Notes under the pieces: generated by a model
Databases searched by the model: none
Seen by the model: the letters and a program-made list of their open reading frames with translations, nothing else
Told to the model about the DNA's origin: nothing
DNA from: an uncultured delta proteobacterium
Lineage (GTDB): Bacteria; Desulfobacterota; Binatia; Binatales; Binataceae
NCBI GenBank assembly: GCA_963711565.1
Contig: CAVQEQ010000001.1
Coordinates: forward strand, 768,001 to 832,000
Direction of reading: 5' to 3'
DNA length: 64,000 nt
Translations under genes and position numbers: made by a program
Shown: one piece after another, positions 1-64,000 of the stretch
Numbering within the stretch: position 1 is the stretch's first letter
How the letters are laid out: each line of letters begins with the position of its first letter

Positions 1-182
1 GTGGTGCGCGCGGCCGTCAGAGCGGCCGTGCCGACGGATTCCGGCGCCGCCGCGCCGGGGATCGGGCCGAGCAGCTTGCTCGTGATGCGATCGAGGGTCG
101 CGTCGTCGATGCCCGGCGGCGCGCCAGTCGCGGTTACGCCCGGCAGGACACTAACCGGCGCCGGGACTTCACTCGTCGTCAT
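1..182 (-). CDS. N-terminus of gene directly downstream of the encapsulin (runs off the window); probable encapsulin cargo, most likely a cysteine desulfurase with a disordered cargo-loading domain
   Basis: ATG at 182 overlaps the encapsulin 3' end by 14 nt. Manual translation MTTSEVPAPVSVLPGVTATGAPPGIDDATLDRITSKLLGPIPGAAAPESVGTAALTAART is Pro/Ala/Gly-rich with one amphipathic helix. The catalytic domain is not visible. Confidence 0.6.
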   Translation of the reverse strand, partial: MTTSEVPAPVSVLPGVTATGAPPGIDDATLDRITSKLLGPIPGAAAPESVGTAALTAART

Positions 183-1629
183 GATAGTTGCCTACTTCGA
201 CGTTCTCGAGAATTCCGAGCGCGTCCTCGGTCAGCACCGCGGCCGAGAAATACAAAGTTACGAGATACGACGCGGTCGAATAGTTATCGATGCCCATGAA
301 GCGCACCGACAGACCGGGCATCTGCTCGCCGGGAAGACCCGTCTGATGCAAGCCGACGACGCCCTGCTTCTGCTCGCCGACGCGCATCAGCAGAATGCTC
401 GTCAGGCCGGCGGAACCTTCGGTGTCGCGATTGGACACGTGCGGCACTCGCGAACCGTTGGATCGATTGATCGGCAACTTGTTCGACGGAACGAGCGGGA
501 TGCCGCGCCAGGTAATGAACGGCGAGCCGAACATCTGCACAGTCGGAGGCGGAACGCCGCGGCGCGTGCATTCGCGGCCGAAAGCGGCGATCGCGCGCGG
601 ATGAGCAAGGAAGAACGCGGGCTCCTTCCAGACGTGCGCCAGCAAATCGTCGAGATCGTCAGGAGTCGGCGGGCCGGAGCGGGTGCGGATGCGCATCGAA
701 GGCGCGGCGGCGAAGAGCAGGCCGTGCTCGGGGTCGTTGAGAATTTCGGCTTCCTCGCGCTCTTTGATCCCCTGGATCGTCAGGCGGAGCTGCTCGCGCA
801 GCTGATCGTAGTTGTTGTTGTAGAGGTCGGTGATGCGGGTATGCAGGCGGATGACGGTCTGGATGGTCTGGAGCTGATACTGGCGCGGGACTTCGTCGTA
901 GTCGACGAAGGTGCGCTGCAACTCGGGCTCCTCGCCGACGTTGTATGAGGCAATATCGATTCCCGCTTCGCCGGATTCGTTCTGCTTGGCGGGGGACTCT
1001 TCGCGCTGGCGGACCAACGCATCGAAGTTGGCGCGCAGCTCCGGCGATGAATCGAGCAAGGCGCGGAAGCGCGTGCGGTCCAGCGTCAGGAACACGCTCG
1101 GGGTCAGGGTCTGCGCGGTGGTAGTATGGCGCCACTCATTGAGCAACGCGGTTTCGCCGAAGAAGTCGCCGTCGCCATAGAGCGCGAGACGCAGCTTTTC
1201 GCCGTGCGCGTCGGTGGTCGCAATTTCGACCTTGCCTTTGACGATGATGTAGAACTTCTCGCCCGCATCGCCCTCCTTGTAGAGATCCTCGCCTGCGCCG
1301 CGGCGTTCTTCGACCAGCAATCCCGAGATAGCGCCGAGCAATGGTTCGTTGGCGGTGCGCAGCAGGGACAAGCCGCGCAACGCGTTGGCGTCGAGCGCGG
1401 CTTTGTCATCGACGAGAGTAGTTGCGATTCGATCGCTCTGGCGCAGAACGATTCGGCGCCGGTTCACCTGGTAAACTCCGCCCTGGATGTTCAACCACGG
1501 CAACAGGTGGAGCAGCCAGCGCGGCGTCTCCGCCAGCATCTGGGGGACGGTGAGAGTCGGGTTGGATAGCGTGCGAGCGGCCGGGACGCTGAGTGTATGT
1601 GGAGCTAACGGGCGTTGCGGATCTGGCAT
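169..1629 (-). CDS. Family 2 encapsulin shell protein (SrpI-like) with inserted cyclic-nucleotide-binding domain (2B architecture)
   Basis: TPRWLLHLLPW..GVYQVN, TFVDYDEVPRQY, EQLRLTI, GPPTPDDLDDLL, WRGIPLVP, QGVVGLHQ, GLSVRFMGI; cNMP domain EGDAGEKFYIIVKGKV...GDFFGETALL. Confidence 0.95.
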   Translation of the reverse strand: MPDPQRPLAPHTLSVPAARTLSNPTLTVPQMLAETPRWLLHLLPWLNIQGGVYQVNRRRIVLRQSDRIATTLVDDKAALDANALRGLSLLRTANEPLLGAISGLLVEERRGAGEDLYKEGDAGEKFYIIVKGKVEIATTDAHGEKLRLALYGDGDFFGETALLNEWRHTTTAQTLTPSVFLTLDRTRFRALLDSSPELRANFDALVRQREESPAKQNESGEAGIDIASYNVGEEPELQRTFVDYDEVPRQYQLQTIQTVIRLHTRITDLYNNNYDQLREQLRLTIQGIKEREEAEILNDPEHGLLFAAAPSMRIRTRSGPPTPDDLDDLLAHVWKEPAFFLAHPRAIAAFGRECTRRGVPPPTVQMFGSPFITWRGIPLVPSNKLPINRSNGSRVPHVSNRDTEGSAGLTSILLMRVGEQKQGVVGLHQTGLPGEQMPGLSVRFMGIDNYSTASYLVTLYFSAAVLTEDALGILENVEVGNYHDDE

Positions 1630-2064
1630 TGGACTTCCTTTTGTGATCTGGAAATTGAGAGCTATTGGTTGGTTCGCTGTCGCGAAGCGTTGACGAGGAC
1701 TTCAAACATCGGGTGAGAGCGAAGTTACTCTTAATTCAACACTATGTCTAAATTACCAAGTGTGTATTAGTCAGTTGCGCGCGAATGAATACTCACTAGT
1801 TCCAATAGTTAGTAGTCTAATGAGTCTCGAAGTGGACCTTTAGCCGAGCAAGTTAATAGGCGAAAGTATATTTGCGGACCTGCGGTGGCCCGAAGTTTCC
1901 CTTGATTAATGGCATCCTAACTGGCTATTCACCCACACAGTCCAGTCAACCGATGGTTTACTCCGGCGCCCGATCGAGCGAATTGACCAGTCCGGGCGTA
2001 GTGGAAATGACGATTTACAGCATTAGCCCGGAGCATGCGCGCGCGCGAAAATAATTCTTTTGTT

Positions 2065-3003
2065 TCAGATGCCGCCACCGTCATCGAACGCTTCGCCGCG
2101 CGCCAGCGCCTGAGTAACGCTGCTGTTGGGCGGGACATCGCGCGTGAGCCATACGTTTCCACCGATGGTCGAATTGTGCCCGATGGTGACGCGGCCCAGG
2201 ATGGTCGCGCCGGCGTAGATGATGACATCATCTTCGATGATCGGATGACGCGCGTTGCCTTTGACCAGCGCGCCGTTCTCGCCAACCGGAAACCGCTTGG
2301 CGCCCAACGTCACCGCTTGATACAGCCGCACGCGCTTGCCGACCTTCGCCGTCTCACCAATCACGACGCCGGTGCCGTGATCGATGAAGAAGCTCCCGTC
2401 GATGTCGGCGCCGGGATGAATGTCGATGCCGGTGGCCGAATGCGCGAGCTCCGCGATGATGCGCGCGAGCAGCGGGAGATCGAGAAGGTAAAGCTCGTGC
2501 GCGAGCCGATGATGCGTAATGCCGGTGATGCCGGGGTAGCAGAAGCGAACCTCCTCGATGCTGCGGGCGGCGGGGTCGCCCTGATAGGCGGCGAGAATGT
2601 CGGTCTCGAGCAGCGCGCGCACGTGGGGCAATCGCTCGGCGAATCGGTGTGTAATCTCAAAGGCGCGGCGCGCGCGCTCGGATTCGCCGTCGGGCGACGC
2701 GAACTGCAGCTCGCGCTCAATCTGCTGAAGAAGAATCCGCAGCGTCGCGTCGAGCTTGTGGCCGACGAAGTAATCGACTCCCTCTTCGGTGAAATCCGCC
2801 AGGCCAAAATGGGTCGGAAAGAGCGCCGCAAAGAGCCCATCGATGATTTCGCGCAGCGCTTCGCGCGACGGCATCTCGATGATCGCGCCGTCGCGCCTGC
2901 GCTCTTGCGATTTTCCCCGTGACGCGCGCAGCTCGGCGACGATCCTGCCCAAGTCCCATCGCGCGCTGGGAGAAGAGTCGCGTCCGTTTTTGCCGACGCT
3001 CAT
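2065..3003 (-). CDS. cysE: Serine O-acetyltransferase (EpsC/SrpH-type long form)
   Basis: [41 protein letters not shown] hexapeptide region; ATGA-type overlap with cysK. Confidence 0.93.
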
Positions 3004-3977
3004 GCGGCGATGCCCTTGGCTTGAGCGACGCTGTCGAATAGCGCAGTACTTAAGTATCGCTCACCCGAATCGGGCAACACGACGACGATGGTCTTGCCCT
3101 TGTTCTCCGGACGCTTCGCGATGCGCACGGCCACGACGACCGCTGCTCCCGACGAAATGCCCGACAGGATTCCTTCTTCGCGCGTCAGCCGGCGCGCGTA
3201 TTCGATCGCATCTTCGTTGGTCACCTGCTCGACTACATCGACAATCGAGAGGTCGAGGTTTTCGGGTACGAAGCCGGCGCCGATGCCCTGGATTTTGTGC
3301 GCGCCCGGCTTCAGCGGCTGACCGCTGCGTTTTTGTGTGATGACGGGACTGGCGGTCGGCTCGACGGCGACCGAGACGATTGCTTTGCCTTTCGTCTTCT
3401 TGATGTAGCGCGAGACGCCGGTGATGGTGCCGCCGGTGCCGACTCCCGATACGAAAATATCGATCGCGCCCTCCGTGTCGTTCCAGATTTCAGGGCCGGT
3501 GGTCGCTTCGTGAATCGCGGGATTGGCGGGATTGCTGAATTGCTGCAGCAGGACGTAGCGATCGGGCGCCGACGCTTTGATTTCCTCGGCCTTCGCGATC
3601 GCGCCGCTCATCCCGCGCGCGCCCTCGGTCAATTCCAGCTTCGCGCCGTAGGCGATCAGCAGCTTGCGGCGCTCGAGGCTCATCGTATCGGGCATCGTCA
3701 AGGTCAGCGGAATGTTGCGCGCGGCGGCGACGAAGGCGAGCGCGATACCGGTGTTGCCGCTGGTCGGCTCGACCAGCTCCTTGCTGGGGCCTAGCAGGCC
3801 GCGCTTCTCGGCGTCCCAGACCATCGCGGCGCCGATACGGTCCTTGACGGAATACGCGGGGCTGCGTCCTTCAATCTTGCCGAGAACTATCGCCGGCGCG
3901 CCGTCGGTGACGCGGTTGAGCCGCACCAGCGGCGTGTGTCCGATCGAGCGTGAATTGTCTTCGTACCAATGTGGCAT
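3000..3977 (-). CDS. cysK: Cysteine synthase A (O-acetylserine sulfhydrylase)
   Basis: [16 protein letters not shown] (PLP Lys), [35 protein letters not shown]. Confidence 0.97.
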
Positions 3978-4026
3978 CGATTATCTCCGCTTCTGAAAAT
4001 CGTCGTGACGTTCTGCTAGCGCGCGA

Positions 4027-4896
4027 TCAGGCGCTCTTCTCCGCCGGCCAGAAGACGAGAGCGCGAACCTCGATGCTCTCGCGCGGCGCGGCGTCGTGCG
4101 CGCTGGTTGGATCCTCGAACGCCGAGTGAGCGGTGAAGCGCGCGCGGCCGTCCTCTTTCGAGTCGTAGCACTTGAGCAGAATCACTTCGTTTTTTTCGAG
4201 GCGCGGAAAATAGAACCAGCGATGGTTGGGATTGTAGGTGAAGCGATAGGTCTCGCCGACCTTGTCGCGGTAAACCAGATCGGACGCAACGAAGTCCTCG
4301 GGATCGATCGAGCTCGAATCGCAGACCGCGAGTGGCGTGGATTCAATCGGTCCGCGAATCGGGCGCCATACGTTGATTTCGGCAAAGCGATTCTGCAAGC
4401 GCGCTTCGGCCTCGGCAGGAGGCAGATGATCGCGGACCCGGCGCGGTCCGGACTTGGCGGTGTAGTCATTGTGAACCGCGCGGCCATATTCGCGCGCGTT
4501 CTTTTCGCCGCGCTTCGCCAGCTCGGCATTGCGCACCTGATGGTCGAAGACTACGACCTTCTCAGCGCCCGTGGCTTCCTTCAGGAGGCGCTCGACCTCG
4601 GGATAGTAGGTAGTCTTCACTTCGTTTTGATCGTAGAAGTCGCGCACTGCGGTCTCTTGATGCGTCAACTGGAAGCCCTGCTTGTCGAGCGACAAGTCGC
4701 GGACAACCTCGCGCGCGTTTCGAATCGGCACGTTGTGCGCGACGAATTTTCCAGTCGATCGCGGCGTTCCGGCTGGCGGCTCGTAGGCGTAGTAAACGGG
4801 CTTCTCGCTGTTGGGTTCGATGTAGTTGAGCGATGCTTCGATTGGAATTCCGGCGCGATTGCCTGCGGCTTCGTGTGATTCAGAGATTCTGTCCAT
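4027..4896 (-). CDS. CmcJ/NvfI (AsaB-like) family non-heme iron oxidoreductase
   Basis: LDKQGFQL, YYPEVERLLKEATGA, VHNDYT (HxD), INVWRPI, PLAVCD, HSAF, RESIEVR; RBS AGGAGG. Confidence 0.85.
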   Translation of the reverse strand: MDRISESHEAAGNRAGIPIEASLNYIEPNSEKPVYYAYEPPAGTPRSTGKFVAHNVPIRNAREVVRDLSLDKQGFQLTHQETAVRDFYDQNEVKTTYYPEVERLLKEATGAEKVVVFDHQVRNAELAKRGEKNAREYGRAVHNDYTAKSGPRRVRDHLPPAEAEARLQNRFAEINVWRPIRGPIESTPLAVCDSSSIDPEDFVASDLVYRDKVGETYRFTYNPNHRWFYFPRLEKNEVILLKCYDSKEDGRARFTAHSAFEDPTSAHDAAPRESIEVRALVFWPAEKSA

Positions 4897-4935
4897 TGTG
4901 CGTGAGCCTCCTTATAAATGCTCAGGGCGACATTT

Positions 4936-4956
4936 AGCCAAGTAATTTGATAGACT
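4936..4956. promoter_or_regulatory. Putative Rrf2 operator AGCCAA-N9-TAGACT
   Basis: Imperfect palindrome between the divergent CmcJ-family and rrf2 genes; its reverse complement matches the site at 6532-6552 at 18 of 21 positions. Confidence 0.55.
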
Positions 4957-5079
4957 TACATGGTTTTACGATTTCGAGTCAAGACTATTTGCTGAAAAGT
5001 GCATCACTGGACTTATATTATCTGCTAGATTGGAATACCTGATGATTGGAGCGAACGACCCAGGAGCGCAACAAGCCAA

Positions 5080-5538
5080 GTGATTTCCCAGAAATCGAAG
5101 TACGCGCTCAAGGCGCTGATCGTGCTCGCCGAAGAGTATGGCAAAGGTCCGACTCTGATCGCGGATATTGCAGCGCGCGAACACATTCCGCGCAGCTTCC
5201 TGGAACTGATTCTGCTGGAGCTGAAGAATCACCGCTTTCTGGACAGCCGCAAGGGACGCGGCGGCGGTTACTTCCTCGCGCGGCCGCCCGCAATGATCTC
5301 GGCGGGACAGGTGTTGCGCGCGATCGAGGGGCCGCTTGCTCCGCTGCCATGCGCGAGCAAGACCGCCTATCGGAAGTGTGAGGAATGCCACGACGAACGC
5401 ACTTGCGCGGTGCGGCTGATGATGTGCGATGTGCGCGAGGCGACGGCGCGCATCCTGGACTCGACGACGCTGGCGGACCTGCTCAAGCGCTCGCAGTTGG
5501 CAATGCACGGACGCGAAGTGCTCGATTTTTCCATCTAG
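5080..5538 (+). CDS. Rrf2 family transcriptional regulator (CymR/IscR-like)
   Basis: YALKAL, IAAREHIPRSFLELILLELK, SRKGRGGGYFLARP, IEGPLAPLPC...CEEC..C. Confidence 0.93.
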   Translation: MISQKSKYALKALIVLAEEYGKGPTLIADIAAREHIPRSFLELILLELKNHRFLDSRKGRGGGYFLARPPAMISAGQVLRAIEGPLAPLPCASKTAYRKCEECHDERTCAVRLMMCDVREATARILDSTTLADLLKRSQLAMHGREVLDFSI

Positions 5539-5990
5539 GCATCCCACGAGGAACGTCTCTTCGCGTAGCGAATACTGCGAACGCGCTGGCGCCGTCCGAC
5601 AGAGCGCAACTGCTTCGTCGGCAGCACGTCGGCGCGCAGTGTGCGCATTTGGCGGCGAAGCGGAGCGGGGTTGATTTCGAGCACTTCGCAAACGTACTCG
5701 AAGGAAAAAGGAACGGCTCCCGTTCTTGCTTCGAACCATCGCGCGACTTCGGCGAATTCGATGCGATCTGCTCGCCGCCGCGAATCGCGCAATCGCAGAT
5801 AGGTGCGGACGGCGTCCTCGAGCACGGCAAAAACGAGCCGCCTCTCACCGTCGAGAAACGCACTGCGCCGAATCAGGTCGTAGAACTGCACGGGCACGAC
5901 GGTGCCCAGCTCATATTCGGGGCCGGGAGAGGAGTGGCGGCGGTCGAAGTGTGCGGGGTTCTGGCTGCGGGCTTCAAGGCTTGAGGTCAT
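5535..5990 (-). CDS. Conserved hypothetical protein
   Basis: GERRLVFAVLEDAVRTY...WF...PFSFEYVCEVLEINP motif, natural composition. Confidence 0.65.
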   Translation of the reverse strand: MTSSLEARSQNPAHFDRRHSSPGPEYELGTVVPVQFYDLIRRSAFLDGERRLVFAVLEDAVRTYLRLRDSRRRADRIEFAEVARWFEARTGAVPFSFEYVCEVLEINPAPLRRQMRTLRADVLPTKQLRSVGRRQRVRSIRYAKRRSSWDA

Positions 5991-5993
5991 CGT

Positions 5994-6347
5994 TCAGTCC
6001 TTTAAGTGAATCGCTTCCTGGTTCGAAGCGGCCGGCGTTGCAATTTTTCGGTCGAGGTAAAACCTGGTCGCCGACGGGTAACAGCCGAAATGAAAAACTT
6101 TCTCGCCAGTTGACGCTTCAGAGACAGTGCCGCCGCGTGTGAGTTGTTCGCCTGCGGGCTTCAAGGGTTGCCGTTCGTCGCTATCCGGGGAGATTTCCAG
6201 CTTGTGATCGTAGAGCTCAGAGCGCGCCGGCTCGAAACTCGCGGCGATTCGCGCCAGCTCCGTGAGCCCATCAGATGAGGATGACTCCGGCTCCGCTTGT
6301 ACGAACCATGCAATGAAGCGACGACGACGTTTGCCTTTGTGATACAT
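5994..6347 (-). CDS. Hypothetical protein
   Basis: RBS AGGAG upstream of ATG, stop 3 nt before the next gene; no family recognised. Confidence 0.35.
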   Translation of the reverse strand: MYHKGKRRRRFIAWFVQAEPESSSSDGLTELARIAASFEPARSELYDHKLEISPDSDERQPLKPAGEQLTRGGTVSEASTGEKVFHFGCYPSATRFYLDRKIATPAASNQEAIHLKD

Positions 6348-6399
6348 AGGTCACTCTCCTGCCAGTGCTGTTGAATCTGTGGAATAAGAGATTTCGTGA

Positions 6400-6522
6400 C
6401 GAATTGGTCGCGCGCCGCGCGCGCCCAATCAGTTGAATCGCGGCGACCAAGCCGCTCGCACCCCCACCGATGATCGCAATGGTGGCGGCCCGAGTTAAAG
6501 GACGAAGGGGGAGTTCGTTCAT
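6400..6522 (-). pseudogene. N-terminal remnant of an FAD/NAD(P)-binding protein
   Basis: MNELPLRPLTRAATIAIIGGGASGLVAAIQL (Rossmann GxGxxG), after which similarity is lost. Confidence 0.6.
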
Positions 6523-6531
6523 ATCCAATTT

Positions 6532-6552
6532 AGTCAATCGAATTACTTGACT
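6532..6552. promoter_or_regulatory. Putative Rrf2 operator AGTCAA-N9-TTGACT
   Basis: Perfect 6-bp inverted repeat directly upstream of the FAD-binding remnant; matches 4936-4956. Confidence 0.55.
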
Positions 6553-6728
6553 GATTGACAATATCCAAAAGATACAATGTGAAGCAATAGAGTGAGCTGG
6601 ATCGTCCAAGATTGCACCGAATGCCCAGCACGTTCTCTGTGAGGTCTTCCGGGGTTGGACCTGAGCGCAGCGGATGAGCCAGAATCGGAGCGCGATCGAA
6701 ACCACTCAACCGTAAAAAGGCAAGCGCA

Positions 6729-7523
6729 ATGACAGACATCGTGAAAATCGCGGATGCGGGCCATGTCAGAACCATCACGCTCAATCGCCCGGAAAAAAAG
6801 AATGCGCTGAGCAATGCCCTCGCATGGGGTGTGATCGGTGCGATTGAGGATGCGGCGCGGACCGACGAAGTCTGGGTGATCGCGATTACCGGCAGCGGCG
6901 ACGCGTTTTGCTCCGGGTTGGATTTGTCCGGTGGCGATCGCTCTTCGCCGCTGTCGGCACAATCGGCTCAGCTCGATGACATTTCCTGGGTCGGCCATTT
7001 CCTCCTGGCGATCCGCAAACGGTGCGACAAACCTGTCGTCGGCGGCATCAACGGAGTAGCCGTAGGGGCCGGACTCGGTCTCGCCATGGCGACCGACGTA
7101 CGGCTGGTCAGCCGCGGCGCGAGGCTGATGGCCGGCTATACGAGAATCGGCGGTTCACCTGACGCCGGCCTTACGATCACCCTGCCGCAAGCCATGGGCT
7201 ACGAGCAGGCGATGCGTTTCATGATGGAGAACCGGACAGTGCTGGGCGAAGAGGCGGTCGCGCTAGGCATGGCCGGAGAAGTGGTTGATGACGCGCAATT
7301 CGCCGACCGCTTGGCGCGCTACTGCGCGGAACTCTGCCACTGGTCGCCCATCACGCTTCGGCTTCTCAAGCGCGGCATGGTGAAGTCGCTGGAGACGAGC
7401 GACATGGAACAGCAGCTCCGCTACGAGTTGTCCAATATTCGCATCGCCTTCAGCAGCGAGGACGCAAAGGAAGCGCGCAAGGCCTTCTTCGAGAAACGCC
7501 AGCCCGTCTTCAAGGGAAGATAG
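6729..7523 (+). CDS. Enoyl-CoA hydratase/isomerase family protein
   Basis: ITLNRPEKKNAL, AFCSGLDL, KPVVGGINGVAVGAG, PDAG, AFFEKRQPVFKGR. Confidence 0.93.
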   Translation: MTDIVKIADAGHVRTITLNRPEKKNALSNALAWGVIGAIEDAARTDEVWVIAITGSGDAFCSGLDLSGGDRSSPLSAQSAQLDDISWVGHFLLAIRKRCDKPVVGGINGVAVGAGLGLAMATDVRLVSRGARLMAGYTRIGGSPDAGLTITLPQAMGYEQAMRFMMENRTVLGEEAVALGMAGEVVDDAQFADRLARYCAELCHWSPITLRLLKRGMVKSLETSDMEQQLRYELSNIRIAFSSEDAKEARKAFFEKRQPVFKGR

Positions 7524-7635
7524 GACGACCTCGCCTCTTTTTTCTCGCCAGAAAGAACTTGGTTTGCTGAGATTTATGGAGAGTGAAGTCGCATAAGGTA
7601 GCCGCGAAGATTTTCGCGTGTTGGGAGAGTTCGCT

Positions 7636-8718
7636 ATGCCTGACAAGAATCATCAGATCGACGTCGAGAAAACGCAAAAATTCGCGCAGGAGGTCTTCAG
7701 TCACCTCGCGGGAGCACTGGTCTCGGGCATGATCCATCTTGGCGAACGCATGGGTCTCTACCGGGCGCTGAATGGTGCCGGTCCCCTCACCAGCGAAGAA
7801 CTCGCGCGCAAGACCGGTCTTAGTGAACGATGGGTTCGCGAGTGGCTATATCAGCAGGCATCCGCGAACGTAATAGACTACAGGGGTGAGTCGCGTTTTG
7901 AGCTCAGCCCCGAAGCTGCTCTGGTGCTGGCGGACGAAAACAGTCCCTTTTTTCTTGCCGGCGGTTTTTGTGCATTCCCACAGCAGATGGCGCTGTTGAA
8001 CGAACTGCCGCGGTCATTCAAAAGTGGACTCGGCCTGTCTTATGACCAGTTCGGTTCGGAAGTGAATGTCGGCGTCGAACGACTGCTCGCCCCGTGGTTT
8101 CGGACGCAGCTTGTACCCAACGCCTTGCCGAGGCTAGACGGCGTCGTCGCAAAGCTGCGTGCAGGAGCCAAAGCAGCAGACGTCGGATGCGGCGCAGGCG
8201 TTGCCATAATCGAGATGGCAAAGGCTTACCCGCGGTCGGAGTTTCACGGCTACGATATCGCTAAGTTGCCCCTCCAGCGCGGAGAAGAAAACGCGCGAAA
8301 GGCCGGAGTGAAGAACGTGCATCTGCATGACGCAGCCGTCGATCCTCTGCCGGATGATGCTAGTTGCGATTTCATCACAACCTTTGATTGCCTTCACGAC
8401 ATGACAAGGCCCGACCTCGTGATGCGGGCCATTCGCAAAGCCATCAAACCCGACGGAACGTGGCTGATCGCCGACGTTCACGGGATGCCGAGTTTCGAGG
8501 AGAACCTGAAGCAGAATCCGCTGGCGCCGCTCATGTATGGCTTCTCAGTGATTTGCTGCATGTCGTCAGCTCTTTCTGAGCCCGGCGGCCTGGGATTGGG
8601 CACGCTCGGATTTCCCGAACCGGTCGCCCGCAGGATGACGGCGGAGGCCGGGTTCAAGCGCTTCGCACCCAAAGACTTCGATAACCCGATCAACGCCTAC
8701 TACGAAGTCCGCCCATAA
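7636..8718 (+). CDS. Class I SAM-dependent methyltransferase with N-terminal HTH (Rv2258c-like)
   Basis: LGERMGLY, ERWVREWL, ADVGCGAG, FDCLHDM, GLGTLG; ATG at 7636 after GGAGAG. Confidence 0.88.
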   Translation: MPDKNHQIDVEKTQKFAQEVFSHLAGALVSGMIHLGERMGLYRALNGAGPLTSEELARKTGLSERWVREWLYQQASANVIDYRGESRFELSPEAALVLADENSPFFLAGGFCAFPQQMALLNELPRSFKSGLGLSYDQFGSEVNVGVERLLAPWFRTQLVPNALPRLDGVVAKLRAGAKAADVGCGAGVAIIEMAKAYPRSEFHGYDIAKLPLQRGEENARKAGVKNVHLHDAAVDPLPDDASCDFITTFDCLHDMTRPDLVMRAIRKAIKPDGTWLIADVHGMPSFEENLKQNPLAPLMYGFSVICCMSSALSEPGGLGLGTLGFPEPVARRMTAEAGFKRFAPKDFDNPINAYYEVRP

Positions 8719-8898
8719 CGGCCAGAGTTCCGCCGGCACCCCTGGGAAACGCCGCTGCAAAAGCGATAAATAAATTCAGCCTCGCGTTTGTCAAAGTAGA
8801 TCGTCACGACATTTCCAACACGATCTACGCGATTACTACGCGCGCACTTTCGTGCCGCTCAAAATCATCGCGAGCGGAGGTACGATTCGTCACCAAAA

Positions 8899-9639
8899 CT
8901 ACCGCTCCTTAGGGGTCACCGACAGCCTGGCTAGCTCCTCTGCGAGGATCGGTACGCCCATATTGCACGCCTGGACGCCCTGCACGACACACAACTTCAA
9001 CACCTCCATGATTTCTTCCATCGTCGCACCGAGCTTCAGCGCAGCGTTGATGTGGCGGCGCGTCCCCGGTGCATACATGTGAGTGAAAGATGCGTCGCAG
9101 GCGATGCTGAGCAGCTCGATCTCCTTGGGCGGCAGCACTCCGCTCCGGTACATGGGGATCGTGGTTGTAAAGAATTGATCGGTCCACAACGGATCAAGCT
9201 CGAAGAATGGATCCCATGCCGTATTCCACTGTCCTATCGTTCGCATTGCGTCGCAGGCTGGCGTAGCGGCAGACGTTTTTCGCGTCGGCCCTACTCCGGC
9301 GGCCTTAGCTTCCTCGAGAAGTATCGGCGCGCCCAGGCTGCACGAATGGATCGACATCAGAGAGCCCGCCTTTAGAACGAACAGAATTTCGTCGCGGGTG
9401 GCGCCGGCCTCAAGTGCTGCTCGAATGTGCCGGCGAGTGCCGTCTGGATTTAGATTGGTGCATGCCGCATTTATCGCGAGGCTGATCAACTCGGCCGTCT
9501 TGCGAGGCAGGACGGCCGAACTCCACGGATTTGTCGTCATCTTCGCGCAAGCTTTCGCCCACGCGGGATCCCACTCGCGCAGTTGCGCCAGCGCCTGATC
9601 CCACGGCCCCGTTTCCTGTGTCCGCTCATTGCTAGCCAT
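8899..9639 (-). CDS. Carboxymuconolactone decarboxylase/AhpD-like protein with two tandem domains
   Basis: Internal duplication LPRKTAELISLA...GTRRHIRAALEAGATRDEI and LPPKEIELLSIA...GTRRHINAALKLGATMEEI. Confidence 0.85.
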   Translation of the reverse strand: MASNERTQETGPWDQALAQLREWDPAWAKACAKMTTNPWSSAVLPRKTAELISLAINAACTNLNPDGTRRHIRAALEAGATRDEILFVLKAGSLMSIHSCSLGAPILLEEAKAAGVGPTRKTSAATPACDAMRTIGQWNTAWDPFFELDPLWTDQFFTTTIPMYRSGVLPPKEIELLSIACDASFTHMYAPGTRRHINAALKLGATMEEIMEVLKLCVVQGVQACNMGVPILAEELARLSVTPKER

Positions 9640-9741
9640 TGCGGCCTCCTGTCAGACGCCGATCAGCTGACGTTCCGCGCCTGCGACTGATGATTTCCCG
9701 CGTATCTTCCCGTCAGTCCCGTGCACCAGGAACTCTCAACG

Positions 9742-10857
9742 CTACTCCACCAGCGGATGCCCATCGGAGCCGGAGACGTGCGTGGGAAGCTTCCCTTCCG
9801 TTTCGTACACGCGGAAGCCCTGTTCGCCTTCCTTGCGATTCGGCGGCAAACCCAGATTGAAGAGCGTTTCCTCGACGCTGTTGTACCACGTCCCGATTTT
9901 CATAATCCGATGAGCGTCTTCGGCAGTGGCGATCTCACGGCCCAGCTCACGCGCCATCCTGACTTGCTTTTCTATCTGCTTGACCGTGGGCATCCGCTGG
10001 CCTTTGTGGGTCCCCCACAAATTGTCCTCTATACCGCAGCGCGTATGCTGCCCGAGCGCAATACAAATGTTCTGGATCGGCCAATCCAGCCGCATGACGG
10101 ATTGATAGGTAAAGCGCGAGCCATGCGGGGTGCGGCGGATCAACTCCATCAGGTCAAATGGATTTGCGCCGCAGACGCCACCGCCAACCATGCTGAAAAA
10201 TCCGTTCATCGGTCCCATGTAAAGACCGCGTCGGATGAGGCGTTCAACAATCTCGAGATTGTGGACGTGGCCCAGCGCAAAGTAGGCCTGGATACCGTTC
10301 TTGCGCAGACGCTTCAGGTGCTCGATATAGAACTCGGGTGTCGCATCGGCAACCATCTGCGACCATCCCCAGATTACCTTTGGGTCCGTCAGCGCCGTGC
10401 CCTGGACGTCGTCCACAGACATAAGGGAGGTTACGTCATATAAGGAGGTGCCAATCGCGACGGTAATCTGGTCCGGCTTTGGCGTTATCTCCGCGAGCAG
10501 GTGGCGGGTGTCATAGCCGAGCCACTTTGCCTTCTCTCCTTCGGTCGCGGGGGCGAAAGAAATCGAGCCGCCAAGTTGCAGCACCATCTTCGGCACCGCC
10601 TTTCGCAGACGCTCGAGCAAATAGCCGTAATGGTCGAGAGTTTTGGAGATCTGGCCAGTTTGAGGATCGCGGCAATGGACATGCAGGATCGTGGCTCCCG
10701 CGTTGTAGCAATCCACCGCCTTCTGGATCTGATCGTCCCAACTGACAGCGATATCTTCCGGATAGTCGCTGGGTAGCCAGGCCGGTCCCCAAGGCGCGGC
10801 CGTGATGATCAATGGTTCCTGATTCTCCGGCAGCAACGAATCATCTGTGAAATACAT
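9742..10857 (-). CDS. BKACE (3-keto-5-aminohexanoate cleavage enzyme, DUF849) family protein
   Basis: LIITAAP, AVDCYNAGATILHVHCRD (HxH metal site), RCGIEDN, ELGREIAT. Confidence 0.9.
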   Translation of the reverse strand: MYFTDDSLLPENQEPLIITAAPWGPAWLPSDYPEDIAVSWDDQIQKAVDCYNAGATILHVHCRDPQTGQISKTLDHYGYLLERLRKAVPKMVLQLGGSISFAPATEGEKAKWLGYDTRHLLAEITPKPDQITVAIGTSLYDVTSLMSVDDVQGTALTDPKVIWGWSQMVADATPEFYIEHLKRLRKNGIQAYFALGHVHNLEIVERLIRRGLYMGPMNGFFSMVGGGVCGANPFDLMELIRRTPHGSRFTYQSVMRLDWPIQNICIALGQHTRCGIEDNLWGTHKGQRMPTVKQIEKQVRMARELGREIATAEDAHRIMKIGTWYNSVEETLFNLGLPPNRKEGEQGFRVYETEGKLPTHVSGSDGHPLVE

Positions 10858-10994
10858 AGAGCTTCTCCTATTCGATAGAGTTGACGATTTTGGAATCTGT
10901 CAAACCACGGGAGCCAAGATAGGAGAAATCGAAACGCCAGGTTTGACATAAAGCGACATTAATTTAACATCCAAACACAAAGCGGATTTCTTCC

Positions 10995-12029
10995 ATGCAT
11001 TTGGTTCGAGCAGCAGCGCTAACGGGTTACGTCGAGCTGGCGGGCATCCTGAAGCTCAATCCATATCCGTTGCTTCAAGCGGTCGGGTTGCCTCGCGCCT
11101 GCCTTAACGACCAGGAGATGAAGATTTCGGCCGATGCGGTTCGCCAGCTCTTGGAGGATTCCGCAGCGCAGGCTCAGGTAGAGAATTTCGGACTGCGGCT
11201 CGCGGAAAACCGCCTGCTGTCGAATCTGGGTCCGCTGGCTCTCATCGTGCGCGAGGGTCCGACCGCGAGGAAAGCGCTCGAAGCACTGGTAAAATATATT
11301 CGATTACACAACGAGGCACTGAATCCTCGAGTCGAGGAGGAGCACGGCACGGTCACTGTAAGGCCGGAGCTCAGGCTCGAGAGACCGGTACCGGCGCGTC
11401 AGGCGGTCGAGTTGTCTCTGGGTGTCGTTGGCCAGGCACTCCGCACCTTTCTCGGCGATTCATGGAGACCCCGGGCGGTCTGCTTCGCTCACGGCGCGCC
11501 ACGCGATCTCTCCGTTCACAGGAGAATCTTCGGTTCGCGCGTCGAGTTCGGACGCGACTTCACCGGCATGGTCTGCAACGCGGAAGATCTCGAACAGCCA
11601 GTTCCGCATTCGGATCAGCTCATGGCGAAATACGCTCGTCAGTATCTCGATGGACTTCTGATAAACCGCGAGCTAAGCATGAGTGATCGAGTACGTGAGC
11701 TGCTGTGGGTTCGTGTGCCATCGGGCACCTACTCTTTGGAAGCCATGGCCAAACAACTCGGGGTTAGCAGCAGGACTATAGAAAGGCATCTCAAACAAGA
11801 GGGCACGTCCTTCTCCGCCTTGCTCAATCAGGTGCGCGCTGAAATGGTGGGGCAGTACGTCGAAGCGGCTGGCCGTCCGCTTTACGTCATAGCAGAACTA
11901 ATGGGCTTCTCCGCGCTAAGTGCGTTCTCGCGATGGTTCCGGGACGAATTCGGATGCAGCCCGTCAGAATGGCGCGCCACGGCCGGCCAGCGGCGTAGGG
12001 CGGCTTCCGAATCTCGCCTCTCAGGATGA
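10995..12029 (+). CDS. AraC family transcriptional regulator
   Basis: N-terminal FGLRLA..LGPL domain; C-terminal SSRTIERHLKQEGTSF, IAELMGFSALSAFSRWFRDEFGCSPSEWR; divergent from BKACE. Confidence 0.92.
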   Translation: MHLVRAAALTGYVELAGILKLNPYPLLQAVGLPRACLNDQEMKISADAVRQLLEDSAAQAQVENFGLRLAENRLLSNLGPLALIVREGPTARKALEALVKYIRLHNEALNPRVEEEHGTVTVRPELRLERPVPARQAVELSLGVVGQALRTFLGDSWRPRAVCFAHGAPRDLSVHRRIFGSRVEFGRDFTGMVCNAEDLEQPVPHSDQLMAKYARQYLDGLLINRELSMSDRVRELLWVRVPSGTYSLEAMAKQLGVSSRTIERHLKQEGTSFSALLNQVRAEMVGQYVEAAGRPLYVIAELMGFSALSAFSRWFRDEFGCSPSEWRATAGQRRRAASESRLSG

Positions 12030-12266
12030 TTTCGCCGCCGCCAACTCGCTCCCTGGCGGGAAATTCTGAAATGATTAAAGCAGCTGAGCTGGCAAGAGAG
12101 CATCATCGCCAACCATTCGCCTCCAATTCTGCGCTCTTGTCCCCGGTCGCTTCGATATATACGAAGACCTGGCCAACGAGATCGCCTGTCGAAATTGGCC
12201 TTCGTCGTTCGTTGCCTATTTGAATGCCCGACAACGGGCGCATCGAGAAAAATAGGGAGGCGGAAA

Positions 12267-12497
12267 ATGTACTTCATATGCATGGGATTCGAACGGCGCG
12301 GCGAATGGGCGCAACTGCCGCAGGCGGAGCAGCAACGGCGTATTCGCAAACATCAGGAAGGACTCTCACGCCTTTATGCAGAACGAGTCGCGACCGCGCG
12401 ACCTTACCTGTCGATGAGCGTCGGCTTGCATGACGACGCCGCCGAGACCGTAGTGCGCTACGACGGAACACACGCGGTGGTGACCGACGGACCATTT
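12267..12497 (+). pseudogene. YciI/DGPF-domain protein, 3'-truncated
   Basis: RBS GGAGG; MYFICM...TVVRYDGTHAVVTDGPF then abrupt loss of similarity. Confidence 0.7.
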
Positions 12498-13356
12498 GAA
12501 TGCGCAGTGATGATCGCTTTGCCATCCTTGACACCGTCAAGTTCAAGCCCGCGAAGCCGCGCGCCTTCGACGGCGGCTAACTTGAGCGCGTCGGCCATTA
12601 ACCCTGTTGAAGGGAACTTAGGTCGCTCTTCGACGATCGCCACTCCCGTGGAGAGCGTTTGAACACACGGCACCTGCGTGACCAGGACCGGCGCAGTCCG
12701 AGGTTGCAGACCTTCGCCGTTCAGTGAGGTTACAACAGATGCTCCGCGGATACAGCGTCAGCTTCACCCGCATCGCGCGTATAGTACTCATCGAAAGCGC
12801 GATAGGCTTCCTCGCCGTCAAAGACGACGTAGACTTCCTTGTGTCGGCCGGATAGCGCGGCGAGGCTCAGATTAGCCGAGCCGGTGATCACCCGGTAATT
12901 TCGAGCATTCGCGAGCAGATAGAGCTTCTCGTGACTCGGCATCTTCCGAAGCAACCGAAAACGCAACGTTTGGTCGGCAATGCGGGGGAGCAGCGCCATA
13001 CCCGACTTGCCGAGTTCAGCGCCGAGCCGTTCCACGAACGCCTTCTGGTCGGCGATCGCATCAACGAAGGTATACCCCCTAGCTATATGGCTCGCTTGTT
13101 CGAGTATCGCATGATCTCGCGAGAGGATTCTTTCTGAACCGAAGGTGATCTCTATGTCCCGGAACATTCCCGCAAGTTCAAGAATCAGGTCGAGGCCGCT
13201 TGAGTAGGTGATTGCCTTGAGACTATCGAAGCCCTCGAACAATTCTCGCCAACTCGCCTCTTGGCGAGATGTCATCGTGGCCCTGAACACTGTGAGCGCG
13301 CGCCGCTCGGATTGCGGCTTCTCTTGGAACAGACCGGCCGTCTCCATCTTCTCCAC
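12498..13356 (-). pseudogene. Phospholipase D-superfamily (HxK...GSxN) protein, frameshifted and truncated
   Basis: SHEKLYLL...VITGSANLS...E motif; ORF stops at 12730 but a second frame continues (SLNGEGLQPRTAPVLVTQVPC...) until it meets the YciI remnant. Confidence 0.65.
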
Positions 13357-13770
13357 CTGCTCACCGCGCCGAAGCGAACACTAGCGCGTTTGTCCGTATC
13401 TCGCACACCCTAGCGTGAGGAAATGACAACGGTTGTCATCGAACCGGCCGAAGTGCCATCATAAACGGCACTCAGCTAACTAGCGCAATTTGGATGCCAG
13501 CCCTCCGCTCAAACCCCTATCAACAGGCGATCGAAGCGATGGCGGTGCAGCCCGGCGTCGAATGCAGGCGAATCAATAGCGATGATTCGCGGACCTAGGT
13601 AAATTGCGCCCGGATAGGTTTCGCGAGATTCCCGCAGTTTGTGCCGACGGAGAGATCGAATCCGGTCCGCGGTTTGGGCACGCGCCTGCGCGACCGATCG
13701 GCGCGCGACTGAGCGACAGCGTGACCGCACCTGCTGCGCTTAAGCGAGCGCGCCGCGACCGGATTAATCT

Positions 13771-14406
13771 TTATTGGAGGATCTCTTGGACGGTTTTCGC
13801 GTCGGCGGGCAGCCGTTTGGCAGTGTCGACGACCATCTTCCAAGTAACCGAGTTTTGTTCATTGCCGCCGAAGCCAATGTACGTTCCTCCGCCGTGTGAG
13901 CCCACTGCAGCCGCCGCACGCGGAGATTGCGGCTGAACAACCGCGCTGCCCGCGATCACTGGTCCAGCGCCAATCATCACCCCAACCCTTGATTGCGAGG
14001 TTTGGGCCTGCGCAACCTTGCTGCCGCCTACAACGATTGTATCTCCGAACGTATTTTCGAAGAAGAATCCCGGAGTTCCAACTCTTGAGGATTGAGCCCT
14101 CACAATTTTGTACGTTCCGGTTACCTCTCCCGCAGTCGGGCAACACTCCGGGTCGTTCGCGTTCCAGACGAGGAACGCGAATTCGAGTGAACCGTCGCTC
14201 AAGAAATTCCTGGTTGCACGCCGAACGGTTTCGGATGGCCCCAGCTGGTCCTTGTACCAGTCTTCGGGTGATTCGATCTCGAGGGGTTGCAACTGATCTT
14301 CATCATAATCGATATGGAACGCGCCATCGCGGAATACCTCAAGGCCGGCGCAGTCGCGTCTGGGCGATCTTAACGGGCCGTTCGCGTCCGCCCGCCAGAG
14401 ATTGAA
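13771..14406 (-). pseudogene. 5'-truncated hypothetical protein fragment
   Basis: Frame open to ~14406 with no convincing start; contains NDPECCPTAG. Confidence 0.4.
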
Positions 14407-14487
14407 CTAGTGCACTCTCCGGACAGAAAGGCTGCGCAGGATGGAAAAACGATTGCTACCCGATTTATCTGGCGATCGAGCAGATCG

Positions 14488-15010
14488 ATGGAGCAACTGA
14501 GCGCTGCAATCCACCGGCAATTCGGACCGCACAGGCACAGCAGTCTGCTCGCGGCGATCATCGCTGCGTTCGCGGTGCGTCCGTTGATCGGGGATACCGG
14601 AAGCAGCTCCGCCATTTTCGGTGTGGCATTGGTGGTCCTCTTGCTGGTGGCCCTCTACAACATCAACGTCAACGCGATGATAGGCGAGAGGGGCCGCTTA
14701 GTGGCGCAAAATAGGAGGTGCAGAATCCTCGGTTGGACGCTCGCCACTGCGGCCGCAGTGGAAAGGCTATTGGTTATCTTTGTTCACAGTCGGATGCTCA
14801 ACTTGGCGGGTTCGATTTGATGGCTGCTATTTATCCTGTTTGTCAACGTGAGCGAATTGCGCAGCGTACTGAAGCAAAGAGAGGTCGCCGGGGAGACCAT
14901 CTGCATGGCGGTCTCGGTCTACCAGTTGATGGGATTTACCTGGGCTTTTTTGTACGGCGTTATGTTTCAAATTCATCCAGAATCCTTTGGCGGTGCCATA
15001 GGGTGGTTGA
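14488..15010 (+). pseudogene. Ion channel (Ion transport 2 family) N-terminal remnant
   Basis: TM helices, in-frame TGA at 14818-14820, then REVAGETICMAVSVYQLMGFTWAFLYG...HPESF; pore (TxGYGD) region missing. Confidence 0.6.
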
Positions 15011-15256
15011 TAAATAGCGATTTCTGAAAATCGGAGACTAAGGCATATATTAGTTGGATTTATCGGAGACTTACTTTGTCTAATATGAGGGGCGCCTTGC
15101 ACGACCCCGTGAGCGACTCACTCGCTCAAGGGGTCTCAATTGAGCTACCTGAGGTACGAAACCGCCGGTGGAATCGGCGTTATCCGACCACACCGGGCCG
15201 AAAATTCGAAAAGCCGATTGTTCTATTTTTTTGGCGCGTAAGGTTTGTCGGCACCT

Positions 15257-16962
15257 CTAAGTAGAGCGCTTGTTGGCAATTTCCGCTGACCTCTCGATGG
15301 TACGCAAGCGCCAACTCGCGTCCGGACCGAGTTCCAGTTCCTCGGAATGGTATCTGCGCAGCGAAGCGCGATGTCCGATGCTGACAAACACGATATTAGT
15401 GTCTTGAAGCAGACCATACAAGCGTTGCTCACTCGCGGAATCGAGTGCGCTTGAGGCTTCGTCCAAGAACGCGAACCGTGGTGACTTCAAGAGGAGTCGG
15501 CCAAATGCCAAACGCTGCTGTTCGCCTTGCGACAAAATCTCTGACCAGTTACATTCAGTGTCAAGTTCGAATCGATCGACTAGCTCATTCAGGTCTACCT
15601 GACGCAAGATCCCGAGCAACTTGGCATCATCCCAGATCGTCTCGCCAGGATACGAGAGTTGCTCTCGCAGGCTCCCCAGCGGCATGTAAGGTACCTGCGG
15701 CAGAAACATGATTTCGTTTAGTGGAGGCCGAATCACCCCTCCCGATCCGGACTTCCATAGGCCGCTTATGGTTCGAAGGAGTGACGTTTTACCCGATCCA
15801 GTTTTACCAGTTATTAGCAGTCCGTGCTGATCGGCGATCCGCACTGACAAGTTGATCAGAATCGACCGAACGGAGAGAGGCTCATAGATGCTCAAGTGTT
15901 CAGTCGCAATACCCGACCGCTCGGAAGTACGGATCTCCGCGTTCGAGCTCTGGCGAGGTGAGGACTCGCATTCCTTCAAATAGCCATCAAGTCGTCTCGC
16001 AACTGCGGCGTAATCCGTGAGTGTGTTGAACTGATTCAGGACCACGGAAAGGGACATATTCACCATCAGGAAAGCGTAACTTGCTTGTGTGAGCTGTCCG
16101 AGCTGAAGGTGGCCGGCGAAGTACGTGGCAGATAGTACAATGTAAGGTAGATAGGAAGAGAAACTATGATACGATTCCGTTACCAAAGCGAGGGTTCGTT
16201 GCGTACGAATGAGTGAGTTATAATTTCTAACTAGTTGATTCAATCTTTTCGAGAGTTGGCGAAATTCCTGACGCTCTCCTCCATACATTGCAATAGGCTC
16301 AGCTTGCGCGCGCAATCTTACGAGGGCCGAAGCGAAAGTCGGCCTCATACCGCTGTTGATCAAAATTGATTGAAACTAGATTTCGACCTGCAAGGATGCA
16401 GAGCAAAGTACCCGTCAACGCGTAGACTGGTAGAAATAGTAGAATCGGAATGGATATCGTTGCTAATATCACCGCAAAGGAAATGCCATTTAATAAGGTT
16501 CCTATTGTCGCGATCGATAACGATAGCGTTGTTTCAGTAAACTGGCGTACGTCTTCACTGACTCGTTGATCCGGATTGTCAATGTGTTCGCTGCGAGCCA
16601 GTCGATAGAAGTTGCGATTCCGAAGCGTCCTTCTAAGAAGATCATCCGTCATCCAATCTCGCCAGTTGATTTGAAGTCGACCAATGAAATAACTATAGTA
16701 AGCTTGGGTTGGTACTGCGACGATCATGTAAGTGATAAAGATGGCTAGATCGTGATAAAAGAGCACTCGCGCTTTTGCGTTCAACGCGTTTGTTATGTCC
16801 CGGGAGAGATAACTGAACCATATATTTTTGATCAGAAGTAGGCCTTCCAAGGCGAAGTACTGCGGCTGTATATAAACGTGCATCACGCTTTTTGTCTGAG
16901 GACCAGTATGGACGGACTAAGACGGAGAGATTCTTCAAGAACGAAAGGTCAAAGTTTTCCAT
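15257..16962 (-). pseudogene. ABCD/YddA-like ABC transporter permease-ATPase with two frameshifts
   Basis: PYW.S, NPDQRVSED, EADFRFG-LVRLR..AEPIAMYGGE (EAA), GKTGSGKTS, LSQGEQQR, FLDEASSALD; apparent +1 frameshifts near 16857 and 16325; AT-richer than flanks. Confidence 0.85.
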
Positions 16963-17454
16963 TTCTCCTCCCTGACCAGTCGAGGTATTCGGAATGCGCC
17001 TGACCAGCCCCTGACTCTGTGGTGAAAACTAACGGAAAAGCGAAGCTTGCACGGCGGCTTCCCACCAGCAGAGACTGGTCGTGGTTTTGCGAGGAGTAGA
17101 TTCCCAGTCTGGTAGGATCATCCCGTCGCATGTTTTGATCTTCCGTAAGCTTATCTGGTTGTCACCAGTCAACGAATTGGAGTTCGGAAATTGCTAAAAA
17201 TTCCTCGTCAGCGATCTCTTTGACGCCAACCCGGCGTTCATACTCTCAAAGTCTTGGTTACGCACCTTGCCAGTGAGTTCAACGTCAATATTCTCGCTAG
17301 GGAAGGTTGAGACCATTAGATCAGCACCACGCGCGGTCACGTCTGTAAGCGCCGGAGAGAAAATCCCTCAGTGAAGCGGCCGGATAGACCGGTCGCGCCG
17401 GAGTAAAACTCCAGCACGAGATAGCCTTCAGCCTGGAGGGTTGAAGGCGGAGGG

Positions 17455-18957
17455 ATGAAAGGCGTGGAACTGTATGGGCAGGTGCGACGAGCGGTCTATG
17501 TTGAAGGACTGAGCCGGCGCGAGGCAGCGCGGCGATTCGGGATCGACCCACGGACGGTGGCGAAGATGCTGGCGTTCTCGGTGCCGCCGGGATATCGGCG
17601 GGGCCGGCCGCTGGCGCGGCCGAAGCTGGATCCGTTCGTTGGGATCATCGATCGGATCCTGGAGGAAGATAAGGGACAGCCAGCCAAGCAGCAGCACACC
17701 TCGAAGCGGATCTTCGAGCGGCTGCGAGACGAGCACGGCTACGCCGGCGGGATCACCGTTGTAAAGGACTACGTGCACGAGCGGCGGCAGCGGTCGCGTG
17801 AGATGTTCGTGCCGTTGCGCCACGAACCGGGACACGCACAGGTTGACTTCGGCGAAGCGCTGGCAGTGATCGGCGGAGTGGAGCGGAAGATCCACTTCTT
17901 CGCGATGGATCTGCCGCACAGCGACAGCTGCCTGGTACAGGCCTATCCATCGGAGAGCAGCGAAGCCTTCTGTGAAGGACACAACGTCGGCTTCGAGTTC
18001 TTCGGCGGCGTGCCGCGCTCGATCCTGTACGACAACCTCAAGCTGGCGGTGGCGCGCATCCTGGGAGACGGCCGGCGGCTAAGGATCCGGGTCTTCAGCG
18101 AGCTGCAGTCCCACTACCTGTTCACCGATCGCTTCGGACGACCCGGTAAGGGCAATGACAAGGGCAAGGTCGAAGGGTTGGTGGGCTATGCTCGGCGCAA
18201 CTTCATGGTGCCGATTCCGCACGCTGCCAGCTTCGCCGAACTCAACGCGCGCTTGCTGGAGGACTGCCGCCGTCGATTGAACGATCAGCTGCGTGGCCAT
18301 GACGAGACCATCGCCGAGCGACTGGTGCGAGACCGCGCTGCCTTCCTGCCGTTGCCGGCCACTCCCTATGAAGCCTGCGAGAAGAGAGCAGCGCGAGTCA
18401 GCTCGCTCTCGCTGGTGCGCTATCGGGGCAACGACTATTCGGTGCCCACCGCTTACGGCCACCGCGAGGTGCTGGTTCGCGGTTACGTCCACGAAGTGGT
18501 GATCGCCTGCGCGGCGGAAGAGATCGCGCGTCATCTGCGCTCCTACGAGCGCGAAGACTTCATCTTCGATCCGCTGCACTACCTGGCGCTGCTGGAACGG
18601 AAGATCGGCGCGCTGGACCAGGCCGCGCCACTGGTCGGTTGGGAACTGCCTGAAGAGTTCGCGACCCTGCGCCGTCTGCTCGAGGCTCGCCTGAGCAAGC
18701 CGGGCAAGCGCGAGTTCGTGCAGGTGCTGCGCCTGCTAGAAGTGTTCCGCACCGATGACGTATCAGCGGCGGTGAGAGAAGCGATCGCGCGCGGAGTGAT
18801 CAGCTTCGACGCAGTCAAGCATCTGGTGTTGTGCCGCATCGAACGCCGCCCACCGCGGCTGGACATGAAGATCTATCCCTACTTGCCGCGCGCCACCGTC
18901 GCGACCACCTCGGCCCGGGCCTACTTGAGCCTGCTGGCGGGAGGGGCATCGTCATGA
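17455..18957 (+). CDS. istA: IS21 transposase
   Basis: KLDPF, PGHAQVDFGE, GGVPRSILYDN, KGKVEGLV, YSVP. Confidence 0.95.
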   Translation: MKGVELYGQVRRAVYVEGLSRREAARRFGIDPRTVAKMLAFSVPPGYRRGRPLARPKLDPFVGIIDRILEEDKGQPAKQQHTSKRIFERLRDEHGYAGGITVVKDYVHERRQRSREMFVPLRHEPGHAQVDFGEALAVIGGVERKIHFFAMDLPHSDSCLVQAYPSESSEAFCEGHNVGFEFFGGVPRSILYDNLKLAVARILGDGRRLRIRVFSELQSHYLFTDRFGRPGKGNDKGKVEGLVGYARRNFMVPIPHAASFAELNARLLEDCRRRLNDQLRGHDETIAERLVRDRAAFLPLPATPYEACEKRAARVSSLSLVRYRGNDYSVPTAYGHREVLVRGYVHEVVIACAAEEIARHLRSYEREDFIFDPLHYLALLERKIGALDQAAPLVGWELPEEFATLRRLLEARLSKPGKREFVQVLRLLEVFRTDDVSAAVREAIARGVISFDAVKHLVLCRIERRPPRLDMKIYPYLPRATVATTSARAYLSLLAGGASS

Positions 18958-19733
18958 GCGACACACCGCAGGTTCTGCTCGCTCACCACCTTAAGGCGCT
19001 GAGGCTCCCAACCTTCCTGCGTGAGTACGACAAGCTGGCGCGCCAGTGCGCCGCCGAAGGTGTCGATCACTCGCGCTACCTGCTGCGCCTGGCCGAGCTT
19101 GAGATGATCGACCGGGAACGGCGGACCATCGAGCGCCGGATCAAGGAAGCCAGGTTCCCCGCAGTGAAGAGCCTCGACAGCTTCGACTTCACCGCCATCC
19201 CCTCGCTCAACAAGACCTTGGTGCTGGAACTGGCCCGCTCGGAGTACGTCGGCCGCCGTGAGAACGTCATCGCGCTCGGTAACAGCGGCACCGGCAAGAC
19301 TCACATCGCGCTGGGGCTCGGACTGGCAGCGTGCCAGAAGGGTCTCGCGGTTGGCTTCACCACCGCTGCGGCCCTGGTCAACGAACTGCACGAAGCACAC
19401 GACGAAAAGCGTCTGCAGCGACTGCAACGGCAACTCGCCGGCTTAAAGCTGCTGATCGTCGACGAGCTCGGCTACGTTCCGCTGTCACAGACCGGCGCCG
19501 AGTTGCTGTTCGAGGTCTTCAGCCAGCGCTACGAACGCGGCTCGATCATCGTGACCAGCAATCTGCCCTTCGATGAGTGGACCGGCGTGTTCGGCTCCGA
19601 GCGACTGACCGGCGCGCTGCTCGATCGCCTCACCCATCATGTCCACATCCTCGAGATGAACGGCGATAGCTTCAGGCTTAAGCACAGCAGAGGTCAGATC
19701 GTAGAAGAGCAACCACCGCAAGAACCCGACTGA
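18954..19733 (+). CDS. istB: IS21 helper ATPase
   Basis: ATGA overlap with istA; GNSGTGKTH, LLIVDELGY, TSNLPFDEW, ALLDRLTHH. Confidence 0.95.
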   Translation: MSDTPQVLLAHHLKALRLPTFLREYDKLARQCAAEGVDHSRYLLRLAELEMIDRERRTIERRIKEARFPAVKSLDSFDFTAIPSLNKTLVLELARSEYVGRRENVIALGNSGTGKTHIALGLGLAACQKGLAVGFTTAAALVNELHEAHDEKRLQRLQRQLAGLKLLIVDELGYVPLSQTGAELLFEVFSQRYERGSIIVTSNLPFDEWTGVFGSERLTGALLDRLTHHVHILEMNGDSFRLKHSRGQIVEEQPPQEPD

Positions 19734-20551
19734 CCCACCACCGGGTCGCTCAGCCCTTAGTTCCACAGATGGGCGAGGGGGAAAATCCCCCTCGCGCTCC
19801 TCCTGCCCAGAGCTCAAACTAACCCGGCCAGGAGTGATGCATTTTTACTCCGGCCTGTTGATGTACTTTTGCTCCGGCGTTGACACACGTCCATCTCCGA
19901 TCGCGCGCTGCTCCTCTGGACACGAATCTAGGGTTGAATTCAGTCGCCGTGTTACCGCGTTCATAGAGGAACCAGTCGTTCAGCATCGTCAACTCATTCG
20001 GCCTTACTGTTCCGACGGATTCCTCGGCGAAGCGCAACAGATTCCACAGTTGTCAATTTACCAACGGTCGGGCGCCGTTCGATGAAGCATTGAATCCATC
20101 CAGGCCCGCATCACGTTCACGCGCGACGCAGCAACGAAAATTACGCGTACATACATCTGGCACAGGAAGATTTGGGCACTGACGCACTCTGAAAAGTAGG
20201 CTGGCGATGTAATCATCGCTCGCGCGAAGTCCAGACGTCGCACCGTGTGCCTAGCCGTCTCGCACAGAGTGTCCCGGTTCATCGTCATTGTGTCCACCTC
20301 GGACTTCAGCTGACTAACTTCCCTCCTCTCGCAGCCGCACTCCTTTGTTCCGACTTGCACGCCAGTTCCCGGAGGCGGAGAAAATCGCGCCGCTCTTTCA
20401 CCTCGTCCAATCTCGACCACCACGTCGTGCCGTCAGTGTGCTGGACACTAGCATCTTGTCGAATGGCACGACAGTCCTCTTGCCCCAGCTAAGATCGTTT
20501 CAATGTTGTCCGGTACTTAGGCGAAATCGTATAGTCTATGCAGAGAGGACG

Positions 20552-21700
20552 TGGATCAGTCTAGAAAATAACCTCCGATCTACGTTGTGATTTAGCTCCT
20601 TTAGCAATCCGACGGGGTGGCTTACAGAAAGGACAGATCTATGTCTAAGACGCCCGGAATGGATCGAAGTGAATGATGGGCAGCAGCCCGCGACGACGGC
20701 GCCGATTCACATCCGAAGGGAAGTGCCGGCCAGTGGCGGAAGCGGCACGCTTGGTTCGAGCGGTCAGCCCGGTCGCGCAGACAATGGAGTCTCCTCGAGC
20801 CTGCTTGCTTCACCGGGCGCGATTGATGGAACAGGGCTAGATAGAAAGCCTTGGCGCCGATGAGCAGGAACGGCCCGGCGTCAGAAGACAAGCAGCTCAT
20901 GCACGGGGGCGCGAGCTCGGGCGCTGCACGACAAGAAGACGCTGGAAGCTGAGATCCTTGAAAGACGCGTTGGAGATGTACGCGCCCAAAAAACTGCGGT
21001 TATGTTCGGACTCGTCCGAACCGTGAGATTCCAAGTGAAGCCACCGGTCGAGGTGTTGGGAGTAGTGCGATCCAATCTGGTCGAGCAGTTCAAGCCCGCC
21101 ACCAGCAAGCGGTCGGACTCTGGTCCGCGGAAGGCTGAATGAATGGCTATTGCCGCTGATACGAGCGATCGTTGCCAAGTACCCCAGTTATGATTATCGG
21201 AGGATAAACGTGTTGCGCTTCCGTTAGCTTTGAGGCGCAGGTCGCGCGCGCGTAAGCCATAAGACGCGCTATCGCATCATGCGCATCATTCGGCTGGCAT
21301 TTGCTGCTGCCGCGCTACCAGTTGCCGCCGCGAACAAACCCACGACGGGTCATGGTGGTCGCGCTCAAGAGCGATCTGCGCTGGCATTCCGCCTCTTTCG
21401 AAACGATCCGCTGCTGGATGGCGAAGCGGTTCATGTATTATTCACCCTCGATCGTTGCGAGCACGAGGCTGATGTAATGGCGGGCGACTACCGGTGACGG
21501 GTCCGGCGAGATCGTGCGCGACCTGATGAGCGAGAGCATCGAGTATCCCTTCGGCTTAGCGGTGCTGAGTGCGCCCTCTTCCGGGCGAGTGGCTCTCGGA
21601 CTCTGGTTCCCTGCTACGCCGCCCGTTAGATTCGTGGGTTCGCACACTCGCTGGGTCTGCTGGTCTTCACCGCGACGACTTACTCCCCAGTCCGACAGCG
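20552..21700 (+). mobile_element. Degraded IS3-family (IS2-like) element
   Basis: Scattered frames: RRRRRFT, KKTLEAEIL, YPSYDYRRI, DLRW, VHVLFTLD.CEHE, GEIVRDLMSESIE, YSP; many frameshifts; boundaries approximate. Confidence 0.7.
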
Positions 21701-21705
21701 CGGCC

Positions 21706-22407
21706 AAGCGGAAGAAACTGACGATCTTCTTCTCGGACATCGCCAATTTCACCGAGACCACAGACAGTCTCGAATCCGAGGAACTGACAAACCTGCTCAA
21801 TCAATATCTGACGGAAATGTCCAAGATCGCCGTGAGCCACGGTACTACGATCGACAAGTACGTGGGGGACGCGATCATCGGGTTCTTCGGCGATCCGGCG
21901 AGTCGGGGCAGCAAGGAAGACGCCATCACCTGCGTAAAGATGTCGATCGCCATGCAGCGACGGATGCGCGAGCTCCAGCTTAAGTGGCTGGATCTGGGTT
22001 CATAAAAACCGTTCCAGCTGCGCATCGGGATTAACACGGGCTTCTGTACTGTTGGCAATTTCGGTAGCGAGGACCGGATGGACTATACCATCATTGGCAA
22101 CGAGGTAAATCTGGCCGCGCGGTTGCAGTCCCATGCTGATCTCGGCGGAATCCTAGTCACTCACGAAACGTCGTCCCTAATCAAGGATACGATCCTGACC
22201 GAGGAGCAGGAGGCGGTTACCGTAAAAGGCTTCGCCCAGCAGGTACGGGCTTACCGAGTCGTCGGCATCTATGACGAGTTGGAAAAGGAGGGCCGGATCA
22301 TTCGAGAAGAGCGCGACGGCTTTCGGCTGCTAGTCAACCTGTCCAAGGGCGATCAGGCCGCGGCTATCGCGGCCGTCGAAAATGTCCTTGCCCGGTTGAA
22401 GGGTTGA
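21706..22407 (+). pseudogene. Class III adenylate cyclase catalytic domain, 5'-truncated with internal stop
   Basis: LTIFFSDIANFT, DKYVGDA, TAA at 22003-22005, RIGINTG..TVGNFGSEDRMDYTIIGNEVNLAARL, VKG. Confidence 0.85.
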
Positions 22408-22736
22408 TCGGTTTTTCTGGAGGGACCGGAATCCCGACGTTCCGAAGTGACCGCTCGGATTGAGGTAGTCAAGATGCTCGACCTATCATCATCCTGGATG
22501 GCTTCCTGACCTCGCTCGCTCTGAATCTGCTAGTGCTCCCGAGCTTAGCCCTTTGCTAGTGACACTTGCCCAGAACGCGTAGAGTTTTTCATTGATATCG
22601 AAGTCGCGCGCAACCGCAGATTCCAACGGCATATAAATAAAAAATCTCCGGCTAACTAAAAGCTCCGCCATGAATGTCATTCTTTCATCCGGACAACTCC
22701 GGCATGAGTACAGCGTGAATCCAAATCACTCGCTGG

Positions 22737-22978
22737 AGCGTGGTGGCGATACTTTTCCTCCTATGCCGGAGGTAATCGCGAGCTGCGCATCATCGACCGT
22801 CAGTCCGTAGCGCGCGGCAGCATCGCGCTCGACAACGACGTTGACGTAAAAGCCTTGGGACACCCATTCCGCTAATACTCCTCGCGTTCCTTCCACCCGG
22901 GTCAGGTCTCCTCAATTTCGGAACCGATCCGTTGGATTTCGTTCATGACTGGCCCCTGCACCTTAATGCTCACGCCTT
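22737..22978 (-). pseudogene. Internal fragment of a cusA-like paralog
   Basis: Reads IKVQGP..IQRIGSEIEE..GTRGVLAEWVSQGFYVNVVVERDAAARYGLTVDDAQLAITSGIGG, matching the cusA segment at ~25960-26180. Confidence 0.75.
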
Positions 22979-23285
22979 GTTGGCTACTGATACTGGCCTG
23001 CCGAGGGTCGTTTAGAAGTAACTTATTGAAAAGATGAGCATCGATGGCTAACAAAACACTCAAAAGCAGTGGAAAGCAGTGGTAGGAAATCCTTCAGCAC
23101 CCTCCTCAGCACCCTCGAGTTCCCTACCCCGACCTCCGCCCTACAACGGCAAAGGTCTGGCAAAGCGCCTGTTGGTCTCGAAAGTCACGACCGGGGCTGG
23201 ATGAGTGAATTGTTCTGTTATCAATACTCGAAATCCAACTTTGCGTTCGAGCGTGTTAGGTTAACGAGCCTCTGCTCATGCCGCT

Positions 23286-24272
23286 TCACCTGTGCCCGTA
23301 ATCCGTGAAAACGTAATCTTTTGTCTTCACTGCCGTGTGGCACGCGAACCCGCACTTGGCGTCGTTCCCCTGGGGTGGCTTGTCCGTTAAGTTGCCTAGC
23401 CTGAACTTATCGGAGGCGGGTTGATACTCGAAGACGCCGTAACCCCATCCGCCGCTGTCCCGGAACCTCTTGCTGTCCTTCACCATCAAATCAACGTCAT
23501 GCTGGGTGCCTGGCACCGTCGGCCCACCGGGTTCGCCGACATTCACTTTCGCGTTCCAATGGACCTTCGCCATCTTGGCGCCATCCGGAAAGGGCTTGCC
23601 GTTACCGGGAATGCCCGCCTTATAGGCGTCGATCATCACAGGATTCCCGAGGATCGCCGCGAGCTTATCTCCGTTATGGCTGAGGGAGATCACCGGCCAG
23701 CTTTCGTATCCTCTGAACTCAGAGAACGCGAGGCCATTCGGTATTTTGAGGGCGTACTTGTCCTGCGCGGAAACGGCGGCTTGTCCCTCTGACGGGGCTG
23801 CTGTGGACGCGGAGGCAGCGTTGAGGCGGGGAAGGTTGTGGATGAAACGTGCAAGCTTCCAGGTATCGTTATCGGAGATGCTCGACTTCCAGGCAGGCAT
23901 GCCTGTGAGGCGAACTCCGTTCTGTATGATCCAGAACAGTTCCGCATCGCTCCAGTGCTGCACGTGGGATGAGCTCAGGTCCATGGCAGGCGGGTACATG
24001 TTGCGCCCAACGTACGTGTCTCCGCGCGCATCTGCACCGTGGCACTGGGCGCAAGACCCAAGAAACACTTCCTGTCCCTGGCTCACGACCTCATCCGTCT
24101 CAGGCAGCGGGTTCTTCATCTTCCCTGCTTCCAATGGAATGATAACGTCTTTAGCCGCGTTGGCCAGGCTGGTTTCCTCTCGGGAAGGCTGTTTGCCCGC
24201 TTTGCAACCTAGCAGCAAAGCGCCGAGCATTGCACCGATCACGCCAAGCATCAGCTTGTGTTTTAGCGCCAC
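23286..24272 (-). CDS. Lipoprotein diheme fusion: class I cytochrome c plus cytochrome P460/c'-beta domain
   Basis: Lipobox-like LLLGC; CAQCH...GVRLTGMPAW; FRGYESW, FPDGAKMAK, MVKDSKRF..SGGWGY, CGFACH..DYVFT. Confidence 0.85.
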   Translation of the reverse strand: MALKHKLMLGVIGAMLGALLLGCKAGKQPSREETSLANAAKDVIIPLEAGKMKNPLPETDEVVSQGQEVFLGSCAQCHGADARGDTYVGRNMYPPAMDLSSSHVQHWSDAELFWIIQNGVRLTGMPAWKSSISDNDTWKLARFIHNLPRLNAASASTAAPSEGQAAVSAQDKYALKIPNGLAFSEFRGYESWPVISLSHNGDKLAAILGNPVMIDAYKAGIPGNGKPFPDGAKMAKVHWNAKVNVGEPGGPTVPGTQHDVDLMVKDSKRFRDSGGWGYGVFEYQPASDKFRLGNLTDKPPQGNDAKCGFACHTAVKTKDYVFTDYGHR

Positions 24273-24433
24273 GTTGCGATCGCCTCCGCGCCACCCGCCA
24301 ATCTACGGCAGCCCACAAATTCCCTCATAGGTTCAGGCGTGGTGTGTTCTCCTTCACAAAGAAAATCTTCTAAGTTCGATCCAGCGTGTGTCACCCCCTG
24401 GGAGCTTCTGATGTCCCTAGAACCAGAATGCGG

Positions 24434-25045
24434 GGTGGTCTACTTTTACTCCACCACGTCACGCCGTTAACGCGGCGGGATGTGGTCTATTTTTACTCCG
24501 GCGCTCATAATCTTTGGAAGAGGACCTTTCATCTGTTGGCTCTTGGCGATAACGGAAAGGTGTCAACCACCGGAGTGAAAGTACATCAGCGCATCACAGT
24601 AAAAATTCATCATCAACCGGAAGAGGATGGCTATGGAGTTAGTGGCCTCTGGAAGGGGAAGCAACCGTCTCAGTAGTCAAGTGCGAGCAGCGGTTTTAAC
24701 GGCGTTGCCGCAGTTTTAGGCTGGACAGGTATTCCGGCCGTCGGCCTGTAAGGGCAACGCCTTTTGGTCTTCAACTGTTGAAACACATCCATCCCGGACT
24801 TTCCTCGGCGGCCTCCAGATTCGGTTGAGAGGCCGCCGGGAAAAGTGCTTATTTACGGGCAACGGCGGCCGCCAACCCGTTCCCTGATGAAGCATCGCGT
24901 TGAGGATCATGACCAACTTGTGCTGACGGGGAACACTTTTCCTTATCCCAACACCCTCTACGAATCGAGGTCAACTTCAAACCGCCAAGTTGACGTTGGA
25001 GGCGCAGCAGACGCTTCTCATCGTGCGCTTTACACGCCCCGCATG
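24434..25045. mobile_element. IS21 relics: two right-end-like termini back to back plus an istB fragment
   Basis: TTTTACTCCGGCGCTCA at ~24491-24507; TGTCAACCACCGGAGTGAAAGTACATCAG at 24561; minus-strand AHDEKRLLRLQRQLGGLK matches istB. Confidence 0.7.
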
Positions 25046-25072
25046 AGCGGGCATAAGAACAATAGTGGGTTT

Positions 25073-28000
25073 TTAGCTTTCTGTAGCTGGCGTGTGTTTG
25101 CGAAGCTCTCGTTCTTTCATGATCGCAAAGAACACTGGCACCAGTATGAGAACGTGAATCGTCGAGGTGATCATGCCACCTACTATTGGCGCCGCGATTG
25201 GCTTCATCACGTCGGAGCCGATGCCGCTCTCCCATAGAATTGGCGCGAGGCTGAGCATCACGACAGCGACCGTCATCAGCTTCGGTCGAAGCCGTTGCAC
25301 TGCACCCTCGATGACCGCTGCCTCGACGCCTTCATGCGTGAGCTCGCCGGCGGCGATGTGACGATTCAGAGCTTCGTGAAGATAGATCACCATGACGACG
25401 CCGGTCTCCACTGCGATCCCGAAGAGCGCGATGTATCCAACCCACACGGCGACGCTGAAGTTGAAGCCCATCATGTACTGAAGCAGGAGGCCGCCGGTCA
25501 TCGCATACACAGTCGGAAGGATCAGCACGATCGACTCGGTCACCGACTGGAAGAGCATGTAGAGCAAGACGAAGATCAGAAGGAAAACGATCGGCAGGAT
25601 GACCGTCAGGCGCTTTCGCGCGCGCAACTGGAACTCGTACTCTCCCGACCATTTCAGCGTGTAACCAGCTGCCAGATGCAGCTGTTGATCGAGAACGCGC
25701 TGCGCGTTGTCAACGTAGCTGCCGTAGTCCGAAGTCGAGAGGTCAACATAGACGTAGCCGGTCAGCAGCCCGTCTTCGTCGCGTATCATTGAAGGACCTG
25801 GACTCAAGGTGATGCGCGCGACTTCGCCGAGCGGAATCTGTGCTCCGGTCGGAGTCATGATCAGTATTCGACGAAGCGCGTTCAGGTCGTTCCGGTAATC
25901 CGCCAGATAACGAACGTTGATCGAGTAGCGCTCGCGTCCTTCGACGGTAGTCGCGATATTCTCACCGCCCATGCCCGAGCTGACGGCGCGTTGAACGTCC
26001 CCGACCGTGAGGCCATACCTAGCGGCGACTGCGCGGTCGACATCAACGTTGATGTAAAAGCCTTGAGAGACTCGTTCGGCGAAAATCCCTCTCGTGCCCG
26101 GTACGGAACCGAGTATCTCTTCGATCTGAGAGCCAATCTGCTGAATCCGATCGACGTCGGGACCCTGAATCTTGAGTCCTACCGGAGTCTTTATTCCGGT
26201 CAGCTCCATGTCGAGCCGATTCTCGACCGGCATCGTCCAGGAGTTCGACAGACCGGGAAAGTGCAGGCGGGCGTCCATTTCCGCGATCAGGGAATCGTAG
26301 GTCACGCCCTTTCGCCATTGGTCGCGAGGCTTGAGCATGATCGTCGTGTCGTACATGTCGAGCGGTGCGTTGTCGGTTGCGCTGTCTGACCGTCCAACAC
26401 TGCCGAACACACTCTCGACCTCCGGAAACGTGCGGATGATCTGATCCTGCTTCTGCATCAGATCGACCGCCGACGAGATGGAAATTCCGGGGAGAGCAGT
26501 CGGCATGTAAAGACTCGACCCCTCATATAGAGGTGGCATGAACTGGCTGCCGATCTTGAACAACAGCGGAATCGTGAGCAGCAGGAAAATCAGGTTGGCC
26601 ACGATCGTCAGAGCACGATGGCGCAGGCACCATCGAATCACTGGCAAATAAATCGCCTGGAAGAAGCGCGAGATCGGGTTGTCTTCCTCGGGCCGCAGAC
26701 GTTTGCCGCGAATGAACAGCACCATCAGCACCGGAACCACCGTGATCGCAAGAACTGAGGAGAAGGCAATCGCGAACGACTTGGTGTAAGCCAGCGGCCG
26801 GAACATTCGCCCTTCCTGCGATTCGAGCAGGAACACCGGCATGAACGAGACGACAATAATAATCAGCGAGAAGAAGATCGGCCTACCGACCTGTTTCGCG
26901 GCCGACAACAGGATTCGCTGCCGTTCAGGTTCGGAAACTGACTCGCCGCTCAGCGACGCCTGGTGCTGCGCCTCCGACAGGTGCCGGTACCCGTTCTCGA
27001 CCATTACGATCGAAGCGTCGACGAGCACACCTATTGCCAGCGCCAACCCGCCCAGCGACATGATGTTCGAGCTGATCTGCAGATAGTACATCGGGATAAA
27101 AGTCGCGATTACCGCAATCGGCAGAGCAAGAATCGGGATGAACGCCGAACGCAGGTGAAAGAGGAAAATGATGATGACGAGGCTGACGATGATCGCTTCT
27201 TCGATCAGATCTCGTTTCAGGGTATTGATGGATGCCTGGATGAGTCCCGATCGATCGTAGCCGGCGACGATTTCGACACCGCGCGGAAGCGTCTTTTGAA
27301 TCTGAGCGAGTTGATGTTTGACGCCGTCGATGACGGTGAGGGCATTCTGACCGTAGCGCATCACGACAATGCCGCCGACCGTTTCCCCGTCACCGTTCCA
27401 TTCAGCGGCGCCTTCTCGAAGATCGGGTCCAAGGCTGACCACGCCCAAGTCCCTTATCAGCACCGGCGTGCCGTTGTTGGTAGCGACGGAGATTTGTTCG
27501 AGGTCTGACACCGAATGGACATAGCCCAGGCCGCGGATCATGTAGTCAGCGCCCGACATCTCGAGCACGCGCCCGCCGACCTCGCCGTTGCTGTCGCGGA
27601 TTTTGTCGATCACCGTTTCGAGCGGGACTTTGAGCGCCAGCAACCGATTTGGATCGAGCTTGACCTGGTACTGCTTTACGAAGCCGCCGATGCTGGCGAC
27701 CTCCGAAACGCCGGGCACGGTCTCGAGCGCATAGCGGACATTCCAGTCCTGCAAGCTGCGGAGATCGGCGAGACTGTGAGTATGACTCTTGTCGACGAGC
27801 GCATATTCGTACACCCAGCCCGCGCCGGTCGCATCGGGGCCGATCATTGGATTCACGCCGGCCGGAAGCTTGCCTGTAATTTGCTCCAGGTATTCCAGCA
27901 CGCGACTGCGGGCCCAGTAGATGTCGGTGCCATCTTCGAACACAACGAACACATACGAATCGTTGGGCATCGTCTGCGCGCGGACGGCCTTCACGTGCGG

Positions 28001-28228
28001 AGCCGCAAGCATCGCGGTCACAATGGGATAGGTCACCTGGTCCTCGATCAGATTGGGCGGCTGTCCCATCCATTCGGTATGGATGATCACCTGGACGTCG
28101 GAGATATCAGGCAGCGCGTCGAGTGGGATTCGATCGAACGACCAGACGCCGGCGAGTACGAGAGCCAGCACGCCGAAGAACAGGATGAAGCGGTTCGCGT
28201 TACACCAGTCGATAGCTCTTTCGATCAT
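25073..28228 (-). CDS. cusA: CusA-type heavy-metal efflux RND permease
   Basis: LDALPDISDVQV, GPDATG.GWVYEY, NIMSLGGLALAIGVLVD, GSQFMPPL.EG..LYMP, RLDM..TG, RLRPKLMT, GSDVMKPIA. Confidence 0.92.
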   Translation of the reverse strand: MIERAIDWCNANRFILFFGVLALVLAGVWSFDRIPLDALPDISDVQVIIHTEWMGQPPNLIEDQVTYPIVTAMLAAPHVKAVRAQTMPNDSYVFVVFEDGTDIYWARSRVLEYLEQITGKLPAGVNPMIGPDATGAGWVYEYALVDKSHTHSLADLRSLQDWNVRYALETVPGVSEVASIGGFVKQYQVKLDPNRLLALKVPLETVIDKIRDSNGEVGGRVLEMSGADYMIRGLGYVHSVSDLEQISVATNNGTPVLIRDLGVVSLGPDLREGAAEWNGDGETVGGIVVMRYGQNALTVIDGVKHQLAQIQKTLPRGVEIVAGYDRSGLIQASINTLKRDLIEEAIIVSLVIIIFLFHLRSAFIPILALPIAVIATFIPMYYLQISSNIMSLGGLALAIGVLVDASIVMVENGYRHLSEAQHQASLSGESVSEPERQRILLSAAKQVGRPIFFSLIIIVVSFMPVFLLESQEGRMFRPLAYTKSFAIAFSSVLAITVVPVLMVLFIRGKRLRPEEDNPISRFFQAIYLPVIRWCLRHRALTIVANLIFLLLTIPLLFKIGSQFMPPLYEGSSLYMPTALPGISISSAVDLMQKQDQIIRTFPEVESVFGSVGRSDSATDNAPLDMYDTTIMLKPRDQWRKGVTYDSLIAEMDARLHFPGLSNSWTMPVENRLDMELTGIKTPVGLKIQGPDVDRIQQIGSQIEEILGSVPGTRGIFAERVSQGFYINVDVDRAVAARYGLTVGDVQRAVSSGMGGENIATTVEGRERYSINVRYLADYRNDLNALRRILIMTPTGAQIPLGEVARITLSPGPSMIRDEDGLLTGYVYVDLSTSDYGSYVDNAQRVLDQQLHLAAGYTLKWSGEYEFQLRARKRLTVILPIVFLLIFVLLYMLFQSVTESIVLILPTVYAMTGGLLLQYMMGFNFSVAVWVGYIALFGIAVETGVVMVIYLHEALNRHIAAGELTHEGVEAAVIEGAVQRLRPKLMTVAVVMLSLAPILWESGIGSDVMKPIAAPIVGGMITSTIHVLILVPVFFAIMKERELRKHTPATES

Positions 28229-28237
28229 GATCGTTCC

Positions 28238-29713
28238 TCACATCGCCATCGAGCCGCTGGCTGACACTTCCACCTGCTTCGTCGCGATAGTATCGCCGCC
28301 CTTCGACGCGGTGATCGTCAGGCTCCACGTGCCACCGCTGGGTAGTTCGATGTCCGCGGTGTATGTGCCGTTGCGCTGATTAACCGCGGCGCCTTGCGCA
28401 CGCATCGCCGCCATTCCCATCGCCGGCATCGCTGCCATGTAGAAGGAGACCGTCACTTGCGCCCCTGAGATCGGCGCGCCTTTGGAGTCGCGGAGCGTCA
28501 CGACCACTTTGTTGTGACCTCGCGCGAGAGGATTGAGGTCGCTCGTGAAATCGATGCTTGCCTGGGGAACAGCCTCCGCTGCTTGTCCAAGTGCATTGGC
28601 GCCGACACCCGGCGGAGGCGGTACAAACGCTCCCGCGGCGGCTTGGAGCTGGCTTTCCGAATCGATCAAGAAGTTGGCCGAGCTCACGATCTGCTGACCC
28701 GGCGCAAGTCCCTTGAGCACAATGAATTCGTCACCGACGTGCTGCCCCAATTCGATCTCGGCGGGAGTCAGATACCCATCTCCGCGATTGATGAAAGCCA
28801 CGTTGTGCCTGCCCGTGCGCAAGACGGCGGTGTCGGGAATCACAGTTTGCTCGCCCATCGGGAGGTCGAGCGCGACATGCGCGAACATTCCCGGAAGAAG
28901 CTGGCCTTTGGGGTTGTTGAACTCGCATCGGACCTTGACGGTGCGAGTCATCGGATCGATCTGCGGTTGGATGAAATCGACGCGGCCATCGAAATTCGTT
29001 CCCGGATAGGCGTCGACGGTGACCGTTGCAGGATCGTCGGGATGGACCTTGCCGATTTCGTCCTGAAAAACGGCGGCGTAGATCCACACTTTCGACAGAT
29101 CTGTGATCGTGAACAGTCGGGTATCTGGCTGCACGTACATGTTGGGCAGCGCATTGCGCTCGACGACGTATCCGCTCATGGGCGAGTCGATCTCGACGGC
29201 GTGGCGGACAGTGCGCTCGCGTTCCAACCGTGCGATCTCGCGCGGCGACACTCCCCAGAGCTTGAGACGTTCCGCGGCAGAGTCGACCAACGATGATGCG
29301 TCGGTGGTCACGTCGCCAACCGGGCTGTCGCTCACACGCTTGCGGGCATCCAGGGCGAGCAGATATTCGTTCTCGGTGCTCACCAGGTCCGGGCTGTAAA
29401 TCGTAAACAACGGCTGGCCTCGGTGTACGTATTGATAGGTCGAATTCGCGAACACCTGCTCGATCCATCCGGCAAAACGCGTCTGCACGTAGCCCTGGAG
29501 ACGTTCGTCAGCTTCGATGTTCCCGGTGGTCTCCAGACGATCGCTCACGTCCTTTCGCATGACGGTAGCGAATTTGAGTCCGATCAATTGCCGACGCTCA
29601 GGCGTGATCCGGATTGGCGCGAGCTGGGAATCGGCTCCGTGCGCTATTGGCGCGGCAAGAGTTAGGACGAGTGCCAGCATGCAAAGTCGCCAACTTAGAG
29701 AGTTGCAATTCAT
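28238..29713 (-). CDS. cusB: CusB-type RND periplasmic adaptor with C-terminal Met-rich YtkA/FixH-like domain
   Basis: GWIEQV, GQPLFTIYSPDL, DLSKVWI, LLPGMF, ANFLIDSESQL; C-terminal YMAAMPAMGMAAM..GTW. Confidence 0.85.
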   Translation of the reverse strand: MNCNSLSWRLCMLALVLTLAAPIAHGADSQLAPIRITPERRQLIGLKFATVMRKDVSDRLETTGNIEADERLQGYVQTRFAGWIEQVFANSTYQYVHRGQPLFTIYSPDLVSTENEYLLALDARKRVSDSPVGDVTTDASSLVDSAAERLKLWGVSPREIARLERERTVRHAVEIDSPMSGYVVERNALPNMYVQPDTRLFTITDLSKVWIYAAVFQDEIGKVHPDDPATVTVDAYPGTNFDGRVDFIQPQIDPMTRTVKVRCEFNNPKGQLLPGMFAHVALDLPMGEQTVIPDTAVLRTGRHNVAFINRGDGYLTPAEIELGQHVGDEFIVLKGLAPGQQIVSSANFLIDSESQLQAAAGAFVPPPPGVGANALGQAAEAVPQASIDFTSDLNPLARGHNKVVVTLRDSKGAPISGAQVTVSFYMAAMPAMGMAAMRAQGAAVNQRNGTYTADIELPSGGTWSLTITASKGGDTIATKQVEVSASGSMAM

Positions 29714-31095
29714 CTTCGGTCACCGATTACTTGCTGAAGTTTTGCGATCGCGATCTCGTGGTCGGCGAGACTGCGGTAGTACTCTTGCCGAAGGTTCTGT
29801 AAATCGAGAACCGACGAGAGCAGCGTCTGGAAATCGACCTTGCCGACTCGATACGCAGCCATCGCCGAGGCCTGCGAAGATTCGGCCTGCGGAATCAGAC
29901 CGTCGCGATAGATCGACATGATCCGTTCCGCAGTGCGCATCGCAACCAAGCTGCTTTCCGCATCGGAGGAGACTTGCAGTTGAGTAGCCTGGGTCTGCTC
30001 GCGCGCGGACTCGGCTTCAAGCGCGGCCTGCTCAATCGCGGGTGTTTGCTTGCGCCAGAAATAGAGCGGAACCTTCGCGCCCAGATTCAGCATGTAATAG
30101 TCGCGGAATCCGGAGCCGGTCTTTTCGTACGAATAACCGACGGTGAAGTCCGGCCAGTATCCCTGATGCGCAAGCTTCAACGCTTCCGCGCTGCGCGCTT
30201 CCATCGCGCGATCCGCTGCGAGGTCGGGTGAACCGCTGCCTGCTAGCTCGGCAAGCTGAGATGAATCGAGTTGCAGGTGAGTCACTTCGATGTCGGCGAT
30301 TTCGATATTTCGCGAGTCTGGGTCGCGACCGAGTAGCTGCTTGAGTTCGAGTTGCTCCTGATCCTCCTCTTGATGGTGCATCGCGTGCTCCTTCAGGATC
30401 TCGGTGGTCTGAAGCTGAGCCTTGATCAGGTCCTGCTGCAGACCCTGACCCACGCGATACCTCGTTTCGGCGATCTGTTGGATCTGCTGGAGCTCGTCCT
30501 GATTGCGATCGAGAATGGTCAGTGTCTCTCGGTGATAGAACAGCTCGAAGTAGATCTCCTTGACCTTTTCCTCGACCTCGCGCTCCGCAGCTTCGTAGCG
30601 ATGCTTGGCGAACTCGGCGTCCTTTTCCGCCTCGGACCGCTGCAGACGAAGTTTGCCGGGACCCGGAACATCCTGCGAGACGCCGAAGCCGGTGTAATAG
30701 AAGTCGCTGCTCTCATAGCCCGAGAACGGTTGCGGACTTCCGACCGTGAAATGCTGCAGCGAGACCTCCGGATCGGGCAGCGTCGCGGCCTGGATCGGCA
30801 CTTTCGTCTGAGCCTGCCAGTGGCTCCGTGCCGAAAGCACGACCGGGCTATGGGAAAGAGCCTCATCTACCAGCGCTCTCAGTTGATCCGAACTGGCGGG
30901 TGTTTCAATTGCCTGAGCGCCAATATCCCGTGCGTTTCCTGATAGCGGAATCCCGGCCAGAATAGTGCCCGCGATCACAATTGCGATTACGTTTCGCGCC
31001 GCGATGCGGCGAATGCTTGCTGATGGCTTCACAAACTCTAACCTTCCAGCCGCGATTGATCGCAGCGCGGCTGCGTCTGCGCGGGTTGAGGACAT
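29710..31095 (-). CDS. TolC/CusC-family outer membrane efflux protein
   Basis: LPDP, PGPGKL, YRVGQG.QQD..KAQ, WPDF, YRVGKVDF; overlaps the cusB start. Confidence 0.88.
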   Translation of the reverse strand: MSSTRADAAALRSIAAGRLEFVKPSASIRRIAARNVIAIVIAGTILAGIPLSGNARDIGAQAIETPASSDQLRALVDEALSHSPVVLSARSHWQAQTKVPIQAATLPDPEVSLQHFTVGSPQPFSGYESSDFYYTGFGVSQDVPGPGKLRLQRSEAEKDAEFAKHRYEAAEREVEEKVKEIYFELFYHRETLTILDRNQDELQQIQQIAETRYRVGQGLQQDLIKAQLQTTEILKEHAMHHQEEDQEQLELKQLLGRDPDSRNIEIADIEVTHLQLDSSQLAELAGSGSPDLAADRAMEARSAEALKLAHQGYWPDFTVGYSYEKTGSGFRDYYMLNLGAKVPLYFWRKQTPAIEQAALEAESAREQTQATQLQVSSDAESSLVAMRTAERIMSIYRDGLIPQAESSQASAMAAYRVGKVDFQTLLSSVLDLQNLRQEYYRSLADHEIAIAKLQQVIGDRR

Positions 31096-31212
31096 TCGTC
31101 TTTTTCCGCCGATCGTATCGGTGGATTTCTTTTCGGATTGTCGCGAGCGGCGCGCGAGCGCCTACGACGGATGCTAGGCATCCGCGCTTCAACTCACACG
31201 CTTAGGAACGGC

Positions 31213-31542
31213 TCAGATTTGACGGGAACAGAGAACTGCTAACGAAGCGAGGCGGTCGGGCGGCGAGTACCCGCGAGCGACGATGGTGTTATGCAAGTGC
31301 GAAATCGCGACTGTCACCGCGGCTACGGGCATACTCCCGATCGAATCGAAATGTTGCGCATCTCGCGCTTGATTGATCGCTCGATCCGGCGCAACCGGCT
31401 TTGCGCAGCAGCTCAAATTCATCGGAGGGTTGCTCGAACAATTCGGGCCGCAACACGCCGTCATGGAGCACGCCATCGCGGAAGGAGTGTTCAAGCTAAT
31501 CGGGAGTAGGAGAGCGAAGATGAATATGGCGAGGAAGCGCAC
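31213..31542 (-). CDS. Small Cys-rich exported protein upstream of the metal efflux operon
   Basis: Hydrophobic N-terminus, ACSMTACCGPNC..SCC, C-terminal SPP...LCSRQI; GTG start at 31542 inferred. Confidence 0.55.
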   Translation of the reverse strand: MRFLAIFIFALLLPISLNTPSAMACSMTACCGPNCSSNPPMNLSCCAKPVAPDRAINQARDAQHFDSIGSMPVAAVTVAISHLHNTIVARGYSPPDRLASLAVLCSRQI

Positions 31543-31705
31543 GACGCATACCCTAGCCCGACTGCACCGAACGGGCAATGACGCGAAATGATTCGAAAAG
31601 ACATTTCTCCGCACTATATTGCCAGGCGCATATCGTTCCCTAGAGAGCAATTTGTGCGGGACCAGATAGGGCCGAGCTTTTGCAGGCGACGAACGGAATC
31701 AATCT

Positions 31706-31855
31706 GCGGATTTCCAGTGCCAGTAGGCGCGGAACAGACGTCGGTGCCAGCGGATCACGGTCTCCGGCTGGACGATGATGATCGCCCTTTAGCAGCGACG
31801 GATGCAGTCGATGCAGCCATACCATCAGCAAGCGATCGATGTTCAACAGTCTCAC
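31706..31855 (-). pseudogene. Transposase/integrase-core family N-terminal fragment
   Basis: DRLLMVWLHRL..; frameshift; IIIVQPETVIRWHR..FRAYWHWKS. Confidence 0.65.
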
Positions 31856-31882
31856 CCCCCGTCGGGGACTTGCGTCGCGGAG

Positions 31883-34800
31883 CTACTGCTGCTTGCTATC
31901 CGGTCGCGGCTCACCGGGCGAGCGCGGCTTCTCTTCAATAGGGTTATTCATTCGGCCATCTAAGTCGTCAAGGAGCGCCTTCGCGTTTTTCAGGTCGGCG
32001 GTGTCGAAGCCCTCGGTGAACCAATCGTGAATCTCGGCGAGTATCGTGCGAGCCTGGTCGCGCCTGCCCTGTTGCGCAAGCAAACGTGCGAGGCTCGTCG
32101 TTGCGCGCAACTCAAACCACTTCGCGCCTTGTCGTGTTGCCAGAGCGACTGCGCGCCTTATGCATTGCTCAGCCTCCGCGGCATTTTCCGCTCCCATCAG
32201 GATCAGAGTTTCGCCCGCCACTCGCTCGATCTCGGATTCCGCGTAGTGCTCGCCTGTTCGCGACGAGTGATCGCGGCCGGCGGCAACTGCATCGATCGCT
32301 TCCTGGTAGCGGCCAGCCCTCAGGCAGGCCTCGGCAAGAATTGAACTAACGACCGTAGTGAATAGCGGATTAGCCCAGTTCGCGATGCCGTCGCGAATCA
32401 TCTCGACTCCCCGCTCATGTTCTCCCTGCATGCTGGTGACCCAGCCCTGGTAGATGCGATTCAGCCCGGAAAATGCCGTAAAGCCACCTTCCTCGGACAC
32501 TGCCTCAAGCTGTTCGCACACGTGCTGAGTGGCAAGTACTTCGCCCCGCGCGGCGCATATCCAGGTCTGGTGAAACAACACATATCCCAGTGAAAACGGC
32601 TGCTTGAGCTCGCGACACCGCTTAATCGCGGACTCAAACAAATTGATAGCGCGGTCAGGATAACCTACGATGCAGTTGCTGAGCCCCGAAAAAGAGAGTG
32701 TGGCTGCTTGTGGATCGCTCCCGTCAAAACTGATTCGTCCGGCGCCATCGGGGCAGAGCGCGACCGCCTGATTGAATGCAGTCAAAGCATCGCCGAGCTC
32801 GCCTCTGAAATACCGGGTCAATCCTTGCAGGAAGAACGCATTGGCAAGATCGCCGGGGTTCCCGCGGCGCTCGGCCAGTTCGATCATTTGTCGAGCCAGT
32901 TCCGCTCCTTCCCTGTAACGGGCGGCTATGTGGTGATCGAGCCACATCCCTTGCAACGCCGTAAAAAGCGCCACATCATCACCCGATTCGCGCGCGAGTT
33001 CGAGCATTCGCTGACATCCCAGCGTCGTCTGCGGCGAGCCCCATCCTTCGATGGCGATCGCGCCGCGCACCAGCGTGGAAAGCAGATCGAACTCCAGCCG
33101 GCCGCGTTCTGCGGTCGCCGCCAACGTAGGAACAATTGCGAGGCCGGCGCGAGCATAGGCCAGGGCCTCGCCCAATGCGGAACGTGACGCCGCCTGTTGC
33201 GCCGCCCGGCCGAGGTATTCGACCGCCTTTTCGAGATTGTTGCCACGGCCAAAATGATGCGCGAGCTCGGCCAGATGGTCGTCGAGCGAAGTTGCGTAGA
33301 GAGCTTCGAGTGCCGCGCCTATTCGGTCGTGCAATTGCTTGCGCCGTTCCATCAACACTGAGTTGTAGGCGACTTCCTGCGTCAGCGAGTGTTTGAAGGT
33401 GTATTCCGCGTCGCCCACGGCCGGCTGCTCGTAGATGAACTCGCTCAGTTGCAAGTCATTGAGCAGCCGATTGAGTTCGTCGTCAGAGTGTCCAACAGCC
33501 GCACGCACCAGAGACAGCGTAAATTCCCGCCCGATAACCGCCAAGGTCTGCAGCAGGTCCTTGGCGTCTGGCGGCAAGCGGTCAATGCGCGAGGCGAGAA
33601 TGGCCTGCACGGTCGGGGGAATCTTCAACTCTGCCAGTGGCCGCGTAAGCTTTACGGTGCCGTTGCGCACCAATGAACCCTCGTCCAGCAGCACCTGCAC
33701 CGTTTCTTCAATGAAGAAGGGCGTACCTTCGGTCCGGTCTATGATGATGCGTTTGAGCGGTGCCAGTTCGTCGCCGTCGCCCAGCATGTAGGAGAGCATT
33801 TCCCCGGCGCTCGCCTTGCCCAACGGATCGAGCCGCAAGTACGTGTAATGCGCCTTGCCGCTCCATTGATGGAAGTATTCGGGGCGGTAGTTCACTATCA
33901 TCAGGATCTTCGCGGCCCCGATCGAATCGGCGATCAGGTCAAAAAGCTTCTGGGTCTCTCCGTCAATCCACTGGAGATCCTCGAAGATCATCATCAGCGG
34001 CTGGTTGAGCGATTCGCGCAGCAACAACCGCTTGATCGCGTTCAGCGTTCGCTGCTTGCGCACTTGCGCGTCCATTTGCGCGTGCGGATCGTCACCTTCG
34101 ACGATGCCCAGCAAGCCGAACAGGTAGGGAAGAATGTCCTCAAGACTGCTCTCCAGCGCGATGACTCGTCCGGTCACTTTCTCGCGCCTGGTACGATGGT
34201 CATCTTCACTCGTAATCCCGAAATAGTTCCAGAGCAGATCGAGCACCGGCAGATAGGCGCTGGCCTTGCCGTGCGAGACCGAGAACGTCTCCAGCACCAT
34301 AAAGCCCGATTGTGAGGTCAGCTTAAATTCATGGAACAGCCGCGACTTGCCGACCCCTGCCTCCGCCATCACCGAGACAATCTGTCCGTGCCCGGCGCGC
34401 GCCGCTTCGGCCGCGTGCTGGAGGGCGCTCAATTCCTTTTGCCGGCCAACAAACCTGGTGTACCCGCGATTAGCGGAGCGTTGTAGCCGGGTGCGAATCG
34501 GGCCCAGCCCGGTCACCTCGTAAACATTGACCGGCTGGCTGACGCCTTTAATCCGCGCCGGGCCAAGCGGCTTCAGCGTGAAGTAGCCCTCGACCAGCTT
34601 GCGCACTGGTTCGCTGATCGCGATTGAACCGGGGGCCGCCAGCGACTGCAGGCGCGAGGCCAGACTGGTCGAATGGCCGATCGGCGTGTACTCGCTGCGA
34701 CTCTCATCAGTCTTGATTGTGCGGACCACCACCTCGCCAGTGTTGACTCCGACTCGGATTATAACCGGCGCCCGCCCGTGTTTGCGCAACTCGTCTGAGT

Positions 34801-35314
34801 AACGTCTGAGGTCTTCCTGCATCCGCAGCGCGGCGTACAGCGCCCGCTGCGCATGGTCTTCGTACGCGACCGGTGCGCCGAACAATGCGAAGATCCCGTC
34901 TCCAGTGGACTGCGCGACGTACCCGTCGTAGCGATGGACCGCGTCCATCATCAGCGCGAGGGCGGGATCGACGATCGCGCGCGCGTCCTCGGGATCGAGA
35001 TCCTCGATCAGTTCCATTGACCCTTTGATGTCGGCGAAAAGCGGCGAGACGGTCTTGCGTTCCCCCTCGAGAATTGCGGCATCCTGTTCCCGGCCAAGAC
35101 GCAGCGAAGAAACGGGAGATAAGGGCCCAACGGAGCTGACGCTTCTTGTTTTGGCTGGTGCAGCCGAGAGCGTCGTACCGCAGGCGCCGCAGAACTTGTT
35201 GTCGGGCGGGTTCTTATCTCCGCACTTCGGACAACGAGCGGCAAGCTTCGCGCCGCACTTACCGCAGAACTTCTTGTCCTCAGGATTTTCGCACTTGCAG
35301 GCCAGACAAAGCAT
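31883..35314 (-). CDS. Double zinc ribbon - class III adenylate/guanylate cyclase - AAA ATPase - TPR protein
   Basis: CxxC repeats KFCGKCG; GERKTV..LFADIKGS, TGDG..ALFGAP, RVGVNTG; EAGVGKSRL, FEDLQWID, GTPFFIEE; C-terminal ELRATTSLARL...FTEGFDTADL. Confidence 0.93.
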   Translation of the reverse strand: MLCLACKCENPEDKKFCGKCGAKLAARCPKCGDKNPPDNKFCGACGTTLSAAPAKTRSVSSVGPLSPVSSLRLGREQDAAILEGERKTVSPLFADIKGSMELIEDLDPEDARAIVDPALALMMDAVHRYDGYVAQSTGDGIFALFGAPVAYEDHAQRALYAALRMQEDLRRYSDELRKHGRAPVIIRVGVNTGEVVVRTIKTDESRSEYTPIGHSTSLASRLQSLAAPGSIAISEPVRKLVEGYFTLKPLGPARIKGVSQPVNVYEVTGLGPIRTRLQRSANRGYTRFVGRQKELSALQHAAEAARAGHGQIVSVMAEAGVGKSRLFHEFKLTSQSGFMVLETFSVSHGKASAYLPVLDLLWNYFGITSEDDHRTRREKVTGRVIALESSLEDILPYLFGLLGIVEGDDPHAQMDAQVRKQRTLNAIKRLLLRESLNQPLMMIFEDLQWIDGETQKLFDLIADSIGAAKILMIVNYRPEYFHQWSGKAHYTYLRLDPLGKASAGEMLSYMLGDGDELAPLKRIIIDRTEGTPFFIEETVQVLLDEGSLVRNGTVKLTRPLAELKIPPTVQAILASRIDRLPPDAKDLLQTLAVIGREFTLSLVRAAVGHSDDELNRLLNDLQLSEFIYEQPAVGDAEYTFKHSLTQEVAYNSVLMERRKQLHDRIGAALEALYATSLDDHLAELAHHFGRGNNLEKAVEYLGRAAQQAASRSALGEALAYARAGLAIVPTLAATAERGRLEFDLLSTLVRGAIAIEGWGSPQTTLGCQRMLELARESGDDVALFTALQGMWLDHHIAARYREGAELARQMIELAERRGNPGDLANAFFLQGLTRYFRGELGDALTAFNQAVALCPDGAGRISFDGSDPQAATLSFSGLSNCIVGYPDRAINLFESAIKRCRELKQPFSLGYVLFHQTWICAARGEVLATQHVCEQLEAVSEEGGFTAFSGLNRIYQGWVTSMQGEHERGVEMIRDGIANWANPLFTTVVSSILAEACLRAGRYQEAIDAVAAGRDHSSRTGEHYAESEIERVAGETLILMGAENAAEAEQCIRRAVALATRQGAKWFELRATTSLARLLAQQGRRDQARTILAEIHDWFTEGFDTADLKNAKALLDDLDGRMNNPIEEKPRSPGEPRPDSKQQ

Positions 35315-35604
35315 TACTGATGCTTTCGCGTCCGAATCGTGTTGATAGAACTAAATAAACACGAGTAGTAACTAAGTAAGCGCTAGTAAAATTAACAAAT
35401 GAGCGCAAACTGTGTCAAGGTGTAGATATGGTTGGAGTTTTGCGCCGACCGCCTTATCGTGACTGGCATGATTGCGATCCTGTTGCCGATGGTTTCTCTG
35501 GCTTCCTCGCGGCGTGATCGATCGGCTCAGCAGACGGTTGGCAACAAGAACGCTCCATGGTCTCGTACGCTGTTAGAAAGCACCTCTGCGTGCAAAGGTA
35601 ACTT

Positions 35605-36603
35605 ATGGCAGATTCTGTCGCGGGCCATCGCGAGATAGCCGTCATGACCCTGAATGTCTACTTCGGGACAGACCTGGGGCCACTGTTCGGCGCTAAAGAT
35701 CTGCCGGAGTTGATCGAGGCGGTCGCAAAAGCGTGGGCCGAGGTTCTCGCGACTGACATTCCTGCACGGGCCGCGAGCATCGCGGGTGAGATCGCGGCAT
35801 CCAAGCCAGACCTCGTGGGCCTGCAAGAGGTCGTACAGTGGTCCACCGGAACGGCTGGCGCGATGTCTCCCAGGTTAGATTTTCTGCTGCTGATTCTTGA
35901 AGCGCTGCGTAACGAGGGGTGCTTTTACGCCCCGATCGCAATCAGGAAGGATCTCGATCAGGCCGGGCCTTTGGACATGAGCGGAAATTTCGTACGATTG
36001 GAGGATCGTCACGCGGTGCTCATCAGGGTCGAGCCGCTGCCCACACAAGTGCGGCCGTACAACATCCAGGCGGAAACTTTCTCGAAGCTCTTTGGAATCA
36101 CGAGCCCAATCATGGGATCGCTGGCAATCCCGCGTAGCTGGATTGCTGTTAACGCAATGCTGGGTGACAAGAAATTCCGCCTCGTCGAAACTCACATCGA
36201 ATCGCTGGATGAGGTTGTGCAGTTGGCGCAGGAAAGGGAACTGGTCGCCGCGCTGGCAAACATCGAGTCACCAATCATCGTGATGGGGGATTTCAATTCG
36301 AACGGAAATCAAGAACCCGGTGTGCCGGACAATACCGCGACTTACCCTGAAATGATCGCCACGGGTTTCAAGGACGCCTGGGGCGCGGTGAATCCCTGCG
36401 ATCCCGGCAATACCTGTTGCCATACGGCTGACCTGCGCAATCCCGCCCTGGAACACAACAGGCGGCTCGACCTAATCCTCACGCGCGGCGCAATTACGCC
36501 GCTGTCGGCGAGGCTGGTTGCAGCGGAACCCGCCGCTCGCACCGCCTCGGGAGTGTGGCCCACGGACCATGCGGGCCTGCTGGTGAAACTGCGATTCGAC
36601 TAG
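35605..36603 (+). CDS. Endonuclease/exonuclease/phosphatase family protein
   Basis: VMTLN, PDLVGLQEV, THIE, GDFNS, RLDLIL, WPTDH. Confidence 0.88.
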   Translation: MADSVAGHREIAVMTLNVYFGTDLGPLFGAKDLPELIEAVAKAWAEVLATDIPARAASIAGEIAASKPDLVGLQEVVQWSTGTAGAMSPRLDFLLLILEALRNEGCFYAPIAIRKDLDQAGPLDMSGNFVRLEDRHAVLIRVEPLPTQVRPYNIQAETFSKLFGITSPIMGSLAIPRSWIAVNAMLGDKKFRLVETHIESLDEVVQLAQERELVAALANIESPIIVMGDFNSNGNQEPGVPDNTATYPEMIATGFKDAWGAVNPCDPGNTCCHTADLRNPALEHNRRLDLILTRGAITPLSARLVAAEPAARTASGVWPTDHAGLLVKLRFD

Positions 36604-36867
36604 GACCGTGCGTCAAGCCAACTTGACCGGAGCGGCGGCACTCTCCTCGCTTTGCTCATCTTTGGAACTCCCTCCCAGGTTCTGGATCAACTTTGACGTA
36701 TCATGATTAGTCAAAGCGCCCTTCCCATACCTGGAGAATGAATTTAGGACCGGAATTCGTCTAATGAAGGTTTTCTCTACTATTAGTTTTGTTTAAGAAT
36801 GGCACCATGATTTAGCAATGATACCGCACTGATTAAACAAGATGACCGGTTTACACTAAAACATCAG

Positions 36868-36897
36868 TTGACATTATTACAGCTATCTCACTACTCT
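36868..36897 (+). promoter_or_regulatory. Possible sigma70 promoter in AT-rich spacer upstream of the RND operon
   Basis: TTGACA-N18-TACTCT within an AT-rich intergenic region (~36700-36960). Confidence 0.3.
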
Positions 36898-37139
36898 TTC
36901 GCTTGGCTTACACTAGATATACGTTAATATTATTGCGAAAGAGCTTCAAAGTAGGGCTATCGTTTTCTCACGTCGAGATAATCCACCATGGCGCAGTCTG
37001 GCACCGTCGCGCTTTTGTTCCCTGATCTGGTCAACCCGACAACGCCCTTGCAGCAGGCCGGCGATGCCGAGAGCTTCGACTTTATGGCCGGATGGATCAG
37101 GCGCGCCGAGCCATCTGACGCGATCCATGCGAGTCAATA

Positions 37140-38270
37140 ATGCTGCAGCGGCTGTTGAAGTTGATTTTGCTTGCGGCCTTTGCGATCGGTGCGTACGGAT
37201 GTGCTCCAGACGACCCGCCCGCGCCTCCGCGCATCGCGGTCACCGTTCTCACCGTCAGCCCGGGTGAGGCTGCGGCAGGCTCGGAAGCCTACACTGCGAG
37301 CCTCCAACCCTATCAGCAAGTTTCCGTGGCCTTTCAGGTAAGCGGTTACGTCAACTCGATCAAGCAGGTCACCGGTGCCGACGGGCGCATGCGCGAGATC
37401 CAGGGAGGCGACCTCGTCAAAGCCCACGAGCTGCTCGCGACGGCCACCTCCGACACCTACCAGGACCTGGTTAGCCAGTCCGCGTCGGCCCTTGCAAGCG
37501 CGCAAGCTTCGTATGTGAGAGCCAAGCAGGACTTCGATCGCGACTCGACACTACTGAAGCAGCAGGTCATCGCGCAGGCCACCTACGATCAAGCGTCGCA
37601 GGTTTATCAGTCGGCGGGTTCGCAGGTCGAAGAGTCTCAAGCTGCCCTTCGGCAGGCGCAGGTCAAGCTCAACTACTGCAAACTCACTTCGCCGATGGAC
37701 GGTGTCGTGCTTGATCGCCACATCGAAGTTGGCTCGCTGGTTGAACCGGCCACGGTCGCCCTTGAGGTCGCCGACCTGAGCGACATGAAGGCGGTTTTCG
37801 GCGTCTCCGACATGGAGGTCGGAGAGCTGAAGCAAGGCAGCTCGCAAACGCTCAGCGCTGAAGCGCTGCCGGGTGTTCCTTTGATAGGCAAGATCACCAG
37901 CGTCGCCCCGAATGCCGACCTCACCACGCGCACCTTCGATGTCGAGGTCACCGTACCCAACAAGGACGGCAAGCTGCGCTCCGGCATGATCGCTTCGCTG
38001 CAGATTGCCGCAACGGGAACGCCTGCCGTCTCATCGGCGACGTTGCCGCTCAACGCAATCGTTCGGCCGCCCAACGATCGCAACAATTTCGCTGTCTATG
38101 TTGTCGAAGACCACGACGGCAAGTCTTTCGCGCGGCTGCGCAGGGTTGACCTCGGCGAAATCGTGGGCAACGAAATCACGGTTTCCAAGGGGGTTAATAT
38201 TGGCGACCGCGTCATCATGCGCGGCGCGACGATGGTGTCGGAAGGCGCCGAGGTCAGGGTCATGCCCTGA
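37140..38270 (+). CDS. RND efflux periplasmic adaptor (lipoprotein)
   Basis: AYGC lipobox, VAFQVSGYV, LTSPMDGVV, AD.TTRTF.VEV, LRSGM. Confidence 0.9.
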   Translation: MLQRLLKLILLAAFAIGAYGCAPDDPPAPPRIAVTVLTVSPGEAAAGSEAYTASLQPYQQVSVAFQVSGYVNSIKQVTGADGRMREIQGGDLVKAHELLATATSDTYQDLVSQSASALASAQASYVRAKQDFDRDSTLLKQQVIAQATYDQASQVYQSAGSQVEESQAALRQAQVKLNYCKLTSPMDGVVLDRHIEVGSLVEPATVALEVADLSDMKAVFGVSDMEVGELKQGSSQTLSAEALPGVPLIGKITSVAPNADLTTRTFDVEVTVPNKDGKLRSGMIASLQIAATGTPAVSSATLPLNAIVRPPNDRNNFAVYVVEDHDGKSFARLRRVDLGEIVGNEITVSKGVNIGDRVIMRGATMVSEGAEVRVMP

Positions 38271-41200
38271 TGGCACATCGCAGCGACGACGAGATAATCC
38301 GGACTACTCACAATCTCGCGCGTTTCTGCGTCGAGAATCGCGCTATTTCCTGGGTGTTGCTGGTCGGTGTCCTCGTGTGGGGTGTTTTCGGCTACGCGCG
38401 GATGCCCAAGCGCAAGGACCCGGACGTTCCAGTGCGCGAGGCAGTAGCGATTTGCCCTTGGCCCGGCGTCAATGCGCAGCAAGTCGAGCAGATGGTGACG
38501 CGGAAAATCGAGGCCACGATTGCGCAGAATTCATTCATCCATCCGGCTGGCGCCAGCACCAACTATGGCATTCGATCGGTCACACTCGACGGCGTCGCCA
38601 TCGTCTACATTCAACTCGATGAAAAACTCGCCGACGCCGCAAAGCAATTTAACGACATAAACCTCAAACTCAACAGCATCGACGACCTCCCAAGCGGCAC
38701 GGCCCGATCGAGTTTCAGAGCGATTTCGGCGATACCGCCGCGCTGATGCTGACGGTCGCGAGCCCCAGGGAAGGTGAGGTCCAACTCGCACTCAGGGCAC
38801 GCGCGATCCGCGCGGCCATCGAGCGGACGCGCGAGACTGCTCGCGCCGGCTCGAAGACGAACAGAGTTTCGCTGGTAACGCTGTATCCGCATTCGATCGG
38901 AACGGACAACGTGGTACGAGCGCGCGATGGGCTCGCGCAATATCTGAGCGCCCACAACATCGTTCGCGATCTGCGGACGTTCGGCGGCAGTGGTTTCGTC
39001 GGAATTGACGGAGTCGTCGGAGCCGGCTCCGATCTGCCCGCGATCGCGGGCAAGTTTATCGCCGATCATGTAGGTACTTCCGTGTTCCCGGCGGTGCACC
39101 CCGATGCGTGGCCCCCAGTGCTCATTCGGAATTCCGCGGATACCGAATCGGTGCTGATGGCTTCGGCCGGCGACAAATACACCTATCGCGAACTCGACCG
39201 CTACACCGATTTGATCCAGAGGGCGCTTGAAACGCTGCCCAATGTCGAAAAGATCTCGCGCTCCGGCGTTCTGCCGCAGTGGGTGCAACTCGCTTACTCA
39301 CAGAAGCGCCTCGCGTCATATGGAGTCACCCCGTCGCGTCTTTCGCAGATTATTGCCGACCGCAATATCACGCGCTCGGGTGGGATGATCAATGCGGAAG
39401 GCACCGACGTCACGGTGCATCCGACGGGCGAATTCACCAGCGCGCCCGAGATCGGCGACGTGATCGTCCAGCAGTCGCTTTCGGGAGTCCCGCTCTACTT
39501 GCGCGATCTCGTAAACGTCCTGCCGGGCTATGAGAATCCGCCGAGGCTGCTGAACTTCTATACCTGGCGCGACAGCGATGGACGCTGGAATCGGAGCCGC
39601 GCCGTTACGCTGGCAATCTTCATGCGGCCTGGCCAACAAATCGGCGAGTTCGGTCTGTCGATTGATCGATCGCTGGAAGCGCTGAGAAGCCGTCTTCCCG
39701 AAGATCTAATCATGGCGCGGACGTCGGACCAGCCGCGCCAGGTTCGCGAAAACCTCGACCTCCTGATGACCGCTTTGTACGAGGCGATCGTCCTCGTCGT
39801 CCTGGTCGCGTGGCTGGGGTTTTGGGAGTGGCGCTCGGCGCTGCTAATAGCGTTGTCGATTCCTATCACGCTCGCGATGACGTTCGGCATGATGTACGTA
39901 CTGGGAATCGATTTGCAGCAGGTATCGATCGCAACGCTCATCATCGCGCTGGGACTGCTGGTCGACGATCCGGTCGTTGCCGGCGACGCGATCAAGCACG
40001 AGCTCGGGATGGGACGTCCCTCGACCGTCGCCGCCTGGCTCGGGCCGACCAAGCTCGCGCGCGCAATCCTGTTCGCGACCATCACTAATATCGTCGCCTA
40101 TCTGCCGTTTCTGATGATCAGCGGCGACACCGGGGAATTTCTCTACAGCCTGCCGATCGTTATGACCTGCGCGCTTGTCGCGTCGCGCATCGTGTCGATG
40201 ACGTTCATCCCGCAGCTCGGCTATTACCTCATGCGCCCCGGCAAACCGCTGCCGCCGATTGAGTATCGGCGCACGCACGGCGTGACCGGCGTGTATTACA
40301 AGCTCGGCCACTATGCGCTCGAACATCGCAAAGTGTTTGTCGCGTGCTCGTTTCTCTTTCTTGGCGGCGGCGTGTTGATCGGCACGCATCTGCGCAGCGC
40401 ATTCTTTCCCGAGGATGTTCAGTACCTCGCCTATATCAACGTCTGGCTGCGCAATGGCGCGGCGATCTCCGATACCAACATGATTGCCGACGAGGCCGAG
40501 GCGGTCGTCCGCCACGCAGCCGCGAATTATGGCCGCGAGCATCCTGGCAGAGACGGCAAGCCGCGCGAGATTCTGAAATCCGTCACGAGCTTCGTCGGTG
40601 GCGGCGGTCCGCGATTCTGGTTCTCTGCCGCGTCGGAAGCGGAGCAGAGCAACTATGCGCAGCTCATCATCGAAATTTACGACAAGGAAGACATGCCCAA
40701 GCTGGTCGGACCGCTGCAAACGGCCTTGTCGGACTCGGTGCCCGGAGCGTACCTCGACGTGCGGCAATTGCTGACCAATCCGGTCCAGAATCCGATCGAA
40801 GTTCACGTGCAGGGTCAGGAGGACCTCGACCCGGCAGAGGAAGATGCGGAGATCGATACGCTGCGCCGCACTGCGGATCAGGTCGAGGACGTCCTGCGTG
40901 CCACTCCCGGCGCCTTGCGTGTTCGCACCGACTGGATGGAGGAAAGTCCAATCGTCAAGCTTCCCATCAACGCTGACCGCGCGAACCTGGCAGGTGTCAG
41001 CAATGCCAACGTCGCGCGCTCTGCGGCAGGCGGGCTCAGTGGATGGCAGGTTGGTTCGCTGCTCGACGGCGATCTTCAAATTCCGATTGTCGCGCGCCTC
41101 AGACAGGAGGAGCGCGCGCAACTCGCCGACGTAAGCAACCTCTACGTTTATGCCACATCGGGACCTGGCCGGGTGCCGATCGATTCGCTCGTGCCGATGG

Positions 41201-41922
41201 TATTTCAGATGAGTCAGGAGCGGATCGTGCGGCGCGACCACTTTCGCACCATGACCGTGACCGCGTTTCCAGCGCCCGGCGTGCTGCCGTCGGAGGTTTT
41301 GTCAAAGGCCCTTCCCAAAATCGACGCGCTTCGCACCGAGCTTTCCCCCGGATATCGAATTCTGATCGGCGGCGAACAGGCCAGTCAGGACCAGGCCTTC
41401 GGCGAACTGACGATCGTACTCGGAACCTCGGTCACAATGATCTTCATCGCGCTCGTGTTGCAGTTCGACAATCTGATCAAACCCTGGCTGGTGTTTACCG
41501 CCGTTCCTTACGGCGTCGTCGGAGCGCTGGCCGCGCTATGGCTGACCGGGACGCCGTTCGGCTTCATGGCGTTTCTCGGCGTCGCGAGCCTGGTCGGCGT
41601 AATCGTGAGCCATGTGATCGTGCTCTTCGAGTTCATCGAGGAGCGCCAGGAACTCGGAGAGGAATTGATCCAGGGATTGCTCGATGCCGGGATCGAGCGG
41701 CTGCGTCCCGTGATGGTGACGGTGGGCGCGACTCTGCTGGCGCTGTTTCCACTCGCGTTGCATGGCGGCCCGCTGTGGCGGCCCCTGTGCTTCGCGCAGA
41801 TCGGCGGCCTGAGTCTCGCCACCGTGATCGAGCTGGTGTTGGTGAAGTCCTTCTACGCAATTTTCGTGGCCGATCTCGGAATCCTTAAGTGGGGTCCGCG
41901 TCCCGTCGCACATCCCGAGTGA
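38270..41922 (+). pseudogene. RND (AcrB/AcrF-like) permease with a single -1 frameshift near 38700
   Basis: ORF1 MPKRKDP...DDLPSG joins the ORF2 frame GPIEFQSDFGDTAALMLT if one base is added; IALGLLVDD, RLRPV.VT. Confidence 0.8.
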
Positions 41923-41931
41923 GAATATATT

Positions 41932-43713
41932 TTGTTGAACGGACTGGATTCAAAATTTGAGATTACGATAGAAGAGCCGAAAAGCCTGGTCGAGAAACTC
42001 GCCGGCCTGCCTCTGCTTGAGAGCGTAGAGGCTCATCTCCTGGACGCGATCTCAGAGGAGTTCGAGTGGTTCAGCCTGCCGGGCGGCCAGCTACTCTTCA
42101 GCCAGGGCGATACCGACGATTCGCTGTACGTGGTTCTGTCTGGCCGCCTCGGCGCTTTTCTACACGGCGACGACGGTAAGGAAATACTCATTCGGCAGAT
42201 GACGGCCGGCGAAACGGTGGGCGAGATGGCGCTGCTGTCGGGCGAGCCGCGTTCAGCCACGGTGGTGGCGCTGCGCGATACTGAGCTTGCGCGGCTCTCC
42301 AAGGCTGCCTTTACCAAACTGATTGACGAGCACCCGAAGGCGCTGCGCTTCGTGACCGATTTGCTCGTGCGGCGGCTGCGCCAAGCGCCGCGGCTCGCGC
42401 CCGCGGCCCAAGCGGCCAGGACCGCCGCCATCTTTCCGCTCGATCGCGATCTCGCCGCCAGCGGGTTTGCGCGATCGTTCGCCAAGGCGTTTGAGGAGCT
42501 TGGGCTCAAGGCCTGCGTGATAGACCGCAGCTCGGCTGCGCGGCCGATCGAATGGTTCAACGCGCTGGAAGAAGATCACGACATGGTCCTGTACGAGGCC
42601 GACTTCGAGCCCTCGCAATGGACTCGTCACTGCCTGCGCCAGGCTGATCGGCTGGTCATGCTGGCGGACGCGACGCGCCCTTTGACCGTGATGCCCCCGG
42701 CACTCGACGCTGTGGCGGCCAACCCGCGCCGCGCTCCGATCGAACTGGCGCTCTATTGCCGGCGATCGCTCTCACCGTCACAAACGTTGGCCTTCCTCCA
42801 GCGTTTCGGCGTGACCCATCAGCACCACGTTCGAGAAGGCGTGCCGCGCGATTTGCGGCGATTGGCCCGGATGATCACGGGGCGCGCGATTGGAGTTGTC
42901 TTGTCGGGCGGCGGTGCGCGCGGCCTGGCGCACATCGGCGTGATTCACGCGCTGCGCGAGTCGGGTCTCGAACTGGATCTCTTCGGCGGCGCCAGCATGG
43001 GCTCGATCGTTGGCGCCGGCGCCGCGATCGAATGGAGCGACGAGGAGTTGCACGGTCATATGCGCGAGGCGTTTTTCGACGATAACCCTATTAGCGATTA
43101 CACCGTGCCGATGATTTCGCTGGTGCGTGGACGCAAAACATCCGCCTTCCTGCGCAGTCACTTCGGCAATCGGCAGATCGAGGACATGCCGTGTCCGTAC
43201 TTCTGCGTATCGGCAAATCTCACCACCGGCCAGCTGAAGATTCATCGAACCGGTCCGCTGTGGCTGGCGACGCGTGCGAGCGTCTCGATTCCCGGCGTGC
43301 TGCCGCCCGTAATCGACGGCTCCGACATCCTGGTTGACGGCGGGACATTGAATAATCTGCCGATCGACGTGATGAGCGACATGCGCCGTGGTCCAATCGT
43401 CGCGGTCGATGTCTCAAGCGACTGGGCTTTCAAGGCCACCATCGACGATATCGATCAGCGGCCGCTGCGGCAGCTTCTTACTCACGCGCGAAAGGGTACG
43501 CCCAACATCATTAACATCCTGATGGCCGCCGGAGCCATGAGCAGCCATGCGCAGGTGAGGGCGCTGCGCAACCACGTCGATTTGCTGATCGAGCCGCCGT
43601 TGGCAGAGATCAACATGCTCGATTGGAAAGCGTTCCACAAAACGGTCGATGCCGGCTATCGGCATACGATGGAGATATTGGAAAAGAGAAAGGGCGTGCT
43701 CCTCCCGGCTTAG
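41932..43713 (+). CDS. cNMP-binding patatin-like phospholipase
   Basis: VGEMALLSGEPRSAT; LSGGGARGLAHIG, GASMG, DGG. Confidence 0.92.
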   Translation: MLNGLDSKFEITIEEPKSLVEKLAGLPLLESVEAHLLDAISEEFEWFSLPGGQLLFSQGDTDDSLYVVLSGRLGAFLHGDDGKEILIRQMTAGETVGEMALLSGEPRSATVVALRDTELARLSKAAFTKLIDEHPKALRFVTDLLVRRLRQAPRLAPAAQAARTAAIFPLDRDLAASGFARSFAKAFEELGLKACVIDRSSAARPIEWFNALEEDHDMVLYEADFEPSQWTRHCLRQADRLVMLADATRPLTVMPPALDAVAANPRRAPIELALYCRRSLSPSQTLAFLQRFGVTHQHHVREGVPRDLRRLARMITGRAIGVVLSGGGARGLAHIGVIHALRESGLELDLFGGASMGSIVGAGAAIEWSDEELHGHMREAFFDDNPISDYTVPMISLVRGRKTSAFLRSHFGNRQIEDMPCPYFCVSANLTTGQLKIHRTGPLWLATRASVSIPGVLPPVIDGSDILVDGGTLNNLPIDVMSDMRRGPIVAVDVSSDWAFKATIDDIDQRPLRQLLTHARKGTPNIINILMAAGAMSSHAQVRALRNHVDLLIEPPLAEINMLDWKAFHKTVDAGYRHTMEILEKRKGVLLPA

Positions 43714-43744
43714 AATCAGATGCCATCAAAGTGTGAATCTGCAA

Positions 43745-43858
43745 TGGCGCAGTCCGCCACCGTCATCGACTGCCGCCGGCGGGCGTTGTCGTACTGGTAG
43801 CCGACCTCGCCCTGCGCGGTCTGCTCGTCCGTGAGGTCGTCCAGAGCGTCGTATTGAC
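43745..43858 (-). pseudogene. Rhs core fragment terminating the left array
   Basis: Matches the QYD.LDDLTDEQTAQGEVGY.YDNARR segment of the cores. Confidence 0.7.
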
Positions 43859-43861
43859 GTG

Positions 43862-44170
43862 TTACTTCGATGCGCGTTTCATCGAAGCAGCCTGCGGGGA
43901 ATGACGAAATCCCTGTCGCCGAGCCTTAGAATACCACTGCGTCGCCGCTTCGCGATCATTCCGCGACATTGCGATCGTTCCAAGATTGTTCGAAGCCAAG
44001 CCGTTTCCCTGTTCTGAAGCGAGTGTGTACCATCTCACAGCCTCGTCCTCGTCAATAGGAAGTCCGCCTAAGCCTAGCTGACATATTGAACCTACGGCAA
44101 CCTGAGCCTCCTGCTCTCCCTCTGCCGCGAAGTACTTGAGCATTCGGTACGCTCTTGCATAGTCACCCAT
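43862..44170 (-). CDS. Sel1-repeat protein, putative immunity
   Basis: AQVAVG...EAVRWYTLASEQGNGLASNNLG...WYSKARRQG; follows tip E. Confidence 0.7.
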   Translation of the reverse strand: MGDYARAYRMLKYFAAEGEQEAQVAVGSICQLGLGGLPIDEDEAVRWYTLASEQGNGLASNNLGTIAMSRNDREAATQWYSKARRQGFRHSPQAASMKRASK

Positions 44171-44230
44171 CTTAAAGGCTCGAAGACCCTCTTTGTATTC
44201 ATTTTGTTAACTCGTCACGGACTTGTCCTC

Positions 44231-44600
44231 TCACTCATTTCGGGCGGGAAAGTTGCCGTCAAAACCTTTGGGACAGGACTTCATGTCAGGAGGCAGTGGA
44301 AATGTGGCAATGGCACCCCATCCTTTGCATTTGTACCCGCATGTAGTGTCGCCGTTTCTCGGATTCGTAACCTCAGCTACTAGTGTGCATCGGAAAGGCT
44401 GCGTCGGCCGAGAGGCGCACAATTTTCCCGCGATTGCGACGGCCGCCGCGCCGCCGGCCATAGTTAGGTTCCACCACCAACTCGGGTCGCACAAATTTGG
44501 AAAGTCCTCGCAGAACTCCTGCACGGGTACCGTAACATCCTGCGTTCCCATGGGATCACGAACGTCTGTAGGTCGATTGCCAGCGTAGGAATAGAGATCC
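44231..44600 (-). pseudogene. Orphan Rhs C-terminal tip E
   Basis: DLYSYAGNRPTDVRDPMG followed by a Cys-rich domain; no core or start. Confidence 0.75.
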
Positions 44601-44695
44601 TCGGTCCAAACCGTTCGGCTAGAGCGAATTGTTTTTGCGGAGTACAGGCTTCAAGTGTGTGCTGGTTGAGTTAGCTAAAATGACCTCGCGCAGAT

Positions 44696-45739
44696 TCAAG
44701 TAGTTTGAGTTCCGGTCTGACGTGCAGCACAGCGTTCAAGTTCGGCGGCTAGACCGCGACAGTCGATCACACTTGCGGCATCGCGGCGATGCACCTCTAC
44801 CAGTTGGCCGTCCTTCAGATCAAACGACGCTCCACCCTCGGCTTCGTATTCGTAAGAACTCTCGTGGAGGGAGCGTATCTCGCGAAACCTGAATACGGCT
44901 TCGGTGCTTGCTGGCGGCTGCATGAAGTCTACGAACTTCAGTGACTGGATGCTTAGAAGCAGCTGCGCAGAATCGTGGTAATGTATTCGATAGTACAACA
45001 GGTCTCTGGAGAATGGCGACAGCGATTCGTATTGTGATCGCCGCTCAGCAGAATTCAGCAACCTCTTTGCCAAACCTGTGTAGTCAACGACCTGAAAAAG
45101 ATCGTCGTATTGAAGGCATGTGAGGAATCCCGCTGGCGAGCGCTCCGGAAGCTTTGAAAGACTATTATACACGCCGAATTCGGAATAAGAATCAAGATCC
45201 TGAAAACACCAAACGTCGTGGCTCCTGCGGTCATCTGAGTCCAGATTTCTTCCGACAAAGATTAGCGGCTCGGGGTAAAGATTTAGTCGCAAGGAATCCT
45301 CATACCAGACCATGAAGTAAAGTTGTGAAACTTCAATCCGCTTCGGACGGTTATTCTTTAACAGGGCACCGCCCGAAACATAATCCAAACCACAGGCCTC
45401 GAGTTCTCCTATGATACGATCACGACCATTCAACCATAACATGCCCACTTCCGTGTGCGGATTCGGTACTTCGGGATCCATGTACGGCGCGAGAATCTTC
45501 CCGAGTACCGCGACCGGATCTAATGCCCAATCATTAATGTCCTTTAAAAGGACCTGACCACGCCTCGTGTCCGGAGCATCGCTCGATAATCGATGTGCAG
45601 CGACCAACCTCGCCTCCGCCAACAGATCCTGTAGCTCGGAGTTCGAATAGTGCACTTCCAGTTCTCGACTTACTGCGGCGACAACCGAATTTGAAAGTTT
45701 CACTGACTGCTCCTCAATGAAATAGGCTCCGCCTCCCAC
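44696..45739 (-). CDS. Putative immunity protein; N-terminal domain plus two tandem related domains
   Basis: Follows tip D; internal repeat LYFMVWYED...VVDYTGLAKRL and LYYRIHYHD...VIDCRGLAAEL. Confidence 0.6.
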   Translation of the reverse strand: MGGGAYFIEEQSVKLSNSVVAAVSRELEVHYSNSELQDLLAEARLVAAHRLSSDAPDTRRGQVLLKDINDWALDPVAVLGKILAPYMDPEVPNPHTEVGMLWLNGRDRIIGELEACGLDYVSGGALLKNNRPKRIEVSQLYFMVWYEDSLRLNLYPEPLIFVGRNLDSDDRRSHDVWCFQDLDSYSEFGVYNSLSKLPERSPAGFLTCLQYDDLFQVVDYTGLAKRLLNSAERRSQYESLSPFSRDLLYYRIHYHDSAQLLLSIQSLKFVDFMQPPASTEAVFRFREIRSLHESSYEYEAEGGASFDLKDGQLVEVHRRDAASVIDCRGLAAELERCAARQTGTQTT

Positions 45740-45838
45740 CGACGTGACGAAGTCTTTATAAACCTGCGCCCCGAACCTTCAGAGAGCTTTCGGCACTCAG
45801 CGTTTCCTCGCTTACTATGCTAGGATAGCATCCTATAT

Positions 45839-46940
45839 CTAGGGTAGAACAGGCTCTGGAATTCCTCCGAGTCCAGGAGCTTCTCCGGGTCCCTGCAACA
45901 GCTGCGACAACGCGCCTAAAGCAGTTACGACCGCCGCTGCACCGAGTACCGAACACTTTTCACCAGTAGGTGGTTCGTTGCACGAGCAGCTTGGCGGACC
46001 ATCGATCCACTTTCTGATCGGAAAGAAGCGTCCTCCGTCATCGCCCTTTCCACCGCTGACTCTGAATATCTGGCGGACCACACAGCTCTGCACCGTTTTC
46101 CCCTCGGCCTTGCAGGTGGATTCACAATCCGCGCTCTCTTGTTTGTTGCAGACGCGGAATCTTCCACCGCGGGAATAAGTAATAGTTCCCAAGGGATCAG
46201 TTTCGGATGCTGCGTCGTTCCCAACGTAGGCGTAGAGATTCCAATCGCCCCCGTAAAAATCTAGGGGGTCTTGAACTGTGAACCTCTGTAGCGTTGGGCT
46301 GTAGTATCGCGCTCGATAGTAATCGAGCCCGATACCATCGTTCTCTCTTCCGGTGAACTGGTACGGGTTCGCGCTTGCTTGCCCGGTCGCTGCGGAATTA
46401 CCGAACGGGTCGTATGTATACGAGGTCTGTTGCGTTCCACTAGAGTCGGTGAGGGCGAGCGTGCTGCCGAGTATATCGGTCAAGTAATCTCGGGCGCCGG
46501 CCGAGTCGGTGCGCTGCAAGTACTCATCAATGCCAAGACCCGTCAACATGTTGGCGCTCGGGCGCCATTCTGAAGCTCCTGGACCGGATTCATGCCGTCG
46601 TAGAGGAACTGCACGATGCCGTTGGGCAGGGTCAACGAAGTCCTCCGGTCCGCGTTATCATAGCCGAACGGAATTGAGGTCGATCCCTGGATGATTCCGG
46701 TCAGCCTATTTGCATTGTCCCAGCCGTCGTCCCTCCGCATCGTAGCCGTAAGTCAGGTTCCCGAGTTGCGCGCTCCCCGCGCTGTAAGTTAGCCCGGTGA
46801 TGCGGGAGTCGTTGTCAACGTTGTACGCGACCGTCACACCGTTGGGCAGCGTCAGCGACGTGCGCCGGTTGGCGTTGTCTCACCTGTAGCTGACCGAGCT
46901 GGATTGACCCGCCACCTGCATTGTCTGCCGCCCCTGCGCT
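45839..46940 (-). pseudogene. Orphan Rhs module D (ORF 45839-46549 plus frameshifted core scraps to ~46940)
   Basis: YQFTGREND, RARYYSP, DPLDF..NLYAYVGND...DPLG; Cys-rich tip with hydrophobic end. Confidence 0.8.
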
Positions 46941-46943
46941 CCA

Positions 46944-47369
46944 TTAGAAAACAATTCCCGCGAAAATAAGCTGTATCTGCGTGAGGCGCTGCAACTCAAC
47001 GTAACGGTCAACAAGCGGCGTTGACTTCGATACCAGCTTGCGATATGACGCAAAATACCGTTTTCTCAGTTGGCCTAAATCTTTGAACCGCAGCCACCTG
47101 AAGGATTTCTGCCTACCAGTCAGTAAGTGATGCGTTGCTCCCCGCACTTGCCAAAAACATGTTGCGGCGGAGGTTATAGTATTTAAGACGTAATCGACAT
47201 CACCACTGCTGATATCGATTGGCTCCGAAATCTCGTCTTTAAGAAAGTAATAAAAATGGACAGACGAATCTACGGCCGTTAGTAAGTCCTGAAGATACCC
47301 AGGCTCCTTCTCGCCAAATAATGCCACAACGGCGGTTACCATCTTTTCTTGGTCACTGATTTTAGTCAT
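46944..47369 (-). CDS. Putative immunity protein for tip C
   Basis: ATGA overlap with the toxin stop; AT-rich; no family recognised. Confidence 0.65.
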   Translation of the reverse strand: MTKISDQEKMVTAVVALFGEKEPGYLQDLLTAVDSSVHFYYFLKDEISEPIDISSGDVDYVLNTITSAATCFWQVRGATHHLLTGRQKSFRWLRFKDLGQLRKRYFASYRKLVSKSTPLVDRYVELQRLTQIQLIFAGIVF

Positions 47370-48920
47370 GGTGGTGGAGGGTTTTCTATAAACTGCTGGC
47401 AGTCTTCAAAAAGTTGATCCATCATTGCTTTGATCTCCGCCAATTCGGCCGCATCAGGCCCGCACGCGTTCAGCGCTGCCCGGTAAGCATTCCACACCCG
47501 CTTCCAATTTTCTCGGATCGACTTTTTATGCTGGCCAGGATCGCAGTTCGCGGCGAAATAATCGCCACATCTATTTCCGAGGGAAGCCACTGCAGCGGCC
47601 AAGTTTCTAATCGCCTTTCCGCAGTCTCGGAATGGGAATTCGCCCATTGGATCGGTGAAGTTCGTCGGATCATTTGCAACATACGCATACAGATCAATCC
47701 CGCCGAGGAAGTCGATCGGATCCTGCGCCATGAACCCCTGGAGGGTCGGGCTGTAGTATCTTGCGCGATAGAAGTACAATCCAGCGCCGTCGTTTTCTCT
47801 GCCGGTGAACTGGTACGGGTTCGAGCTCGATACCCCGGTGAGGGTGGTATTGCCGAATGGATCGTATGAATATTGCGTCTGGATGGTGCCGGACAAATCG
47901 GTGAGTGCAAGGGTGCTTCCGAGGGGGTCACTGATATAGCTGCTCGGGCCAGAGCCGTCGCTGCGTTGAAAGTACTCATCGATTCCGAGCCCGGTCAGCA
48001 TGTTCGCGCCTGGAGCGCCACTCTGGAGCTCCTGCACTGGATTTAACCCGTCGTAGAGGAACTGCGTAGACGTACTGTTGACCGTCTTCTGTGCGCGCCT
48101 ACCGTCGGCGTCGTACGCGAAGCTCGCAGCATTAGGACCGGCGATCGCCGTCAGGTGATTTCGGGCATCCCAGTTGTAAGTGCTCGTCCCGTCGTTGGTC
48201 AGGTTGCCGTTGGCATCGTAGGTCTGCGGCGTTCCGTTGAACGCGGTCATTTCGTTCGCTGCGTTGAACGAGTTCCCCGTCACCGCCTGCGGCAGCCCGG
48301 TCTGCGCGAAGCTGCCGGTCTTCTCAATCACCCGGCTGTCCGCGTCGTATGAATACTCTAGATCGCCCACCGTGTTGCTCCCCAGCGTCCAGCTCATCGC
48401 CGTCACGTGCGAGTCGATGTCGTAAGTATACGCGAGCACGATGCCGTTGGGCAGAGTCAGCGTGTTCCTGCGGTCCGCGTTGTCATATGCGATCGGAATC
48501 GACGCGCTGCCTTGGGTGATTCCGGTCAGCCGGTTCGCATTGTCCCAGGAATATGAAACCGTCGGCTGCCCGACCACCGTCATCGTCTGACGCCGGCGGG
48601 CGTTGTCGTAGAAATAGCCAACTTCGCCCTGCGCGGTCTGCTCGTCCGTCAGGTCGTCCAAGCCGTCATACTGCCGGACGGTCGTTCCCGCAATCGAGTC
48701 GACGATCTGTGTGATGCGGTCTCCGGGATCGAATGTGTAGCTGCTCGTGCTTTCGTAGCTGCCGCTGGTGTACCCGAAGCCGGCGAATTTGCGCCGGTTA
48801 ATCCCGTCGTATTGGTAAACGCTCGTCTCACCGCGCCGGTCCGTATGGCCGGTCAGGTTGCCGTTGCCATCGTAGCCGTAAGTCTCGGTCGCCGCCAGCG
48901 GGTCGGTCCGCGAAGCCTTG
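47366..48920 (-). pseudogene. Orphan Rhs module C (partial core plus helical Cys-containing tip)
   Basis: YD repeats, PTNFTDPMG cleavage motif; upstream 48920-49155 is scrambled core sequence. Confidence 0.85.
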
Positions 48921-49213
48921 CGGTACGGGTTCGAGCTCGATGATTTCGCGCATCCCAACCTCGCCCCTGCGCTCTCTTGCTCGTCCTTCAGGTCGTCCAG
49001 ACCGTCATACCGGGCGCATGACGGTTCCCGCAATCGAGTCGACGATCTGCATGACCCGATCTCCAAGATCGAAAGTGTAAGCGCTCCGTAGCTGCTGGCA
49101 GTGCACCCGAAGCCACGAACTTGCGGTGGTTGATCCCGACGTACTGATAGACGGTAACTTTGCAGCAATTCTAGATATTTCTCGAGTGAAGTCGGATTGA
49201 AAATCAGGACACG

Positions 49214-49714
49214 TCAATTGGACGTTGCCAGGCTGGTCGTTTTTGCAAACTTCCTATGCAGATACGGTAAAGCCTTGAACCACTGCAAATATCCTAGCGT
49301 CACCGGAATCAGCCACCATATACCCACGAAAACTAGCTCTCCATCGCACGCCTGCGGCCCGATAACTGGACAGAGCAAGCGACTCAGTACAAACGTGATA
49401 GAAAATGATAATATACTCGACGGAAAACAATAAATCATCGTGGGGAAATTTGACAGCCACTGAGACTGCTCTGCGAGGCGTGGTTCATCCAGGTTACCGC
49501 CAATGCTGAGGTGGTAGTATTCGAAGGCAAGGATCGCCATCAGGTGAGCCACAACAAGGGCCACCCAAATGGCGCGCGCCGATTTAAAATGTTCTAGGGC
49601 AAAACGTCCGAACCAGATCGTTGCCACTAAGAGGCCAAAGAAACAGAGCGCATAGGCGAGAAAGATAAGTATCAAGAATGCGTCCACTAGAGAGTCTCGC
49701 CAGTGAGTGTGCAT
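49214..49714 (-). CDS. Membrane immunity protein for tip A (copy 2)
   Basis: About 4 TM helices; overlaps the toxin stop; identical to 53934-54434. Confidence 0.7.
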   Translation of the reverse strand: MHTHWRDSLVDAFLILIFLAYALCFFGLLVATIWFGRFALEHFKSARAIWVALVVAHLMAILAFEYYHLSIGGNLDEPRLAEQSQWLSNFPTMIYCFPSSILSFSITFVLSRLLCPVIGPQACDGELVFVGIWWLIPVTLGYLQWFKALPYLHRKFAKTTSLATSN

Positions 49715-51378
49715 GCTTCCTTACACGCCGATTCAGTGGCCCACGCCCAATCGAAACAGTCATGAATAGGAATGGTATAGTGACCAGGATCAAGCCCGAA
49801 GAAATACTGAACACACTGGTCAACGCATGGTCTGTCTTTGCTGACTGTGATGCAAAAGTCGGCTTTATTCCAATCGTCGGGATTTAATACCCCATCATCG
49901 TATGGATTATGGCGGTCTTTAGGGTACATACCTTTGCACGTGTTCCTATTGGGGGCGCAAAGGAACATGTGAGGTATAGGTCTCGGTAGTTCTACACATA
50001 ACAGGGTGTCAAGCCCGGTTGGATCGGTCAAATTGGTCGGGCTATTCCCCGCGTACCCGTAGAGATTGATCCCGCCCTTAAAGCCGACCGGGTCTTGTGA
50101 GATGAACCTTCCCGGCGAGGGCGAGTAATATCTATGCCGATTAAAATACAGTCCGATGCCGTCGTTTTCCCGGCCGGTGAACTGGTACGGGTTCGCGCTT
50201 GCTTGCCCGGTCGCTGCGGAATTACCGAACGGGTCGTATGTATACGAGGTCTGTTGCGTTCCACTAGAGTCGGTGAGGGCGAGCGTGCTGCCGAGTATAT
50301 CGGTCAAGTAATCTCGGGCGCCGGCCGAGTCGGTGCGCTGCAAGTACTCATCAATGCCAAGACCCGTCAACATGTTGGCGCTCGGGGCGCCATTCTGAAG
50401 CTCCTGGACCGGATTCATGCCGTCGTAGAGGAACTGCGTAGACGTACTGTTGACCGTCTTCTGTGCGCGCCTACCGTCGGCGTCGTACGCGAAGCTCGCA
50501 GCATTAGGACCGGCGATCGCCGTCAGGTGATTTCGGGCATCCCAGTTGTAAGTGCTCGTCCCGTCGTTGGTCAGATTGCCGTTGGCATCGTAGGTCTGCG
50601 GCGTTCCATTAAAGGCGGTCATCTCGTTTGCCGCGTTGAACGTGTTCCCCGTCACCGCCTGCGGCAGCCCCGTCTGCGCGAAGCTGCCCGTCTTCTCGAT
50701 CACCCGGCTGTCCGCGTCGTATGAATATTCGAGATCGCCCACCGGATTGCTTGCCAGCGTCCAAGTCATCGCCGTCACGTGCGAGTCGATGTCGTAAGTA
50801 TACGCGAGCACGATGCCGTTGGGCAGAGTCAGCGTGTTCCTGCGGTCCGCGTTGTCATATGCGATCGGAATCGACGCGCTGCCTTGGGTGATTCCGGTCA
50901 GCCGGTTCGCATTGTCCCAGGAATATGAAACCGTCGGCTGCCCGACCACCGTCATCGTCTGACGCCGGCGGGCGTTGTCGTAGAAATAGCCAACTTCGCC
51001 CTGCGCGGTCTGCTCGTCCGTCAGGTCGTCCAAGCCGTCATACTGCCGGACGGTCGTTCCGGCGATCGAGTTGACGATCTGTGTGATGCGGTCCCCGAGA
51101 TCGAATGTGTAGCTGCTGGTGCTTTCGTAGCTGCCGCTGGTGTACCCGAAACCGGCGAATTTGCGCCGGTTGATCCCGTCGTACTGGTAGACGCTCGTCT
51201 CGCCGCGCCGGTCCGTATGGCCGGTCAGGTTGCCGTTGCCGTCGTAGCCGTAGGTCTCGGTCGCCGCCAGCGGATCGGTCCGCGAGGCCTTGCGATTCAT
51301 CGGGTCGTACGTATATGAGGTCAGACCGCCGTTCGCGTCGGTCACGCTCGTCAGATTGCTGTTTGGGTCGTATCCGTG
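49687..51378 (-). pseudogene. Orphan Rhs module with tip A (copy 2)
   Basis: YD repeats, PTNLTDPTGL, tip PHMFLC..GMYP...HYTIPIHDCFDWA. Confidence 0.85.
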
Positions 51379-51515
51379 TAACTTTGCAACGTCTGGTGCC
51401 CGAACGGATCCGTAGTGCTGGTGGTGTTTACTATGGCCGCCAAAACCAAACGGATTCCGTCCCCCCCTTCACCACAGAACAATGCCAGAGGATGTCGTGG
51501 AATGCTTGGCTCGAT

Positions 51516-52025
51516 TCACTTGCCTGTTGGTTTTTCAGTTTGAATTTTAACAGACCTTTTCGTCGCTTTCAAACCTTTAGCCGATTGAGTTTGAGACCCA
51601 TCCGCTGCCGCGAGATTCTTTCTCACGCGACAGGTCCTGCCATCAGGATACAAGGCTCGCAGGAAAACTTTCGCGGGCGACTCTCCTTTGAGATGTGCAT
51701 CCAAAACTTCACAAAGGCGAGGATGGGCGTTAAACTTCCCTAACTTTCCTAAGATGGCTATCCAGAACTTCATGAAAGCTGTAAGATTAGCGGTCTCATA
51801 GAGAGCGGCTAAGAAATTACCGGCATCTTCCTCGTCCCCTACACGATAAAGTAGCGTCAGAACCTTCCTTTTTTGGTCATCGTCGGCAGTCTCATTGAAT
51901 AATTCGATCAACTTCTCAGTTTTCCCTTTAGGATCCTTGTCGATCAGACACGATATTTCGTGTTGCGACAGCCCCAGCTCAAGGCAATCTATCTTAGCTT
52001 GCTTTATGTAGTTTCTTTTGTTCAA
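51516..52025 (-). CDS. Putative immunity protein for tip B
   Basis: Directly follows the tip, RBS GAAGGA with TTG start; helical, AT-rich. Confidence 0.6.
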   Translation of the reverse strand: MNKRNYIKQAKIDCLELGLSQHEISCLIDKDPKGKTEKLIELFNETADDDQKRKVLTLLYRVGDEEDAGNFLAALYETANLTAFMKFWIAILGKLGKFNAHPRLCEVLDAHLKGESPAKVFLRALYPDGRTCRVRKNLAAADGSQTQSAKGLKATKRSVKIQTEKPTGK

Positions 52026-52046
52026 GGTTATCCTTCCAAGGTGCGT

Positions 52047-53640
52047 CTATATACCTATCGGAGTGCCCCCGAGAATCAATGAGAGGAGAATGAGTTCGGC
52101 TATCAAGCTGCTTGTCGTCTGATCAGGCCGTGCTGCTTGCTTGTAAGGGTCGGAAAGAGGACACGACTCTTCTTTCGGTTGACCGCCACCGTCTGGAGGA
52201 GGTTCCTCACATTTCTCATCGTACTCGGCTTGGAGATCGTCTAATTGATTATGTAGGACGCCCAGTGCACCGGCGTTTCTATTGAGGAACGCAGCGCCAA
52301 TTAATTTCTTAATCTCCTCGATTGCTTTACGAAGATCTTCGCATTCCTCAGACTCGAGTCCAGTTGGATCTGTTCTGCTCAGCGGATTGTTTAGAACATA
52401 GGAATAAAGATTGACCTCTCCCCCCATTAAGCCGATCGGATCCTGCGCCATGAACCCCTGGAGGGTCGGGCTGTAGTATCTTGCGCGATAGAAGTACAAT
52501 CCAGCGCCGTCGTTTTCTCTGCCGGTGAACTGGTACGGGTTCGAGCTCGATACCCCGGTGAGGGTGGTATTGCCGAATGGATCGTAAGTATAGGACGTTT
52601 GTGTGCTTCCGCTGGAGTCGGTCAGCGCAAGCGTGCTGCCGAGAATATCGGTCATATAGTTGCGGGCACCAGCCGAATCAGTACGCTGAAAGTATTCATC
52701 AACACCGAGACCAGTCAGCAGATTCGCGCTTGGGGCTCCACTCTGAATCTCTTGTACTGGATTTAACCCGTCGTAGAGGAACTGCGTAGACGTACTGTTG
52801 ACCGTCTTCTGTGCGCGCCTACCGTCGGCGTCGTACGCGAAGCTCGCAGCATTAGGACCGGCGATCGCCGTCAGGTGATTTCGGGCATCCCAGTTGTAAG
52901 TGCTCGTCCCGTCGTTGGCGAGATTGCCGTTGGCATCGTAGGTCTGCGGCGTTCCGTTGAACGAGGTCATCTCATTGGCCGCGTTGAAGGTATTACCGCT
53001 AACCGGCTGCGGCAGCCCGGTCTGCGCGAAGCTGCCGGTCTTCTCAATCACCCGGCTGTCCGCGTCGTATGCGTACTCGAGGTCGCCCACCGGATTGCCC
53101 GCCAACGTCCAGCTCATTCCCGTCACGTGCGAATCGTTGTCGTAAGTATACGTCAACAAAATCCCGTTGGGCAGAGTCAGCGTGTTCCTGCGGTCCGCGT
53201 TGTCATATGCGATCGGAATCGACGCGCTGCCTTGGGTGATTCTGGTCAGCCGGTTCGCATTGTCCCAGGAATATGAAACCGTCGGCTGCCCGACCACCGT
53301 CATCGTCTGACGCCGGCGGGCGTTGTCGTAGAAATAGCCAACTTCGCCCTGCGCGGTCTGCTCGTCCGTCAGGTCGTCCAAGCCGTCATACTGCCGGACG
53401 GTCGTTCCCGCAATCGAGTCGACGATCTGTGTGATGCGGTCTCCGGGATCGAATGTGTAGCTGCTCGTGCTTTCGTAGCTGCCGCTGGTGTACCCGAAGC
53501 CGGCGAATTTGCGCCGGTTAATCCCGTCGTATTGGTAAACGCTCGTCTCACCGCGCCGGTCCGTATGGCCGGTCAGGTTGCCGTTGCCATCGTAGCCGTA
53601 AGTCTCGGTCGCCGCCAGCGGGTCGGTCCGCGAAGCCTTG
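52047..53640 (-). pseudogene. Orphan Rhs module B
   Basis: YD repeats, PLSRTDPTGL, coiled tip ending in hydrophobic LIAELILLSLILGG. Confidence 0.85.
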
Positions 53641-53933
53641 CGGTACGGGTTCGAGCTCGATGATTTCGCGCATCCCAACCTCGCCCCTGCGCTCTCTTGC
53701 TCGTCCTTCAGGTCGTCCAGACCGTCATACCGGGCGCATGACGGTTCCCGCAATCGAGTCGACGATCTGCATGACCCGATCTCCAAGATCGAAAGTGTAA
53801 GCGCTCCGTAGCTGCTGGCAGTGCACCCGAAGCCACGAACTTGCGGTGGTTGATCCCGACGTACTGATAGACGGTAACTTTGCAGCAATTCTAGATATTT
53901 CTCGAGTGAAGTCGGATTGAAAATCAGGACACG

Positions 53934-54434
53934 TCAATTGGACGTTGCCAGGCTGGTCGTTTTTGCAAACTTCCTATGCAGATACGGTAAAGCCTTGAAC
54001 CACTGCAAATATCCTAGCGTCACCGGAATCAGCCACCATATACCCACGAAAACTAGCTCTCCATCGCACGCCTGCGGCCCGATAACTGGACAGAGCAAGC
54101 GACTCAGTACAAACGTGATAGAAAATGATAATATACTCGACGGAAAACAATAAATCATCGTGGGGAAATTTGACAGCCACTGAGACTGCTCTGCGAGGCG
54201 TGGTTCATCCAGGTTACCGCCAATGCTGAGGTGGTAGTATTCGAAGGCAAGGATCGCCATCAGGTGAGCCACAACAAGGGCCACCCAAATGGCGCGCGCC
54301 GATTTAAAATGTTCTAGGGCAAAACGTCCGAACCAGATCGTTGCCACTAAGAGGCCAAAGAAACAGAGCGCATAGGCGAGAAAGATAAGTATCAAGAATG
54401 CGTCCACTAGAGAGTCTCGCCAGTGAGTGTGCAT
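53934..54434 (-). CDS. Membrane immunity protein for tip A (copy 1)
   Basis: As 49214-49714. Confidence 0.7.
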   Translation of the reverse strand: MHTHWRDSLVDAFLILIFLAYALCFFGLLVATIWFGRFALEHFKSARAIWVALVVAHLMAILAFEYYHLSIGGNLDEPRLAEQSQWLSNFPTMIYCFPSSILSFSITFVLSRLLCPVIGPQACDGELVFVGIWWLIPVTLGYLQWFKALPYLHRKFAKTTSLATSN

Positions 54435-56745
54435 GCTTCCTTACACGCCGATTCAGTGGCCCACGCCCAATCGAAACAGTCATGAATAGGAATGGTATAG
54501 TGACCAGGATCAAGCCCGAAGAAATACTGAACACACTGGTCAACGCATGGTCTGTCTTTGCTGACTGTGATGCAAAAGTCGGCTTTATTCCAATCGTCGG
54601 GATTTAATACCCCATCATCGTATGGATTATGGCGGTCTTTAGGGTACATACCTTTGCACGTGTTCCTATTGGGGGCGCAAAGGAACATGTGAGGTATAGG
54701 TCTCGGTAGTTCTACACATAACAGGGTGTCAAGCCCGGTTGGATCGGTCAAATTGGTCGGGCTATTCCCCGCGTACCCGTAGAGATTGATCCCGCCCTTA
54801 AAGCCGACCGGGTCTTGTGAGATGAACCTTCCCGGCGAGGGCGAGTAATATCTATGCCGATTAAAATACAGTCCGATGCCGTCGTTTTCCCGGCCGGTGA
54901 ACTGGTACGGGTTCGCGCTTGCTTGCCCGGTCGCTGCGGAATTACCGAACGGGTCGTATGTATACGAGGTCTGTTGCGTTCCACTAGAGTCGGTGAGGGC
55001 GAGCGTGCTGCCGAGTATATCGGTCAAGTAATCTCGGGCGCCGGCCGAGTCGGTGCGCTGCAAGTACTCATCAATGCCAAGACCCGTCAACATGTTGGCG
55101 CTCGGGGCGCCATTCTGAAGCTCCTGGACCGGATTCATGCCGTCGTAGAGGAACTGCGTAGACGTACTGTTGACCGTCTTCTGTGCGCGCCTACCGTCGG
55201 CGTCGTACGCGAAGCTCGCAGCATTAGGACCGGCGATCGCCGTCAGGTGATTTCGGGCATCCCAGTTGTAAGTGCTCGTCCCGTCGTTGGCGAGATTGCC
55301 GTTGGCATCGTAGGTCTGCGGCGTTCCGTTGAACGAGGTCATCTCATTGGCCGCGTTGAAGGTATTACCGCTAACCGGCTGCGGCAGCCCGGTCTGCGCG
55401 AAGCTGCCGGTCTTCTCAATCACCCGGCTGTCCGCGTCGTATGCGTACTCGAGATCGCCCACCGGATTGCTTGCCAGCGTCCAAGTCATCGCCGTCACCC
55501 GCGAATCGTTGTCGTAAGTATATGTCAGCACTATGCCGTTGGGCAAAGTCAACGAGGTTCTGCGGTCCGCGCTGTCATAGCCGAACGGGATCGACATGCT
55601 CCCCTGCGTAATCCCGATCAGTCGATTGGCATTGTCCCATCCGTAAGATACCGTCGGCTGCCCCACCACCGTCATCGTCTGACGCCGGCGGGCGTTGTCG
55701 TAGAAATAGCCAACTTCGCCCTGCGCGGTCTGCTCGTCCGTCAGGTCGTCCAAGCCGTCATACTGCCGGACGGTTGTCCCCGCAATCGAGTCGACGATCT
55801 GTGTGATGCGGTCTCCGGGATCGAATGTGTAGCTGCTCGTGCTTTCGTAGCTGCCGCTGGCGTACCCGAAGCCGGCGAATTTGCGCCGGTTGATCCCGTC
55901 GTACTGATAGACGGTGGTCTGGCCGCGGCGGTCGGTGTGGCCGGTCAGGTTGCCGTTGCCGTCGTAGCCGTAGGTCTCGGTCGCCAGCAGCGGGTCGGTC
56001 CGGGAAGCCTTGCGATTCATCGGGTCGTAGGTATAACTGGTCACCCCGCCGTTCGCGTCGGTCACGGTCGTCAGATTGCTGTTTTCGTCGTAGCCGAACT
56101 TCGTCAGGTGGCCGTCCGTGTCCATGCTCTGGGTCAGATCGTCCAGCGGCGAGTAGGAAAGGTTGGTGGTGCTGCCCAACGGATCCTCGGTCCAAATCGT
56201 ACGGCCCGCCGCGTCCGAGAAAAAATAGCTGGTGTTGCCGAGCGGGTCGGCGATCGAGGTCAGATCACCGTTGGTATAGGCGAAGTGTGTGGTGTCGCCG
56301 AGTGCGTCGGCGTATGAGATCAAATTGCCCTCGGTATCGTGATTTTCCGTGGTCTGATGCCCGAGCGGGTCGGTAATGGTCTGGACGTTGCCGTTGCCGT
56401 CGAGGCTGAAGGTCCAGGTGTGGCCAAGCGGGTCGGTCACGCTGGTAATCTGGCTGAAGTTGGGGTCGTACTGGTATGAGGTGGTAGCCGGGCTGGAGGT
56501 CCCCGCGAGCTGGGTCTCACTTAGAGTGTTTCCCAGAGAATCGTAGGTGTATGCCGTTGTTCGACCTAGCGCATCAGTCTTGGACTGAACGAGATTGGTG
56601 TTCGGGTCCCGTGTGTAGGTCGTAGTCTGCTGCTCCGGATCACCTTGCGCCAGCACATCCTTGGTAAGGAAGCCGTTGGAATTGAACTCCATGTGGCGGA
56701 TGTAGCCATTTGGATCGGTATATTCGGTCACGTCCGTTGATGGAT
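54407..56745 (-). pseudogene. Longest Rhs/YD core with tip A, 5'-truncated
   Basis: About 780 aa of YD repeats (TDPLG, YD..GN), Rhs-associated core, DPTGL; no N-terminal trafficking domain. Confidence 0.85.
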
Positions 56746-56772
56746 TCTCCGCGATGTCCGAAATCGCGGAGA
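56746..56772. repeat. Perfect 10-bp inverted repeat at the junction of the two Rhs arrays
   Basis: TCTCCGCGAT-gtccgaa-ATCGCGGAGA. Confidence 0.75.
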
Positions 56773-56789
56773 CTGGAGTGTGGAGCAGA

Positions 56790-58059
56790 AGCATCATTTG
56801 CGTACGATGCCACCGGTCGGCGTACCCAAGCGGTATTGCCCAATGGAGTTGCTCTGACCTATGGTTACGACGTGGGACCCCGGATCAATGAGCTGACCTG
56901 GTCGGGTCCACTGGGTCAGATCGGCAATCTCGGCTATGTATATGACGCGGACGGCCGCGTGATTCAGAAGACCGGTAGCTTCGCGCAGGTCGTGCTACCT
57001 CAGACCATCAACGGAAACAGTTTCAACGCCGCGAATCAGATGGTGGCATTCAATGGGACACCTCTAACCTACGATGCCAACGGCAATTTGACCAACGACG
57101 GTACTAACACCTACTCTTGGGACGAGCGTAGTCGACTGGTAGGGATTAACGGTTCAACGGGTGGGCCAACAAGCTTCACGTATGACCCATTTGGACGGCG
57201 CGCCAGCAAGACTGTCGGCGGTGCGACCACCCAGTTTCAATACGACGGTACTCGAGTAGTTCAGGAAATTCAGCCCGGGGCTGGCAATGTCTTGACGGAT
57301 ATGGGGTTCAGCCGCACGGACTTGGCCGGCAATATGACCTTCCTGGGCGACCTCCTCGGAAGCGTAATCGCGCTGGCCAGCGATGCCGGCGCTGTCGCTA
57401 CGCAGTATTCATATGAACCATTCGGAGCATCGGTTGCCAGCGGCGCGACCAGTACCAATCCGTACCAGTTTGCTTTTCACCAGAACGACGGCACCGGCTT
57501 GTACTACTACTCAGCGCGTTACTACAGTCCAACACTTGCGCGTTTCATTAGCGAAGATCCATCTGGCACACGCGGCGGCATCAATCTGTATGAGTATGCG
57601 GCCGATCAGCCGGTGACATTTGAAGATTCAACAGGCTTGAATCCGGATGATGGAAATGGGTCATGCAGACCCTGTACAATCTACCTAAGGTCTCACCCGG
57701 CCTTCTGGGGATTGGTTGATCAGCGCCACTATTTCTGGGAAACACTCGACAGCGGCGACCAACCTGGAAACAGACAGTTTGATTCGGGCGAAGATGAAGA
57801 TGGCTATCTGAATCATACTACCGCAAAGACAGATGATAACGAGTCAGATCCTCCGGCCTATCCCCCGATAGGACCCTCGACGGAGGTCTGCCGCAGAGTA
57901 GCTGATGTACGGAGTGCTGGGGCGGCGTGGCCAAATTGGATTTTTGGTTATTGGTGGACTGGGCCGAATAGCAATACCGTTGCCGGCTACATAAACAATT
58001 TTTCCGGAGTCGGCTTCAATCAGCCACCAGACTCTTTGGGTTGGCGCTGGAGTCCGTGA
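56790..58059 (+). pseudogene. Orphan Rhs module P1 (divergent core, His...GPNSNT tip)
   Basis: YDADGRVIQKTGSF, ARYYSP..RFISEDP..NLYEYA..PVTFEDSTGL; no true start. Confidence 0.85.
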
Positions 58060-59087
58060 GCGCTCTTTGTGGCATGAAGAGTGTGGGATCGATGGTGGTG
58101 GCTATGGTTGTACTAGCGCCGATGGTATCAATGCGGGCTCAAGCGGCTGCGAACCCCGGGAACGATTCGCGCGCTGTCGCCGCAATGTTGAGCCAGTACG
58201 AAACCGTATTCTACACGAATACGGATCTATCCTCGAAATTTAGTTCCTTCAAGGGACTTTCCAGGCAGGTCGCCGGAGCATTGAGCGTCCCCTTCGGAGA
58301 TTTGATCTATTGACTCGATTTGTTGGGCCCATACGCCTCGGCTGATTTGCTTGCAAAGAGCGAAGCCGTTCTCATGGGTGGCAAAGGCTTTGTCCCGTCC
58401 GAGGGCGAGGGGGCGGCGCAAGTGTCGCGTTTCTGTTACATAGTTACCTTCGGAGTAGAGGGCCAGCCGGATTTTCAAAAATACGCCGCGAAAGCACATA
58501 AGACATCGATGGCGGGAGGAACGGTGTGGAGTTGGCAGGTACACTCGCCGGACCCTCGTGGGCAGACCGTCACTTACTATGCAGCTCAGATTCGCGATTC
58601 CTATCTAGTGGTTTCGAATGACCTCGGTGAACTTCAAGCGATCACGAGAAAATTGACCTCTTCGGGTGACTTTTCTACGACGCTCAGCGGTATTCGCGAC
58701 TGGATAATCCTGGGTCAGCATGAATATTGGGGATATCGGCGCGTGCGACATGACGGGGTTGTCGAAAAGGACGCGTCCAGGCTGGAGTCTACGTTGCCCG
58801 GCGCTGAGACCATCATCATGTTCGCCGACATCAAAAGGAAGATCGCGATAGTCCGGGTGCTCGGTGTTCACGCAAACAAAGTTGTCGAGATGACGAAACA
58901 AAGGGACGAACAACAGCGGGACGCGCTGAAACGTTTGGGCCTGCGGCAGTCATTCGCTGCGCCGCAAGAATTCAAAGCAACCGACCCCAGGACTCTGGAA
59001 AAGATGTTCAGCCTCTCCGGCGGCGAGCAGAGCGAAGGCGAGATAGTCACTTCAATGGGGCTGTTCGGCTTCGAGATGATCATTTGA
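58056..59087 (+). pseudogene. Exported protein interrupted by in-frame TGA (58311-58313); putative immunity
   Basis: GTGA overlap with the P1 stop; signal peptide ...MRAQAAA; ORFs 58041 and 58320 are in the same frame. Confidence 0.6.
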
Positions 59088-60136
59088 AAGCCATCGTCCA
59101 AATGACCGTCCGAAGATGTGTGGCTATGACCGCTGCATTAGTAAGCGCATTCGGCGTCGCGATCGCGGCTGATTCGAGCTCGACTCCGTCCGCTGCAATT
59201 TTCGTTGCTAACATTCACGGCTACGTGACTGTGTATCCACTTGGCAGCAACGGCGACGCAGCTCCTATCTCTACCATAGAAGGCGCTGCCACTCAGTTGG
59301 GCAGTCCCGAAGAGATCACGCTTGATTCAAAAGGCAATATCTATGTGACCAGCGAGGTGTGGAACGCAGGCGCCTACGCGGGCGACAGCGTAGTCGTGTT
59401 TTCCGCCGGCAGCAAAGGTAACGCCAGTCCGATCGCAACTATCGGCGGTCCCCACACGAGAATGCGTGGCGTACATTCGATAGCTGTGGATTCAATGGGT
59501 AGTATCTATGTGGGGGCGATTGAACCGGCCCCCGCCGGCGTGCGTATCTTTGCTGCCGGGAGCAATGGCGACGTAAAACCGCGCGCTGACATCGGCGGCT
59601 CCAAAACCGAATTGCAAGGCGCCAGCGGGATCGCGGTAGATCCGAAAGGTACACTCATAGTTGCGAACTTATCTGGGTTGCCCACGGGTAGTGGCGTCCT
59701 CGTCTTTCCGGCTGGCGCCGACGGTGACTTGAGACCCAGCGCGACCATCAGCGGAGCTAAGGCGGGTATCGACTGGCCAGCTGGCATTGCCCTGGATCCG
59801 CTTGGCAACATTTATCTTGCGGATGCAGGTCGCCACGGTTCACCCGCCAGCATCAGAGTCTACTCAGCCGGCAGTAACGGTGATGTGCTCCCCACGGTCA
59901 CGATAAGCGGCTCCAACACGGGTCTCAATGGACGCACCGTGCGGGGCATCGCATTGGACTCCGCAAATAACATGTACGTCACGAGCGATGGCCATGACTC
60001 CACAGAGAGCAGCATCACGGTTTTCAAGGCCGGCAGCAATGGCAACGTCAAGCCCATGGCCGTGATCAGTGGAGATAACACGGGATTGTCAGCAGCCGTA
60101 GGAATCGCAATCGGGCCATACCGCGGCACTCATTGA
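59084..60136 (+). CDS. Secreted NHL-repeat beta-propeller protein
   Basis: Signal peptide; about 6 repeats of P..TI.G..T.L....GIA.D..GNIYV...VF.AGSNG. Confidence 0.88.
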   Translation: MKAIVQMTVRRCVAMTAALVSAFGVAIAADSSSTPSAAIFVANIHGYVTVYPLGSNGDAAPISTIEGAATQLGSPEEITLDSKGNIYVTSEVWNAGAYAGDSVVVFSAGSKGNASPIATIGGPHTRMRGVHSIAVDSMGSIYVGAIEPAPAGVRIFAAGSNGDVKPRADIGGSKTELQGASGIAVDPKGTLIVANLSGLPTGSGVLVFPAGADGDLRPSATISGAKAGIDWPAGIALDPLGNIYLADAGRHGSPASIRVYSAGSNGDVLPTVTISGSNTGLNGRTVRGIALDSANNMYVTSDGHDSTESSITVFKAGSNGNVKPMAVISGDNTGLSAAVGIAIGPYRGTH

Positions 60137-60170
60137 TCGAGCCAAATTCGGCCTGAGGCAGGGCGCTTTC

Positions 60171-61092
60171 CTTCACGTATGACCCATTTGGACGGCGCGC
60201 CAGCAAGACTGTCGGCGGTGCGACCACCCAGTTTCAGTATGATGGCAATCGAGTCGTTCAGGAAATTCAGCCTGGGACCGGCAATGTGCTGACGGATATG
60301 GGTTTCAGTCGAACGGACTTATCCGGGAACATGACGTTCCTGGGCGACCTCCTTGGGAGCACAGTCGCACTCGCCAACGACGCTGGTGCAGTCGCTACGC
60401 AGTATTCGTATCAGCCCTTTGGGGCCGCAGTGGCTAGCGGTGCGGCCAGTTCGAATCCATATCAATTTGCTTTTCACCAGAACGATGGAACTGGCTTGTA
60501 CTACTACTCGGCACGCTACTATAGCCCGACACTCGGACGTTTTATCAGCGAAGATCCTTCTGGAACACGAGGCGGCATCAATCTGTATGAGTATGCAGGC
60601 GACCAGCCAGTGACCTTTGAAGATGAAGCAGGCTTGAGTCCGAGCGACGGGAGTGGGTCATGCAGACCCTGTACGATTCAACTAATGTATCACCAGGTCT
60701 GGTTTGTGCCAAAGTTTGCTGCCGAAAAGAATCACTTCTTCTGGGCAACTTGGAAGGAGGGAGGCACCGGCCTACGAACTAATTCTGGAGAATCGTTGCC
60801 TGACCCTTATCTTGACGAAAGACAAGACGTTGATACGGACAATCCATATCTTCCTGACCAGCGGCTATTCGAAAATGAAACTTCAACAGAAATATGCGAC
60901 CAGGTGGATCGTCTGAGAAACGCAGCAGACACTTGGGGAAATAAGGTAACCAGATATAATGTTTTGGGGCCGAACAGCAACACAGTCGCCAGCTATATTT
61001 ACCAGAAATCCGGTATCGGGTCGCGTCAGTCTTTCAGTCTTCAACCTAATGACCTCCTAGCGCCTGGATGGAGCCTAGGAACTGCTTACTAG
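60171..61092 (+). pseudogene. Orphan Rhs module P2
   Basis: Core homology begins FTYDPFGRR; PVTFEDEAGL; tip HFFW...GPNSNTVA. Confidence 0.85.
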
Positions 61093-61281
61093 GTGCTTAT
61101 TTCTGAAATCCCAAGATAGGACTCTGAATAGTCAGGTGAGGTTACTGTACTCTGCGGCCTTAGGGGCGTTGCGCAGATCTGCAGTGCTCAAAAGAGGGAC
61201 CTATCGTTATTCTTTATCCGAAGCGACAGAAAACAAACCTGATCTCATAGAATATCTTTTTCGAGGCTTCGAGATGATCGT

Positions 61282-62379
61282 ATGAATGTGCAAAGGTTTC
61301 TGAGGCTTGCCGGGAGCGTGATGGTTACGGTTTTCCTGCTGAACGTTAGCGGATGTGCTCTGGCGGCCGAGTCGGCCTCGACGCCGCTGGATGAAGCAGT
61401 TTTTGTTACAAATCTGGGCGGCAACTACATAACTATTTATGACTTGAAAAACAACGGCGACACGGCGCCACTCGCTAACATCGACGGAACCACCGTTAGT
61501 CGGGTGTTTGACTCAGTGATTCGAGGTGGCAGCGGGTTGGATGATCCATTGGGCGTAGCTTTGGATCTAGCCGGGAACATCTATGTCGGAAACGATTCGG
61601 GCGGAGCCAATTACACTGGAGCTATCGATGTTTTCCAAGCTGGTGCTCACGGCAGGGCAACGCCGATCGCCAAAATCGATGGTCCAGATACCGGGCTTTA
61701 CACCGTCAAGTCGATCGCGGTTGACTCGAAGGGAAACATCTATGCGACAAGACAGGCGTATCTCTATGATCGTTCTGCGCCGGGCGTCAACGTCTATCCG
61801 GCTGGCAGCACTGGCAACGTCAAGCCAATTGCAGTCATCAGCGGACCGAACACCGGTATCGATAACCTTGAGGGCATAGCAGTCGATTCCAAAGGAAGCA
61901 TATACGTCACAAACAATGCAGGTTCTGGAAGCATACTTGTGTTCCCAGCCGGCAGTAGCGGCGACGTGAGACCAACCGCTGTCATCGGACCCTCGAAAAC
62001 GAACTCGGTTGGCGCTCTCGCGTTGGATTCGAGGGCGAACGTCTACGTTGTGAGGCTCAGCGGTAGCGAGCGGTCTCGCCGCGAAACCATTGAGATATAT
62101 AGAGCAGGGAGCAGCCGCGTTGATCCGCCTATCGCGACCATTAGTGGCCCGAAAACTGGGCTTGCCGATCCGAATTACACGATTCGTGGAATCGCAATTG
62201 ATTCAATCGGAAATATCTACGTGGCAGTTGAGGACGAAGGCCTTGCACCAGGAAGCAAGCTGATTGTTTACGCATCAGGAAGCGACGGCGACGTTTCGCC
62301 CAAGGCCATTATTGAAGGTCCGCATACGAGACTCAACGGAGCGCATGGCTTGGCTATCGGTCGGTTCAAGTACCCATGA
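61282..62379 (+). CDS. Secreted NHL-repeat beta-propeller protein
   Basis: Signal peptide ...ALAA; repeats ISGPNTGIDNLEGIAVDSKGSIYV; paralog of 59084-60136. Confidence 0.88.
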   Translation: MNVQRFLRLAGSVMVTVFLLNVSGCALAAESASTPLDEAVFVTNLGGNYITIYDLKNNGDTAPLANIDGTTVSRVFDSVIRGGSGLDDPLGVALDLAGNIYVGNDSGGANYTGAIDVFQAGAHGRATPIAKIDGPDTGLYTVKSIAVDSKGNIYATRQAYLYDRSAPGVNVYPAGSTGNVKPIAVISGPNTGIDNLEGIAVDSKGSIYVTNNAGSGSILVFPAGSSGDVRPTAVIGPSKTNSVGALALDSRANVYVVRLSGSERSRRETIEIYRAGSSRVDPPIATISGPKTGLADPNYTIRGIAIDSIGNIYVAVEDEGLAPGSKLIVYASGSDGDVSPKAIIEGPHTRLNGAHGLAIGRFKYP

Positions 62380-62469
62380 TTACTGCTGATTGCGTTCACT
62401 ACTCCGTCGCCTTGTTTCGTGCCCGCGTTGCCATGAAGCGAACAGGAACGGTTTGGTAGTCACGGATCG

Positions 62470-63956
62470 ATGGAGTCGATCGTTTGACCCAAATTGTCGA
62501 TTCTCTATACGGTACGATTACTCGCACCTACTACTGTATGGATGATTTGATCGGCGAACAAACGCCGCTGGGCGAGATCAGCTACAACTACGACGCCGCT
62601 CATCGGCTGTTGTCAACGATGGTGGATGGTCAGACGCCCATCACATACAGCTATGATGGAATCGATCATCTGACCGGTATGACACAGGGCAGCAGCTCGG
62701 CATACGATGCCACCGGTCGGCGTACTCAAGCCGTACTGCCCAACGGAGTCGCGCTGGCCTATGGTTACGATGTGGGCCAGCGGGTCAACCAGCTGACCTG
62801 GTCGGGTCCACAAGGTTCGATCGGCAATCTCGGCTACGTGTACGACGCTGACGGCCGCGTGATTCAGAAGACTGGTAGCTTCGCGCAGGTCGTGCTGCCT
62901 CAGACCATCAGCGGAAACAGTTTCAACGCCGCGAATCAGATGGTGGCATTCAATGGGACGGCTCTCACCTACGATGCCAATGGCAACCTGACCAACGATG
63001 GTACCAACACCTACGCCTGGGACGAGCGTAATCGCCTGGTCGGGATGAGCGGTTCACCCAGTGGGCCGGCAAGCTTCGCATACGACCCATTCGGACGGCG
63101 CGCCAGCAAGACCGTCGGCGGGACGACAACGCAATTCCAATATGATGGCAATCGAGTGGTGCAGGAAATTCAGCCTGGGGCTGGCAATGTGCTGACAGAT
63201 ATGGGGTTCAGCCGTACGGACTTGAGCGGAAACATGACGTTCCTGGGCGACCTCCTCGGAAGCGTAATTGCGCTGGCCAGCGACGCGGGAGCTGTCGATA
63301 CGCAATATTCCTACGAGCCATTCGGAGCATCGCTCGCCAGCGGCGCGGCCAGTTCGAATCCATATCAATTCGCGTTTCACCAGAACGATGGAACCGGATT
63401 GTACTACTACTCGGCACGCTATTACAGTCCCACGCTCGGCCGATTCATTAGCGAAGACCCGTCCGGGACCAGCGGCGGGCTCAATCTTTATGAGTACGCC
63501 GGCGACCAGCCGGTGACGTTCGAAGATTCGACAGGCTTAAGCCCGAGCGACGGCAACGGGTCGTGCCGGCCTTGCGCGATTAACCTGTGGTACCACACGG
63601 CATTCTATGTCTCCCCCTACGTTCACACATTCTGGCAAAGCATCAAAGACGGAGAACCCCGATATGACTCCGGCACTTGGGCGTTTCCCTTTCTCAATCA
63701 CACTACACACAAGGAAGATGACAATGATATGCCCCCTAACCAGATCGCATGGGGAACCGGATTTTCAACAGATGTTTGTGACAAGGTAGATCTTCTCAGA
63801 CAAGTGGCGGATTCCTGGCCGAACGACACCATCTTCTACGACCTCATGGGGCCAAATAGCAACACGGTTGCGAGTTGGATAAACACGGAAGCTGCTCTGG
63901 GTGCGAACCCACCAACGAACGCTCTAGGCTGGGAGTGGGGAACCGATGCTGAATAA
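62470..63956 (+). pseudogene. Orphan Rhs module P3
   Basis: TQIVDS..GT..R core, PVTFEDSTGL, tip HTFW...GPNSNTVA. Confidence 0.85.
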
Positions 63957-64000
63957 GTCATCGTTGGATGAAAAACATCGGTCGCACAATCCGAAGGAAA

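Follow-up and report, generated by a model that had tools for sequence, protein, structure and literature searches.

At its downstream end, the window (the whole 64,000-nucleotide stretch of DNA analysed here) carries three plus-strand cassettes, in each of which YD repeats and an Rhs-associated core lead into a variable C-terminal tip (Table 1). Every one of the tips P1-P3 is preceded by a core ending in 'EDxxGL'. The cores are mutually 80-85% identical in DNA, staying about 80% alike up to the tip, where similarity collapses within about 60 bases. The core of cassette 1, which has neither a start region nor a secretion head, starts at the end of a minus-strand array, and this junction is spanned by contigs from two studies. 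Since no Rhs secretion head lies within C1:808000-837000, the cassettes are orphans and are probably silent; no RNA datasets were found among the listed holders of the locus. The sole full-length Rhs gene of the genome, at C1:1204594-1208223, is only 39% identical to the longest array fragment.

Table 1. Features of the cassette array; positions refer to the window unless given as C1 positions.
Feature	Position	Strand	Description
Rhs core remnant, cassette 1	56791..57639	+	YD repeats and Rhs-associated core; RHS_repeat E 9e-13, TIGR03696 E 4e-22
Tip P1, 139 aa	57640..58059	+	Predicted permuted papain-like domain, fold via P3 model; His30 57727-57729, Ser111 57970-57972
Cognate partner, candidate immunity protein, ~337 aa	58074..59087	+	Signal peptide, predicted TP0453 fold, in-frame stop 58311-58313
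Exported NHL/SBBP beta-propeller 1	59084..60136	+	Pfam SBBP and NHL
Short Rhs core remnant, cassette 2	60157..60636	+	83% DNA identity to cassette 1 core; tblastn
Tip P2, 151 aa	60637..61092	+	His33 60733-60735, Ser114 60976-60978
Exported NHL/SBBP beta-propeller 2	61282..62379	+	Pfam; first gene after P2, with no partner gene between
Rhs core remnant, cassette 3	62484..63539	+	85% DNA identity to cassette 1 core
Tip P3, 138 aa	63540..63956	+	Cys12, His29 (63624-63626), Ser44, Cys80, Ser107 (63858-63860)
Small membrane protein ORF behind P3 (start)	63972..64000, on to C1:832343	+	Alternative immunity candidate
Decayed fifth tip, C-terminal half only	~C1:832345-832440		9.8 bits; score reached by 0/300 random genome stretches
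Tip P4, intact fourth paralog	C1:833896-834333		~1.9 kb beyond window end; tblastn

All four tips P1-P4 have open frames and keep every motif residue. The partner gene stands behind P1 only, where it carries an in-frame stop; P2, P3 and P4 have different genes behind them. The stop recurs in contigs of runs X2, X3 and X7, and the frame is open in run X1. A contig from run X6 holds the same parts in a different order, and a truncated second copy of the partner is present in the genome. One 15-base word occurs genome-wide only at 59067 and 61265, just 5' of the two propeller genes. A putative partner remnant between P2 and propeller 2 was not supported, its profile score being equalled by 42 of 300 controls; only the shared 15-base word remains. 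The small protein behind P3 has two hydrophobic stretches and no relative among the downstream genes compared. The left array had been described as holding unrelated tips, and four distinct tips do occur over its five cassettes, but one of them occurs twice, identical to the letter, as part of a 3.67 kb tandem duplication of 95% identity. The Cys-type tip of that array does not match the tip profile.

That P1-P3 share one scaffold was borne out by alignment: the other two are 41 and 46% identical to P1, and GSCRPC, H, HxFW, SG, STxxC, W-x-N, Y-x3-GPNSNTVA and GW are invariant in all three. Their mutual tblastn E values run from 1e-16 to 1e-27, so the resemblance is not due to chance. In 145 of 150 library hits, no more than 40 aa remain between the end of the family match and the C-terminus, and an Rhs core is matched by 68 of the 96 hits with a long N-terminal part. 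Thirteen of the 150, shorter than 105 aa, were excluded from the alignment; a false hit, P0043, is contained in the 141-row counts given here and excluded from the 140-row counts and from the clade test. Seventy-one loci were gathered by a DNA pattern, 13 of which lacked a tip and were dropped; because the pattern fixes the Ser codon, the Ser count leaves these loci out. A search of genome contigs for related loci with the three-tip alignment found nothing, NCBIfam holds no family for the tips or for the partner, and neither Pfam Tox-PL1/2/3 nor other papain-like toxin domains matched the tips. The PDB sequence matches to the tip profiles, Dokki_15 (E 0.49) and PilX (E 0.93), were set aside as chance rows.

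In the family alignment, the putative nucleophile position is Ser in 139 of 140 rows and Cys in one, P0106, with the His kept in 131 of 140, the helix Cys in 140 of 140, and the strand-3 position occupied by Ser (86 of 140), Asp (24) or Thr (18). The first His of the pattern given in the earlier note is not family-wide, this position being Arg in 100 and His in 10 of 141 rows. The disulfides suggested there survive in part. One Cys pair runs through the family, the second CRPC Cys (108/113) with the helix Cys, whereas the first CRPC Cys is matched in only 32 of 108; the conservation pattern thus makes one bond likely, not two. The tips are acidic, with 18 Asp and Glu against 6-13 Lys and Arg, as counted over the whole sequence and not the pocket; acidity has been tied to retained activity of Ser variants (PMC10318531).

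The AlphaFold2 model of P3 (pLDDT 90.4, pTM 0.85), a structure search with it and Foldseek agree on the permuted papain-like fold that had been proposed. Among 48,161 chains, the best nine reported are papain-like, and the tenth row falls to Z 3.6. TseH is the top match, with 111 of 138 residues aligned at an rmsd of 3.0 and a Z of 8.4, which is near the level that the search tool deems common for unrelated folds, so that the case lies in the agreement of the top rows. Further matches are Aichi 2A (Z 7.8), 3kw0, PLAAT4 and DeSI (6.2), YiiX (5.9), CLN5 (5.8) and RID (4.7). One of the nine best chains, 8iuf_E7 (Z 6.0), carries no annotation in the result table. Foldseek ranked PPPDE1, Aichi 2A and TseH best, none of them at E<=0.001.

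In the P3 model, His29 opens strand 28-36 and Ser107 opens helix 107-117, the arrangement of a permuted core, and both residues are conserved at the sites where papain-like relatives have His and Cys, as the earlier note had surmised. The Cys nucleophile of the permuted NlpC/P60 group is lacking, the tips being a Ser variant. His24 and Ser111 of the homologous L018 tip fall within one predicted interface, which would place them on the same face and says only that. On these models, the tips are likely to be permuted papain-like (NlpC/P60) domains in which a Ser-His pair replaces His-Cys. DUF3750 had been cited as a Cys family with a His/N-C-N motif; it is itself described with Ser for Cys (PMC10318531), and Ser at this papain-fold site is not new, being already known for that family. 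Since the fold is shared by desumoylases, amidases and viral 2A proteins, it cannot by itself identify the substrate.

Of 48 non-redundant tips, 29 have a member of the partner family directly behind them, and so does the sole full tip (G131) that turned up in 400 freshly drawn genomes. The partner N-terminus is hydrophobic in 31 of 34 cases and lipobox-like in 8. With an NHL propeller it forms a two-gene module, the propeller standing behind the partner in all five other genus loci examined; of 46 genus genomes, five have the partner and the NHL gene but no tip, and G319 likewise has a partner without a tip. In other loci the downstream slot is taken by at least five unrelated families, several of them membrane proteins. 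The predicted complex of tip and partner was folded for the homologous L018 pair, from custom alignments drawn for both from the same 27 loci, and scored 0.90, against 0.00 for the best of three controls, a mark that 116 of 157 solved complexes attain but just 2 of 215 mismatched pairs. At least 91% of contacts recur between runs, and the partner pLDDT is at least 87. The modelled interface includes His24, Asn110-Ser111-Asn112 and loop 12-23, and the exported TP0453-fold partner is predicted to cap the His/Ser face of the tip. Variability of the whole interface is not raised (2.45 vs 2.35 bits elsewhere, p 0.23). In a post hoc comparison, interface columns other than the motif residues were more variable (2.95 bits, p 0.002), the sole hint of an arms race.

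Judged by eye and by hydropathy, signal-peptide-like starts are present in P0038, L115, L116, the genome's own full-length Rhs and several non-Rhs carriers; Sec-type signal peptides are predicted for the full-length Rhs and for three long tip carriers. No Hcp was found in this genome. Taken together, the linkage of tip and partner, the hydrophobic partner N-termini, the complex model and the signal-peptide-like carriers support the extracytoplasmic toxin-immunity setting that had been envisaged. What is new is the family as a polymorphic-toxin tip, together with its cognate exported TP0453-fold partner.

Diversification within the array, as the earlier note had read the tips, is not supported by a clade test (AU) on 18 rows, which rejected the four tips as one clade (p-AU 1.8e-5) and gave p-AU 0.004 for the three window tips. 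Closer relatives lie outside the array for P1 (69/123 residues identical) and for P3 (66/103). A dN/dS check among the tips found dS saturated in 5 of 6 pairs, so that positive selection is beyond its reach. The distribution is patchy, two genomes out of 401 from one order having a full tip, and the named tip carriers are Acidobacteriota and Ca. Binatus.

We propose, with about an even chance of being right, that the tips are Rhs warheads which would use a Ser-His pair to cleave acyl bonds in the envelope lipids of rival bacteria from the periplasmic side, and which the TP0453-fold partner would block. The tips end Rhs cores, in an array without an Rhs head. By established Rhs biology, recombination via the 80-85% identical cores would join a cassette to a full-length Rhs and thereby make it active. 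His is predicted to open strand 2, and Ser the helix after Y-x3-G-P-N, so that in the model they would occupy the His and Cys places of TseH, LRAT/PLAAT, YiiX and PPPDE; the strand-3 Ser, Asp or Thr may be a third residue, and the Cys pair would likely form its disulfide after export. By analogy with Tox-Act1 and TseH, the activity would be that of a phospholipase or acyltransferase. The partner is predicted to bind over the His, the N-S-N motif and the variable loop between strands 1 and 2. The mechanism that we consider likely is a Sec-exported, periplasm-acting Ser-His acyl hydrolase of membrane lipids; for the fuller claim, a natural Ser-nucleophile papain-fold weapon in which a Sec-exported, disulfide-braced lipid acyl hydrolase would be paired with a new TP0453-fold immunity class, we put the chances a little short of even.

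Delivered and countered in the same way, an active Ser-His toxin might instead attack amides, in peptidoglycan stems, lipoprotein anchors or envelope proteins. We consider this unlikely, although the evidence from fold and context fits it too and the N-terminal half of the partner weakly resembles the Tsi3 and TplEi immunity folds (Z 4.9 and 3.9). A serine nucleophile is better suited to esters than to amides, and several of the alternative downstream genes encode membrane proteins, like Imm-Act1. The literature knows C92/3kw0 as a lipid amidase and PPPDE/DeSI as isopeptidases (PMC10318531). TseH was initially proposed to be an endopeptidase (PMC12994826), but in the available text of that paper lipids are the target of the permuted NlpC/P60 group, whereas peptidoglycan peptidases make up the canonical one. 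It is improbable, we think, that the tips are papain-fold domains devoid of catalysis which do harm by attaching to an envelope component, with the Ser a structural helix cap: His, Tyr and Asn-Ser-Asn are near-invariant amid surface turnover, P0106 has Cys at the Ser position, and the partner is predicted to cover exactly the His/Ser site. Speaking for such dead domains are the strand-3 residue, mostly Ser and not Asp or Glu and thus a weak activator, and the survey PMC10318531, which cites no experimentally proven natural Ser papain-fold enzyme and calls the idea speculative.

It seems improbable to us as well that tip, partner and propeller form an exported lipid-handling module on Rhs and other secreted carriers, and not a toxin-immunity pair, even though TP0453 has been proposed as a lipid carrier (PMC5421087, in its available part) and the sister family DUF3750 includes the membrane-anchored P0184. 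The tip occupies an interchangeable C-terminal slot among unrelated tips, the variety of unrelated families in the downstream place is as expected of replaceable immunity, and the distribution is patchy. Partner and propeller without tip or Rhs in 5/46 genus genomes would suit a lipid-handling module, but orphan immunity genes are common anyway. Compatible with our preferred reading of a lipid-directed toxin, and in our view possible if somewhat doubtful, is that this array is a decaying relic, never expressed or recombined. It has no head, the arrays stand back to back, the partner carries a stop, the fifth tip is decayed and the second partner truncated, and the full-length Rhs would be too distant for easy recombination. 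Against decay, the four tips are open and complete in their motifs, the cores show dN of 0.04-0.09 against dS of 0.74-1.17, the parts are reordered in run X6 and the partner is intact in run X1.

The activity of Ser-for-Cys papain-fold families is a question left open by a 2023 survey (PMC10318531). If our proposal is true, a toxin with a cognate inhibitor would allow the reality of Cys-to-Ser papain enzymes to be tried in a plate assay, and the switch to Ser might let a warhead function in the oxidising periplasm. The little-known weaponry of soil bacteria would gain one more toxin family and one more immunity fold, a first functional way into DUF3750 and the TP0453-like proteins beyond spirochaetes would open, and the array would be an example of orphan cassettes in which several old variants of one warhead are kept.

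As is predicted for the tips, DUF3750 (PF12570) has a permuted papain-like fold with Ser replacing Cys (PMC10318531), and it is a sister family: the tip profile matches P0184 with a probability of 95.5 and an E of 1.3e-8, GPNSNT being in register. P0184 is a true DUF3750 member (125.7 bits), stand-alone and with an N-terminal membrane anchor; unlike the tips it has no helix Cys, and the alignment is confined to the C-terminal 55 columns. The DUF3750 motif Y-x3/4-GPNSN[ST], with Ser for Cys, is present in the tip family, and the Pfam model matches 19 of 122 family rows at E<=0.05, but the gathering score of 25 bits is not reached by P3 (20.2 bits, E 0.001), and P1 and P2 give no match at all. 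The one paper found on DUF3750 reports no toxin or immunity context for this family, which is also unnamed in the available text of the Tox-Act1 paper and in 9 supplementary files (PMC12994826). Genome searches with PF12570 gave 0 matches, but the controls also gave none.

TseH of Vibrio cholerae (6v98; PF25218), the best structural match (Atlas feature score 0.90), is an antibacterial effector of the permuted NlpC/P60 group, as the tips are proposed to be, and, as far as the accessible part of PMC12994826 goes, showed phospholipase activity in one assay. It differs in its Cys nucleophile, C186 (same source), in sequence (14% identity; no Pfam TseH match among 122 family rows at E<=0.05) and in its delivery by the T6SS, whereas tip carriers have signal peptides and the genome has no Hcp. 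A functional model is offered by Tox-Act1/Imm-Act1 of Salmonella, a polymorphic toxin with a permuted NlpC/P60 core that, in the portion of PMC12994826 at hand, acts on PG and PE as a phospholipase and shows toxicity in the periplasm alone; its His43/Cys151 pair and the two-helix membrane protein Imm-Act1, as described there, set the tips apart. LRAT/PLAAT, YiiX (C92), PPPDE/DeSI (C97) and picornaviral H-box/NC 2A (Z 5.9-7.8 over 92-112 residues) share the early His and a nucleophile opening a late helix, but are Cys-based cellular or viral proteins of 8-11% identity and are not toxin cassettes. Tox-PL1/2/3 and other papain-like toxin domains also stand at Rhs C-termini and, unlike the tips, are listed with Cys in the part of PMC3482391 available.

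The partner, in turn, is best compared with TP0453 of Treponema pallidum (3k8g; PF20740), at Z 10.7 and rmsd 4.3 over 217 of 251 residues, the next row having a Z of 6.2. The identity is 8%, the partner has no Pfam or NCBIfam match, and 0 of 27 partner members match PF20740 at E<=0.1. In the available part of PMC5421087, TP0453 is described as a membrane-inserting lipid carrier and not as an immunity protein. The overall alpha/beta/alpha fold of the partner model matches that of TP0453, with an Atlas score of 0.95 for a cluster that is 21% TP0453, and the partner, like TP0453, is exported and sometimes lipoprotein-like.

We believe that the three Rhs tips of the window (P1, P2 and P3) represent a real family of predicted Ser-type, DUF3750-related permuted NlpC/P60 warheads, accompanied by a new candidate immunity family; architecture, conservation and gene order are directly observed. 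The tips, of 139, 151 and 138 aa, terminate three plus-strand frames, each preceded by Rhs core. The earlier note had claimed that they share one scaffold, and they do, with 41-46% identity and the motif string, including GPNSNT, as reported there.

A profile of the three tips, run against 1.84 billion proteins, gave 166 representatives at E<=0.001, of which the best 150 were examined. The match stops at most 40 aa from the C-terminus in 145 of these 150, and Rhs core is matched by 68 of the 96 with more than 60 aa ahead of the tip; several of the remaining long carriers are non-Rhs proteins with a signal peptide. The same tip ends signal-peptide proteins without Rhs repeats (P0042, P0046, P0084, P0114, P0115, P0122 and P0147), possibly an undescribed carrier type, and the four non-Rhs carriers scanned gave no Pfam family. 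In 140 aligned rows (four own tips, 136 library proteins) the nucleophile column holds 139 Ser and one Cys, although Ser matches are perhaps somewhat favoured since the search profile derived from Ser tips. The His column holds 131 His and four gaps, the helix Cys is present in all 140, and the strand-3 column has Ser (86), Asp (24) or Thr (18). The strand-1 Cys occurs in 108 of 113 rows of judgeable length, 32 of which have an additional Cys ahead. P0106, the sole member with Cys replacing Ser, is a natural comparison for the chemistry. At the search edge, P0186, P0188 and P0190 form a Cys-rich, Rhs-linked Ser branch with GPNSNT and weak DUF3750 scores. Distribution is patchy: of 46 other genomes of the genus, G005 and G469 have a tip, and a full tip occurs in 2 of 401 genomes of one Acidobacteriota order.

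Coordinates of the tip locus and related features (window positions unless contig C1 or C4 of the source genome is named; the window spans C1:768001-832000)
Feature	Position	Strand	Remark
IS21-family transposase and IstB pair	17455-19733
Tandem duplication, left array	47709-51376; 52429-56096		3.67 kb, 95% identity
Duplicated left-array tip	49687-50010; 54407-54730	-	166-aa membrane protein follows
Meeting point of arrays	about 56790		back to back
Partner gene behind P1	58074-59087
Partner and NHL propeller	58074-60136		two-gene exported module
In-frame stop in partner	58311-58313
15-base word	59067; 61265		only twice in genome
Decayed half-tip	about C1:832345-832440		0 of 300 controls score as high
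Truncated partner copy	C1:832497-833260		after decayed fifth tip
P4, fourth intact tip	C1:833896-834333
tRNA-Ala(CGC)	C1:835445-835518	-
Full-length Rhs	C1:1204594-1208223		1209-aa frame
Further orphan Rhs sites	C4:790033-793328; C1:594555-595505		unrelated tips

Two orphan arrays meet in the window, the left with five minus-strand cassettes and four distinct tips, the right with four plus-strand cassettes of a single tip family; a final piece of Rhs and then tRNA-Ala(CGC) follow. Beyond P1-P4 and the half-tip, a six-frame profile search found no further tip copies in the genome. Because GC dips to 0.46-0.60 over the locus against 0.61 contig-wide, we infer an island at a tRNA, with tRNA-Ala(CGC) as the likely integration site. 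Given that soil-run contigs from two studies span the array junction and that one contig of run X6 carries identical parts in a differing order, the arrangement is genuine and is reshuffled from strain to strain. The locus has no Rhs head; the genome's sole full-length Rhs has a signal-peptide-like start and 39% identity to the longest fragment, and no Hcp was found in the genome (94.9% complete). The duplicated left-array tip, with early His, late Y-x4-H-D-C and several Cys, is arranged like a permuted papain-like domain of the Cys type. Neither Pfam nor the Ser-tip profile matches it, and among longer proteins the sole matches were its own protein and a single relative at 83%.

The earlier note had proposed diversification within one toxin family; for this array, that is not supported as stated. 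Purifying selection acts on the Rhs cores (dN 0.04-0.09, dS 0.74-1.17), and tip pN is 0.36-0.49, with dS saturated in five of six pairs. The four tips form one clade in 0% of 200 bootstrap trees of 71 rows, and an 18-row test rejects their monophyly (p-AU 1.8e-5), as it does for P1-P3 alone (p-AU 0.004); P1-P3 and three outside sequences make one well-supported subfamily. The array has gathered older variants and did not breed them in place.

Scanning with a DNA pattern yielded 71 loci, and 58 of these contain a tip. In 32 of the 58, corresponding to 29 of 48 clusters when tips are grouped at 90% identity, the tip is followed by a gene of a single unnamed family with about 320-340 aa, the partner; the gene behind P1 and the truncated copy after the decayed fifth tip are homologous to it. 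The other tip loci have at least five different downstream families, exported or membrane-bound, one of which presumably resembles an FGE-sulfatase lipoprotein. The partner N-terminus is hydrophobic in 31 of 34, no Pfam or NCBIfam family covers it, and its model (pLDDT 84) matches TP0453 at Z 10.7 over 217 residues. Used as query, the partner adjoins a tip in G131, stands alone in G319 and, in G171, lies at contig ends. Five of 46 genus genomes have it next to the NHL propeller with neither a tip nor an Rhs core inside 1.5 kb; one of these five cases is at a contig end. Such occurrences apart from tips count against strict tip-partner pairing. The two-gene module is toxin-free at loci L093, L094, L095, L097 and L098. 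The stop in the window copy recurs in soil runs X2, X3 and X7, and the frame is open in X1, which may be the source sample; this nonsense codon is polymorphic between soil populations. The 15-base word directly precedes both propeller genes, which suggests loss of the partner gene from cassette 2; a protein profile gives no support for a remnant there.

Co-folding of a homologous tip and partner (L018) scored 0.90 against 0.00 for the best control; among solved complexes 116 of 157 reach the score mark, among mismatched pairs 2 of 215, approximate counts since our own alignments were used. Contacts agree to at least 91% across runs, with partner pLDDT at least 87. The predicted complex, which supports binding, places the partner over the His/Ser face of the tip, at His24, Asn110-Ser111-Asn112, Gly42-Pro43 and loop 12-23, the spacer most divergent among P1-P4. 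The interface as a whole is not more variable than the rest (p 0.23); its non-motif columns are (2.95 vs 2.35 bits, p 0.002), in a split chosen after seeing the interface and with loops that vary in any case.

The claim of a permuted papain-like fold is upheld by the AlphaFold2 model of P3 (122 rows, pLDDT 90.4, pTM 0.85), in which helices 77-91 and 107-117 come after five strands; strand 2 begins with His29 and the last helix with Ser107. Papain-like proteins lead its ranking against 48,161 chains: TseH (Z 8.4, rmsd 3.0, 111 aligned), then Aichi virus 2A (7.8), B. cereus 3kw0, PLAAT4, DeSI (6.2), a Euglena complex subunit (6.0), YiiX (5.9), CLN5 (5.8) and RID (4.7), the next row being 3.6. 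Foldseek agrees in ranking, yet gives no match at E<=0.001; Atlas matches are unnamed clusters (0.96), DUF3750 (0.92) and TseH (0.90). On this modelling the fold is almost certain. We propose that recombination onto a signal-peptide-bearing Rhs would activate a cassette, that the tip would be released from its carrier and form one disulfide, that, on the model of Tox-Act1 and TseH, Ser-His would attack acyl bonds in envelope lipids, and that the partner would cover the His/Ser face. Action in the periplasm is very likely and the Ser is probably catalytic; given both and the fold, a lipid substrate would be likely too, if a shade less so. The complete chain of fold, catalytic Ser, periplasmic action and lipid substrate has about an even chance.

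Tox-Act1 is characterised in PMC12994826; neither 'serine' nor DUF3750 occurs in its accessible text, nor DUF3750, PF12570 or TP0453 in the nine supplementary files available, and its online STox alignments could hold a relative of the tips. TP0453 is summarised in the accessible part of PMC5421087, and the papain-like toxin domains in the first 300,000 characters of PMC3482391 all have Cys. Our searches of the literature, mostly without subscription journals, turned up neither a Ser-type permuted papain tip on an Rhs protein nor this partner, and DUF3750/PF12570 in PMC10318531 alone. The accessible text of that paper, from which 'Rhs' is absent, lists DUF3750, menin, 2HLY, DUF2145 and DUF2272 as papain-like families that carry Ser, and describes any activity of theirs as speculative. 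The C-terminal 55 columns of the tips align with a true DUF3750 protein (probability 95.5), whereas the tips miss the Pfam cut-off; we regard them as a sister family of DUF3750. Ser in DUF3750 was already listed there; what is new, as far as these searches go, is the Ser-type fold as a polymorphic-toxin tip, together with the candidate immunity family behind such tips.
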